Below are positions 1 through 64,000 of a stretch of 64,000 nucleotides of DNA, piece by piece (within the stretch, counting starts at the first letter, position 1; each line of letters starts with the position of its first letter). The notes below the pieces were generated by a model that searched no databases, was not told the origin of the DNA, and worked only from the letters and a program-made list of their open reading frames with translations. Where the stretch lies: positions 33,666,001-33,730,000 of the forward strand of contig NC_090333.1 in the NCBI RefSeq assembly GCF_035084215.1, read 5' to 3'. The position numbers and the translations under genes were made by a program. The stretch is from Heptranchias perlo (Eukaryota).

Positions 1-289
1 AGAAACAACTGATGACCTAATGATAAATAATTATTTCTAACACCTGGATGAACTCTGCATCTACCACACATTAAAGCAGTCCACCTTAACAAATGATTCA
101 TCCACTTTTGAAGTTGCATCTACACATGTATTTTTCGCAATACAGAAAAACAAAGACACTGGAAAATTTCTCCAACCATACAGTTACAGAAGCGACAACA
201 CTGGCAAGAAGGAAATTGCCCACGTATGTCCTATCAATAAAAAACAGTATAAACCCAACCCAGCAATTACAGCCCTTTCAACCTACTCC

Positions 290-1660
290 CAATCAGCAGC
301 AAAGTGATGGAAGGAGCCATCAAACGTGCTTTCCAGCAGCACTTACTCACTAATAACCTGCTCAGCCAGGCTCAGTTTGAGTTCTGCCAGGACCACCTGG
401 CTCAGGACCTCATAACAGTCTTGGTCCAAACATCGACACAAGAGCTGAATTCCAGAAGTGAAGTGAGAGTGACTGCCCTCGACATCAAGGCAGCATTCAA
501 CTGAGTATAGCATCAAGGAGCCCGAATAAAACTGAGGTCAATGGGGATCAAGAGAAAACCCTACAGTGGATGGAGTCATACCTGGCACAAAGGAACCAAA
601 TCATCTCAGCCCCAGGACATCAATGAAGGAGTTCCTAGGTTCAGCTATCTTCAGCTGCTTCATCAACAACCTTTCCTCCATCATAAGATCAGAAGCAGCT
701 GTTCGCTAATGATTGGGAATGGAGCTGAACACTGCAATTACTTAGATAATGAAGCAGTCCACGCCTGCATGTATCAAGACATGGACAACAACAGGGCTTC
801 GGCTGATGAGCGGCAAGTAACATTCGTGCCATACAAGTGCCAGGCAATGACCATTTCCAAAAAGAGAACTTAACCGCCTCCCCACGACATTCAATGGTAT
901 GACCATCGCCGAGTTACCATTGACTAGAAACTCAACTGGACAAGTCACATAAATGCGTGGCTATTAAAACAAGTCAGAGCTGGGTATTCTGCAACGAGTG
1001 GCTCACCTCCCAACTCCACAAAGCCTCACCGCCACTTCAAAAGGCACAAGTCAGGAGTGTGATGGAACACTCTCCGTTTGCCTGGATGAGAACATTCAAA
1101 GACAACAACTTGCATTTATACAGCACCTTTAACGTAATAAAACGTCACAAGGAGCTGGACACTATCCAGGACAAAGCAATCTGCTTGATCAGCACCTCAT
1201 CCAGTAGCCAAACATCCACCCCCTCACCACCAGCATACTGTGGCTACAATGTGTACTATCTACAGGATGCACTGCAACAACTTACCAAGCGCAGCACCTC
1301 CCAACCCATGGGTTCCACCACCTAGAACAAGGACAGCAGATGCATGGGAACACCATCATCTCTAAGTTTCCCTCCAAATCACACACCTTCCTGATATTGA
1401 CATATAACGCCTTTCTTTCATCATTGCTGGTTCAAAATCCTGGATCCACAACAGTATTGAGGGAGCACCTTCACCACACATACGACATCTGGGCTTTGGC
1501 TGATAAGTGGCAAGTAATATTCGTGCCACGAAAGTGACAGGCAATGAACATCTCCAGTAAGAGAACTTATTGTCTTATATAAGCAGCTCAAGAAGGCAGC
1601 CCACCTTCTCAGGGCAACAAGGGATGAGCAATAAATGCCAGCAACGCCTACATCCTGCAA
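290..1660 (+). mobile_element. Degenerate non-LTR retrotransposon (CR1/L2-group) RT-to-3' end fragment
   Basis: Broken ORFs with RT motifs (LLSQAQFEF..., VRVTALDIKAAFN, KAQVRSVMEHSPFAW). The 3' tail ccaccttctcagggcaacaagggatgagcaataaatgccagc lies at about 1600-1645. Confidence 0.75.
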
Positions 1661-1739
1661 ATTAGTTTTTTAAAAAATAGGCAAGACATGAAATCCTTTT
1701 AATATATGATGCAAAGATACTTATAGTTAACAGGACAGA

Positions 1740-1806
1740 TTTCCACTATTTTGGCCTGTTAAGTTAATGCTCAATTAGAGAACCTAACAGGCCAAAATAG
1801 TGGAAA
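1740..1806. repeat. Perfect 22-bp inverted repeat (hairpin)
   Basis: tttccactattttggcctgtta (1740-1761) is the exact reverse complement of taacaggccaaaatagtggaaa (1785-1806). Confidence 0.9.
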
Positions 1807-4029
1807 ATGCAAAGAACAAAAATAAAGCCAGAAAGACAAAAATGTAAAGAGACAAATGACAATGCATTTTAAAAAAATAGAACTTAGGCTGCTTTGCCAC
1901 ATGTGCCAACCGATTTCAGATGCCGACATAGATTGCCATGCACAGTCCACAGATCAGTAGTAACACAGGGGACACATCATTGGGCTCCCACTGAGCTCGG
2001 CCAGGTGACAGCTCTATGCAGCACTATGCATATTTACTTACGTACATGCACACAGCTCCAAACCGCAGCTGGTAATTTTTTGTGCTTTGAGAAGATAGGT
2101 GGATGTCTCCATCCTCTCCTAACACTTTTTTAAAAGCAGATTACAAAGTATCCAGGTTAGCGGCTTTGCACCTCATTCTGTCCAAAACTAAATTTCACTC
2201 CTTGGACAAAAATCACTGATCCAACAACTAACTTGTACTGCCAATTTTGCTTTAATGTGATGCAAAAATATAACAGGAGCCAAAGGAAAGATGAAAAGCA
2301 TTCATAAGAAAACAAAAATGTAGCCAAAAGTTCAAGAAATTATCAAAAAATAAAAAAAGTAAATGGGAACAGTTAGGCACAAGAATAAAAATAACATTTT
2401 TAAAATGTACAGAGAAAACCCTGTTGTCTGGGGCCTTCACATTATCTCCCAACGGAGGAATCCAGCAGCTAAACTTAGCTCCCATTAGCACAACCTCAAT
2501 GCAAGGCTTGATAATAGATCTACAACAGCCTGCACTAAAAGCCCATTGAGACTTTCCAATGTCAATGTAGACATCAGGAAAACCATCTCGAGCATGTCTG
2601 ATGAAATACACGAGCTAGTAACTGTAACATTAAATTGTCACGTGCCGGATTTCAGATGTAGACATTCAGCAATCTGAAATCAAAATGACATCCAGGCCTA
2701 TAAAAACATTTCTATAGAGACCGACTTTATCACTGTTCATTATCATCTGTGTTTACCTATAGCTGATTTAATTCTGCTAACAATCTGCACTGATTAGCTT
2801 CCATCTTCCCACAAACTTTCAAATTTGACCCAGCCCACATTTCATAAAGTGGTAAAGAACACCATTAAAAATAGGCAGGCTTGTTTGGCCTAATGGCCCT
2901 TCCCTGTTGCGAAAATTCTGTTCATAATGTCTGGCAGCAGTACTGAACCCTATGTTTTGCAGTATTATTGTTTTGCAATACAACATTATGATATACCCTG
3001 CCATGGAATCTATCAACTGATTTTTATCCTATACTGAATGCGCAACACGAGCAAGCTAGCTGCAGCAGCAGCAGCCTCGTGGTTCCCTACTCTAGAACAG
3101 AGTTCGGAAATCAGGTAATAGCAAATAGAAGAGAGATAATGTGTGACACTTTTTAAAATCCAAATACATTCATGAAGCATAAAACCCAATTAGGGTTTAG
3201 CATCCCATGGCTGGAAGAGAATGCATAAACACTTAACGATCAATAATCAATGCTTAGAGTTTGGGGACAGGGAGTAGAAGAGGTATATTGAAGTGTTTCC
3301 ACAGAATCCTTTTCTTGGTACCAATGATAATTTCTTGAGATGATTAATTATTTGCTCGTGATTTCCCTCCCCCAAAGAATGAACTCACCCATCTTTCATT
3401 TGAGAGGATACTGAAATAAAGAGCTCCTATGTGGAGTGGAGCAAGTAGGTACAGATTCAAACTGGTGAACGATAAATTTAGGACCATTGGGACATTTCTC
3501 ATGCAAGGTACATAGTTGTCGTTACTAGTATATAATGTTAATCCAGGACAGCCAACTTTTTTGTATTTCTTTCAGGCATGTGCACACAAAAATTGATAGT
3601 GTTGAAGATAATCTAAATTTAATATAAAAACATGTTTTTCTTTGGGAACAATGATTTAAAAATCTTATACAGTACCTTCATAATTATACTTTCTCCTGAT
3701 TTAAATTTTTTTTTGGATCAGACACTGGCCTTTTGCCTGTGGTACCTGGGTTCAAATCCAGCCCAAACTGATAGGATGCAAGTCTTTTCTATCTGCTAGC
3801 CATAAAAACCCTATGTAGAATGAGTTTTGGCAATATTATCCCAATTTTTTGTGTACATGTGGGCAGAGTACAAGATTGGCACAAAATGCCTCATCGCATT
3901 CAGGACATAGATGTGGGAAATGGAAAACATGTTATACTTGTGCAGTCAAGAGTGTTCTGACATCAGGCTGAAACACATTGTTGGAGCAGAGCACAGGGAG
4001 TTTTATTCTGTATCTGACCTGGGAATACT

Positions 4030-4700
4030 TGTCCTACTTTCAATGAATACCTTGGAGAAATGCTTTTCTATACTGTTAAACATCTTGCATATCTCCATAG
4101 TATTACCTCCTTTGAAGGTTAAAGAGCCCAAGTGCTCCAGTCTTTCCTCATAATTCACTCTTAGAACACCAGGGATCAGTCTCATCATTCTTCTCCCTAC
4201 CGTCCAGGGCTTTAATGTCTCCCTTGTGTATTGGTAACTAAAAAGCAAACCGAGTATTCAAGCTGCAATCTGACCAGAGCACTGTACAATTTCAACATTA
4301 AAATCTCACAATTATAATCTACTGAATCAGCAACATAATGCAGCATTTATTTGATTTGTTGATTGCTGCTCTACAGTGACTCGGCATAGTAACTATCAAG
4401 TCTCCTACGTCTCTTTCAAATTCTTAGCTATGTACCATTGATAGGATATACAGTAAAGTAACCCATTTTTTTCTTGCAATGCACAGTATTTCACATTTCT
4501 CAATGCTAAATTTCATCTGCCCAATTACAGATTTTCCTTAGCTGCTTTATCAGACTTGACACCCACCTCGATGTTTAGTACTGACTGCAAATTTGACCAA
4601 TTTCTGAATCCAAAGCTTTTACATAGACAATCTTCTATCAGAACTAAAGCATTGCCAATGAGCCAGCTCCAGGCATTGACATTGGTAAATCTGCCTATGC
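4030..4700 (-). mobile_element. Old CR1 LINE RT fragment, interrupted by the younger CR1; appears to continue at about 6655-6870
   Basis: The minus-strand ORF contains MRLIPGVLRVNYEERLEHLGSLT, the CR1 ORF2 C-terminal motif. Confidence 0.6.
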
Positions 4701-6654
4701 ATAGACAGCTGGGATCAAGTGGATCCCTTGAAGAGTATAGAGATTGCCAGAGTAGAGTTAAGAGAGAAATCAGGAGGGCAAAAAGGGGACATGAGATTGC
4801 TTTGGCAGATAAGGCAAAGGAGAATCCAAAGAGCTTCTACAAATACATAAAAGGGCAAAAGAGTAACTAGGGAGAGAGTAGGGCCTCTTAAGGATCAACA
4901 AGGTCATCTATGTGCGGAACCACAAGAGATGGGTGAGATCCTAAATGAATATTTCACATCGGTATTTACGGTTGAGAAAGGCATGGATGTTAGGGAACTT
5001 GGGGAAATAAATAGTGATGTCTTGAGGAGTGTACATATTACAGAGAGGGAGGTGCTGGAAGTCTTAACGCGCATCAAGGTAGATAAATCTCCGGGACCTG
5101 ATGAAATGTATCCCAGGACGTTATGGGAGGAAATTGCGGGTCCCCAAGCAGAGATATTTGAATCATCGACAGCTACAGGTGAGGTGCCTGAAGATTGGAG
5201 GGTAGCAAATGTTGTGCCTTTGTTTAAGAAGGGCGGCAAGGAAAAGCCTGGGAACTACAGAGGGGTGAGCCTGACAGCTGTAGTGGGTAAGTTGTTGGAG
5301 GGTATTCTGAGAGACAGGATCTACAGGCATTTGGAGAGGCAGGGACTAATTAGGAACAGTCAGCATGGTTTTGTGAGAGGAAAATCATGTCTCACGAATT
5401 TGATTGAGTTTTTTGAAGGGGTAACCAAGAAGATAGATGAGGGCTGTGCAGTAGACGTGGTCTACATGGACTTTAGCAAAGCCTTTGACAAGGTACCGCA
5501 TGGTAGGTTGTTACATAAGGTTAAATCTCACGGGATCCAAGGTGAGGTAGCCAATTGGATACAAAATTGGATTGACGACAGAAGACAGAGGGTGGTTGTA
5601 GAGGGTTGTTTTTCAAACTGGAGGCCTGTGACCAGCGGTGTGCCTCAGGGATCGGTGCTGGGTCCGCTGTTATTTGTTATTTATATTAATGATTTGGATG
5701 AGAATTTAGGAGGCATGGTTAGTAAGTTTGCAGATGACACCAAGATTGGTGGCATTGTGGACAGTGAAGAAGGTTATCTAGGATTGCAACGGGATCTTGA
5801 TAAATTGGGCCAGTGGGCCGATGAATGGCAGGTGGAGTTTAATTTAGATAAATGTGAAGTGATGCATTTTGGTAGATCGAATCGGGCCAGGACCTACTCC
5901 GTTAATGGTAGGGCGTTGGGGAGAGTTATAGAACAAAGAGATCTAGGAGTACAGGTTCATAGCTCCTTGAAAGTGGAGTCACAGGTGGATAGGGTGGTGA
6001 AGAAGGCATTCAGCATGCTTGGTTTCATTGGTCAGAACATTGAATACAGGAGTTGGGATGTCTTGTTGAAGTTGTACAAGACATTAGTAAGGCCACACTT
6101 GGAATACTGTGTACAGTTCTGGTCACCCTATTATAGAAAGGATATTATTAAACTAGAAAGAGTGCAGAAAAGATTTACTAGGATGCTACCGGGACTTGAT
6201 GGTTTGACTTATTGGGAGAGGTTGGATAGACTGAGACTTTTTTCCCTGGAGAGTAGGAGGTTTCGGGGTGATCTTATAGAAGTCTATAAAATAATGAGGG
6301 GCATAGATAAGGTCGATAGTCAAAATCTTTTCCCAAAGGTAGGGGAGTCTATAACGAGGGGGCATAGATTTAAGGTGAGAGGGGAGAGATACAAAAGGAT
6401 CCAGAGGGGCAATTTTTTCACTCAAAGGGTGGTGAGCGTCTGGAACGAGCTGCCAGAGGCAGTAGTAGAGGCGGGTACAATTTTGTCTTTTAAAAAGCAT
6501 TTGGACAGTTACATGGGTAAGATGGGTATAGAGGGATATGGGCCAAGTGCAGGCAATTGGGACTAGCTTAGTGGTATAAACTGGGCGACATGGACATGTT
6601 GGGCCGAAGGGCCTGTTTCCATGTTGTAAACTTCTATGATTCTATGATTCTATG
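4701..6654 (+). mobile_element. Young 5'-truncated CR1 LINE with open 545-aa RT/C-terminal ORF (4929-6566)
   Basis: KSPGPDEMYPR, QHGFVRGKSCLTNL, YMDFSKAFDKVPH, GVPQGSVLGPLLF, KFADDTK. It ends in a (TTCTATGA)n tail. Possible 6-bp TSD ctatgc at 4695-4700 and 6650-6655. Confidence 0.95.
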
Positions 6655-6904
6655 CCTCCCTTATCCCAACGGCATACTCGTAGACCTCTGGGGCACTCTA
6701 CCCTGTACTTCTCTCCCACTCAATATCACTCCCCTAATAAATACCTACTGCTTAATATTTTTCAGCCAGTTTCTTATCCATGTCCAGATTTACCTTGGAT
6801 TCCCAATGCTTTGAGCTTATACAACAGTCTTTCATGGTCAACTTTGTCAATGCCTTCCTAGAAGTCGAGGTATGTCATGTCAGAGTTTCCAGCGTTCACC
6901 ACAA

Positions 6905-7770
6905 CCGTAGAGTTTATAGCACAGAAAGCTATTCGGCCTATTATGTTTGTGCCAGCTCTTTACTAGAGTAATACAAAACTAATTGAACCACCCCGCTTTT
7001 GCCTGATGGTCCTGGATCTTCCTTTGGTTCAAGTATTTATTCAAATTTCCCTTAAAAGGTCTCTTCCTCAACCATTTCCTGTGGCAAAACATTCCATGCT
7101 CTATCAATCCTCTGCATAAAAAAAATTCTACCAGTCTCGTCACTCACTCATAATTTAAAATTGATTACTCCTGATCAATAACTTCCCAACCAGTCTTTCC
7201 CTATTCACTACCAAAACCCCTTAGATCTTCTCTGCTCCAGTGCAAGTAGTCCCAGTTATCTCAAGTCACTCATAACTATAGTTTTCCATTCCTGGCATCA
7301 TCCTGGTGAATGTACAATCTTATGCTCACCATGGTTTTAACACACTTTCTAAAATGAGGAGCCCAGAAATTGTGGACAGTACTCTAACTGTGGGTAACTA
7401 GTGCCATGTACAAATCTATCATTACTTCTTTACTCGTATCCTAGGTCCCTATTCATTAAATACAAAATGCTATATTTATGGCTTTATCTACCTGCAAGGA
7501 ATTATGTACTTGAACCCCAAGTTTTCTGTTCATCCACACACTTTGCTGTCTTTCCATTGGGGGTATACTCCCATTCATTGTTAATCCCTCTCAAAACCGA
7601 TTACGTCACAGTTGTCCACATTAAATGGCATCTGTCACCTGTCTGTCCATTCCTCTAACTTATTTATGCCCTCCTGAAGTCTTTAACAGTCCTCCTCAGA
7701 GTTTCCCCAAAACACCTACTTGTTACCAAATTTTGAGATTGTGCTCCCTGAGCCCAAGTCCAAACCATTC
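6905..7770 (-). mobile_element. Degenerate CR1 LINE 3' fragment
   Basis: Reverse-complement similarity by eye to the CR1 3' ORF and UTR of other copies in the window. Confidence 0.55.
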
Positions 7771-8814
7771 ATCATCCCTTTAGATGTCTCCTCCTCAAAA
7801 AAGGATGAGAAAGATTGGTGAGGTAGTATCATCCCTTCTGAAGCTGTATACCAGAACAACATGCAAGCAATCCAAGTTTACGGCTAATTATTGATTTCAT
7901 TATTTTATCAGTTATTGATGCAAGACAAATGCACCTGCCTCTGTTTTGTTATTTTTTTTGAATATGGGTACAATAGGTGCATGCAATGTGATTGATGGGT
8001 GGTGGGGAGAGGGACATCTCCAGAATGACTTCGAGCCCACCCAAAAATAACAAAAATCAATCAATCGGCAATGCATTGAACAGCTCTCAAATTATAATAC
8101 AAAATATTAGCTCACAGATTCTATGCAGTTAGATACATACAAGAAGTGCAACTCAAATGCCCATGTTATCTTTTTAAATTGAGAAAGTGGACAGGAAGTC
8201 ATCAAAATACAAATCTATTGATAAAATATACATACAAAGAGACACCTGCAACATATAATCATAGTCAATTCTACAGTGCTATCTGCACTGAAACATTTAT
8301 TATTTGAGAAAATGAAATCAAATCGTCCATACATGAATAATCCCTTTTTCAGCAACAATTACATTTAATATATTTACCCAGAATTGCCATGGGGCTTCTC
8401 CTGATCTCCCATTGTAACGCTGGAAATATGACAAACTATCATTTACACCATTTGATAGTTTCTGCCAAACTTCCAGCGAGAGATAGGGAAACTCTAGCAG
8501 AAATTTTACTCTATTATCTTTAGGGCATTTCAAACACCAAAAACAAGAATACTGTAACATTTAGGAAAGCTTTCCTGCCACATTAACTTGACAAACACGA
8601 AAAGACAACGTTTCAATGTGTCAGTCACTTAATGTATTTTACTTTCAGTGCTGTACAAAGTGAAGATAAACATGGCTACCACTTCGAACGTCACAGTGCT
8701 GGATGGCTGCCTTGACAATGTGTCACCAAAGTTTGCTAAATCAAGCAGCTACAATAAGAAAACTTGAAATTCAAAGTTTCCTCAAAATATGAGAAATGCT
8801 TTATCAATATAAGT

Positions 8815-9742
8815 CATTATATTAATGACTTGGATGTACTGGGCACAATTTCAAAATTTGCAATTACACAAAACTTGGACATGTAGTAAATAGTGAGGAG
8901 GATAGTAATAGACTTTAAGAGGACTCAGACAGACTGATAAAATTTAATGCAGAGTAATGCAGTGATACATTTTGGCAGGAAGAATGAGGAGAGGCAATAT
9001 AAACTAAGTGGTGCAATTCTAAAGGGGGTGCAGGAACAGGGAAACCTGGGGGTGTGTGCGCACAAATCTTTGAAGGTGGCAGGACAGATTGAGAAAGCAG
9101 TTAAAAAAGCATAAAGGATCCTGGGCTTTATAAATAGAGGCATAGAGTACAAAAGCAAGCAAGTTATGTTGAACCTTCATAAAACACTGGTTCGGCCACA
9201 GTTTTGTGTCCAATTCTGGGCACCGCACTTTAGGAAGGATGTGAAGGCCTTACAGTGGGTGCAGAAAAGATTTACTAGATTGGTTACATGGATGAGGGAC
9301 TTCAGTTACGTGGATAGGACTGGAGAAGCTGGGGTTGTTCTCCTTCGGGCAGAGAAGGTTAAGAGGAGATTTAATAAAAGTGTTCAAAATCATGAAGGGT
9401 TTAGATAGAGTAGATAAAGAGAAACTGTTCGCATTGGCGGAAGGGTCGAGAACCAGAGGACACAGATTTAAGGTGACTGGCAAAAGAACCAAAGGCGACA
9501 TGAAGAGAAACTTTTTTATGCAGCCAGTAGTTATGATCTGGAATGCGCTGCCTGAAAGCATAGTGGAAGCACGTTCAATCGTGGCTTTCAAAAAGGAATT
9601 GTATAAATACTTGGAGAAAAAACATGCAGGTCTACGGGGAAGGAGTGGGGGATTGGGACTAACTGTATTGCTCTCACAAAGAGCCGGTACAGGCTCGACG
9701 GGCCGACCGGCCTCCTTCTGTGCTGTAACCATTCTATGATTA
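8815..9742 (+). mobile_element. CR1 LINE 3' fragment
   Basis: KTLVRPQFCVQFWAPHFRKD and RRLRGDLIKVFKIMKGLDRVD in broken frames; ttctatgatt tail. Confidence 0.85.
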
Positions 9743-10256
9743 CATGAATGCAGCACCAGACCTGCAAAGCAATGAAATTACTCTTCACAATCACATCACA
9801 AATGTATTTTAGGAAGTTGTTTGGTAGTACTGCCATATGAAAATATAGAATGCCCAGTTTTCATTTCATTAAAAACTTTATTTTCCCCAGTAGAAGCCTT
9901 AGGATGACAAAAGCAACACAGGCTTGTTCCTGACAGATGTAGATGCGACAGGCGTTTCTTTTTAAAAAAAAACAAAAGTTAAAAGAAACTTCTTTTAAAA
10001 AGGCTACCATCCTTCAGATTTCCCTGTGAATGCACCATATTCCAGCCGAAAGAGGAAATGGCCTGTTCCCTATGAAAATGCTGCTTAATTACCACCCACA
10101 TGTGCACAATGTCAGTCAAAAGTGACTTCATTTGTGGACAAATACCTTGCCTCCACAATGGCATGGCTGAAATTAGGAATTTATCATGTTGAGAAATTAA
10201 TGGGCACACCTAATGTGCCGTAAATTTTCTACAATTCTACCTGTTAATTGCATCCA

Positions 10257-10456
10257 TGTGATTTATATAATTTAGTGTTAACTGTATTCAGGTGGTGCGT
10301 ATCAATTGGGAACTCTCTTGTATCCATTTATAAGAGAGCTGATCTGGGATGTGGTGTGGGTGTAATGTAAAGCTCTGCGAATGAAGGCTTGGAAGCAACT
10401 GAAGACTAGGCTCTGGTATTCTATCCTTCACCACCTGGCTCACCAATTTATAACAA
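10257..10456 (+). mobile_element. Possible solo-LTR-like remnant
   Basis: TG...ACA-bounded ~200-bp segment with a TATA-like tttataa. No TSD found. Confidence 0.25.
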
Positions 10457-11339
10457 CACCCACATCATCTTAAGGGGTACACTGGATACTTATGATGCCT
10501 GGAGCATCATGACGAGACCCATGCTAAACCCCCGGGAAGCAAAAAACAGAAAAACCAAGGGCGAATAAGTTTTTAAAGAAATTTTAAAAATCTGGAAAAT
10601 TCCTCTCCGACCCCCTCAGGCAATCAAAACCAGTCCAGGAGATCAGAACAAAATTAATTGTCAGTTGGAAGAACATGGATTAATAAATGACAGCCAACAC
10701 AGATTTGTTAAAGACAAAACGTGCATGACAAACTTGATCGAGTTCTTCGATGAAATAACAGAGTTGATGTTGGATATATGGACTTTCAAAAGGAGTTTGC
10801 TAAAGTGCCACATATTAGATTTGTTAGCAAAATTGAAGCCCTTGGGATTCAAGGGCTGCAAGGAAACAAAACTGGCTAAGAGACAGCAAGCAGAGTAGTG
10901 GTAAACGGCTGTTTTTCAGACTGAATGGAAGTATACAGTGGTGTCCCCCAGTGTTCAGTATTAGGACCACTGCTCTTTTTGACACATACTAATGACCTGA
11001 ACTTGGGTATACAGGGCATAATTCAAAGTTTGCAGATGACACAAAATTTGGAAATGTAGTCAACAGTGATGAGGATAATAGCAGACTTCAGGAGGATACA
11101 GACCAACTGGTGAAATGGGCAGACACATGGCAGATTAAATTTGATGCAGAGAAGTGTGAAGTGATGCATTTTAGAAGGAAGAAAGAGGAGAAACAATATA
11201 AACTAAATGGTACAATTTTAAAGGTTGCATAGGAACAGAGAGACCTGTGGGTTCACATATACAAATCTTTCAAGGTGACAGGATTTAAGCTGTTCAAGCT
11301 GTTAAAAAAGCATACGGGATCCTTGCCTTCATTAATAGA

Positions 11340-11556
11340 CATGATGTGGAGATGCCGGTGATGGACTGGGGTGGACAAATGTAAGGAGTCTTACAACACC
11401 AGGTTATAGTCCAACAGCTTTATTTAAAATCACAAGCTTTCAGAGGCTTCCTCCTTCATCAGGTGAGTCACCTGACGAAGGAGGAAGCCTCCGAAAGCTT
11501 GTGATTTTAAATAAAGCTGTTGGACTATAACCTGGTGTTGTAAGACTCCTTACATT
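11340..11556. mobile_element. Palindromic Penelope-like mini-element with two opposed hammerhead motifs
   Basis: 89-bp arms (11378-11466 / 11468-11556, 2 mismatches) plus a tail atgatgtggagatgccggtgatggactggggtggac. TSD ttcattaataga at 11328-11339 and 11555-11566. Confidence 0.85.
11468..11504 (+). ncRNA. Minimal type I hammerhead ribozyme motif (mirror copy on - strand at 11430-11466)
   Basis: tcac-CTGACGA-a-ggagg/aag/cctcc-GAAA-gctt-gtga: conserved core, stem II, stem I tcac/gtga, and palindromic AGCT in place of stem III. Confidence 0.75.
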
Positions 11557-12159
11557 CATTAATAGAGGCATAGACTACAAAAATCAAGGAAGTTATGCTA
11601 AACCTTTATAAATCACTTGTTAGGCCTCAGCTGGAGTATTGTGTCCAATTCTGGCTTTGGAGAGGGTGCAGAGGAGATTTACTATAATGACACCAAGGAT
11701 GAGGGACTTCAGTTGCATGGAGAGACTTGAGAAGGTGGGATTGTTCTCCTTGGAGCAGGTAAGATTAAAGGAAGATTAAGTTCAAAATTATGAAGGCTTT
11801 TGATAGTTTCTCCCCATCTACTCTGTTTCCACTGGCAGGAGGGTCAATATCCAGAGGACACAGATTTAAGATAACTTGCAAATGAACAGGGGGAGGGCAG
11901 ATGAGATTTTTTTTTTTAAACACAGTGAGTTGTTATAATCTGGAATGCACTACCGAAAACAGTGATGGAAGCAGATTCAACAGTATGTTTCAAAAGGGAC
12001 TTGGATAAATACTTGAAGGGGAAAGATTTGCAGGGCTATGAGGGAAGAGCAGGGGAGTGGGACTAATTGGATCATGGGCCGAATGGCTTCCTCCTGTGCT
12101 GTGTCATTCTATGAACTAAAATAATCTATCACCAGGCACACAATCCAGCCCTTTACTTA

Positions 12160-12825
12160 TTTTATATTCCTCTATCAGGTCTCCTCCAAGTCTATGCTGG
12201 TCAAAAAGAAATAGACTTAGCTCTTTAAGCCCGAGTAACTAAGGGTCTTAAAGCTCGGGATTATTCTTGTAGCTGTCTTCTGAACCTTTTCCAAGGCCAC
12301 CATGTCATCCACCATGTGAAAGGACCAAAACTGGGCACAGTACTCCAGATGTGGTCCAACCAATGACCTCTACGATAACAGATGAGTGTCCTTCGATTTG
12401 TACTGAATGGTTCCATTAATACAACCCAATACCCTGCTTGCTTTGGCTATGACTTATCTGCACTGGTTGTGAACTTTGAGCGGTATGTACACAGTAACAC
12501 CTTGATCCTGTTTTCCCGCAATCGCTTTCAGTATCATTCTTTGTAAATGATAGGTATATTCTGTGTTGGTCCTACCACATGCATCACACTGCATTGATCG
12601 AGGTTAAATGCCAATTGCCATTGTTTGGCCCATTCCCCTGGTGTATCTAAATCTTTTTGCAGAAGATTGTACTCCTCTAGTCTTAACCCTTGCACAAATT
12701 TTAGTGTCGTCAGCACCACTGTCCAGGTCATTAATAAGATCAGTGAGCAACAGTGGGCCAAACACCAATCCCTGCGGACACTACTAGTAACCTGCCTCCA
12801 GGCTGATCCACAACCATTGACTAGG
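12160..12825 (-). mobile_element. Old CR1 LINE RT fragment
   Basis: Minus ORF LLQKDLDTPGEWAKQWQLAFNLDQCSVMH. Confidence 0.7.
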
Positions 12826-13780
12826 ATAAGAGAACATATACAAGAATTAAATTATTGAGTGAGGAATATATCAGTCCTGAAGAAATCCTTTAAAAGAAAT
12901 GTCATCTATCAGCAATGATTATTTTAACTTCAATTAGAGAACGCTAATCTTAAAAGATGAGTCAACCTTTATTACACAAGCAAGCAGTCAGTTACTAGGT
13001 GAGGTAGGAGCTGCACATAACCACAAAAGAATCAGATCTAACACAAAAGATAAGGAATAAACTATTAATGTTAATTGAGTGAATTACAACTTTTATTCGC
13101 AACCTGGCAAAATGTTTTGATTCTCAGCTCATCAAAGTTGGAAAGTATAGTAACTCATCTCTGGTTAGTTGGCAAATTGAATTTTGTAGCCCTTGTCTGC
13201 TATGAAAAGGAGTATCACACTTCAATTACATTCAAGATGAATGGCTATACAACTTAATAGTGAGATTCAGTAGACAGTCATGGAAAAGACCAATATACAA
13301 AATGTACCAGAAAACACAGAGTGTTACTGTGAAATTAATGGGCTTATAGGTTAAGTAAAGAAACTGACAAATTATCCAAATTCAATGTAAGAATAGTTCA
13401 GAAACGATGCATAGTGTATAAATGCAAATGTAATACATTTTTCTTAGTGGATATTCCACAGCGTTGCTCATAATACATTGAGGGATACACTTTTCTAAAA
13501 AAAAGACAGGCATATTATATCTTGTTGTACACAATGCAGTACTCTCCTAAGGGGGAATCTTTATGTAACCTGGCCGATCCCCTAAGGTCACAAGATCTTA
13601 TTGCTGTAAGTAAGTAAATTGAGATTAATTAGGGGGTATTTTATGTTCCTGCGGAAGCTTCTTTGAAACAAGCAGGAAATTACTTTTTCTTTTGCATGTG
13701 TGACAAAGTGAGACACTGAAGTGTGATGGACACTTGTTTTTTTAAAAAATACTAACGGACCTCTTGTGTTATTAGTAAAG

Positions 13781-13899
13781 CACTGGGGAACTAACCCACT
13801 TCCTGAAGGTGTGATTAGAAATCCAATATCATAGACATCACTGGGGAACTAACCCATTTCCTGAAGATGTGATTAGAAATCGAATATCATAGACATCAC
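13781..13899. repeat. Tandem duplication, 58-bp period, 2 copies
   Basis: cactggggaactaaccca(c/t)ttcctgaag(g/a)tgtgattagaaatc(c/g)aatatcatagacat starts at 13781 and again at 13839. Confidence 0.9.
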
Positions 13900-14849
13900 A
13901 TCTACAGGTTGCAGCAACGAAGCAAGATGGATTTGTGTTAATACTTTAATAGCCAACCCATTTGGATGGCTATGACCAGACAGCTGTTGGTATTGTTCTA
14001 AAGATATAGGAAAGTGATACAGTCCATCCAAAATGCGAGAAACAGTTTAATATGATCCCAGGAATGAGTCAAGCTTTTCAATTTGAATCTGCTGACCCAC
14101 AAGGAGGTGTGGACCTTGACCAGCAAGCATCCTCTGTGTTTTTATCACGTTTACAGCCTCATCAAATTGCAAGATACATATTTTGATTTCTTTTACTCCT
14201 GGTTAACTTCAAACAAAACAGAAGGTATATCTCTAGTCTACCAGTTCCTTTGAAGTTATCACGATAGTGGCTGGAGACTCTGTGGGCCAGACAAAACCCC
14301 ACGTATAAAAGTTACGATAGACATAAATCTGGGTTTAGTATCAGTAGAGTCAGCTGAGCGTTTCATCTTTTCTTTTTTCATAACCAAGGAGATAGCATGT
14401 TAAAAGTGCTGCAAAAAGACAGCAAACTGTATTGCCTTTGCCACTGCTTATGTTTTTTTATATAACCCATTATCTATAGCCCAAATCACAATATATTATT
14501 CAAGCTACCACTTTGGGGGTGCACGAGGGCAAAAAACAGCAGGCACAAGAATTCAATAAATCATATAAATCCAACTGGTTCGCTAATATCCTTCAAGGAA
14601 AAGAGCCTCCTACCCCCATCTCATCTGGCCTACAGTCCACTGCAGACTCACACTACATGGTTGACAATCCAAATGTATTACATCTACTGCATCACCCTTG
14701 TCTAGCCTTTCTGTTACTGAATTCTTTGAAGAAGTAAGGTTGGTCAAGCATAACCTTCCCTTTTGAAATCCGTAGTGACTATTCTTCATTATATTTTCAG
14801 TTTCTAGATGTTTTTCTATTACATCTTTGAGTAAGGAGGCAACTTAGGA

Positions 14850-15070
14850 CGCGCCTTACGTTGTGTGGATGGGAGGAGGAAGCTAAAAAGGGACATGGAC
14901 AGAATGAGTGAGTGGGAAAAACAATGGCAGAGTTCAATGTGGGGAAGTGTGAGGTCTTCCATTTCGGATCAGAGAAAGGTAAATCAGAATATTTTCTTAA
15001 TGGTGAAAGACTAGGGAGTTGTGGAGAAGCAAAGGGAGTTAGGTGTCCATATACACAAATCACTAAAGCT
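14850..15070 (+). mobile_element. Short CR1 RT fragment
   Basis: EFNVGKCEVFHFGSEKGKSEYFLNGERL. Confidence 0.7.
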
Positions 15071-17140
15071 AGTGCAGAGAGTCCAATCTTTTTGTTTTTG
15101 TGGGCCTCAGTTGTCTATAATGAGCCTCAGGGACCACAGAAAGAAAAATCCATGTTCCCATTAATTTGCATACATCACAACTTGCTGATAATAACAAATC
15201 TTGACATTCTGATTTAGGGTTCATCCACCAATGAGGCAAAAGTGGATGAATAGCCCTTTCCAAATTTCCAGGCCCATAAAATTCAAATAGGACAAACCAG
15301 CAAATAAGGAATAACTGCAAATCAGAGTTGCCTGTGCTTGGGATTGGGGGCGGGGGGGTTTAAATGCCCAAGGACACTCGTCCAACCAAACTACAAGGGG
15401 AGTTTCTTCTGCATAAGAAGTTGAGCTGATATAAAATTTAATTTAGCATGAATTTAAAAATATACATCAAAATTAATCTGCAAATTAGAAGAAAAAACTA
15501 CTTTTTTTTTTAAAAAAGGCTATTGTGCAATACAGGTAAGTCGTAATACAGCGAAGTCTCAGAAGTCACTTCCAGAAGACCATACCTGCACCCTCAATCC
15601 CATCCCAACGACACAATTACTTTTCCTCACCTCAATGCTTGCTGACATCATCAACTCTTTTCCTCGAGCACTGCTTTCCCCATCGTTACCATCCCCGCTT
15701 TTAAATTTCAACCTCCCAAAAGCCTCCCATTCTCTCCAACTGCTGCCCATCTCTAACCTCCTTTGCTTCTCTAAAAGTCCTCCAGGTCAGCGTTACCTCT
15801 CTCTGTTTGACTCTTTTCAGTCAGTTTCCGCCATGCCTTCACCATCCTGATCTAAGTCACCAACAATACCCTCTAGAAGTGCAAGTTTGTCTCATTATCC
15901 CTCCATCCAAAATGAATAACCACTCCAGCATCTGCCACCATCTCTTTTGTGTGGTCATAATCTATGCAACCACCCTCTATAAACCACCAGGACAGGTTAG
16001 AGAGTGCATCTCTAAATGGGACTGACAATTGAGATAGCTTTTGAAGAAGTATACACTGTTGCATATAGATAAACCCAAATTTCTTGGATTTTCCCCACAA
16101 TTTTAGTAGAGTAAAAAGCTATAGACTCTGGAGTAATAAGATTTTTGATTAAAAAAACATACTTCACCAAATTCAAAAATTACCAGGTCAACACTCCCAG
16201 GACCACTCTGGAAATGCAATAGGTTTGTGTTTTGTCGGAGCGTGTACAATTCTAAATTTGCTGCCTACAGCTCTCATATAAATGCACATTGTTGTTAAAA
16301 ATCACGAGATGTATATTGAAATAATTTCAATTTGGATTCAATTGAAGTTAATGTATTGGTAACATAGAAGCGGATAATAATGCAAGTAGAATAAAACTTC
16401 CATTAAGTACTGATGTTTTTGTCAATATAATCGGAACCCAATACAAGCAAATGCAAATGAGCATGACTGCGTTACGTATGACACCATACACAAACATCTA
16501 ATAACATTACAGTTTGCCTCATTTATGATCCTTCGCATATGAGGAAAATGTAGCATTGTAGGTGAGATAATTTTCCACACTACTAGAAATGGCAGTCGTG
16601 GGTGGCTCAGCGCGCAGACAAGAACCAGCAGCCTCGTCTCAAATGTGTTACTCACGTTATTTCACACATTTATTGTGAAAAAAGGAATCTGAACTGGAGC
16701 TTCCAGCCTTTTCAGTAACAATAAGTGCTAACGAGCAAGTGTTGAGCATATAAAATAATTATTCGAAGCAGATTTATACACTGAATAATTTAAACAGCGC
16801 GAAACCTTTCGTATTTTAATTTTTTTAAAAAAAAACAATCCACATTGCGTTGCATAAATGAGCTCTGGAGTAACAAACACTGGATGCAAGTTTAGGCCAC
16901 AAAAACAAATGTCACGACAAAAAAAAAAATAAAGTGACAAATGATTAAACCTCTTCTACTTTACTCGGCGCAGCGGAGAAAAGAAAAAAAATATTTTACG
17001 TTTGGTCACAAAATCCAACAACAACAAAAGAACAGAAGACGGCGTAACGCGGTTGGTGAAGCCCACGATGATAATAACAACAAACACGGGCCAAAATGGC
17101 GACAAAGCAGGCTGCAGGGTAATAACATTGGCTGCCTTAC

Positions 17141-17450
17141 CTCCAAGGGGAAGAATCAGGAGACGGCAAATGGGCAGTGTCGGCCTCCACTTCTTCTCTG
17201 AGTGTGAGGGGAGGGAGGAGAAGGGGGGAGGAAGGGGTTTGGCTTTTTGTCTCTCGAGTTGTGTCGGTGAACCGAACGTGTTGCCGATTATTATTCTCTT
17301 TTTGTTTTGTTTGTATCGCCGACTCTAAAGCCGCTGCCGACTGCTGTGCGCCGCAGTTTTTTTCTCTCTCTCTCTCCTCCTCCTCCTCCTCTCTGGTGCT
17401 CGCGCTCGATGCTCCGCTCGCTCACGCGGGGATTCCACGCTCTCCACCAA
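17141..17450 (-). other. GPBP1L1: Probable non-coding first exon of a minus-strand gene (likely GPBP1L1 by synteny with TMEM69-IPP); 5' boundary approximate
   Basis: CpG-rich island with GA/GGA-rich leader and a strong minus-strand donor GAG|gtaagg at 17141/17140. No GPBP1L1 coding sequence was seen, so the identity is inference from the human gene order GPBP1L1-TMEM69-IPP. Confidence 0.45.
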
Positions 17451-17585
17451 AACACGGAAGGAAGCGTCTGCGAGGGCGTCACGTGCCGCTCGGCCCTCTG
17501 ATGATGTCACAAGCAATTCCGAATTGTGCTGGTGCGCGCATCATCGCACCCGGGGAGGTTGAATCATCAGCTGGCCAATTTGTTT
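17450..17585. promoter_or_regulatory. CpG-island promoter motifs
   Basis: ETS-like cacggaaggaag (about 17453-17464), E-box gtcacgtg (17478-17485), CRE-like tgatgtca (17502-17509), NRF1-like tgcgcgca (17533-17540), CCAAT at about 17575. A YY1-like aaaatggcg lies at about 17093. Confidence 0.55.
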
Positions 17586-17605
17586 AACTGTTTCCCACTA
17601 TCACC

Positions 17606-17972
17606 TCCGTACAGTTAAGCTGCCTGAAAACTGTCTGTCTCTTCCTTCCTTCTTTCCTTGCTGTCTTTCTCTTCCTTCCGGATGTTTCTATGTTTCTGCC
17701 TCTCTCTTGTTTGTTTTTTTTTTGTTGTTGTTTGTATATTTGGTGGCCCTGCAGGTAACACCTCTCTGTCTGAACACTTTGATTGCCTTGGCAACGGGCA
17801 GTTGGAAAGACTATCTGTAATCACCAGGTATTTTTCTGTGATTTATAAATGCGAAAGGTTCGAGGATTTCATTTCCACATTCACCTGAGGAAGGAGGAAG
17901 CCTCCGAAAGCTTGTGATTTTCAAATAAAATTGTTGGACTATAACTTGGTGTTGTAAAATTGTTTACAATTG
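17606..17972 (+). mobile_element. Penelope-like element 3' end (pLTR-type) with hammerhead motif
   Basis: It ends in the same arm sequence as the other mini-elements (aaataaaattgttggactataacttggtgttgtaaaattgtttacaattg). The 5' boundary is approximate. Confidence 0.75.
17881..17917 (+). ncRNA. Minimal type I hammerhead ribozyme motif
   Basis: tcac-CTGAGGA-a-ggagg/aag/cctcc-GAAA-gctt-gtga. Confidence 0.7.
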
Positions 17973-18199
17973 AAAACAAGGGGGGGTGGGGAGGGGTGAG
18001 ATTGAGCAATGTAAGAAAAAAGCACTCGCAAGCTTGCAGTGTTTTTTTTTCTCTTACATTGCTCAATTTTTCCCCACTCTTGTTTTCTTGCGTTCTCCCA
18101 CATTATTTGGTGGAAGTGGCAGGGGACAGTGCAGGCTGAGCGTGCAAGACGCTGCACCATGTCTTTCTTGATAAGCCAGATGGTCTTTTCTTATCCTTT

Positions 18200-19135
18200 G
18201 TTATAGCTATTTCTCCTCATCCTTCTCGACCTAATCTGCAGCCTTGGGCACGGTTGACCACACCACCCTCCTCCAACGCCTCTCCGTCGTCCAGCTGGGT
18301 GGGACTGTGCTCGCCTGGTTCCATTCTTATCCGTCCAGTCGTATGCAGCGAATCACATGCGACGGCTTCTCTTCCCCCTCCCGCAGAGTTACCTCTGGAG
18401 TCCCCCAAGGCTCTATCCTTCGCCCCCTCCTATTTCTCATCTTTATGCTGCCCCTCGGCGACATCATCCAAAAAACACATCAGATTCCACATGTACGCTG
18501 ATGTCACCCAGCTCTACCTCACCACCACCTCCCTCGACTCCTCACCATCTCTCATCTGTCACATTGCGTGTCCGACAACCAGTTGTGGAAGAACAAAAAT
18601 TTCCTCCAACTGAATATTGGGAAGACCGAAGCCATTGTCTTCGGTCCTTGCAGCAAACTCTGTTCCCTAGCCACTGACTCCATCCCTCTCCCTGGCCACT
18701 GTCTGAGGCAAGACCAGACCGTTCGCAAATGTGGCATCTTATTTGATCCGGAGATGAGCTTCCGAACACATATCCGCTTCATCACCAAGACCACCTACTT
18801 CCACCTCCTTAACATCACCCGTCTCTGCCCCTGCCTCAGCTCATCTGCTGCTGAAATGCTCATCCATGCCTTTGTTACCTCTGGACTGGAATATTCCAAT
18901 AGTCTCCTGGCTGGCCTCCCATCTTCCACCCTCCATAAACTTGAGCTCATCCAAAACTCTGCTGCCCGTGTCCTAACTCGCACCACGTCCCGTTCTCCCA
19001 TCACCTATGCTCACTGACCTACAATCGGCTCCCGGTCCAGGAACGCCTCGATTTTAAAATTCTCATCCTTGTTTTCAAATCCCTCCATGGCCTCGCCCCC
19101 CCTACCTCTAACCTCCTCCAATCCTACAACCCCCT
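18200..19135 (+). mobile_element. L2-clade LINE RT fragment
   Basis: TVDHTTLLQRL, SGVPQGSILRPLLF, FHMYADVTQLY, NFLQLNIGKTE, HAFVTSGLEYSNSLLAGLP...ELIQNSAARVL. Confidence 0.9.
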
Positions 19136-20739
19136 GAAGAAACTCTTTTCTGGTAAGAATGATGGAGGCAAGAAGGAATGTGGGAAAAACACCCCATTTT
19201 GAGGATGACCATCTTGGAGATTCTGATGCAGGAAGTTAAAGCTGCTCGGGTGTAGTTTTTGGAGTGAGTGAATGGAGCATCTCAAGTCCTGGGAGCAAAT
19301 GAGGAAGGTATTTTGCAGTATCAGGAGTAGCAAAGAAAGTGCAACCCACATTCCTTCTTGCGCATATTATTTTGCGAATGAGGAATAGTTCACATGGCAT
19401 AAATCAAAATTGTGAGGTGCAGCACCATCAGACAAACTTTTCTTATTTTCAAAACACTTTTTTGTTCTTTCTAAAAGGCATTCGAACCTGAAACCTTTGT
19501 AACATATCTTACTTTCTCAATTTGTTTTCGAACGTAAGTCAATGTTTTAATCTACACATTTAATAAAGTTCAGAATCTCTGCTGAGTTCTTTTGCAGATG
19601 CAAACAACACAACCTAAATGCTCATCATAATCATGTAACCACTCAATATAAGGAGTCACACTTTTATCGGGAGAAAGACTGTGTTGAATAATACTAATAC
19701 TTAGCTTTTGAAGGCTGTGTTTTAATCATCATTTTATTATTGTGACAAATCTTTCACATTGTACATAACAGAAAAAAAACTTTACACAGGATAGTGATAA
19801 AATCATTCTCCCACTTTGCACAACCAAAGTTATTGAACATAATCCTGCATATAATTACAAGTAATGTGTACATGGGAGGGATTATAATAAAAATCACATC
19901 TGTGTTCTAAAATGTGACTTGTTTGACATTGGATTATTTTCAGTATTCAATCTCACCTTCTATGTATTCTCTATATATATTTAACAAGGTTATTGATTTC
20001 CCCTTTGTTTTAAAACTATTATGTCCTTGTAAACCCCTGATTTTGTGTTAAACAAAACCTTTTGAAATTGTGGGCAGAAAAAAAATGTGCATAATTTTCC
20101 CTCGGCTGATAAAATCAATCGTGCCTTCAGGCAGGGGAGCCTGTACTCCTACCTGGTCTGGCCTGTACGTGACTCCTGTCCTTTAACATAATATTGACTA
20201 AATCAATTGGGTGGAATCCATGTTGAGGTTGATTGATACACAGACTAGGGAAGAAATGGGCTTGATGGGATGGGCCAAATTACCAGGGTTTTCTTCTTCC
20301 GACCCTTTTCACGTTCTCGGTCTTTCAGCAACTTTGCAGCATCCAAGCTTTGACCTAAGTTGTGTGATTTTCAAACAGCTCCATTCAGGCATTGGTTCAA
20401 CATTTCCTCAGCTGCTTATTAGTTCAGTACAAACAATCTGAAACCGGAGACCAAAAAAAAAACCCCCTGCTAATCACTGAAAATCAATCAATGACAATAA
20501 ATGAATCGTGCAGCAGCATCCGAAAGAGGAAACAGTGTGGAGATGACGACAATTATGCCGAAAGACCTGCTGTGCATTTCCAGTTTTTAAACCTAAAACT
20601 AGAAGCAAACTGCACAAACATTTTTCAGATCATTCTGCTCTTCCACGAGGCGCGAGAACTCAGCTGCCCTGAGTCAACATATTAACAATTGATGGTGAGG
20701 GACTTTGGAGCAGACAAGTTCACTCAGCTCCCCCTCCCT

Positions 20740-20944
20740 CTCAGCCCGGAACTGAATTGCAATGATAATGATGAATGATGAATGATGGTGAATGACCCGG
20801 AAAGGAACACATTGGTTGGCTTGATGCTGCTCAGGGTCCTCTGACTTTCCCCCGCTGGCTCAGGCGCTTGGTTTTAATTTTGCACGTTGTTAAGTTTTGG
20901 TACGTTTGTTTGTTGGTTGATTTCGACTGTCTTTGTGGGCGGAG
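20740..20944 (+). other. TMEM69: Probable TMEM69 promoter and non-coding first exon
   Basis: ETS-like ccggaa motifs at about 20746 and 20797, and a consensus donor GAG|gtaagt at 20944/20945 upstream of the first coding exon. Confidence 0.5.
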
Positions 20945-21209
20945 GTAAGTGTGAACCCTGATGTGTGTTTCTCTTTAGTTCTCATATATATCATGGGCAG
21001 GGAGAGATCAGTCACCTCCATTGGGTCAGCACAGTCCGCGGCCGGGGGGGTGTTTCTGTCATTCTCAAACATCACTCGTTATCGTTGGGGGTGACGCCGT
21101 GTCATTAGTTTAATGGGGTGACTCAATCTGATGGCTGGCACTTTGAAAGTTGAACACACCACCATTCCATGTGTTTTAAATGAGTCTGTAATCGGTCTCA
21201 TTCTTTTAT

Positions 21210-21231
21210 TTATATATATATATATATATAT
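21210..21231. repeat. (TA)n microsatellite
   Basis: tatatatatatatatatatat run. Confidence 0.9.
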
Positions 21232-21807
21232 GTTGGCAGCTATGGGCAAAGTTTCAATCATTTGCAATGTTCAGGGAAGTTTGATGAAGTTTATTCAATT
21301 GAATTACTGCAATATCCCTAAGTCTTGTATAGGGAGGTATCTGACCACACAGCATTGATTTTAGGAAGTGCTTTTAGAGGGGGCGAGGAACAGGTTGGTG
21401 CTTGGGATGGGGACCCCTTGTTGGAAAACTGAGAGCAGGATGGTCTGCATCCTTGGTGTCGACTGGCTCTTTTCATCCATCAGCTACTAGAGACTGCTCC
21501 ATTTTGCCAGTTTTTTATGTTTCCCTTTCTAACTACCTGTCCGTCTTTAGCTATTCACACACTCTCCTGTGTCTCAGGTATGGCCTTTTATTTCTCTCAT
21601 CATATCTCACTTTGCTTCATGCAAATATCATTTCTGCCATTTAGCCATCTTCTGTGCTCCACTTAAGCACTTTAACACTATGGTATTTAACTCCAATATG
21701 CTTTCAAATCAGCTTTAGAAAGTGCTCAGTGGCTCCTTTCTCCTTCGGCACTTTTTAAACCTAACTGGAGTTGATATACATATTCAGAAAATGCTTTCAC
21801 CTGGCCA

Positions 21808-22210
21808 GAAAGAATTTGTATTTATATAGCATCTTTCATGGCTTCCCAAAGTACTTTACAACCAATGATGTATTTTTGAAGTGTAGTCACTGTTGTAATG
21901 TAGGGAAATGTGGCAGCTAATTTGTGTACAGTAAGGTCCCACAAACAATGAGGTAAATGACCAGGTAATCTGTTTTCGTGATGTTGGTTGAGGGATAAAT
22001 GTTGGCAAGGACACCAAGACAACTTCATTGCTAGTCTCTGAATAGTGCCGTGGGATCTTTTATGTCCACCTGAGGCGTGGTTTAACATTTAATCCAAAAG
22101 ACAGTACTCCCTCAGGACTACATTGAGGTGTCAGCCTAGATTATGTGCCCATGTCTCTGGCTTGAACCCACAACCTTCTGACTCTGAGGTGAGAGTGCAA
22201 GCACTGAGCA
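21808..22210 (-). mobile_element. tRNA-headed SINE with L2-like tail (resembles DeuSINE/SacSINE1 type)
   Basis: The minus strand shows a B-box-like ggttcaagcc, a central ccaacatttatccctcaaccaacatcac domain, and the tail tgctatataaatacaaattcttt. Tail fragments recur at about 40965-41095 and 62895-63060. Confidence 0.65.
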
Positions 22211-23161
22211 AAGGAAGAATTGCAATTCAAGCCAGCAAATATAAATGAGTGTGTGAGACCTGTAGCTTCAGTATAAATGCACCATTTGAGTATTGTAAGA
22301 GTCCTCAAGATTGCAGTGTTAGTTTACTAAACAGATAACAGACGTGTGCAAATCTTATGTTCACTTGCAACAATGCACCAGCTGCCCTTTGTTACTGTTT
22401 TGGGCTTTACAACTATAAATTGAATCCAGATTGGGAATAGGGATTTTTCCACATTCAGCATTTTGCATGTAGGGCAGGAGTAATAATACCATTAGGGAGA
22501 ATGGATGTTCTAAAAGCATAATGAGAGTCTTGCACCATTATCTAAAGTGCCACCTTTGGCTAACATTTACATCTCTTTTTCCTGCTGTCAGCAGTGAGGT
22601 AATTTTCCACCCAGCTATGCTTCTGCACATTGTGAAGGATGTTTTCATTTGAAGAATGAGGAAGACCTTATAATATTAGTAAATCTATTTTAGAATTCTC
22701 CTGTTCAGCTATGGCTTGTAATTATATTTGTAACATCACTTGAATGCTTGAATTGTTCTTTGTGATTTTTCCATCAGGGGAGTTCAGTACAAAATAGCCA
22801 TTCCAAGCCTGCATCCAAAATGCTATTTTGAAGTATAAAATAAGTTAAGAACTGGAAACCAAGAGGTACCAGTAAATGCACAGGCAGTTAATTATATCGT
22901 TTAAAACTATAGAACAACAGGGAAAATGCTTTCCCTTTGCTAAGTGGTGATGGGAATAAAAGTATCTAAATTCAAAGTGTTGTTGAGCCAAACATGAGTT
23001 CATCAAATTAAAGCTTAGGCCACCAAGGCTCTATCTGGTAAGTTTAATTCAATTTCTAAAAATACCCTTGCTTTCACTAACAGTACTAGAATGATACAGT
23101 CAATTATATAGACATATTTTAAGACTTTTTTTTCATTTTTTGCAGGGGTCCTGCCCTGAAG

Positions 23162-23206
23162 ATGTTTGCTTTTTTGGTGACGAGATGCTTTCGAACAACT
23201 AGCAAA
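23162..23206 (+). CDS. TMEM69: TMEM69 coding exon 1 (MFAFLVTRCFRTTSK); exon starts at 23146
   Basis: Polypyrimidine tract plus tgcag acceptor (23145), ATG at 23162, donor AAA|gtaagt at 23206/23207. Phase 0 matches the next exon. Confidence 0.75.
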
Positions 23207-23696
23207 GTAAGTGTCAAACATGCTTAAAGAATACATTTGTTGGCACTACACAAACAAGGTTTGAGAATACTGTGCAGAGCTTTAACTTTTCCAGTAAACA
23301 ATGCAGTAGCAAAAATAAATGTCAAAACAAAAATATAGCCCAGAAGTGCTCAAGTCAATGCAGAAATACAATTGGAGAGCATCCATTTTGGTAAAGGCTT
23401 GTTCAAAAGATAAACATACATTTGTATTTTAATTCAAACTGCTGGTGGGTCCAAACCAAGAAACTCAACTATCTAAAAATATAGTCAATTCTTTTTTGAA
23501 GTTAATAAAGTACAAAAGATTGCAACCAATAATAAAGTGCTGATATGGCAATGGGATAGGGTGGGGACCAAGATCAGCAGTTGGAGAAACGTTGAACCTG
23601 CAGGATCTTTTGAAGCCATTGCTTTGTTGTGATTTTTCTTGCTCCCTGAAGGAGAAATTGCTAATCTCTGGGCATGAGGGAAGCCGAGGAATCAGC

Positions 23697-24000
23697 AGCA
23701 ATAACTTAAACTTACACAGTGCCTTTCATGTAACAAACATTCAAAAGCTACTTCACAGGGGACTGGAGGACACCTAGCAGGAAGTGGAAGAGAAATTAGA
23801 TGAGGTGACTGAAAGTGCAGTTGAAGAGATGGGTTTTGAATATCGGGAAAGATGTGGCAAGGCAGGGAGGTTTAGGAAGAGGGTTCCAGAGTGTATGGCA
23901 ATGTTGGATACAAGTTTTGCCACAATGGCTGAGCTGTAGGGTTGAAGAATATTGCAGAGTAAGGATGCAGTGAAGCCATGGAAGGTTTTGGAAACCATTG
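23697..24000 (-). mobile_element. Degenerate L2 3' fragment
   Basis: Similar to the L2 3' end at 59291-60088 (SKTFHGFTASLLCNILQPY). Confidence 0.55.
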
Positions 24001-24299
24001 CAAGGATGTTACAATCAGTGTGGGTCCAGTTTAACGCAAACAGTCAGGAAAAGGAATGAAATCAATGTGACGCAAAGTTTCTGGTGTCAGCTGAACAGAA
24101 TATATTGTCTTGGCGATACAGAGCTGGAAAAAGTTGTATATCATACAGGATTTGATGGCCCACAGCTTGGTAGCCATAGTGGAATCAGAGGTGATAGCAG
24201 AGAGTTGACATGCATATACAAGCTGACCACAAGTTATAGATTGCTTATGGGCAGTAGAGAACTATAAAACCACTGCTGACCAGTGTAAATGTACTGCCC

Positions 24300-24690
24300 A
24301 GTGTGGAACCGAGTCATGCGGCACACAAAGATCCCAGGTTCAATCCCTGGTCTGAACTGAGTTAACTGATCACAGACAGTTCGGCAATTGATGTTCTGGA
24401 ATTGGCCTCTGGGCTAGGGTGGGAAAACAGTCAGCAAGAGTTTCTGTTCCTGATTGCTATCTCGTGACCAATGGTTAAAAAGTGTGAGTGTGTTGATATC
24501 AAGTAAGGACAGAATCTGACCTGCCTGTGAGGCGCCCCTGATTTTGAATAGCGTGATGACACTCATTGTCTAGGCTCATACATAAATAGCGATTTGGGTG
24601 ATAGTGGATGACGTGTCACATCTATGCAGCCATGGTCCATTAAATATTAGCACCTTTGACAGGAGGGTAGGAATGATGGGGAAAGATGAA
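24300..24690 (+). mobile_element. Old SINE-like interspersed repeat
   Basis: B-box-like ccaggttcaatccc and the motif gttcctgattgctatc. Related degenerate copies at about 38290-38620 and 40475-40810. Confidence 0.5.
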
Positions 24691-25183
24691 CTGGTCCTGT
24701 TCTCAAGCACCACCAACTGACTGGTTTAAGAACCACAATCGACTGGAACAGGTCATTTGTTTGTCATTTGATGTGGGAGATGTACATGGCACAGTGGGCT
24801 GAAAGGGATTAGAAACATTGTTTATAGTGGAGTTGAAGGAAAAAGTCTGTGTCCCGCTGCTGCAAGCTATGGAAGCATAGTGCATGTAATAATCTAATTT
24901 GTTACTATTAGGGTGTGCATGGAAAAAGCACTTCCACCTCCTGTCTGTCTGGTTAATGCGTATGTTTTTGATAGCACCAGCATCCAGCTCAAGTGTAAAC
25001 AGAACTTGTAAGTCAGTAAATCTGATAACCCAGTCCTTTGAGCCTTGTTGAATCAAAGTATAGCAGACCTGAGAAATAGGATTGTACAATTTTATGTGTT
25101 ACCAGAATCATAATTTAAACTGATCAATTGTGGTTTGTAATTCTGAAAAGTTCCTCCTCCTTGCACAGGAAAAAATGGTATCT

Positions 25184-26808
25184 TCGAAACTCAAGGGACT
25201 CAAGGCGGATAAATCCCCTGGACCTGATGGCTTACATCCTAGGGTCTTGAGGGAAGTGGCAGTGGGGATTGTGGATGCTTTGGTAATAATTTTCCAAAAT
25301 TCTCTGGACTCGGCAAAGGTCCCGGCAGATTGGAAAACTGCTAATGTTACACCCTTATTTAAAAAGGGTCGTAGGCAGAAGGCTGGAAATTATAGACCAG
25401 TTAGCCTAACATCTGTGGTGGGTAAAATTTTGGAATCTATTATTAAGGAGACAGTAGCAGAACATTTGGATAAACATAATTTAACAGGACAAAGTCAGCA
25501 TGGCTTTACGAAGGGGAAGTCATGTCTGACAAATTTGCTTGAATTCTTTGAGGACATAACGTACAGAGTGGATAAAGGGGAACCAGTGGACGTAGTGTAT
25601 TTGGACTTCCAGAAGGCATTCAACAAGGTGCCACATAAAAGCTTATTGCTCAAGATAAAGAATCACTGGATTGGGGGTAATATTCTGGCATGGGTGGAGG
25701 ATTGGTTATCTAACAGGAAGCAGAGAGTTGGGATAAATGGTTCATTCTCGGACTGGCAACCAGTAGCCAGTGGTGTTCCGCAGGGGTCGGTGCTGGATCC
25801 CCAACTCTTTACAATCTATATTAACGATTTGGAGGAGGGGACCGAGTGTAACATATCAAAGTTTGCAGATGATACAAAGATGGGAGGGAAAGTGGAGAGT
25901 GAGGAGGACATAAAAAACCGACAAGGGGATATAGACAGGCTGGGTGAGTGGGCGGAGATTTGGCAGATGCAATACAATATTGGAAAATGTGAGGTTATGC
26001 ACTTTGGCAGGAAAAACCAGAGAGCAAGTTATTATCTTGATGGCAAGAGACTGGAAAGTACTGCAGTACAAAGGGATCTGGGGGTTCTAGTGCAAGAAAA
26101 TCAAAAAGTTAGTATGCAGGTGCAGCAGGTGATCAAGAAGGCCAACGGAATGTTGGCGTTTATTGCTTGGGGGATAGAATATAAAAACAGGGAGGTATTG
26201 CTGCAGTTATATAAGGTATTGGTGAGACCGCACCTGGAATACTGCATACAGTTTTGGTCTCCGTACTTAAGAAAAGACATACTTGCTCTCGAGGCAGTAC
26301 AAAGAAGGTTCACTCGGTTAATCCCGGGGATGAGGGGGCGGACATATGAGGAGAGGTTGAGTAGATTGGGACTCTACTCATTGGAGTTCAGAAGAGAGGC
26401 GATCTTATTGAAACATATAAGATTGTGAAGGGGCTTGATTGGGTGGATGCGGTGAGGATGTTCCCAAGGATGGGTGAAACTAGAACTAGGGGGCATAATC
26501 TTAGAATAAGGGGCTGCTCTTTCAAAACTGAGATGAGGGGAAACTTCTTCACTCAGAGGGTGGTAGGTCTGTGGAATTTGCTGCCCCAGGAAGCTGTGAA
26601 AGCTACATCATTGAATAAATTCAAAGCAGAAATAGACAGTTTCCTAGAAGTAAAGGGAATTAGGGGTTACGGGGAGCGGGCAGGAAATTGGACATGAATT
26701 TAGATTTGAGGTTAGGATCAGATCAGCCATGATCTTATTGAATGGTGGAGCAGGCTCGAAGGGCCGATTGGCCTACTCCTGCTCCTATTTCTTATGTTCT
26801 TATGTTCT
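25184..26808 (+). mobile_element. 5'-truncated CR1 LINE in a TMEM69 intron (long RT ORF, frameshift near 26397)
   Basis: DKSPGPDGLHPRVL, YLDFQKAFNKVPH, KFADDTK; (TTCTTATG)n tail. Confidence 0.95.
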
Positions 26809-27025
26809 AAAATTTAGTTTATAGAGGAGTGGGATTTTTTTCCATATTGTAGAAAACCAATATCGGTCACATTGTACGCTGCGTAACACCCGAATATGCT
26901 CAGGACAGCAGAATACCATGAAATTCTAGTCTCAATTTTGTAGCTTATTGTAGCTAATACAAACTCTGGGTCCAATGTATGCCACACGTATGTATTGCAT
27001 TAATTATTCTTACTTTGTACTCCAG

Positions 27026-27739
27026 GTTCAGAAATTAACAGCACAGTTTCCAAATGAATTGAGAAACATCAGAATCTACCATTTATTGACACCTTGTACA
27101 CAAAGACGAATTGTGATACATCAAAACATCAAGTACTTGCAAAGATCATCAGCCTTCTGGGTTCAGATGAGCTGTTTTCATGTGTCCTCTCAAGCATCCA
27201 AGATAAAGAAAGTGGAGGAACCAGAGAAACGTGAATTAGACTTAATAAGATATGATTTAAAAGAATTGAAGAACACACCCAAACCTGCCCTCTACCTCGG
27301 CTATGGTGGATTAATTCCTTTTGTGTCAGCTCCCCTTGTAATGGCCGTAACAGAAACATATTTCCCTGAACTTGCTTTTGCCCAAATGGCATATGGAGCA
27401 ACCATACTCTCTTTCCTAGGTGGAACACGATGGGGATTTTCAATTCCAGAAAGCAGCCCTGCAAAACCCGACTGGTTGAATCTGGGAAATAGTGTGGTTC
27501 CTTCCTTGCTGGCCTGGATAGCCCTTCTCTTTCATGATAATTTTACTGAAGCAGCAATTATGATCATCATGGGTCTAGGTATAGCATTGCATTATGACTT
27601 AGCCTTACTCCCTGGTTATCCGAGTTGGTTCAGAGCTCTTCGAACAGTGCTGACTGTGGTATCAACATTCTGCTTAGTTGCCACATTAGTGATCAAAAAT
27701 ACATATCCTGAGAAAAAGCTAGTGTCAGATAGAAAATAA
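27026..27739 (+). CDS. TMEM69: TMEM69 last coding exon (transmembrane protein 69, DUF3429-like)
   Basis: Acceptor ctccag at 27025. PKPALYLGYGGLIPF...YGATILSFLGGTRWGF...PDWLNLGNSVVPSLLAW...YPSWFRALR. Stop TAA ends at 27739. Spliced CDS is 759 nt (252 aa). Confidence 0.93.
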   Translation, partial: VQKLTAQFPNELRNIRIYHLLTPCTQRRIVIHQNIKYLQRSSAFWVQMSCFHVSSQASKIKKVEEPEKRELDLIRYDLKELKNTPKPALYLGYGGLIPFVSAPLVMAVTETYFPELAFAQMAYGATILSFLGGTRWGFSIPESSPAKPDWLNLGNSVVPSLLAWIALLFHDNFTEAAIMIIMGLGIALHYDLALLPGYPSWFRALRTVLTVVSTFCLVATLVIKNTYPEKKLVSDRK

Positions 27740-28054
27740 AATCATCAGGGTAGTGAATATTTTTTTTCCTTTTTCAAATTGGGTAGCGGCAGAGAGCACT
27801 GGCATTTTAAAACTCTGACACAAATAAAACTATAACAAAGAGGAACCCACATATGACGATGATTAACAACTAATTCATGACTACATTATGTTTAAGAGGA
27901 AGTGTTATCATTGATGGTACCTTTTGAAAATCTAACCAATGAAAAGATCTACAATTAACTTCCATATTACTCCTTTTATGTTTTGGTTCTTTTTTGTTTA
28001 AACAGATGACGTAAAAATATTGGCCATTATGTGACTTAGCAAAGAGAGGAAAAA

Positions 28055-28078
28055 AATAAATATAAATAAATAAATAAA
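28055..28078 (+). terminator. Candidate TMEM69 polyadenylation signal cluster
   Basis: Several overlapping AATAAA about 320 nt after the stop, followed by a T/GT-rich tract. Confidence 0.5.
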
Positions 28079-30210
28079 GGTCTTTATGTCACGGTATTTT
28101 TGGCTTTATTAGATTATCCATTGGCTTCTTTATTACTGGCTACAATCCACACACAGGGTTAAAGTCAGTTATTGCTAGCTGTTTTATGCAAACTGGATCA
28201 AATTCCCATTACAGTCTGGCCAATATTTCCACCTCAGGACATGGCAGAGATACGCGTAGTAACAGAAATCCTTTGTGTGCATGGTTTGTTTGTTTGCATT
28301 ATACCTGGACAGGAACCAATCTAGCAAGCAACTATATTGGCATAGATCAATAAATCAAACCATCTCATTTAATTCCAAACATCCTAGTAGATTGACATCC
28401 TGGCATTGGCAGCTTTGCGTGGGTGAAAATGTAGGTCAGGCCTGTGTGAGGGCAGGGCCATGATTAATTGCAGTCCATTTGCTAGACAGCTCTGTGCCCA
28501 TGAGCTTCCTATTGTCAGCTTATATTTGGCTGCATCAGCTGAGTGAATCAGTCTGAAGCTAGCAGAAGTACTGAGCTAAGCAGAGACTGCTGGCGTTTTG
28601 TTCTGTGAGAAATGAGTGGCCGTGTTTCAAGGATCAGTGTTATGTTGGGAGGTGGCGCAGGAGAAGCATCTTTATGTTTTCACATTTCAACATTTGTAAA
28701 TTACTCTAAAGAGTACTTTTTGTACTGATGACTATTCATTTACCTGTTTAATGGTAAAGAAATGTGTCTGTTAGTTTATAACCTGAGCCTCTCTGGTAGA
28801 TTTTTTCAATCTGCCTATTGAAAACAAGGAGGGCATATGGCATCATCTGATATATTCCAGTAAACCAGAGCATAGTGGCATGGGTTTGCTGTTCAATTTC
28901 TGGGTCTCGCTACACTTAGACATTGGGCAGATAAGAATAAATACTCTGGCTTGTAGGGGACACTAGCATGCCTAACGGAGTGGTCATTGCTGCCGAACTC
29001 AAGTAGTATATTTAGCATAAAAATCCAAAACATAACAGTCTTTGTAGGAAGAATTAGAAAAAATATTGTATTTTTGCAGTATTGTCACTTTTGATTGCAT
29101 CTTTTGTTAAATATTATATACCTGGGCTGAAGTTATAAGGCTAGTAAACATTGAATTTGCACTAAAAGCTTGATGTGTCAGCAATAAAATACTCACCCTG
29201 TTGTCTGTATAGTGAAACAGTCAGTCTTTGTATCATAGTGTTATAAGAGACCAAACTTCCATCTTGGGTAAAGTTCTGAGATTTTTGAATATAGGTTATC
29301 ATTTTTACAATTAATCCACCTGATGGAGAGATGAACAAAATTGTTGTCGGTACCTGTAAGTAATATTTTACACTGGCAGATCTCCCATGGTGTTGCTCGT
29401 GAGTAGTCTGGAACAAGTGATGTTTAGTTGCTAAAATGGAGTGGTGTTTCAACCTCATCTGTCCTGTTTAGGACACTGCTCAATATTCCCTGGGGCAAGT
29501 GATCTAAATATGCAAATTCAGATAATTGTTGCTGTTTTAAAACTGTTGATGTTAATTAGAGCATATTAATTAATTAATGTAGCTGCTTTTAGATTTCAGG
29601 GTCCAGGTCAGAAGAACCCAACATGAAATAGCTAGCTTTCTTTTTATTAAGATTATTTTGCATCACAAGCTTCTTTGTCCAGCCTGTGAAGCTCCTGTCA
29701 GTTCCTTTCTTAGCACATGTGCACAAAGCTGACTTTGGCACATTCAAGGTGCTGAAAGTTCCCAAGACTGCGGTATTGGAAAAGGCTGTTGCTTGATTGG
29801 TCAAAATCCACCAGTCAGGGAACTGCTTTCACCAGTACTGAAGGCCCGGTAATTTCCAAGAGCTGCAGCATCTCTATGGATCCTTGTACTGCGTTATTAT
29901 TTGTAGATATGCACCGCCAGCGAGAGCACAACATTCAATGCTGTCAAAATGGTAATCAGTCCTGGCTGCAATATCCGGAAGGTCCTTAATCTCTGTAGCA
30001 GCAGTACTTCTGACAACAGCAGTTGTTTAATATATACATATCAGGCCTGCATAAATAAATTAGGTTTGCTTAAAAAAAACTACAAATGCAACACAAAAGT
30101 CAATAAATTACTTAACTACAAGTTTATAAACCTAATCCATATTATTGCAGATTAAGAAATATTATTCAAGTATTGCTATGTTATTGGAATAGAAGATTTC
30201 AATCATTATA

Positions 30211-30475
30211 AACAACAACAACTTGCATTTATAGAGCACCTTTAACGTAGTAAAAACATCCCAAGGCGCTTCACAGGAGCGTTATCAGACAAAATCTGAC
30301 ACCGGGCCACATCAGGAGGTATTACGACAGGTGACCAAAAGCTTGGTCAAAGAGGTGGATTTTAAGGAACAACTTAAAGGAGGAGGGAGAGGTAGAGGTT
30401 TATGGAGGGAATTCCAGACTTTCGGGCCAAGGCAGCTGAAGGCATAGCCGCCAATAGTACAGCGATGAAAAATTA
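30211..30475 (-). mobile_element. L2 LINE 3' end
   Basis: acaacaacttgcatttatagagcacctttaacgtag tail; GGYAFSCLGPKVWNSLHKPL. Confidence 0.8.
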
Positions 30476-30586
30476 AGATATTGTCCCAGCTTATGTGAAA
30501 TATTGTAAATTCTACACCTGAATAAAATTTAAAACTTCGTATTGTTGTGTAGACATAAGCAAAACAATTAAATGTCCTTGAATACA

Positions 30587-30672
30587 TTTATTAAGAAAAT
30601 ATATGTACAAGAAACCACCAGTATATATCAAACCATACATACAGATTCACTCGAGCGAAGTAAAGCTTTATT
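30587..30672 (-). terminator. Candidate IPP polyadenylation signals
   Basis: AATAAA on the minus strand at 30667-30672 and 30587-30592, downstream of the stop at 31398. Confidence 0.35.
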
Positions 30673-31397
30673 CGGTACATAAAGGCCCCGGATAATAATC
30701 CACTGCTCAGTTGTCTTGTGCTGTAAGCACTTATGATAAATTAATACTCAAAATCATCTCCAGAAATAGTGTAGACTCTGGGGAGCACTTAAAAAAAGGC
30801 ATTGGCTCTGCTAAGTCACGGCATACACCCCATCAGAAACGTTCACTCAGTGACATTCAAGGAAAACTTCACTGAAACACATCTAAACCCCAAAATCTTA
30901 GAAATTGAAGTCTTGAACAAATACTGTATGCTGCTTCAAGTTTTTATTTTCCTAAACTGTACTGTGTTGAATTGAAAACACAGCTTTAAGAAATCAGTTG
31001 TTTGATGTTTTGGTGTTTGCTATTAGGATTTTAAAACCCTGCATTAATTTGGGTAATGACACAGGGTCAACTGAAAATGTGTTACTCTGGAAGTTCTGAT
31101 GACTGTGGCTGGCATGTGTTGAAATACACTTTTATGGTTAAATCAAGTTTATTTCAAGTGAAAATTACAGAAACATGTACATATTTCATTTAGAGCGGCA
31201 ACACGACCTTAATTTGTTTTGTATATTAGCACCAATATTGCCAGTTCTGTGTTCAGTCCTCAAGTTGGAACCCAATAGTAGCTGTCCAAACTCATGAAAA
31301 TTTCCTCTGGAGACAGTTGTTGACAGTTCAATTTGACATATCGATTTTCTCCATCAGGAGTCATTTTGATAAAATCTCAGAAGTCAATCATCAACGG

Positions 31398-31622
31398 TTA
31401 AAGCACAGCTATTCCCCCATCACAGCGGCTAGTTATCATGTTCCCGATTTCCATCCACGTGTCAGTATGAGGATCATATACTTCAACAGAGTCCAAAGTA
31501 ACAGGAGCTGAGGAATCCCGACCCGATGTTCGACCTCCTACTGCATAAAGGAGGCCATTAACAGCAATGACCGAAACACCCGCTCTTGCCATTTTCATCG
31601 GTGAAACCTCAAACCACTTCTC
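31398..31622 (-). CDS. IPP: IPP coding exon 8 (last Kelch repeats, stop)
   Basis: ttttccag|GAG AAG TGG; EKWFEVSPMKMARAGVSVIAVNGLLYAVGG...TLDSVEVYDPHTDTWMEIGNMITSRCDGGIAVL*. 225 nt. Confidence 0.95.
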   Translation of the reverse strand, partial: EKWFEVSPMKMARAGVSVIAVNGLLYAVGGRTSGRDSSAPVTLDSVEVYDPHTDTWMEIGNMITSRCDGGIAVL

Positions 31623-33083
31623 CTGGAAAAGGAAAGGGGCGGTGGCGGGGAGAGAAAGAAAAGAAAAGTGAAATCTGAATTGATATGGTCCAGCAGGTCA
31701 TCTTGGAGGGCCACTTGAGAAACTTAGCGATACACCACAGTAATGGCATACGTCTCACTAATTTCCAGGACTGTTTATTATCAGCAGAAACAACATAAAG
31801 CAAGATGCAAATTTGTGCTCAGAGATGAGTGCCTAATCTCAAAACTATTACTATGCAGAACTGCCAGGTGGAGGGCAGAGCAGATAGGAAATCAACATGT
31901 TACGATAAGCAGAATTTTCACCTCATTCATATTGGAGTGAGCCTTTGGCTTAGTGGTAGTATTCCCATCTGAGTCCGACTGTGCAGGGTTCGAACCCCGC
32001 TCCAGATAGTCCCAGCGAATGGAGCTCCGGCTCTGAATTCTGGGCTGATATCCAGCGGGATACTCAAGTCTGGTGGATGTTGGTCGCCCTCCCCACCCCC
32101 CTGCCCCCGTCAATCTCAATACTGACTGAAACATGCATCTGAAGCAAACACATTTTTGTTTACACAAAGGGTACAATTAAAAAATGATTTTAAAAAAATT
32201 AAATACTGTATTTAGCAGCAGTGTGACTTCTATAGGTTGAAGCATCCAATGCCTGTCATTAGAGCATCTTATCTTCTAGGTGTCATCAGAGGCTGCACAA
32301 TGCAATTTCTGGTACAGAACGTCCCACTACACCAACATTAATCTCCCATTCTCTACTTCAACAAAGAAACAATAGGGGAGATTTTGCTCTTTGTTGCATC
32401 TGGCGAATGCTCAGTTCCCACCTGCAGCAAAATGGAAATCAGGACAAAGACCTGCTTTCTCAGGTCTATGCACCTGCTAAGCTGCCGAGGGATTTCTGCA
32501 GCTTGCTCAAACAGATAGAGAGGGGCCTAACTCTCCAATAGATGTAGGCCCAGCGTATTGATTACAATGAGACACGAGGGAGCATTCCTGGGTTCCTTAA
32601 TTACTTTCCTCAGATTTCACTGTTGAACATCCAAATTTAGAGACACTTAAAAGAAAACCAATCATGGGGCTTGCGTTGGAACCTTCCATGGACCAGAAGG
32701 TTGCAGAGGTCCTGGGGGCAGTCCGAAAAAGATTGGAGATAACGGTAAAACTCAGTTCCCCTCCCCCCCCCACCTGATAACCTTTGGCGAGCGGGGCCTT
32801 CCAACTGCTGCTTTCCAGACCTGTAGCTGTGCTTCTCCTTCCGCACCCCAATCCCTGCACAAAGCCCTGTCAGGATCATGCAAATGACATCTGCCAGGCA
32901 CACAAGAGGAGTCCAGAGAGGAAAAGCAACTTTAACAAATCTCAACAGTATTGGATTATCTCTCAATGTGCTTTCTCACTGCAATCTTACCAAATCAGCT
33001 GTAGCATTACTTTGTTATTTAAATCTTTTTCTAAGAACATAAAATAAATCGTTATAACTAAATTATGCACAAACTACACCCAC

Positions 33084-33304
33084 CTCCTGAAGTGAATACT
33101 TCTCTGCTGTCCGCAGAGCATTCTGAGTCTCATTCCACCCTCCAACAGCATAAATGCAGTCATTGAGAGCAGCTACTCCAACATAGGCTCTTTTTGTCTT
33201 CATATCATCTAATGTTGTCCAACGCTTTGTGATAGGATTGAACATTTCAGCTGAACGGAGTTCTGACCCAGAGTCACTCAAACCTCCAACAACATAAATT
33301 AAAC
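33084..33304 (-). CDS. IPP: IPP coding exon 7
   Basis: ttacag acceptor; LIYVVGGLSDSGSELRSAEMFNPITKRW...AYVGVAALNDCIYAVGGWNETQNALRTAEKYSLQE|gtgggt. 221 nt. Confidence 0.95.
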
Positions 33305-33415
33305 CTGTAAAACAATTACAGATATTTCTGACTTGTATTGATAATTATGTTTCTTTTTTGAAATTAATCACCAGAGCTTTTGAAATGTTTTTGGCCTAAG
33401 TTTCAAAGCTTTAAA

Positions 33416-34217
33416 GGGGGTGATTTTAGGAGGCAAATGCGGGTGCGATGGGGGCGGGGGGATTCCGAAAATCACGCAAATCCCATTTGGGTTCGGAAGC
33501 TGGCTCCAACCTGCCGGCTTCCAAGTTTCGCAGGGACCCGCCTGTGTGCGCGCGGGCAACCCGAAACCGGAAGTCCCACCAGCAATTAAAGCCGGCGGGA
33601 TGACAGTTAAAGAGCCAAATGTACCTCACTGAGATACTTGAGGCACTTTACCTGTGACAGAGTAAGTGATTAGAAAGATTTTTAACTTACCTGGGCGGCT
33701 TGCCCACCGCTTCTGATTCACACCTGGTGAAACCACGCGTGAAGGGCCAGATCAGGGAATAAGAAACTAAATAAATTAAATAAAAAAACATGCAATGAAG
33801 TGAAAACACTAAATGCACCTACCTTTGAAACCTGCTCCGATGTCTCCCCGATCTTACCCTCCCAAATCTTCCTCTCTTCACCCTCCCGATCTTCCTCTCG
33901 TCACCCTCCCGATCTTCCCCTGGTCTTCCTCTCTCCTCCCCCCCCCCCCCCCACCCCACCCCGGTCTTCCAGTCCAGCGCTGAATGACGTCTGGCTCTCT
34001 CTCTTTCCCACACCTCCCTCGCGTTGCAGCTCCTGATGGCAGCCAGCCTGTCAATCAAGCTAGCTGCCAGGCATGAAACCAAGAGAGGATGTTAACCACT
34101 ATTAATCAACGTGCGATTGCGTCGGAAACGGTAAGTTTGGTTCATGCGGGTTTGCCACGCGCCTAATCACCCCCCCCCCCCCACCGCCATCCCGCCTCCC
34201 TGCTAATATCGGGGCCA
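33416..34217. mobile_element. GC-rich non-autonomous DNA-transposon-like (MITE-like) insert with imperfect terminal inverted repeats
   Basis: Sharp GC/CpG-rich block in an AT-rich intron. Left end gggggtgattttaggagg resembles the reverse complement of the right end, ggccccgatattagcagg. Confidence 0.45.
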
Positions 34218-34502
34218 AAGTGTGGGCTGGAAAGTCTGCAATAGCCCAGCAAGAGGCAGGGCAGGAGGGAGAAAACTGGGCAAAAAAATAGCATGCAAGG
34301 CACTTTGGGGGTTAAATTGGTTAACCAATTTCTAGCCCTATGTCTTATTAAATCCTTAATCCAATATGTAGTCAATTTGTAAAAATATACTACTATGCAT
34401 AACTGTGACATCTATTGCAAACAATCTTAATAATCAGATGGTAAGATAAACTTATGTGACAAGATAAATCAGTGAATCATATTCTCGTAGGGAGTGCCAT
34501 AC

Positions 34503-34625
34503 CTTGTATTTCACAACACCCGAAGAAGTACCGAGGGACAACCATGTTACCAACAACTTCCCACTTATTGTCAGAAGGGTCGAATCTTTCCATAGTCTTC
34601 CCAATGTCTGCACCAACCCAGCCTC
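34503..34625 (-). CDS. IPP: IPP coding exon 6
   Basis: ttacag acceptor; GGWVGADIGKTMERFDPSDNKWEVVGNMVVPRYFFGCCEIQ|gtatg. 123 nt. Confidence 0.95.
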
Positions 34626-35428
34626 CTGTAAATATTCAAAAGATGTGCACTGAGTGTGTGAGGACTCACAGCACTTTTCTTGCTTTATTATTAACAATCT
34701 CACACAACTTTGCCCTCCTGGCTCAGAGAACCTCTACACAAGTAAAATTAAAATTTGTTACACTTTGCTTAGTTTTAAAAAAAATCTGTATGTTCAGTCC
34801 TAATTTTTTATGTTCTTCTCCCCCCCGCCCCCCCAGTGAGGTCTGAATGGCTCATTACTTCTAAGAGACTGTTCATCTGTAATCAAGGCAGAAAGCAGCT
34901 GCAATGTCTCCTCTGACTGCATGGTTTTGTTTAAGTCAGGCTCATAAAAGTGTACTTAGTGTTAAACTAAACAAGACTTCAATAAAAACAGAAAATTCTT
35001 CAAGTACACAACAGGCCAGCTCATTCAACTTACTGGTCTGTTTTCCTCAGGACCAAATATGGCAATCTGTGGTTGAATAGCCTGACCATTTACTAACTAA
35101 GTCACCAGTGGAGCTCTTGTGTTTCTGTCATTCAAAAATTGGTAATTATGTGGTCTAATATCAGCCAATCCATTTATCCACTTCATCCATGTGTCCAGTT
35201 TACACGATTAGTAGATTGGACTGTCAGGTGATGCTGGGACAGGAACTTATGCCAGTGCCCAAAACTGTATGGAAGAAACCTTTTCTAATACAGTACTGAA
35301 ATGTTATTTAACATCAGCAACGGTCATTACATAGATAAAACTATTTTTATAGAGGTTTTACAGGGCTAAATGCTACTTATAAACCAAAATACCACAGAAA
35401 TGAAAACATTTTTTACAGATATTCCTAC

Positions 35429-35566
35429 CCAGAGCATAAATAGCACCATGACAGGCACACACAGCAAGTCCACATCGTGGGGAATTCATAGATGCCACAG
35501 CTGCCCATTGTTTAGTAACTGGATCATATCGCTCAGCACAGTCAAAAATCATGGAATCACTTTCAC
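35429..35566 (-). CDS. IPP: IPP coding exon 5
   Basis: tttttaag acceptor; GESDSMIFDCAERYDPVTKQWAAVASMNSPRCGLAVCACHGAIYAL|gtagg. 138 nt. Confidence 0.95.
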
Positions 35567-37067
35567 CTTAAAAAAAAATTGCAATTTTATCTAAAAAATG
35601 AATCAAACTATATTCATCTTCAACCTTGTCAAGGCATCACAAACATAACTATTTGTAAACCTAACAATGCTGATTGGAAATTTAAAATCCTTTCTGAACC
35701 TATTTTGATCAGTAAGATTAAAAAAATGTAATCTGTCCCTTTTGTTGAGTTTATTAAATCAATCTTTTTGGTAAAATTCAACAATCTTTTGTAACTTCTA
35801 TTTTTTATGACAGGAAATAAATCTCTGACCACTAAAAAATGTCGTCTTTTGTATGGTGCGTTTAGTCTGTGTTGGAAGTGACACCACTAAGATACTGTAG
35901 AAGCACCAAATTGATTTTTTGCCCCAAGTACCTCAAATTCCCCCAACTTTCCAATCTCCAGTTCATTTTCTGAGTCATGAGCTTTCTGTGGATTTAGCAA
36001 CTTACTGGGAATTTTCTAAAATGTATCAGATTTCAACCCCCGCTCCCAATCCAAAAAAAACCAAACTTCATGTTTACCAGAAACAAATACCAATCATAGC
36101 TGGAAAAACTTTTGTCCTTATAAATAAAAAACAGCTAATGAGTCCTAGATTTAAGAGAGAAACTGTAAATCACTGAGGAGAGACAATGAGGCATCATCTG
36201 CTCAATCCCCTTGGAAGACCAAGTATAGCGAGGGAAAGGATTATCAGAGTATAGACAAACAGTCCAAGCAAAGCAGCTCTGTATACTTGTATAGCAAAAC
36301 TTAATAGTTTGAGGATGAAAAAATAATCCTCAAATATAGGCTTATGAGCAGTGGAATAGAAAGTGTAATCAGTGGACAAAGAGTTACACTTGTGTCAAAT
36401 ATCCACCAACAATAAATCCTCATAACTATGGCATGTAGCCGATGTAATATACGAGGAGGAGCTGAGCTGGAAAGCAGCTTGCCTTTTGGGTTTGAAGACA
36501 CAGTTCAAATCACCTACAATAGTGGTGAGACACAACTAAACGAGCCAGCACCAGAAACAGATCAGAATTAAAGATGAGGGGTCACTAATAGAAGGGATAA
36601 AAGCTTGCCAACTAGCCAAGCTGAAAACACAATTAATTGCCTGAGGAGGTGCCAAATACTTCAAATATTAGGTCTATATGATTTAGAATTGCTCAGCCTG
36701 CAGTCTTCCATAAGGGACACAAAAAGATCCCAACCAGCCCTGGAATTTCTCATACTGCCTCATAAAAAGTGCTCGCCCTGAAGTCCTTTTCAATATAGAA
36801 GCATAAATTCAAAAAAATGTAGCAGACCAAAAACATCCCCACTCACATTCTCAAAAATCAGAAACAAGTGGATAAGAAAGAAGGCAAAACAGTCCCCCAC
36901 AGGTCAAGATGATGAGGACCCTCCCCTAAAATCTGTCTATTAGAGGCAGTGGGCAAGTACACAAAGCACAGAGAAACTGCCCATACATTCCATATCCTAT
37001 AAGTAGAAAAGCTTTATGCTGTTGTTTCAGAGGAAATAATTGTTAACACAATAGTAACTGCACTTAC

Positions 37068-37235
37068 CACCTATTACATAGATCATCCCTTCGAGTACTG
37101 CAACCCCCAGCCCACTTCGGGCCTGGTGAAGCGACGACACTGTGGTCCAGTATTGACTGAATGAATCAAAACGTTCCACGCAACTGAGAGTTCTGCTATC
37201 ACTCCAGCGACCCCCCTGAAGCCGAGTGTACCCAC
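37068..37235 (-). CDS. IPP: IPP coding exon 4
   Basis: ttttgacaag acceptor; GGYTRLQGGRWSDSRTLSCVERFDSFSQYWTTVSSLHQARSGLGVAVLEGMIYVIG|gtaagt. 168 nt. Confidence 0.95.
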
Positions 37236-37905
37236 CTTGTCAAAAGAAATGATAAAAATCATGGCTTCAGCAGCGCCCAATCAGATGCTGTACTGTGATG
37301 CAAGTATACTGTATACATATAAAAGTCAATTCCAATGAGCTAATTTACCAACTGTAAACTCACACTGGAGTTCTATTAAGGGAACAGAAGCACACCATTT
37401 TCTTTAAAAGTATATTTTTTAATTTACCTAAAAATCCACCCTGAACAACTTCACTGAATGAAAACTTTAAAAATACAACCACTGATTTTGCTGTTGACAA
37501 GGTTTAGAATCTCTTGGATGCAAGTCAGTGCTTAGGATCCTCCTGATAAAACAAGGATTGCAAGTGACAATTATGAAACAATAAAAAGGGCATCTGACTA
37601 CTCATAAATTAGAACTGTTGAAGACTGAACTTGGAAGGATTTTGGAATTAAGCAAAGGACACCGAGTTGTTGCATTCAATTAGCCCTCATAACCATATAA
37701 TTTTAAATAAATACATTTTAAAAATGAAACACGCTATATTGTGGATTAAAAGGGAAAAAAAATCAACGTGTTATAGGTCACAATTTTTCATGGTTTATGT
37801 GACAAGTACCAGTATTTTGTTCAGATAACACTACCCTATCTCACTGTTGTTATGGTGGGCCAGTGTTCAAGATAATACTCTTTTCACGACATAAAAGTAT
37901 GACAT

Positions 37906-37945
37906 GGACAGCAGAGAAGTATTTACTTCAGGAGGTGGGTGCAGT
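37906..37945 (+). repeat. 40-nt inverted copy of the IPP exon 7 end and splice donor (33073-33112)
   Basis: ggacagcagagaagtatttacttcaggaggtgggtgcagt versus the reverse complement of 33073-33112, ggacagcagagaagtattcacttcaggaggtgggtgtagt (38/40). Confidence 0.9.
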
Positions 37946-38874
37946 CATTTAAAAAAGTGAGTAATAGCATCTCATTTAGATTTTGAGATGAACTTTCGAG
38001 ATTAACATCCAAATTTCCTTTGTCAGGGCAAAAGGTAATGGACCATTATTGTTACTACTTTCACAGAAATTAGATTTTGGCGGCGGGGGTTGGGGGGGGT
38101 GGCATATGGTAATCCATGTACAATGTATGAATGATAATCAATTTTTATTACTTTTACAAGGGAGAATGGGTAAGCAAAAGTATGAAAAAGATGACGTTAT
38201 TGGGGCCCTCCCCACCACCCTCCACAAAATAAAAGACCAAATAAAGGCAAGTACATTTCCCTCCATCTAATGCTCAATTATATACAAACACAAAAGTCCC
38301 AGGTTTGATGCCTAGTTTGCACTAACTGGTGTGCAAACTGAGGTGATGGCTGGCATGCCACAGTTAGCCTCTGTACCCCTGTCTGAGGGAAGAGGGAAAG
38401 AAAATATTTTTTCAAAATCAGCCAGGGTTCCTGCACGATTGCTATCCAATGCGGATATGGATGTCAACTGAAGGTAAGGTTAGACTTCCACGAAGCAACG
38501 CCACCCATGATCAAATACCCTGCCAACACTCATGGTCAAGGTTCACATGAAGAAAGCCTCTAAGAGCTCTTGCCCAAGTGGCAATGGATAAGTACGAGGA
38601 GCATCTTTAGGGATGCAGGGAAAAAATATTGCAAATGAGATTTTCAACCACTGTGCTCTCCCTCTTTTAGGATCATCTAAATATTTTTAGAAAGTAACTG
38701 CTGTTGGAAACACAGTCTCCAAATATGAGAAATCAACCATTGCAGCAGACCTGTCCCAGTCTAAGGAGATCCAGGGAAGAAGAAAATAGTGTATGGTGGT
38801 GTTTAATAATGAATACAAACAGAACAACGTACAAAAAATGTTAAACTACAGGGTCACTATATACAGCTTTACTT

Positions 38875-39305
38875 TTTTAAAATTCATTCATGGGATATGG
38901 ATGTCGCTGGCCAGCTTTTATTGCTCGTCCCGAATAGCCCTTGAGAAGGTGGCGGTGAGCCTCCTTCTTAGCTGCAGTAGTGGGATTGTACAACTGAGTG
39001 GCTTGTTAGGCCATTTCAGAGGGCAGTTAAGAATCAACAACATTGCTGTGGGTCTGGAGTCACATAGGCCAGACAGGGTAAGGATGGTTTCCTTTCCTAA
39101 AGGACATTAGTGAACCTGATGGGTTTTTATGACAATCCAATAGTTTCATGGTTACTATTACTGATACTAGCTTTTTATTCCAGATTTTATTTAATCAACT
39201 GAATTTAAATTCCCCCAGCTGCCGGATTTGAACTCATGTCTCCAGATTATTAGTCCAGGCCTCTAGATTACTAGTCTAGTAACATAACCACTATGCTACC
39301 GTACC
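38875..39305 (-). mobile_element. tRNA-derived SINE whose 3' tail matches the LINE at 290-1660
   Basis: Minus strand has A-box tagcatagtgg, B-box gagttcaaatcc, and tail ccaccttctcaagggctattcgggacgagcaataaaagctggccagc. Confidence 0.75.
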
Positions 39306-39564
39306 CTTCTCCTGTATTAGCTTTCAGCTGCTGGGATTTCAGGTCACTGCATTTGATCTTTCTCATTTGTCCTATTTTTCAGTTACACTAAAATAGTACA
39401 ACCAACCAAGAGATTGACCCGATCTCCGATGACCATCAATGTTACTCTAACTTGTAGATGTGCACAACCTACTAATTGTGTTGTAACACGATGATGCACT
39501 CGGTCTCATTGGATGTTTAGGTATATTTAGATTTAATTACAGAAATTACAATAAAAGAGGTAAC

Positions 39565-39720
39565 CTATGGCATAGAGGTACTTCCTGGCCTTCCTTCGGG
39601 GGCGAATCTTTGATGCAGGTGGCAGTTTGCAGAACTTAGTCTCTTTTTGAGGTTGACTGACCTCCCTGTATTCCTCCAGCAACTTCTGCAGGGCAACTCG
39701 TAGACTAAAATCTGGAATAC
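39565..39720 (-). CDS. IPP: IPP coding exon 3
   Basis: cctccag acceptor; GIPDFSLRVALQKLLEEYREVSQPQKETKFCKLPPASKIRPRRKARKYLYAI|gttacc. 156 nt. Confidence 0.93.
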   Translation of the reverse strand, partial: VFQILVYELPCRSCWRNTGRSVNLKKRLSSANCHLHQRFAPEGRPGSTSMP

Positions 39721-41184
39721 CTGGAGGCAGGAATCAGATTTTGTTGTATTTACTCCAAAAAACAAATAGATGTACAGGATCATACAGAAAGATCCTGTAA
39801 CGATACCATGAAACATAAAGCACCAAAGCCATCAACAAAACAAGCTAAACATTTTCTGTGGAAAATAAATTGGTGTGGGTGGGCAAGGGGCTACTTTGGA
39901 AATTGAGCATTTTAGCAGCTCATTGCAAGTTCAAATGGGTTGAACTATTATAAAAACAGCTAGCTGAAGAATTCAACTAATAGGGTTGGATAACGTAGAT
40001 CTTAACGTGAAACGGGTATGCTGGAGTTTTTTGGATCTCTGCTTAGAAGTTTTCACTTCCCTCAGGCACTTAATTAGGAAGAGCCCATGACAGCATAGAA
40101 TTATACAGGATTTACACAACTCCAAGACAGTACAAATTGTATGTGAATCCTTATTTTCTCAATGCGGCATCTTTGATTGCACGATAGTGCATGGCACTGA
40201 TGCACAGATCGTTTTGTGCTCATGATACTCCACACTAAGAGTTCCAGTCTACCCAATCACTGCATTTGTTATGCAAGTTGAGGTTCTATTTGGAAGCAGG
40301 CGGGATGAGGGAGAATGATTTTAGGGAAACAGACAATCCAGAGCATGGTGCTTTGGTGGACTAGAACAGGGCATCTGTCCACCCTTTCACAATGGAGGAC
40401 CTAAAGAAGGAAAAGATTTTTTTAAAATTAACAAAAGTAATTATGACATCGAATTTAAAAACACTAAATGGACCCTCCTTTTGCTCAGTTGGTAAATGCA
40501 TCATGTCCTACAGATTAGAAAGATCACAGGTGTGATCCTAGTGTGTCAGGGGTATTTTGCAATTAGCCTCAATGTTCCTGGGCTAGGGAGAATTCCCATC
40601 CAGTGATATTCTGCTGCAGAGTGGATGCATGTTGATATAATGTAAACACAGATGTTGGCTTGGCTGTGATGCCCCCTATAGTCCAGAAGCTTGTTGACAG
40701 AAACTCTCGAGGTTCACATTAAAAATGGACACTAGGTAATGTACTGAGGAGCTGCCAAAACCCATGGGACTAAACCCCATCTTGAGTCACTGCTGCCAAC
40801 ACAGCAGTGGAGAAAATTAATAAATAAAACAAACAACCATGTTAATAATTACATTTGATAAAAATATACAACATAGTATCTGTAAAACTATGGTTATTTT
40901 AGTTAGTACATTTATTTGTAATCTGATAGGAAGAATTTTAGCAGGACTGCCTCTATCCAGTAAAGAAAGAACTTTAATTTATACGGCACCTTTCACAACC
41001 TCAGGACATCCCAAAGCTCTTCACAGCCAATTAAGTAGTAGCCACTGTTGTAAAGTAGGGGAATGCAGCAGCCAATTTGTGCACAGCAAGGTTCCATTTG
41101 TATGTAGTGTTTTCTCAGAATATTAATTATAAAGTATTAGCAACAATAACTCTGAAACAAGGAATACTCAAAACTGTATCATAC

Positions 41185-41616
41185 CTTCAATATACTTGAA
41201 CAATCTCCGTGAAGACAGCAGAGGGAATCGAACAGGATCCAGAACTTCAATCACGTACTTTTTCCTTTTGCCCATGTCCTTGAGAACCCATTCCATAGCA
41301 GCTGTGAAAACCTGATATTCATCCTCAATCTGGAGCTCTTCACTTTTTAAAATCTTAACCAATTGATCTTTGGCTAATCCCATAAACTCCTCAGCTTTAC
41401 AGACCTCCAGGAAGTGGACATAAATGTAGTTTTCACTGAATTCTATAAGATCGTGGCATGCGATTTGCTCTGCAAATTGATAAATTCCTACACAGTTTGA
41501 GGGGTCAATTTGCCCTTTCAAAAAATCACTGCACATGTTCACAATCTCTGTTAACTGCAACATATCTGCTGCAAGGATCACCTCTTGTACATTTATAATG
41601 CTGACGTTGATGATAC
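41185..41616 (-). CDS. IPP: IPP coding exon 2 (BTB end plus BACK domain)
   Basis: aaacag acceptor; GIINVSIINVQEVILAADMLQL...IEDEYQVFTAAMEW...VRFPLLSSRRLFKYIE|gtatg. 432 nt. Confidence 0.95.
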
Positions 41617-41974
41617 CTGTTTGACATGAGGTAGAGGAAAGAAAATGCATTTTAAAGCCCATTCAACAGGATTACTTGCTTAGTTGTGAGGTTAGAATGG
41701 TGACGTAATTACTGAATTTGTCCATGTATTGTAACATAAAAGTATTAACTCTAGGTTCACTCTGATGGGGCTTCAAATTAAGGCTGCAGAACCAACTGCT
41801 CTGTTGATAAAAGCACACTGTTTCAATAACACAATAGACACTGAATGCACAGTCATCAGCATATGTTGGATTTATCAGAATTCATTCACTGGTTTATCAG
41901 TTAGCTCAGCTCTCATGTGAATGGTTTGTTAATAATTATTTTGTTCCTGTCCAGTAGACCTGTCTAAATTTTAT

Positions 41975-43960
41975 TTTTATTTGATCTTGGGAAAGGCTGC
42001 ATTTATTGCTCCTCCCTAGGTGCCCTGATAAAGTGGTGGTGGTCGTTCTTCTTGTGATGGTGCTCCCACAATGGTGTTAGGTAGGAAATTTTTGGATTTA
42101 GACCTAGTGGCGATGAAGCAACAACAATATGCGTCCAAATCAGGATTGTGACTTGGAGGCGATGTGTTCCTGTGACATTGTTGCTCTTGTAATTTTTGGT
42201 GAGAGAGTTCATAGGGAAGGGAAGTGCTGTCAAAATAACTGTGGCGAGTTGCTACAGAGCCTCCTGTAGATAGTGCATACTGCAGCTTCAGTGCACTGGT
42301 GATGCAGGAGTTATATAGTGGAATCCAATTCCAGGTGCACCAATGAAACAAACTGCTCTGTCCTGGATGGTATTAATCTTCTTCAGTGTTGTTGCGACTG
42401 CACCCATCCAGGCAAGTGAAGAGTATTCAATCACACTCCAGAATTGAGCCTGGTAGGTGGCGGGGGGGTCAGGAGCTGAGCCCACACTATCCCAGCCTCT
42501 GCCCTGCTCTTGTAGCCACCCTGTCGATATGGCTGGTCCAGTTAAGCTCCTGGACAAGATGTTCATGGTAGGGGCCTTGGTGATGGTAGTGCCATCAAAG
42601 GTGGGGAAGGTGGTTGGGCTTTTTCGTTCCAGATGATCATTGCCTGGCACCTACTTATATGGGGCAAATGTTATCTGGCACTTGTCAGCCCAAACCTAGA
42701 TGCTGTCCAAGTCCTGCTGTAGGCTGGCATGGATTGCTTCATTAGTGGAGAAGTTGTTAATGGAGCTGAACACTGTGGAATAGAAAACCGTCCCATTTCT
42801 GACCTTATGGCAGTGGGAAGGAGCAGCTGACGATGATTGGGCTGAAGATGCTGGCCTGCAGAACTCCTGCAGAGATGTCCTGGGTCTGTGATGACCAGCT
42901 TTCAACAACCACAACCATCTTCCTTTATGTCAGGCATGACTCCAGGGTTTTCCCTTTGACCCCCACCACCTCGCTTTTGCTAAAGCTCCTTGAACGTTGC
43001 CTTGATGTGGAGGAAAACGAACTTCACCTCTCCTCTGACATTCAGCTCTTGCATCCATTTCTTGGGACGTTTTCCTACTTTAAAGGCACTATATAAATGC
43101 AAGCCCATTATTGTTGTATTTCTGGATCAAGGCTGCAATGAGGTCTGGAGCAAATTGGTTTTGGCAGAATCTCTTACTGAGCATTGGTATGCAGATTTTT
43201 GGTGGGTATGTTTTGCTTAATGGCATTATTGATCACTCCTTCCATCACGGATAAATCTAACTCGGCCAATTACTGCCTGTTTTTTGTAGAAAAAACACAT
43301 CTAGGTAAGCTTGCACATCATTGGGTTGATGCCAGTATCATAGCTGTACTGGCTTGACGATGGGTGGCAAGTGGGCATGAGCTAGCTCTGGTGCACAGGT
43401 CTTCAGAACTACAGCTGGGATGTTGTCGGGATCCGTAAGCCCTTGCTGTGTCCAATGCACCCAGCCACTTCTTAATGTCACATGGAGTGAACTGAATTGG
43501 CTGGACAATGGCATCCATGATGATGGGGACCTCGAGAGCAGACCAAGTAGGATCGTCCACTCGGCACTTTTAGCCAACGAAGCTTGCAAACAATTCATCC
43601 TTGTCTCCTGCGCACACCTGCTTTGCTGCTCGGTAATTAAGAATAGCCGCCTCCTCCCATTAGTTACACCACCATAACCCAACTGTATGTGGTTGGGCTA
43701 GAGAGCTTTGCTCTGATCTGGTTAGTGTTTACCATTCAGGTAGCCCTGTGTTGTCGCTTCAACAGGTTGGTACCTCACTCTAAGGTGTGCCTGGTGCTGC
43801 TCCTGGCTCACCCTTTTACTCTCTCTGTTGAACCAGGCTTGGCTTCCCAACTTGATGGTGATCAAGGAGGGATGTGCGAGGTCATGAGGTTAAAGATGTG
43901 GTGGTATACAATTCTGCTGCTGCTGCTGATGGTGCACTGCACAGTTTTGGTCTACTAGAT
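41975..43960 (-). mobile_element. Degenerate non-LTR retrotransposon, same family as 290-1660
   Basis: Minus ORFs DPDNIPAVVLKTCAPELA and AQFWSVIEYSSLAWMGAVATTLKKINTIQDRA; matching 3' tail near 42000. Confidence 0.75.
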
Positions 43961-43984
43961 GTGTCCTTAGCCTATCCCACTTAG

Positions 43985-45575
43985 GATCCATAGAAGGTTA
44001 CGACACGGAAGGAGACCATTCGACCCATCAAGTCCGTGCCGGCACAATGCAAGAGCAATCCAGTTAGTCCCACTCCACCGTCCTTTCCCCGTAGCTCTGC
44101 AAATTTTTTCCTTTCAAGCACTGATCCTGTTCCCTTTGAAGGCCATGATTGAATCTGCCTCCACCACCCACTCTGGCAGTGCATTCCAGATCCTAACCAC
44201 TCGCTGTGTAAAAAAGTTTTTCTTCATGTCACCTTTGGTTCTTTTGACAATCACCTTAAATCTATGCCCTTTGGTTCTTGACCTTTCCGTCAATTGGAAC
44301 AGTTTCTCTCTATCTACTCTGTCTAGTCCCTCATCCTCATAAGAATCATTTTAGTAAATCTTTTCTGCACCCTCTCTAAGGCCTTGACATCTTTCCTAAA
44401 GTGTGGTGCCCAGAACTGGACACAATGCTCCAGTTGTTGCCGAACCATTGTTTTATAAATGTTCATCATGACTTCCTTGCTTTTGTACTCTATGCTTCTA
44501 TTTATAAAGCCCAGGATCCCTTATGCTTTTATAACGCTTTCTCAACCTGCCCTGCCACCTTCAACGATTTGTGCACATATACCCCCAGATCTCTCTGTTC
44601 CTGGACCCCTTTTAGAATTGTGCCCTTTAGTATATATTGCCTCTCCTCGTTCTTCCTACTGAAATGTATCACATTACATTTTTCTGTGTTAAATTTCATC
44701 TGCCACGTGTCCACCCATGCCACCAGCCTGTCTATATGCTCTTGAAGTCTATCACTATCCTCCCCACTGTTCACTACAATTGCAAGTTTTGTGTCATCTG
44801 CAAATTTTGAAATTGTGCCCTGTTCATCCAAGACCAAGTCATTAATATATATCAAGAAAAACAATGGTCCCAGCACCGACCTCTGGGGAACACCACTGTA
44901 CACCTCCCTCCAGTCCAAAAAATAACCGTTCACCGCTACTCTCTGCTTCATGTTACTTAGTCAATTCTGTATTCATGCTGCTACTGTCCCTTTTATTCCA
45001 TGGGCTTCAATCTTAATGACAAGCCTATTATGCAGCAATTTATCAAATGCCTTTTGAGAGTCCTTGTACACCACATTAACCGCATTGCCCTCATCTATTC
45101 TCTCTGTTACCTCATCAAAAAACTCTATCAAGTGAGTTAAACACGATTTGCCTTTAACAAATCCATGCTGGCTTTCCCTAAGTCAATCCACACTTGTCCA
45201 AGTGACTGCTAATTCTGTCCTGGATCATCGTTTCTAAAAGTTTCCCCACCACTGAGGTTGAACTGACTGGCCTGTAGTTGCTGGGTTCTTCCTCACACCC
45301 TTTTTCGAACAAGGGTGTAACATTTGCAATTCTTCAGTCCTCTGGCACCACCCCCGTATCTATGAACGATTGGAAGATTATGGCCAGTACCTCCGCAATT
45401 TTCACCCTTATTTCCCTCAGCAACCTCGGATGCATCACATTCGGACCAGGTGACTTATCTACTTTAAGTACAGCTTGCCTTTCTAGTGCCTCCTTTTTAT
45501 CAATTTTTAGCCCATTCAGTACCTCAGCTACATATTCCTTTACTGAGACTCTGGCAGCATCTTCTTCCTTGGTGT
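43985..45575 (-). mobile_element. CR1 LINE RT fragment
   Basis: Minus ORFs VDKSPGPNVMHPRLL and SGVPQRSVLGPLFFLIYIND...KFADDTK. Confidence 0.9.
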
Positions 45576-47357
45576 CCTCACTGTGTATTTTGAATATCAT
45601 TTCTGCACAGGATGTATGAGCCCAGTGTTTAAATAACTGCAGCAGAATAAAATTAGCATTGCAAAAAAATGGTGTTTGCATGGAATGTTTCAGTCACAAA
45701 TGAAACAACTGGAAGTCAGAAATAATCTGTTTAGATTTGGCATGTAATTTTAAGGTGAGTTTTTATAATGCTCTTTTTGCTTTGCAGCCCTTGTTATGCT
45801 AATTATCAATGACAAATTTCTGTAAAACAATGATAGTTTACAGGTTTTTCAAATTAATTTTAATTTTCTTGTGAACTTTATATAGTGCTACTTAAATTTA
45901 AAAAGGCCAGGAAAAATTATTCTGAAAATCTGGCTACACTTATTTACTTATTAAAGGTGATAAGTAAAATTCTCTTTTTCTCCTTTCAAACAATGGGAAC
46001 TGATAGAATAGTGAGTGCATTCCAACATAATGCCAATTTAGTGCATTTCTACAAACAGGGAGCTTCTTCTTGAAGACTTGGAAAACTACACCCAAAGCAC
46101 AGTAAGTACATAATTATACTCAAATATTAAGTAGCAAACCGATGTTTTAAAACCTTGGACCAGTGATTTCTGACCCTTCTGTCTGATGGTTGAGCAGTCT
46201 TCATTTCAGGATGCTTAATACAGATTATTAAAAAAAACAAAAAAAGTTAGGAGAACACACAAGTGTTCCTGAATTAACTTAAAGAAATATGTAATGTTCT
46301 ACAAGGAGCACATCCTGCTAATGACAGTGACATCCAGACATTCTTTCAATTCATCATAACTCACTGTGACACTTGTAAGTAGTAAGCTCAAATGTTGGGC
46401 ATAACACCAACCCCACAGTTGAGATATTATCTATACATCATTACATCTATGGCAGCTCTACTGCCCAATCAGTGTTTGAAAATACAACATTTTGTATTTG
46501 AGGACATCCGGCCAACACTATGGACATCTTCATGAGAAACATCGAACATGTATTAGTGTTACCAGTCAATCTTCTGCTGCATCATATCAGCAGCAATGGA
46601 GAGTTCTCTATTCCTTTTTGACTCCAGGCAATGATTTGTCAAAGGCATCAAGGTTTAAAAAAACAATGTAGTTGCTCAAACAGTACCAATACATGTGTAT
46701 GAATAATAGTTAGGGACTCTATACCGAACTGGGGGGTGTGGGGGGGGGGAACCATAACAGGTTGGAGAACTTCACCAGCAGTCTCATCCTTCAGAGTGAC
46801 TAATTTATTCTGAATCCCCTGGTATAGTGGAGGACATAGATGGCACTACTTAGTTACTATAAGTAGCGCTGAACAAATTAGTAGAGACAAATTCTGGAAA
46901 TCTGAAAATAAAAATAGAAAATGCTAGAACACACAGTAGGTCCACAAAAGAGAAAATCTGGATTAATGTTTTAGGTGCACAGCCGGCCCTTCATTGACCT
47001 GTAAAAAGTTGCTCTGTTAAAGGGCGACCTCATCTCAACAACAACTTGCATTGATAATAGTGCCTTTTAATGTCGAAAGAAATCCCAGGGCGCTTCATAG
47101 AGGATTTTTAAAAAAAGAGAAGAGGAGCCAAAGAAGGAGATATTAGGAGAGGTGACCAAAAGCTTGGTCATCGAGGCGGGTTTCGAGTTTGAAGGGAACG
47201 ATTTCCAGCGTGGGGCTGAACCGGACTCTGCTCTCGACAGATGCCGAGGGAGGAGCTGCTTCATCCCCACCAGTGATTTTATTCCCAATTATTTTGCTTT
47301 GTGCCTGTAAGAAGTCACTGAACCGACTCCCCCCCCCCCCCCTCCCCAAACACTAAC

Positions 47358-47667
47358 CTGTGTAAATAAACTCCAGGAGTAACTTGAAGATTTCTGGCTC
47401 GATGCCGTGGATCTTGATGAGACTCTTGGTCGCTTCCTGCATCCCCCCGGTGAAGAGCACCGCGAAGTAAGGGCTGCTGGCGGCCAGGACCAGCTTGTGG
47501 ACGCTGAAAAGTTCCTCCTCCACCTGCAGCTGCACGTCGCAGAAGTCGCTGCGGCACCGCATGCGGTTGATCTGGGCCAGCAGGGCCCGAGCGTGTTTAT
47601 CAGAAGCGGATCGTCCCTGATCCGAGAGCGGGCACGGACCCGGCTTCGGATAAACGGAATTCGCCAT
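47358..47667 (-). CDS. IPP: IPP coding exon 1 (BTB/POZ domain) of actin-binding kelch protein IPP (KLHL27)
   Basis: ATG at 47667; MANSVYPK...SDKHARALLAQINRMRCRSDFCDVQLQV...HKLVLAASSPYFAVLFTGGM...LLEFIYTG|gttag. 310 nt. The eight exons splice in frame to 1773 nt (590 aa). Confidence 0.93.
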
Positions 47668-47679
47668 GATCCCGTTACC

Positions 47680-47975
47680 TAGCAACAGGCACCGAGCTCG
47701 CCGACCTGCCGCGGCCACGACACCGCGAACCCACCGTCAGACGACATCAGTCTGTGGAGCCAAACCCGCATCCGACAGGATCCCGGGGCCGCCCGGCCGG
47801 GAACCGATCGCTTCTCGAAATAATCCCCGACGTGTTGTGATCCGGATTGTGTCAACGCCGCTGGGCGCGATCATCGGCTAACTCCCCCTGACAAGGAAAA
47901 GCAATCGAGCCCCGCTTCACTGCCCCGTGAGGGCGCGCGCCAGACTCGTTGATTGTTACTGGTCCTCAACACGGT
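47680..47975 (-). promoter_or_regulatory. CpG-rich putative IPP promoter / 5' UTR
   Basis: High CpG density directly upstream of the IPP ATG. Confidence 0.5.
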
Positions 47976-49507
47976 CCGGGACAGCGGGTGGCGCTGAGTC
48001 CTCCGGGACAGTGGGTGGCGCTGAGTCCTCCGGGACAGCGGGTGGCGCTGTGTCCTCCGGGACAGTGGGTGGCGCTGAGTCCTCCGGGACAGCGGGTGGC
48101 GCTGAGTCCTCCGGGACAGTGGGTGGCGCTGTGTCCTCCGGGACAGCGGGTGGCGCTGAGTCCTCCGGGACAGCGGGTGGCGCTGAGTCCTCCGGGAACA
48201 GTGGGTGGCGCTGTGACCTTCCTCCGGGAACAGTGGGTGGCGCTGTGACCTTCCTCCGGGACAGTGGGTGGCGCTGAGTCCTCCGGGACAGCGGGTGGCG
48301 CTGAGTCCTCCGGGACAGTGGGTGGCGCTGAGTCCTCCGGGACAGCGGGTGGCGCTGAGTCCTCCGGGACAGTGGGTGGCGCTGTGTCCTCCGGGACAGT
48401 GGGTGGCGCTGAGTCCTCCGGGACAGCGGGTGGCGCTGAGTCCTCCGGGACAGTGGGTGGCGCTGAGTCCTCCGGGAACAGTGGGTGGCGCTGTGACCTT
48501 CCTCCGGGGACAGTGGGTGGCGCTGAGTCCTCCGGGACAGCGGGTGGCGCTGAGTCCTCCGGGACAGCGGGTGGCGCTGAGTCCTCCGGGAACAGTGGGT
48601 GGCGCTGTGACCTTCCTCCGGGACAGTGGGTGGCGCTGAGTCCTCCGGGAACAGTGGGTGGCGCTGTGACCTTCCTCCGGGACAGTGGGTGGCGCTGTGT
48701 CCTTCCTCCGGTGTGGAGATGCCGGTGATGGACTGGGGTTAACAATTGTAAACAATTTTACAACACCAAGTTATAGTCCAACGATTTTATTCGAAATTGT
48801 CTTTTCCACACTGCCTGAGGAAGGGGAAAGCCCCCGAAAGCTTGTGGGATTAAAAATAAAATCGTTGGACTATAACTTGGTGTTGTAAAATTGTTTACAA
48901 TTCCTTCCTCCGGGACAGTGGGTGGCGCTGTGACCTCCGGGACAGTGGGTGGCGCTGAGTCCTCCGGGACAGCGGGTGGCGCTGTGTCCTCCGGGACAGT
49001 GGGTGGCGCTGAGTCCTCCGGGACAGTGGGTGGCGCTGTGACCTCCGGGACAGTGGGTGGCGCTGAGTCCTCCGGGACAGCGGGTGGCGCTGTGTCCTCC
49101 GGGACAGTGGGTGGCGCTGAGTCCTCCGGGACAGTGGGTGGCGCTGAGTCCTCCGGGACAGCGGGTGGCGCTGAGTCCTCCGGGACAGTGGGTGGCGCTG
49201 TGACCTTCCTCCGGGACAGTGGGTGGCGCTGAGTCCTCCGGGACAGTGGGTGGCGCTGTGACCTTCCTCCGGGACAGTGGGTGGCGCTGAGTCCTCCGGG
49301 ACAGTGGGTGGCGCTGAGTCCTCCGGGACAGCGGGTGGCGCTGAGTCCTCCGGGACAGTGGGTGGCGCTGAGTCCTCCGGGACAGCGGGTGGCGCTGAGT
49401 CCTCCGGGACAGTGGGTGGCGCTGAGTCCTCCGGGACAGTGGGTGGCGCTGAGTCCTCCGGGACAGCGGGTGGCGCTGAGTCCTCCGGGACAGCGGGTGG
49501 CGCTGTG
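47976..49507. repeat. GC-rich minisatellite, 27-bp unit ccgggacag(c/t)gggtggcgctg(a/t)gtcct with 30-31-bp variants; roughly 50 units
   Basis: Direct reading; the 9-aa periodicity in the ORF track (GTVGGAESS / PEDSAPPTV) agrees. Interrupted at 48712-48901. Confidence 0.97.
48712..48901. mobile_element. Palindromic PLE-derived mini-element inserted in the minisatellite
   Basis: Tail tgtggagatgccggtgatggactgggg, perfect 48-bp IR (48744-48791 / 48855-48902), internal CTGAGGA...GAAAGCTT motif. TSD tccttcctccgg at 48700-48711 and 48902-48913. Confidence 0.85.
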
Positions 49508-49980
49508 GGTTTTGCCGAAGTCAATGCCTTTTTCCTTATTTGTTGACACCAAAAACAGACGACATTGAAGCAAAGTAAAAAGATAACTTTCCCTGTTAAA
49601 GAGTGTTTCAGACAAAACTGAAAGATTTTACACTTCTCCAAATTATTTTCATTTTTTTTAGGATGAATTGGTTTCCATTTGACATTTGAAAAACAACAGA
49701 AACAAAATAGCAGGAATGTCTGTTCTGGGAATCAAAATAACAAACTGAAAACTGGGCTCCACCGATCGCTTTGGCACCCTTGGAGAATGTGCTCAAAAGT
49801 TGGTGTTATTTATTTGACCATGGTAACTGGAAGTATCGGTAAGTGGGGCTGAGGAGGAGAGTGGTCGGGGTCAGGTTGCAGGACGGTGAATCGAGGCATT
49901 TAAAACTAGCGGTCGTCAATATAAGATCGTCACTAATAAATCCGATAGGGAATTCAGGAGAAACTTCTTTACCCAGAGAA

Positions 49981-50215
49981 ATGTAAGGAATCTTACAACA
50001 CCAGGTTATAGTCCAACAGTTTTATTTGAAAATCACAAGCTTTCGGAGGCTTCCTCCGTTGCATTAGGGTTCGGGTTAGGGTGGGTTAGGGTTAGAAGGA
50101 GGAAGCCTCTGAAAGCTTGTGATTTTCAAATAAAGCTGTTGGACTATAACCTGGTGTTGTAAGACTCCTTACATTTGTCCACCCCAGTTCATCACCGGCA
50201 TCTCCACATCATGGC
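49981..50215. mobile_element. Palindromic PLE-derived mini-element with telomeric-repeat spacer
   Basis: About 78-bp arms matching the 11340 element; tail ccaccccagttcatcaccggcatctccacatcatggc. TSD tacccagagaa at 49970-49980 and 50216-50226. Confidence 0.88.
50064..50095 (+). repeat. Short interstitial telomeric repeat
   Basis: TTAGGG TTCGGG TTAGGG TGGG TTAGGG TTAG. Confidence 0.85.
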
Positions 50216-50789
50216 TACCCAGAGAAGAGTAAGAATGCGGGAACGCACTATCACAAGGAGCAGTTGAGGTAAATAGTACAGATACATTTAAGGGGAAGCT
50301 AGATAAACACGAGGGAGAAAGGAATCGTAGGATGTGCTGATAGAGTTAGATGAAGTAGGGAGGGAGGAGGCTCTTGTGGAGCATAAACGTTGGCAGAGAC
50401 CCGTTGGGCCAAATGGCCTGTTTCTGTGCTGTGGACTCGATGTAACGAAAATGTGACACAACAAATGAAATAAAGGATTCAGGATTCAGACAGTGGAAAA
50501 GAACAGCACTACCAATGGAGGAAGTGTGTATGGCAGGTGTTACCAACAAGATACTTAAGGACAAAGAAGTCCATTAGTTCACCCATCCAAAAGTACTTTA
50601 TAGACCTCCATTGCAGCATCCAGTTGTTTCATAAATGCATTCAGGGGTTTCACCTTTATCACTATCAGGAAGTCCATTCCAAGTGTTAATCATTCCTGTC
50701 TCAGTCCTAAAGTAACCTTTTATTAAATAGTTTAAACATGTGTCCTTTGTTCTACTACAATTTCAATTAAAGAAATATTCCAGATAATT

Positions 50790-52780
50790 TCTCTTCGATC
50801 TCAACTCGTGCCCTCTCCAAGCTCACATTGTCCATGAGACCCACTTCCTGCTCCTGTGACCCCCATTCCTACTGCTAACCACCCAACCTCCCTTTCTGGC
50901 CCTTGTGCTAACTGACATTGCAAATGGTTCCCTCTCCTCAGTAACTATCCTCAAATCTTTAAAAACTGCCGGCATCACTCCCTCAAGAAACCCACCCTCA
51001 ACCCCCTCTATCCTCACGTCATGAACCTCCCTTTCCTCTCTAAAGCTCCTGAGCGTGTTGTCACCTCTGATATCCCGGCCCACCATTCCCATAACTCCAT
51101 GTTTGAATCTCTGCAATCAGATTTCCATAAGACACTGAAATGGCATTACTAAATTGATTCCTGGGATGAGAGGGTTGTCCTTCGAGGAAAGATTGAGTAA
51201 AAGGGGACTATACAATCTGGAGTTTAGAAGAATGAGAGGTGATCTCATTGAAACATATAAGATTCTAAGGGGGCTTGACAGGGTAAATGCAGAAAGGATG
51301 TTTCCCCCAGCTGGAGAGTCTAGAAATAGGGGACATAGTCTCAGAATAAGGGGTCGGTCATTTAGGACTGAGACGAGGAGGAATTTCTTCACTCAAGAGT
51401 GTCGTGAATATTTGGAATTTTCTACCCCAGATGGCTGTGGATGCTCAGTCGTTGGGAATATTCAAGACTGAGATCGATAGATTTTTGGACTCTAAGGGAA
51501 TCAAGGGATATGGGGATCGGGCGGGAAGTTGGAGTTGAGGTAGAAGATCAGCCATGATCTTATTGAATGGCAGAGGAGGGGCCATATGGCCTACTCCTGC
51601 CCCTATTTCTTTTGTTCTTATGGCATTAACTGAAGTGACCGCGGTGCATAATCCTTCCTTGTCCCTCAACATCTCCGCAGCCTTTGACATGGTTGACCAC
51701 ACCATCCATATCCAGTGCCTTTTCAGCTTGGTGGGACTGTCCTCGTTTGGTTCCACCCTTACCTATCTAATTGTAACCGGAACATCTCTCCCAATGGTTT
51801 CTCTTCCCACCCTGCACCGTTATCTTGAGTGTCAACAAAGAATCCATTCTTGGGTTTCTCTTCTTCTTCATCTACATGCTGCCTCTGACATCATCCACAG
51901 CTATGGGATCAGCTTCCACATATATGCTAATGACACTTAGTTCTACCTCTCTACCACTTCTATCTACCCCTCCCTCCACTGTCCGACAAAGCAAATCTTC
52001 GAAGAGCCCCAATTTCCTCAAGCTAAGCAATGGGAAGACCGAAGCCTTTGTCTTTACCACTCTCTCCTAAAACTCCTTTCTCATGCCATTCATTCCATCC
52101 TCTGCCCTGGCTACTGACTCAAGTTGAACCAGACTGTTCACAACCTCAGTGTTCTGTTCAATCCTGAATTAAGCTACCAACCCTATAGCCTCTCCATCAC
52201 AAAGACTGCCTCCGTAAAACTGTCCACCTCCACTCCACTCTTAATGTATCTGCTGCTGAAACCCTTATCCTTGCTTTTGTCACCTGCAAACTCAACTATT
52301 CCAATGCTTTCCTGGCCAGCCTCCCATCCACCACCGTCCATAAACTTTAGCTCATCCAAACCATGGCTGCCCATATCCTAAGTCTTCACTCCTGTCGTCA
52401 CAGACCTACCGTGGCTCCTAGACCTCCAACACCTCAAATTTAAAATTTGGATCCTCATATTGAAATCCTTCCATGACCTCACCCCATAAATCTCTGTAAC
52501 TTCCTCCCGGAGTCTCTGTTCCGCTGACTCGGGCCTCTTGTGCATGCCACACTTCCCTTCACCCCACCATTGATGGCTGTGCCTTCAGCCACCTAAGCCC
52601 CATGCTCCGGAATTCCCTCCCTAAACTCTTCCATCTCTCCAACTCACTTGCTTCCTTTGTGGCCAATATTTATACCTCAACCAACATCACTAAAACAGAT
52701 TATCCATTTTTCTCTTACACCTACATGAAGCACCTTAGGACATTTTCCCATGTTAAAAGTGCTATATAAATGCAAGTTGT
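50790..52780 (+). mobile_element. Degenerate L2 LINE with a nested CR1 3' fragment (51149-51619)
   Basis: LNISAAFDMVDH, FHIYANDT, NFLKLSNGKTE; tail gctatataaatgcaagttg. The nested CR1 (RRMRGDLIETYKIL) is flanked by atggcatta at 51140-51148 and 51620-51628. Confidence 0.8.
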
Positions 52781-53234
52781 AATTGGTACTCCTTCAAAGA
52801 AGCCATAAAGGTTGGTCAAGTATGATCTTCCCATTCTGAACCCAGGTTGGCTACTATCTACTGAGTTATTATTATACAGTTAAGCCTCAAGTTTACTCCT
52901 GCTAACCAATTTCATTATTTTACATGGAATGGAGGGGACACAAATGGGTCTGCAGTTGCCTGTGTCTGTTTTATTTTCCATTTTGAATATGGGTAGCATA
53001 ATGGCCTGTTTCCTATCTAGTTGTACCTCCCTAGTGTCCAGTACTCATTGTAATGGTTGTCAGTGTATCATCAAATTACTCCCTAGTCTCTTTCAGCACT
53101 CTGAGATAAATACTATCTATCCCTGGAAGGAATGTTCCTTATGAATATTTGAAGGAAATAATCACTGAACATATTAACTAACTTTTGCTTATCTTCAGTT
53201 TTAATTCCATTTGTATTGTTTATGCTTTTACAGC

Positions 53235-55083
53235 TGTAAAAGCTTCTATAGGTATGTAAAAAGGAAAAGAATGCCAAAGGCAAATATGGGTCCTTTACAG
53301 ATAGAGATGGGAGAATTTATAATGAAGAATAAGGAAATGGCAGAGAAATTAAACAAATATTGTGTCTGTCTTCACAGAAGTAGACACAAAAATCCTCCCA
53401 GAAATACGAGAGAACCAAGGGTCTGGCGAGAATGAGGAACTGAAAGAAATTAGTAAAAAAATAATACTAGAGAAATTAATGGGACTAAAAGTTGATAAAT
53501 CCCAAGGACCTGATGATCCAAATCCCAGGATTTTGAAAGAGGTGGCTATAGAGATAGTGGATGCATTGGTTGTCATCTTCCAAAATTCTATAGATTCTGG
53601 AATGGTTCCTGCAGATTGGAGGGTAGCAAATGTCACCCCACTATTTAAGAAAGGAGGGAGAGAGAAAACAGGGAACTACAGACCTGTTAGCCTGACATCA
53701 GTAGTAGGGAAAATGCAAGAATCTATTATAAAGGATGTGATAACAGGACACTTAGAAAATAATAATAGGATTTGGCAGAGTCAACATGAATTTATGAAAG
53801 GGAAATCATGTTTGACAAACCTATTAGAGTTCTTTGAGGATGTAACTAGTGGAATAGATAAGGGGGAACCAGTGGATGTGGTGTATTTGGATTTTCAGAA
53901 GGCTTTCGATAAGGTCCCACACAGGAGGTTGGTGAACAAAGTTAGAGAGCATGGAATTGGGGATAATATACTGGCATGCATTGAGAATTGGTTAACAGAC
54001 AGAAAACAGAGAGTAGGAATAAATGGGTCTTTTTCAGGTTGGCAGACTGTGACTAGTGGGGTACCGCAGGGATCGGGGCTTGGGCCCCAGCTATTCACAA
54101 TCTATATCAATGATTTGGATGAGGGGACCAAATGTGATATTTCCAAGTTTGCTGATGACACAAAACTAGGTGGGAATGTGAGTTGTGAGGAGGATGCAAA
54201 GAGGCTTCAAGGGGATATAGACAGGCTAAGTGAGTGGGCAAGAACATGGCAGATGGAATATAATGTGGAACAATGTGAAGTTATCCACTTTGGTAGGAAA
54301 AACAGAAATGCAGAGTATTTTTTAAATGTTGAGAGATTGGGAAATGTTGATGTTCAAAGGGACCTGGGTGTCCTTGTACATGAGTCACTGAAAGCTAACA
54401 TGTAGGTGCAGCAAGCAATTAGGAAGGCAAATGGTATGTTGGCCTTTATTACAAGAGGATTTGAGTACAGGAGTAAAGATGTCTTTCTGCAATTATATAG
54501 GGCCTTGGTGAGACCACACCTGGAGTATTGTGTACAATTTTGGTCTCCTTACCTAAGAAAGGATATACTTGCCATAGAGGGAGTGCAGCGAAGGTTCACC
54601 AGACTGATTCCTGAGATGGCGGGATTGTCGTATGAGGAGAGATTGAGTAGACTAGGCCTGTATTCTCTAGAGTTTAGAAGAATGAGAGGTGGATCTCATT
54701 GGAAAATACAAAATTCTTACAGAGCTCGACAGGGTAGATGCAAGGAGGATGTTTCCCCTGGCTGGGGAGTTCAGAACCAGGGGTCACAGTCTCAGAATAA
54801 GGGGTGGTCCATTTAGGACTGAGATGAGGAGAAAAATTTCTTCACTCAGAGGGTGGTGAATCATTGAAATTCTCTACCCCAGAGGGCTGTGAAGGCTCAG
54901 TGATTGAGTACATTCAAAACAGAGATTGATAGATTTCTAGATATTAAAGACATCAAGGGATTGGGGATGGTGCAGGAAAATGGCATTGAGGTAGAAGATG
55001 AGCCATGATCTTGTTGAATGGTGGAGCAGGCTCGAGGGGCGGGATGGCCTTCTCCTGCTCCTACTTGTTATGTTCTTATGTTC
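53235..55083 (+). mobile_element. 5'-truncated CR1 LINE (premature TAG at 54403-54405, later frameshift)
   Basis: 347-aa and 136-aa in-frame RT ORFs (YLDFQKAFDKVPH, KFADDTK); (TTCTTATG)n tail. Confidence 0.95.
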
Positions 55084-55084
55084 A

Positions 55085-55880
55085 CCTCTTTTCTGACTGT
55101 CCATTTACTGTTATAGTACGAAATCAATGTTTTACTGTTAGATTTAGCCTCTGCTGATTTGCCTTTCTCTAAGTCTCTCTTTGCCCTTCTGATCACCCTT
55201 TTAGCTCTTTTCTGCATTTTCTTGTATTTATTCCAGTGAACCTCTCGTCCTGTCTGCATTATTTGTGGAGGTTATTTTTCTTCTTTATATCAGTTTTAAC
55301 TTGTTAATACATTTTGGATCATGTTTGTTTCGTCTGAGCTTATTAGTTTTCTGTATGTACTTATCCCGCGTATATAAAATTATACCTTCAAAGGTGTTCT
55401 AAATAGAGGTCAAGGTAAGCACTGCTTCTTGTTACTTCCTTGATGCACTGGGTCAAAACAATCGTGAGTTAAATTTACCAAATCTGATTCTGAAACACTT
55501 GGATTTTCCCAGTTTACATTTGGTTGATTGAAGTCTTCAATTAAAATAACTTTCCTGTTCCGACATTCCCTTCCTATCTTTTCATAGAGTAACTTGTCAT
55601 TTATTTCATGCTGGTCTGAGGATCTGTACCACCCCCCGACAGTTAGCTTAGATTTTCTGTATTCGAGATGTTTGCCTCGAATAGTTCATTCAATAACCTT
55701 CCCCCTTCCACAGGATCAACTTTGTTTACCTCCCAGATGTCCATGACATATAGGGCTACTCCACTTCCTTTTTTTGTCCACTTCGTCTTTTTTGAATACT
55801 CTATACCACTGAATATTATATTAATTTGTATCCTCATTATTTAGCAATGTTTCTGATACTTCCACTAGATTATTGTTGCC
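55085..55880 (-). mobile_element. Old CR1 ORF2 N-terminal (endonuclease-side) fragment
   Basis: Minus ORFs KKGSGVALYV and KRVIRRAKRDLEK...KSNSK. Confidence 0.55.
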
Positions 55881-56309
55881 GACTGCAGAGCGGCCTTCAA
55901 TTCTGGCACCTTATAATCAATGCTTCTAGCACTTATGAGAAACCTCATAATAAAGATCTATTTCCTTTCAACTCCCCCAGTGTCTGCTTATTCCTGGTCT
56001 CCAGTTCATGTATGCCTTTCTGGGTTTCTGTGTCCATGCCCAACTTTCACCTACCTTCTCTCCCGTGTCCAGTCTATCCTGGATCCTGTTTCCTCCCTCC
56101 CACTCATCTAGTTTAAATGATTCTCAATAGCTGCCTCACTTAGAGTGTTACCTATTGAACAATAGAAGCTGGCATTTCTGTTACACTTTAGGCATTACCT
56201 AATGTCAAATAGTGACAAAAACAAAACCTCAATAATTTTACTATTGAAGATATATAATATTGAAGATCTGTATAAAATGTATGTTAACTCATTCAAATAA
56301 TAAACTGGA

Positions 56310-56880
56310 TAAAAAACAGAAAATGCTGGAGAAGCTCAACAAGTCAGGCAGCATCTGTGGAGAAAGAAACAGAGTTAACGTTTCAGGTTGAGTACCTTTC
56401 GTCAGAACTGGAAGATGTTAAAAGAGTTAAAGTTTTTAAGCAAGTACAGAGCTCGGGAAAGGGGGGAGGGAGGGAGGGATGGAAAGAACAAAAGGGAAGG
56501 TCTGTGATAGGGTAGAGGACACGAGTGATTAAATGACAAACGGGATGATGGTGCAAGGCAAGGAGGGTGATAATGGGACAGGTTAAAAAACAAATGGCAG
56601 CAGCAGAACCATTACCAACACTAGCTGACCGAAAAATGGGAGAAGTGGTTATGACCTGAAGTTATTGAAATCAATGTTGAGTCCGGAAGGTTGTAAAGTA
56701 CCTGAACGAAAGATGAGGTACTATTCCTCATGCTTACGTTGAGCTTCATTGGAATAGCGTAAGAGGCCGAGGACAGAGAGGTCAGAGTAGGACTTGGAAG
56801 GGGAATTAAAATAGCAAGCGACCGGCAGCTCAGGGTCACGCTTGCGGACAGAGGGAGGTGTTCAGTAAAGCGATCACTGG
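56310..56880 (-). mobile_element. Penelope-like element 3' end with GIY-YIG endonuclease C-terminal remnant
   Basis: Frameshifted minus-strand peptide RFTEHL...RDPELPVACYFNS...LSVLGL...LIFRSGTLQPSGLNIDFNNF, followed by a 3' region carrying a hammerhead motif. Confidence 0.8.
56373..56409 (-). ncRNA. Minimal type I hammerhead ribozyme motif
   Basis: Minus strand agtt-CTGACGA-a-aggt/actca/acct-GAAA-cgtt-aact, with palindromic ACGT in place of stem III. Confidence 0.7.
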
Positions 56881-59290
56881 GAATGGGATTGAAGATTAGG
56901 AAAACAGGGACTAAAATGATAACTAGTCTGTGGGACACGACCGTTTTTGGAACTGCAGGGCAGAGTGAAATGTTTTTGGAGGGAAGTATGCTGGGTTTGA
57001 ATAGCGGAGATGGGCGAATATTATCAAGGTTTGCTGTTTACCTTTAGAAATCAGGGAGTAATGTAGGACTTTCCACTTGGAAATTAAATTAGTGGGGTCG
57101 ACTTCAGCATGTAAGTTCAGTCAGAACTCTCTGGAACAATGTTACACTTCCGAAGCAAAAGAGAGGATACAATCTTGGTAAATTTTCAGTTTCTGGAGCA
57201 GAGCAATGGAGAAATGTAGTTTCCATACAACAGAAACACATGAAAAACACTCTATTTCTGAAGTGTGCCACAATGCATTTTTCATACCCGCTGATTCAAT
57301 CCTTGTGCACAAGTTCAATTATAATTATACATTCGCCAATCTGTTGGCCGGTTCATTTACTCACGCACACTTGGGAGGGCAAAAGTGAAATTATGTTTTA
57401 AAATACTCAAGCAGAAGTCCCGCTGGTGCAAACCTGAGACTTGGCTGGGAGATGATTACTACATTATGTCATAACAACACAATTATGTTTACTTCTCCCC
57501 TTTATTTAAATTTTTATTCCCTCCCACCAAAGATGAAATGGGGGAGTTTTTAAAATTGAAAAAGTATTTTTTTTAAACAGGTTATGGGGATTTGATTCCT
57601 GGTCTGTGGAAGGGGTGGGAAAGATACCTTGTCCAGTCGTCAAGTGAGCTGCATTTGAACAGTTCAATATTTTTTCCAATACACTAAACTTCAAAGAGTT
57701 GAAGAATGGAAGTTAGAAGGTTAAGAAAGGTAAAGTGTTTTATCAAACAGTGGAGGTGGCGGGGTTGGAGGGGGGGGGGGAGATTCGGCTGATACAGATC
57801 GCATGGAATTTCGGATAAAATATTTTTCAAATATTGTATGGAATTTAGCATTCACCTACTTAGCAATCAAGGCAACATTACAAACCATCAATGTCCCAAA
57901 ACATGCAATGAACATTAAAAAATGTAAACATCATAAAGATGGTAGTGAAAAGTTTTTAATTTTTCTTGACGTTCTTTATTTGACTTAAGTAATTTGTTAC
58001 TTGGTTCTCTGTTCAAAATATTATGCCTGTTTCTTCAAGTAAATTTCTTTCAGATCAGAAACGTCTTCAGCTCTTTACAGTGCTGTGAATGAAAGAAAGA
58101 TGTGAGCAACATTACTCTGAAAAAAATCGGAAAGGAACTCTTAACAAATATAAAATTAAATGAAAATATCCATAAAATGTGGTTGGATCTGAGAGATATA
58201 AGCCTAGCAGAAGGTTTGGATTTGATGCCTCTGAACTGTTTCTCACTTTAGCTCACTTGTCTCAGTTGGTGAACTTTGATAGTTCTCTATAAATTCTCTG
58301 GTTCAGAACTGATTGCACCAGTGTCTTCACCCCCCGCCCCCCACCCCGCACCCCGCCATCCTGGGTGAGACGGTTTGGACTGTTGATTTAATTACATAAT
58401 TCATTCCCACCCCACCCCCCTTCCAGGATTGTCAGTTACTTAAGATATTCAATGAGAAGAAACTAGGTAAGAGGCAGGATCCAGTTGCATAGTTATAACT
58501 AACCTCATAACTAGATGTTGATCAATTGGAATCTCAGAGCTGTTTGTCATTCACAAATATCAACTGCAGTTGGGGCAAGTAAAATCAATTCACACATTTG
58601 AACTACTAGATGAAGGCATCTGAAAACAGCAATAACCATGCTGAGGGAAAATCTGACAATATCTGCATGACTTTATTACAAACACATCAATTACAACTGT
58701 AAAAAAATTACAGTGAGGTGTTAGTGGCATTCATGCTGAAATCCAATTCTCAAATGACCAATTCAGTGGAGTCCATCGGATTTTTTATATAAAGAGGGTG
58801 GGTAGAATTCAATGAATTCAAAAAAAATGTAATTTCAAATATATAGCACACTGGCTTTACACTTCTAGAACTTGGGTTCAAATCCAGTCAAACCTAATAT
58901 TATATACAGGCCCATCCTCATTAGGAATTGAGTCATTTTCATTAACTGTCATTATCAGTTTTCTCTCTTAAGTATAATGAGTTTACATGTCTCAACTCAG
59001 TTCCTAATGGGGATGGGCCCATAATTTGGAACAAAGTGGTAGTGTCACTCAGAGATTATAAAAATGACCAGTGTAGAAAATGGAAAAAGTCATAATGGTA
59101 AAGTAGGGAATGCTCTTTGAAGGTTGGGTTAAGACACAGAGTAGAGGAAAATGTCATTTGATTGTGTGATACTGGATGCTGACAAAAGGTGCAGTGATAG
59201 CCCTCATTTCGATGAATGCAAAAATTTGTTATAAATAAAATTTAGAAATTAAAATAAAAAATACCGAAAAACAAAATTCAGTGGTTGCAT

Positions 59291-60088
59291 AACAACAACT
59301 TGCATTTATATAGCGCCTTTAATGTAATAAAATGTCCCAAGGTGCTTCACAGGAGCGATATTCAAACAAAATTTGACACTAAGCTACATAAGGAGATATT
59401 AGGACAGGTGATCAAAAGCTTGGTAAAAGGTAGGTTTTACGGAGCATTTTAAAGGAGGAGAGAGAGGTAGTGAGGCGGAGGGGTTTAGGGAGGGAATTCC
59501 ACAGCTTAGGGCCGAGGCAGCTGAAGGCATGGCAGGGGATGCGCAAGAGGCAAAAATTGGGGGAGTGCAGAGATCTCAGAGGGTTGTAGGGCTGGAGGAG
59601 GTTACAGAGATAGGGAGGGGCGAGGCCACAGACAGATTTGAAAACAAGGATGAGAATTTTAAAATCGAGGCATCGTCGGACCGGGAGTGAATGTACGTCA
59701 GCAAGCATAGGAGGGGGATGAGTGAACATGGCTTGGTGTGAGTTAGGATATGGGCAGCAGAGTTTTGGATTAGCTCAAGTTTATGGAGGGTGGAAGATGG
59801 AAGGCCGGGCAAGAGGGCATTGGAATAGTCAAGTCTAGAGGTAACAAAGGCATGGATGAGGGTTTCAGCAGCAGATGAGCTGAGGCAGGGGCGGAGATGG
59901 CGATGTTCCGGGGCAGAAGTAGGTGGTTTTGGTGATGGAGTGGATGTGCGGTCGGAAGCTCATCTGAGGGTCAAACAGGATGCCAAGGTTGCGAATGGTC
60001 TGGTTCAGCTTCAGACAGTGGCCAGGGTGGCTAGGGAACGGGGTTTGCGGCGGGGACCGTAGACAATGGCTTCGGTCTTCCCAACATA
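59291..60088 (-). mobile_element. L2 LINE 3' fragment
   Basis: GLPSSTLHKLELIQNSAAHIL, HSLPVRRCLDFKILILVFKS...GPKLWNSLP; (CAA)n tail. Confidence 0.9.
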
Positions 60089-61894
60089 ATGGCCCAGAAT
60101 TTCCTCAGAGCTGCACCCATTCCACTGCCGTAACTTTATCAAAAATGAAGGGGAAACCACCCAGGAGAGCTGGTAGCTACTCAGATTAATTCTTTACCAT
60201 TTAGATGGATGTTCAGCTGTGCACGTTCAGCTGTGTACTTTCACAAATTAAAATTTCAGGGTTAACCAGGATCAGCCTCTAACCGTAACATAAATCAACC
60301 TGAACTCTCAAATTGTTCTCTTTGGCATTACATGAGTTTTCTCATCTCTTTCACTTTCTCACACGTACACGAGAGAAAGTACATGTGTCTCACACTGGTT
60401 AGCTAGTGATGTATACATCATTAGTAGGCTTTGAAAAAATATAGGGCATCATTGGTGAGCTGGCAAGAATAGATGTCTTAATGACCAAGATTGTGAATGA
60501 GCCACTTGAAACATGATATGGAAAGACTGAGCAATGAGGACGATAAATAACTTACAAAATGGGAAGCAGGAACTGTACCATATATCTGATCCAGCACTGG
60601 TAACCATATCAGGAATAAAAGTGTAAGACAACCCCAAAACAAAGTAAACCACAGTGAGCTCGGGACATAGATTGTTCAGTTGCAAAATTCCTAGAAACTG
60701 AATATGTGACTCTTATCAACAGTCATACTTAACACTAGTCAGATCCACCCATTTATAATGCTAATGGACAGAATATTTCAAATGGAGAAATTTGAATTTT
60801 ATAGTCTTGAGACAAGTTTTGTGAGAAATTTAATTGCATTCCACAGATTAAGTACTTACATTGTTTTGTCCCTTTTTTCTCCTTTTCCCTCTCCTTTAAT
60901 GCAATTTTTTATGCCTCCGCTGACAGAACGCGTCTTTCTTGACATCTCTGTCAATAGCTTCCACTGGGGTCGGTGTTCCTTTGTTGTGGGCCAGCAGATG
61001 TTGAATCACATGATTATCATCATCGTCCATCATCAGACAGTGGCAAGGGGATGAGGACACGTTGAATGACATACCCCACATGTTATTACAGAGGTCCTTT
61101 CCATCTATATACATCTACACAAAGAATAATGTGATTGTTATTTGGCAGATATTCATCATATCACACACTTTTTATGTACAACACCAATTCCAATTGCTTA
61201 TGTGCATTGAAGATGCAATTGCTCAAAGATACAGAATACAGAATGAGATTCATCAGCTGCAATATCCCCATCACAGAGGAGTTGCTGTAGCAACATCAAA
61301 AGGGACTGTAAGATATCTGTTTTACTTCTCTCTGAGTCCACTGTGATTTCCATACTGCTATTCTAAACTAACAAAAAAAAACTTGCTGGCAAGGTGTGGG
61401 TACATGAGAAAACATGAAAAAAGACCATCTAGCCCATTCCTTATACAGACCAATTTACCCTATTGTAAACCTATTTGATCCTCCGAGGAAAATTTTCCCT
61501 GACACCCAAAGGTAATCAAGTGAAATTCCAGAATTTCATTCTAACCTTACAACCTACATTATTCAACTCTGATCAGTTGCTTTCGACAATTACATTTTTT
61601 ATGTTCAAAGCAGTGCAAGAATCATTATGTTTTTCCTAAGTATTTGATAACCAATCTATATTTCATCCTTCAGTCTCATCCTCTACTGGCTATTTATCTA
61701 GCTCTTTTCGAAGGAGTGAATTGATTTTGCATAATGGTCACTTGGCACAGTGCTGAAGGGTGATGGCTGTCCATGGAATTATACCCAAGCAAGGAGTTGA
61801 GGAGACAAAGTGACTGAGAAAATTGATTTAAAAAAAATGCAAACATGTAATATCTTTCAATTGTTCAGTTAATTTAAAAAATCTCTTGGTGTCA

Positions 61895-62130
61895 AATCAG
61901 GGGTTGGTGGAGATGTGATGGCTGCCTTGGGCAGGTAGGAGTGGAATCATGCGAGGAAAGTCCGATGGAGCTTGACAACCGAGGAAAGGCGATGGAGAAA
62001 GATGCCACGGTCGCCCATGTCAAACATTGTGGAGAGATCCAGCAGGATAAGGAGGGACAATGCACATCAATTGTGGTCGCAGAAGATGTAATTTGTGATT
62101 TTGGCCAGGGTTGTCTCAATGTTGTAAAAA
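61895..62130 (-). mobile_element. Degenerate L2 RT fragment
   Basis: Minus strand ctggatctctccacaatgtttgacatgggcgaccgt (LDLSTMFDM, a decayed LDLSAAFDT motif). Confidence 0.55.
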
Positions 62131-64000
62131 CTACGATCTTTTTCATTTTAAAGTATTTCCTGCATTCCTTAATTTTAAACTTTATTCTCCGGTAACAGTT
62201 CATCTGCTGTTGCTGGGAAGAAGAGATAAAAAAGAAAAAAAAATTGAAAAAATATCCCGCAATGGTAAATACTGATTTGAACAGTATGCATACCAAAAAC
62301 AGGGATCTAATTCCCTGTCTGCCATTCAGGGATTTAAAAGAAAACTATTTTTTTACATTTTAAAACGTCTTTATACACAGTAATAGAATATTGACTGGAA
62401 GAAAAATGTTTTAATTCTTGTTTTAAAAAAAACTGATATAACAAAGGCTGGAATCAAAGCTTCTAAAAGGCCAGGGCCAAAGGTTACCAGGGTCCTGAGT
62501 ATCCCATCTAAACAAATTCAAGTTTAACCACTGGATACACAGAATCTGCCAATCTCTCTTCTCCCTGAGCTGGCTCTGCTTTTATCTACTGCTCTTCATT
62601 TTCACACTGAGAACCAAGATAGGGTAGTAGGGCAAAAATACCAGCCTCTGTTGTGATATAAAACCTATCTCTTTCCTTGAGTGAGAATAGACTGCACGAG
62701 ATGGCACAGTGCAGTGAATGAGCTAGTTCAAGGGATGTTTTTTGAAAGTTAATACGAAATCCCAGTGAAGGACACAAGCATCATCAGATATAGCACTCTG
62801 TTCAGCCAAGGGGCAAGACAAGACAACAAGATAAAGCCATATGCAATTTATGTTTAATTTCTTATCAAAAGCAGAAAAGGAGAGAAATATACAAAGACTT
62901 GCATTTATAAAATGCCTTATTACATCTCTCAGAAATATTCCAAAGCACTTCGCAAATAATGAACTACTTTGAAATGCAGTTACAGTGTTACGTCGGCAAA
63001 CACGGCAACCATTTTTGCATGAAAGTCCCACAAAGAGCAATAAGATGAATGACTCCAATCCTTTTGAAGATAAACTGAGAAACACTTGGTAAGATGAGGT
63101 CAGATATGAATCGTTAAGCTGCTCTATTTCACAGACAGCAAGTCGATGTAAAGAGTAACAATCAAAGCAAATTTCATTTACTTCACTCAGTCTCATTTCT
63201 CCTCTCAAAAAATGGGTAAAAATAATAAACCATGCACTTTGTCCCTTTTCTGGGCTGACTTACATGTTTTCTCGAATACTTCTAACTGCAAAAACTGAAC
63301 TCCTGCAATTTAGCTTCCAGCTCTCAGCCCCGGGCATACACCTTGCAGTCGCATTTAATACCTAACTAGCCCTGAATAGAGGGGCAGTGTCTATATGAAA
63401 AGAATGGATGTGACTATTTGTTGGCCATCTGAGATGAGCTAATGAATTGCTTAATGACCCCTCCATTCTCGTTGTTGGGCCTGAGTTGAGAAAATAGACA
63501 CTCATTGTGTTGGTTTAAAATAAATTGTGAGCTATGAGATTCCACAAATTGGCCTATTTGACTTAAATACATATTTGCAATTCTTGTAGCTCTTTTATTT
63601 TAAACTGAATTTACTTTGTTTTAAAACACAGTACCTAAACATAACTCAATACCAAAAATCCTTTCTATGACAATAACAATGATCAAAAATTCAGAAACGT
63701 GATTAAAGTGCAATTGCAGATTTCCTGGAGCACAGTCTTGAGTGTGCCCTTGGCTGCAGAAAACAATTTTGCAAAGAGTGACATTGTGTTGTAAATAACG
63801 TAATTTCACATTTTACAGCCAAATAAATCAACAGAAATCATGAGGCTGATGACATTCCTTGATTACTGAAATGGAAGTACATTTCTGTGTGTGTATATTG
63901 GGTGGGATAATAACAGAGTGCAGCTGAAGGCAACTAATGAAGACAGATGTCTCATCATATTGAGTTTTATGGTTGTAGAAAGCATAGGAATGGAAAATGT

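Follow-up and report, generated by a model that had tools for sequence, protein, structure and literature searches.

Telomeric repeats at the seam of Penelope-like palindromes in Heptranchias perlo are consistent with synthesis by telomerase

We analyze a 64,000-nucleotide stretch of the Heptranchias perlo genome (the window; NC_090333.1, positions 33,666,001 to 33,730,000, forward strand) in which a Penelope-like palindrome at 49970–50226 carries telomeric repeats between its arms. The arms, at 49976–50057 and 50098–50179, are 82 nt each and 95% complementary in an inverted-repeat comparison within the window. A preliminary description of this DNA, made from its letters alone, had proposed palindrome arms, a tail, an 11-bp target-site duplication (TSD) and a telomeric spacer, and this layout stands, with an exact match in a contig from read run X1. 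The features, in window coordinates, are as follows.

11378–11556, no strand assigned: sibling palindrome in which both hammerhead cores are kept and the centre is 1 nt, our reference for the normal state (alignment).
48744–48902, no strand assigned: second sibling palindrome, with a non-telomeric, asymmetric 63-nt centre (inverted-repeat comparison).
49970–49980, plus strand: left TSD, 11 bp, inside a high-copy host repeat (TSD search; repeat depth in read contigs).
49976–50057, minus strand: left arm, an inverted, 5'-truncated pLTR copy without tail, whose top-strand 3' end is the putative telomerase primer (arm alignment).
50058–50063, plus strand: G-T-TGCA, matching the cDNA of TERC bases 3' of the template (TERC comparison).
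50064–50095, plus strand: telomeric tract of 5.7 units, including one A>C unit and one unit 2 nt short (sequence; exact in the X1 contig).
50096–50179, plus strand: right arm, a pLTR copy from hammerhead helix II onward, catalytic core CTGAC lost (arm alignment).
50180–50215, plus strand: Penelope tail, 36 bp, on one side only (TSD search and copy comparison).
50216–50226, plus strand: right TSD, 11 bp (TSD search).

The intact TSD reads TACCCAGAGAA at both 49970–49980 and 50216–50226, and its edges overlap the element ends by 1–2 nt. Alignment to the sibling palindrome at 11468 defines a spacer proper of 38 nt (50058–50095) and assigns 50096–50097 to the right arm; G50095 is assignable equally to tract or right arm. 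This sibling retains an intact minimal hammerhead, with an extra nucleotide before helix II and a palindromic loop 3. Compared with it, both arms of the palindrome studied here keep helix II and have lost the 5' part of helix I and most of the CTGACGA core. Two of the four differences between the arms are variants frequent in the palindrome family. The telomeric tract is internal, lying at 33.7 Mb on the 89.4-Mb contig C9 of a 3.25-Gb genome. Elsewhere in the window, a GC-rich minisatellite of 27-bp units (47975–49505, ~1.5 kb) is interrupted by a sibling palindrome at 48712–48902. A single pLTR arm also adjoins an unrelated hairpin with 29-bp arms (17890–17972 and 17993–18075). For the palindrome's own hairpin a miRNA identity was rejected, all Rfam miRNA matches scoring below the gathering threshold.

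The X1 contig matches 50030–50122 with no differences at a depth of 31.9 (38.4 and 43.7 in the unique flanks). It reaches only 28 and 27 letters past the spacer, where our bridging rule asks for 31, and its reads may come from the same sample as the assembly. Among the matches listed for runs X2–X4, no contig spans the spacer. In a search for an orthologous locus, contigs of four other organisms (runs X9, X10, X11 and X13) left the unique flanks uncovered. We rule out an assembly artefact on the basis of the exact X1 contig, although this is not evidence independent of the assembled sample.

By its structure and its parent open reading frame, the host element appears to be an EN+ Penelope-like insertion. 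Long copies between the same pLTR anchors contain open frames of 915 and 911 amino acids with a reverse transcriptase domain (RVT_1, E 3e-10), which bears out the Penelope identity first proposed from the letters. The C-terminus of this frame has no Pfam match at E 0.01 and aligns to the GIY-YIG domain of a telomeric family described below (33% identity overall). An inverted 5'-truncated pLTR stands head to head with a direct pLTR, and the inverted pLTR, 30–40-bp tail, TSD and minimal hammerhead all resemble EN+ insertions as set out in the available portions of the published accounts. Those portions, by contrast, make no mention of telomeric filler at the inverted junction (PMC3846280, PMC8557442, PMC4209133). 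No account of telomeric filler at a Penelope junction turned up in our literature search, which did not extend to Repbase Reports or to most journals behind subscription.

The telomeric spacer is real and it recurs. Palindrome-family anchors number 116,071 in all, and a census requiring both exact 10-nt anchors, 20–170 bp apart, yields 24,150 palindromes genome-wide. Means over 50 palindromes among the matches listed are 110 bp for the inner span and 11 bp for the unpaired centre; most centres are element-derived, with foreign filler in about one of the 50 by eye. Non-telomeric centres are equally variable in length. Foreign fillers of 20–190 bp that are satellite-like, copied from the adjacent flank or unrelated occur in the centres at L025, L123, L128 and L215. 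Pattern searches combined with the two-anchor census place the 7-mer GGGTTAG between the anchors in only 8 of the 24,150 palindromes, and telomeric tracts of at least 13 nt in six, on contigs C5, C9 (the present locus), C13, C20, C21 and C26. The centre on C12 (L285), with a 10-nt tract, is kept as possible, and the one on C38, among the eight, is a normal centre with point mutations. All six tracts lie in the unpaired centre or seam, and none interrupts one arm alone. They span 2.5–5.7 repeat units, the one described here being the most degenerate. The repeats had been thought to replace the ribozyme core. The CTGAC core is indeed lost from both arms here, but the loss looks incidental, as three of the six telomeric centres keep both hammerhead cores.

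Several candidates were dropped from this count: three loci without an element (L035, L037, L129), three where the element had entered a tract or array already present (L092, L126, L104), five with the repeat in the flank (L095, L103, L121, L122, L125), two with long foreign filler containing one unit (L123, L128), one ambiguous single arm (L132) and one normal centre with point changes (L290). Insertion of the palindrome family into pre-existing telomeric tracts, with a TSD that duplicates repeat letters, is seen at L092 (C3:87.1 Mb), L126 (C1:93.07 Mb), L104 and L147.

We measured background outward from the same anchors, which gave 25 rows; after 4 duplicate rows were left out there were 21 loci, and after 8 loci in telomere-like arrays were set aside, 13 dispersed tracts, or 0.56 per Mb. 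Against this control, 1.5 tracts are expected over the 110-bp inner span and 6 are observed (4-fold, P 0.004–0.01); over a 30-bp centre the expectation is 0.4 (15-fold, P about 1e-5). The counts are small (6 versus 13 control tracts), and the test is conservative because some control tracts predate the insertions. An enrichment of 4- to 15-fold above flank background, in 6 of 24,150 palindromes, answers the concern that the locus might be a one-off.

The genome contains one RF00024 match, a TERC gene at G000:C13:20011180–20011727 (151.5 bits), whose template is 10 nt long, or 1.7 repeat units. Read as cDNA, the bases 3' of this template end in GCTGCA directly ahead of the repeat. Comparison of the spacer flank with this species' TERC, which the preliminary description had advised, gives an exact TGCA at 50060–50063 (4 nt) and five of six letters for G-T-TGCA, of which GT is alternatively readable as arm with one change. 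At the C26 centre all six letters agree, the first three being common to the arm. Such a TERC-flank start is present in 2 of 6 centres versus 2 of 13 dispersed tracts (P 0.56). The primer arms offer 2–3 nt in register in four of the six centres (P 2e-4, judged against the commonest family continuation), while at the present locus priming in register extends to at most 1 nt. At C20 both ends are extended, head to head. These flank starts and in-register primers at sister loci support the earlier suggestion that telomerase healed a break. Two further markers proposed with it did not hold up: a GGTTAG ending, found in only one of six centres and in 8 of the 33 dispersed tracts, is not diagnostic, and with respect to the tail both orientations occur, the G-strand running from the tail-less arm in four centres and from the tailed arm in two.

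A precedent for this arrangement is the type C TERC-ITS of Sola et al. 2021, which the part of that study available to us reports once among 41 loci (in Xenopus) and for which it proposes telomerase synthesis at a break; its TERC pieces, found by BLAST, measure 25–98 bp and show no preference for a transposon class (PMC8537989). As in type C, the TERC letters here come from just 3' of the template and precede the repeats with matching orientation. Unlike the published pieces, ours span 4–17 nt (4–6 nt at this locus, the longest in a subtelomeric array) and are found at about 340 dispersed loci, a figure extrapolated from contig C1 (PMC8537989). The spacer would work like a type C TERC-ITS and falls outside the published size range.

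Our data indicate that the signature extends well beyond the palindromes. The TERC-flank start followed by two repeats occurs 7,362 times genome-wide, and these matches are not independent, many arrays being copied within tandem units. Among 100 matches listed of the 7,362, 80 fall into two clusters at the ends of C1, the other 20 being dispersed; none of these 20 sampled dispersed tracts belongs to the palindrome family. The TERC match in the 20 dispersed C1 tracts, which were selected for TGCA, reaches at least 5 nt in 12 and at least 6 nt in 6 (P about 3e-4 each). Unselected dispersed tracts start with at least 6 nt of TERC flank in 2 of 13 cases. Telomeric sequence upstream of the flank is present in 0 of the 20 dispersed C1 tracts. 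In five distal telomere stretches we found no TERC-flank start in 5,899 units, whereas five other stretches near array starts contain 1–10 variants each; the flank therefore marks tract starts.

The second unit that follows the TERC flank carries the A>C change at 28 of the 7,362 sites, this locus included, and at least 7 of these are dispersed. Six other dispersed sites with the A>C unit have unrelated upstream DNA (L080, L263, L266, L268, L269, L282). A single donor was rejected, as the dispersed sites among 20 matches fetched of the 28 have unrelated upstream DNA. One possible origin is a telomerase mistake close to the template boundary, made on the first pass. A subtelomeric array also contains 23 nt of the spacer, A>C unit included. 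In the C1 end clusters (L202, L042, L062), an 8-nt TERC-flank variant interrupts telomeric runs every ~5 units; these clusters also hold one 17-nt copy of the flank, and the distal telomere stretches have neither. At L178 (start of C14), L247 and L062, repeats are followed by TGAA, a 4-nt match to read-through at the TERC 5' template boundary.

Judged from these comparisons, the telomeric centre would be one of a genome-wide class of short tracts written by telomerase, with nothing specific to Penelope. The suggested interplay between Penelope-like elements and telomerase stands insofar as the tracts recur at seams; it was overstated insofar as the same class occurs genome-wide, outside the family in all 20 sampled dispersed tracts. 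In their near-exact TTAGGG tracts, small deletions and, at four of the six, in-register nucleotides, the centres resemble the short ITS at double-strand breaks described in the available part of Nergadze et al. 2007; they differ in that the break here is a retrotransposon palindrome seam, at which tracts are enriched (PMC2246262).

The end clusters of C1 are mosaics of telomeric repeats and a second Penelope-like family. This family has a 744-amino-acid open frame with reverse transcriptase and GIY-YIG domains, 33% identical to the palindrome-family frame, and forms near-identical, polarised tandem units at chromosome ends. A copy lies at L239:4885–7116 (G000:C1:198.07 Mb), and others are at the ends of C4, C5, C8 and C14. 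A 21-mer from its 3' end occurs 1,672 times. Among 100 of these 3' ends listed, all lie in three clusters no farther than ~1 Mb from an end of C1 or C4, and the interiors of both contigs, as well as C2 and C3, contribute none. The 40 scored of 903 open-frame candidates agree with this end clustering. In 31 end stretches, the 3' ends of the family stand behind TTAGG in 14 of 14 cases, as do 360 of 362 units of an associated hammerhead-bearing 293-bp repeat, all in G-strand orientation. Distinct junctions from non-telomeric DNA into repeats number 22, of which 17 map to the second family or the 293-bp repeat; 12 of these 17 distinct truncated ends, among them those at the terminal arrays of C4, C5 and C14, start with at least 4 nt of TERC flank, some letters of which may be microhomology. 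The 293-bp tandem repeat, whose C-rich strand carries a hammerhead core, occupies many contig ends (L188, L245, L247–L251, L189, L191, L193, L197, L199; ends of C6, C7, C9, C11, C15 and C17), and it is probably a non-autonomous passenger of the telomeric element. A subtelomere-type cluster at G000:C1:0.92–1.04 Mb, ~1 Mb into the contig, has an inward-pointing G-strand and is possibly a misjoin or an old chromosome end.

The second family invites comparison with Athena and Coprina, EN-deficient telomeric Penelope-like elements in which, in the portions of the accounts available, copies truncated at the 5' end acquire telomeric repeats there (PMC3846280, PMC8557442). Our family is likewise end-clustered, polarised and joined behind TTAGG, but it has a GIY-YIG domain and resides in a vertebrate, and the palindrome, unlike those elements, is interstitial with a TSD (PMC3846280, PMC8557442). 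A 2023 list of telomeric retrotransposons gives, for vertebrates, only the anole Tx1 element (PMC10088271). We found no vertebrate telomeric Penelope in the literature within our coverage, outside which lie most subscription journals and Repbase with Repbase Reports.

We propose that the tract at this seam was very probably written by telomerase, because multiple repeats come from a 1.7-unit template, starts fall in the 3' flank, primers are in register and such tracts occur away from the palindrome family. As to where and when, we lean towards telomerase acting on the free 3' end of the left arm at the Penelope seam, during integration. The two arms would be cDNAs with their 3' ends meeting at the centre, a picture partially supported by a TATAAA ~27 nt past the usual arm end in a longer copy and by the arm differences that match family variants. 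The two cDNA ends of the integration intermediate would most likely still be unjoined when telomerase acts. Telomerase would set the non-telomeric 3' end of the left arm 4–6 nt 3' of the normal alignment region, copy the TERC 3' flank and the template, go through about five translocations and then be displaced. End-joining would fuse the tract to the right arm through a 1-nt overlap, and the second strand would be filled in. Human neotelomere formation, as described in the available part of a recent preprint, is similar in that telomerase adds repeats to non-telomeric 3' ends aided by short microhomology, and different in that it makes a new chromosome end, whereas synthesis here would be short and the end rejoined (bioRxiv 10.1101/2022.10.31.514589).

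The timing during integration would have less support than the telomerase steps, and here a second account deserves consideration. The palindrome may have been complete when it broke, at a cruciform or hairpin tip, and telomerase may have written the tract only then, with small deletions and end-joining to follow; we regard this as the less probable course, with an appreciable chance of being right. Centres of perfect palindromes are fragile, an intact TSD is expected on this account too, and telomerase-written tracts are frequent genome-wide, at ~0.56 per Mb. Later breakage is favoured because 9 bp of the C20 centre are duplicated around the tract, resembling a staggered break, because most of one arm is missing at C26, and because both arms here are somewhat short, 45 nt from the anchor against a median of ~53 nt (~10 nt shorter). 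Non-telomeric centres are, however, as variable in length, and short arms need no second event. Integration timing is favoured because the arms at C5, C13, C21 and the short C12 case measure 54–59 nt, the common end of untouched arms, with no visible loss. Telomerase-type starts also follow truncated Penelope ends at telomeres, where there is no palindrome.

Pre-existing telomeric or subtelomeric DNA might instead have been captured as end-joining filler without telomerase at the site, which we consider improbable. Foreign DNA does enter palindrome centres, as a satellite-like piece (L025), flank DNA (L123) or ~190 bp of filler (L128), and subtelomeric arrays hold flank-type variants, one of them with 23 nt in common with the spacer. 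Capture would, however, usually bring along repeats upstream of the variant, which are seen in none of 20 dispersed tracts and neither of the two flank-bearing centres, with one exception (L267) among 20 fetched A>C matches; the A>C unit at unrelated dispersed sites with differing upstream DNA likewise indicates no single donor. Least probable, if only slightly so, is the proposal that the Penelope reverse transcriptase switched template during the inversion, onto TERC or onto transcripts of C-rich telomeric Penelope arrays: although the tract sits at the seam, starts in TERC-specific sequence, and telomeric Penelope units hold variant-bearing repeat runs on their sense strand so that a putative RNA may exist, a jump onto TERC is unlikely because a single copying pass of its 10-nt, 1.7-unit template into the 5' flank would be expected, whereas tracts of 2.5–5.7 units imply repeated translocation and 0 of 6 continue into that flank, a jump onto array RNA would not favour flank starts, and the signature also occurs at dispersed sites without the palindrome family (0 of 20).

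Weighing against telomerase action during integration are the small numbers, the 4-nt exact flank match and the register of at most 1 nt at this locus. The tract itself is probably a functionless repair scar. A wider proposal, which we offer tentatively and rate somewhat below even, is that telomerase in this species routinely takes over Penelope cDNA 3' ends: it would alternate with an endonuclease-bearing, telomere-targeted Penelope at chromosome ends and occasionally act in interstitial integration intermediates, of which this locus would be a fossil, and starts several bases 3' of the template would mark hundreds of healed breaks.

Taken alone the locus is of modest weight, and the TERC-flank signature and the telomeric Penelope family add to it. 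The signature allows telomerase synthesis to be told apart from captured telomeric DNA, an issue of long standing for short interstitial tracts, and hundreds of loci in one genome are available for testing it. The telomeric centres support the view that a Penelope inversion has free 3' ends at its centre at some stage, a step of which little is understood. Unless Repbase already lists it, this end-clustered, endonuclease-bearing Penelope with intact open reading frames would be without precedent in vertebrates.
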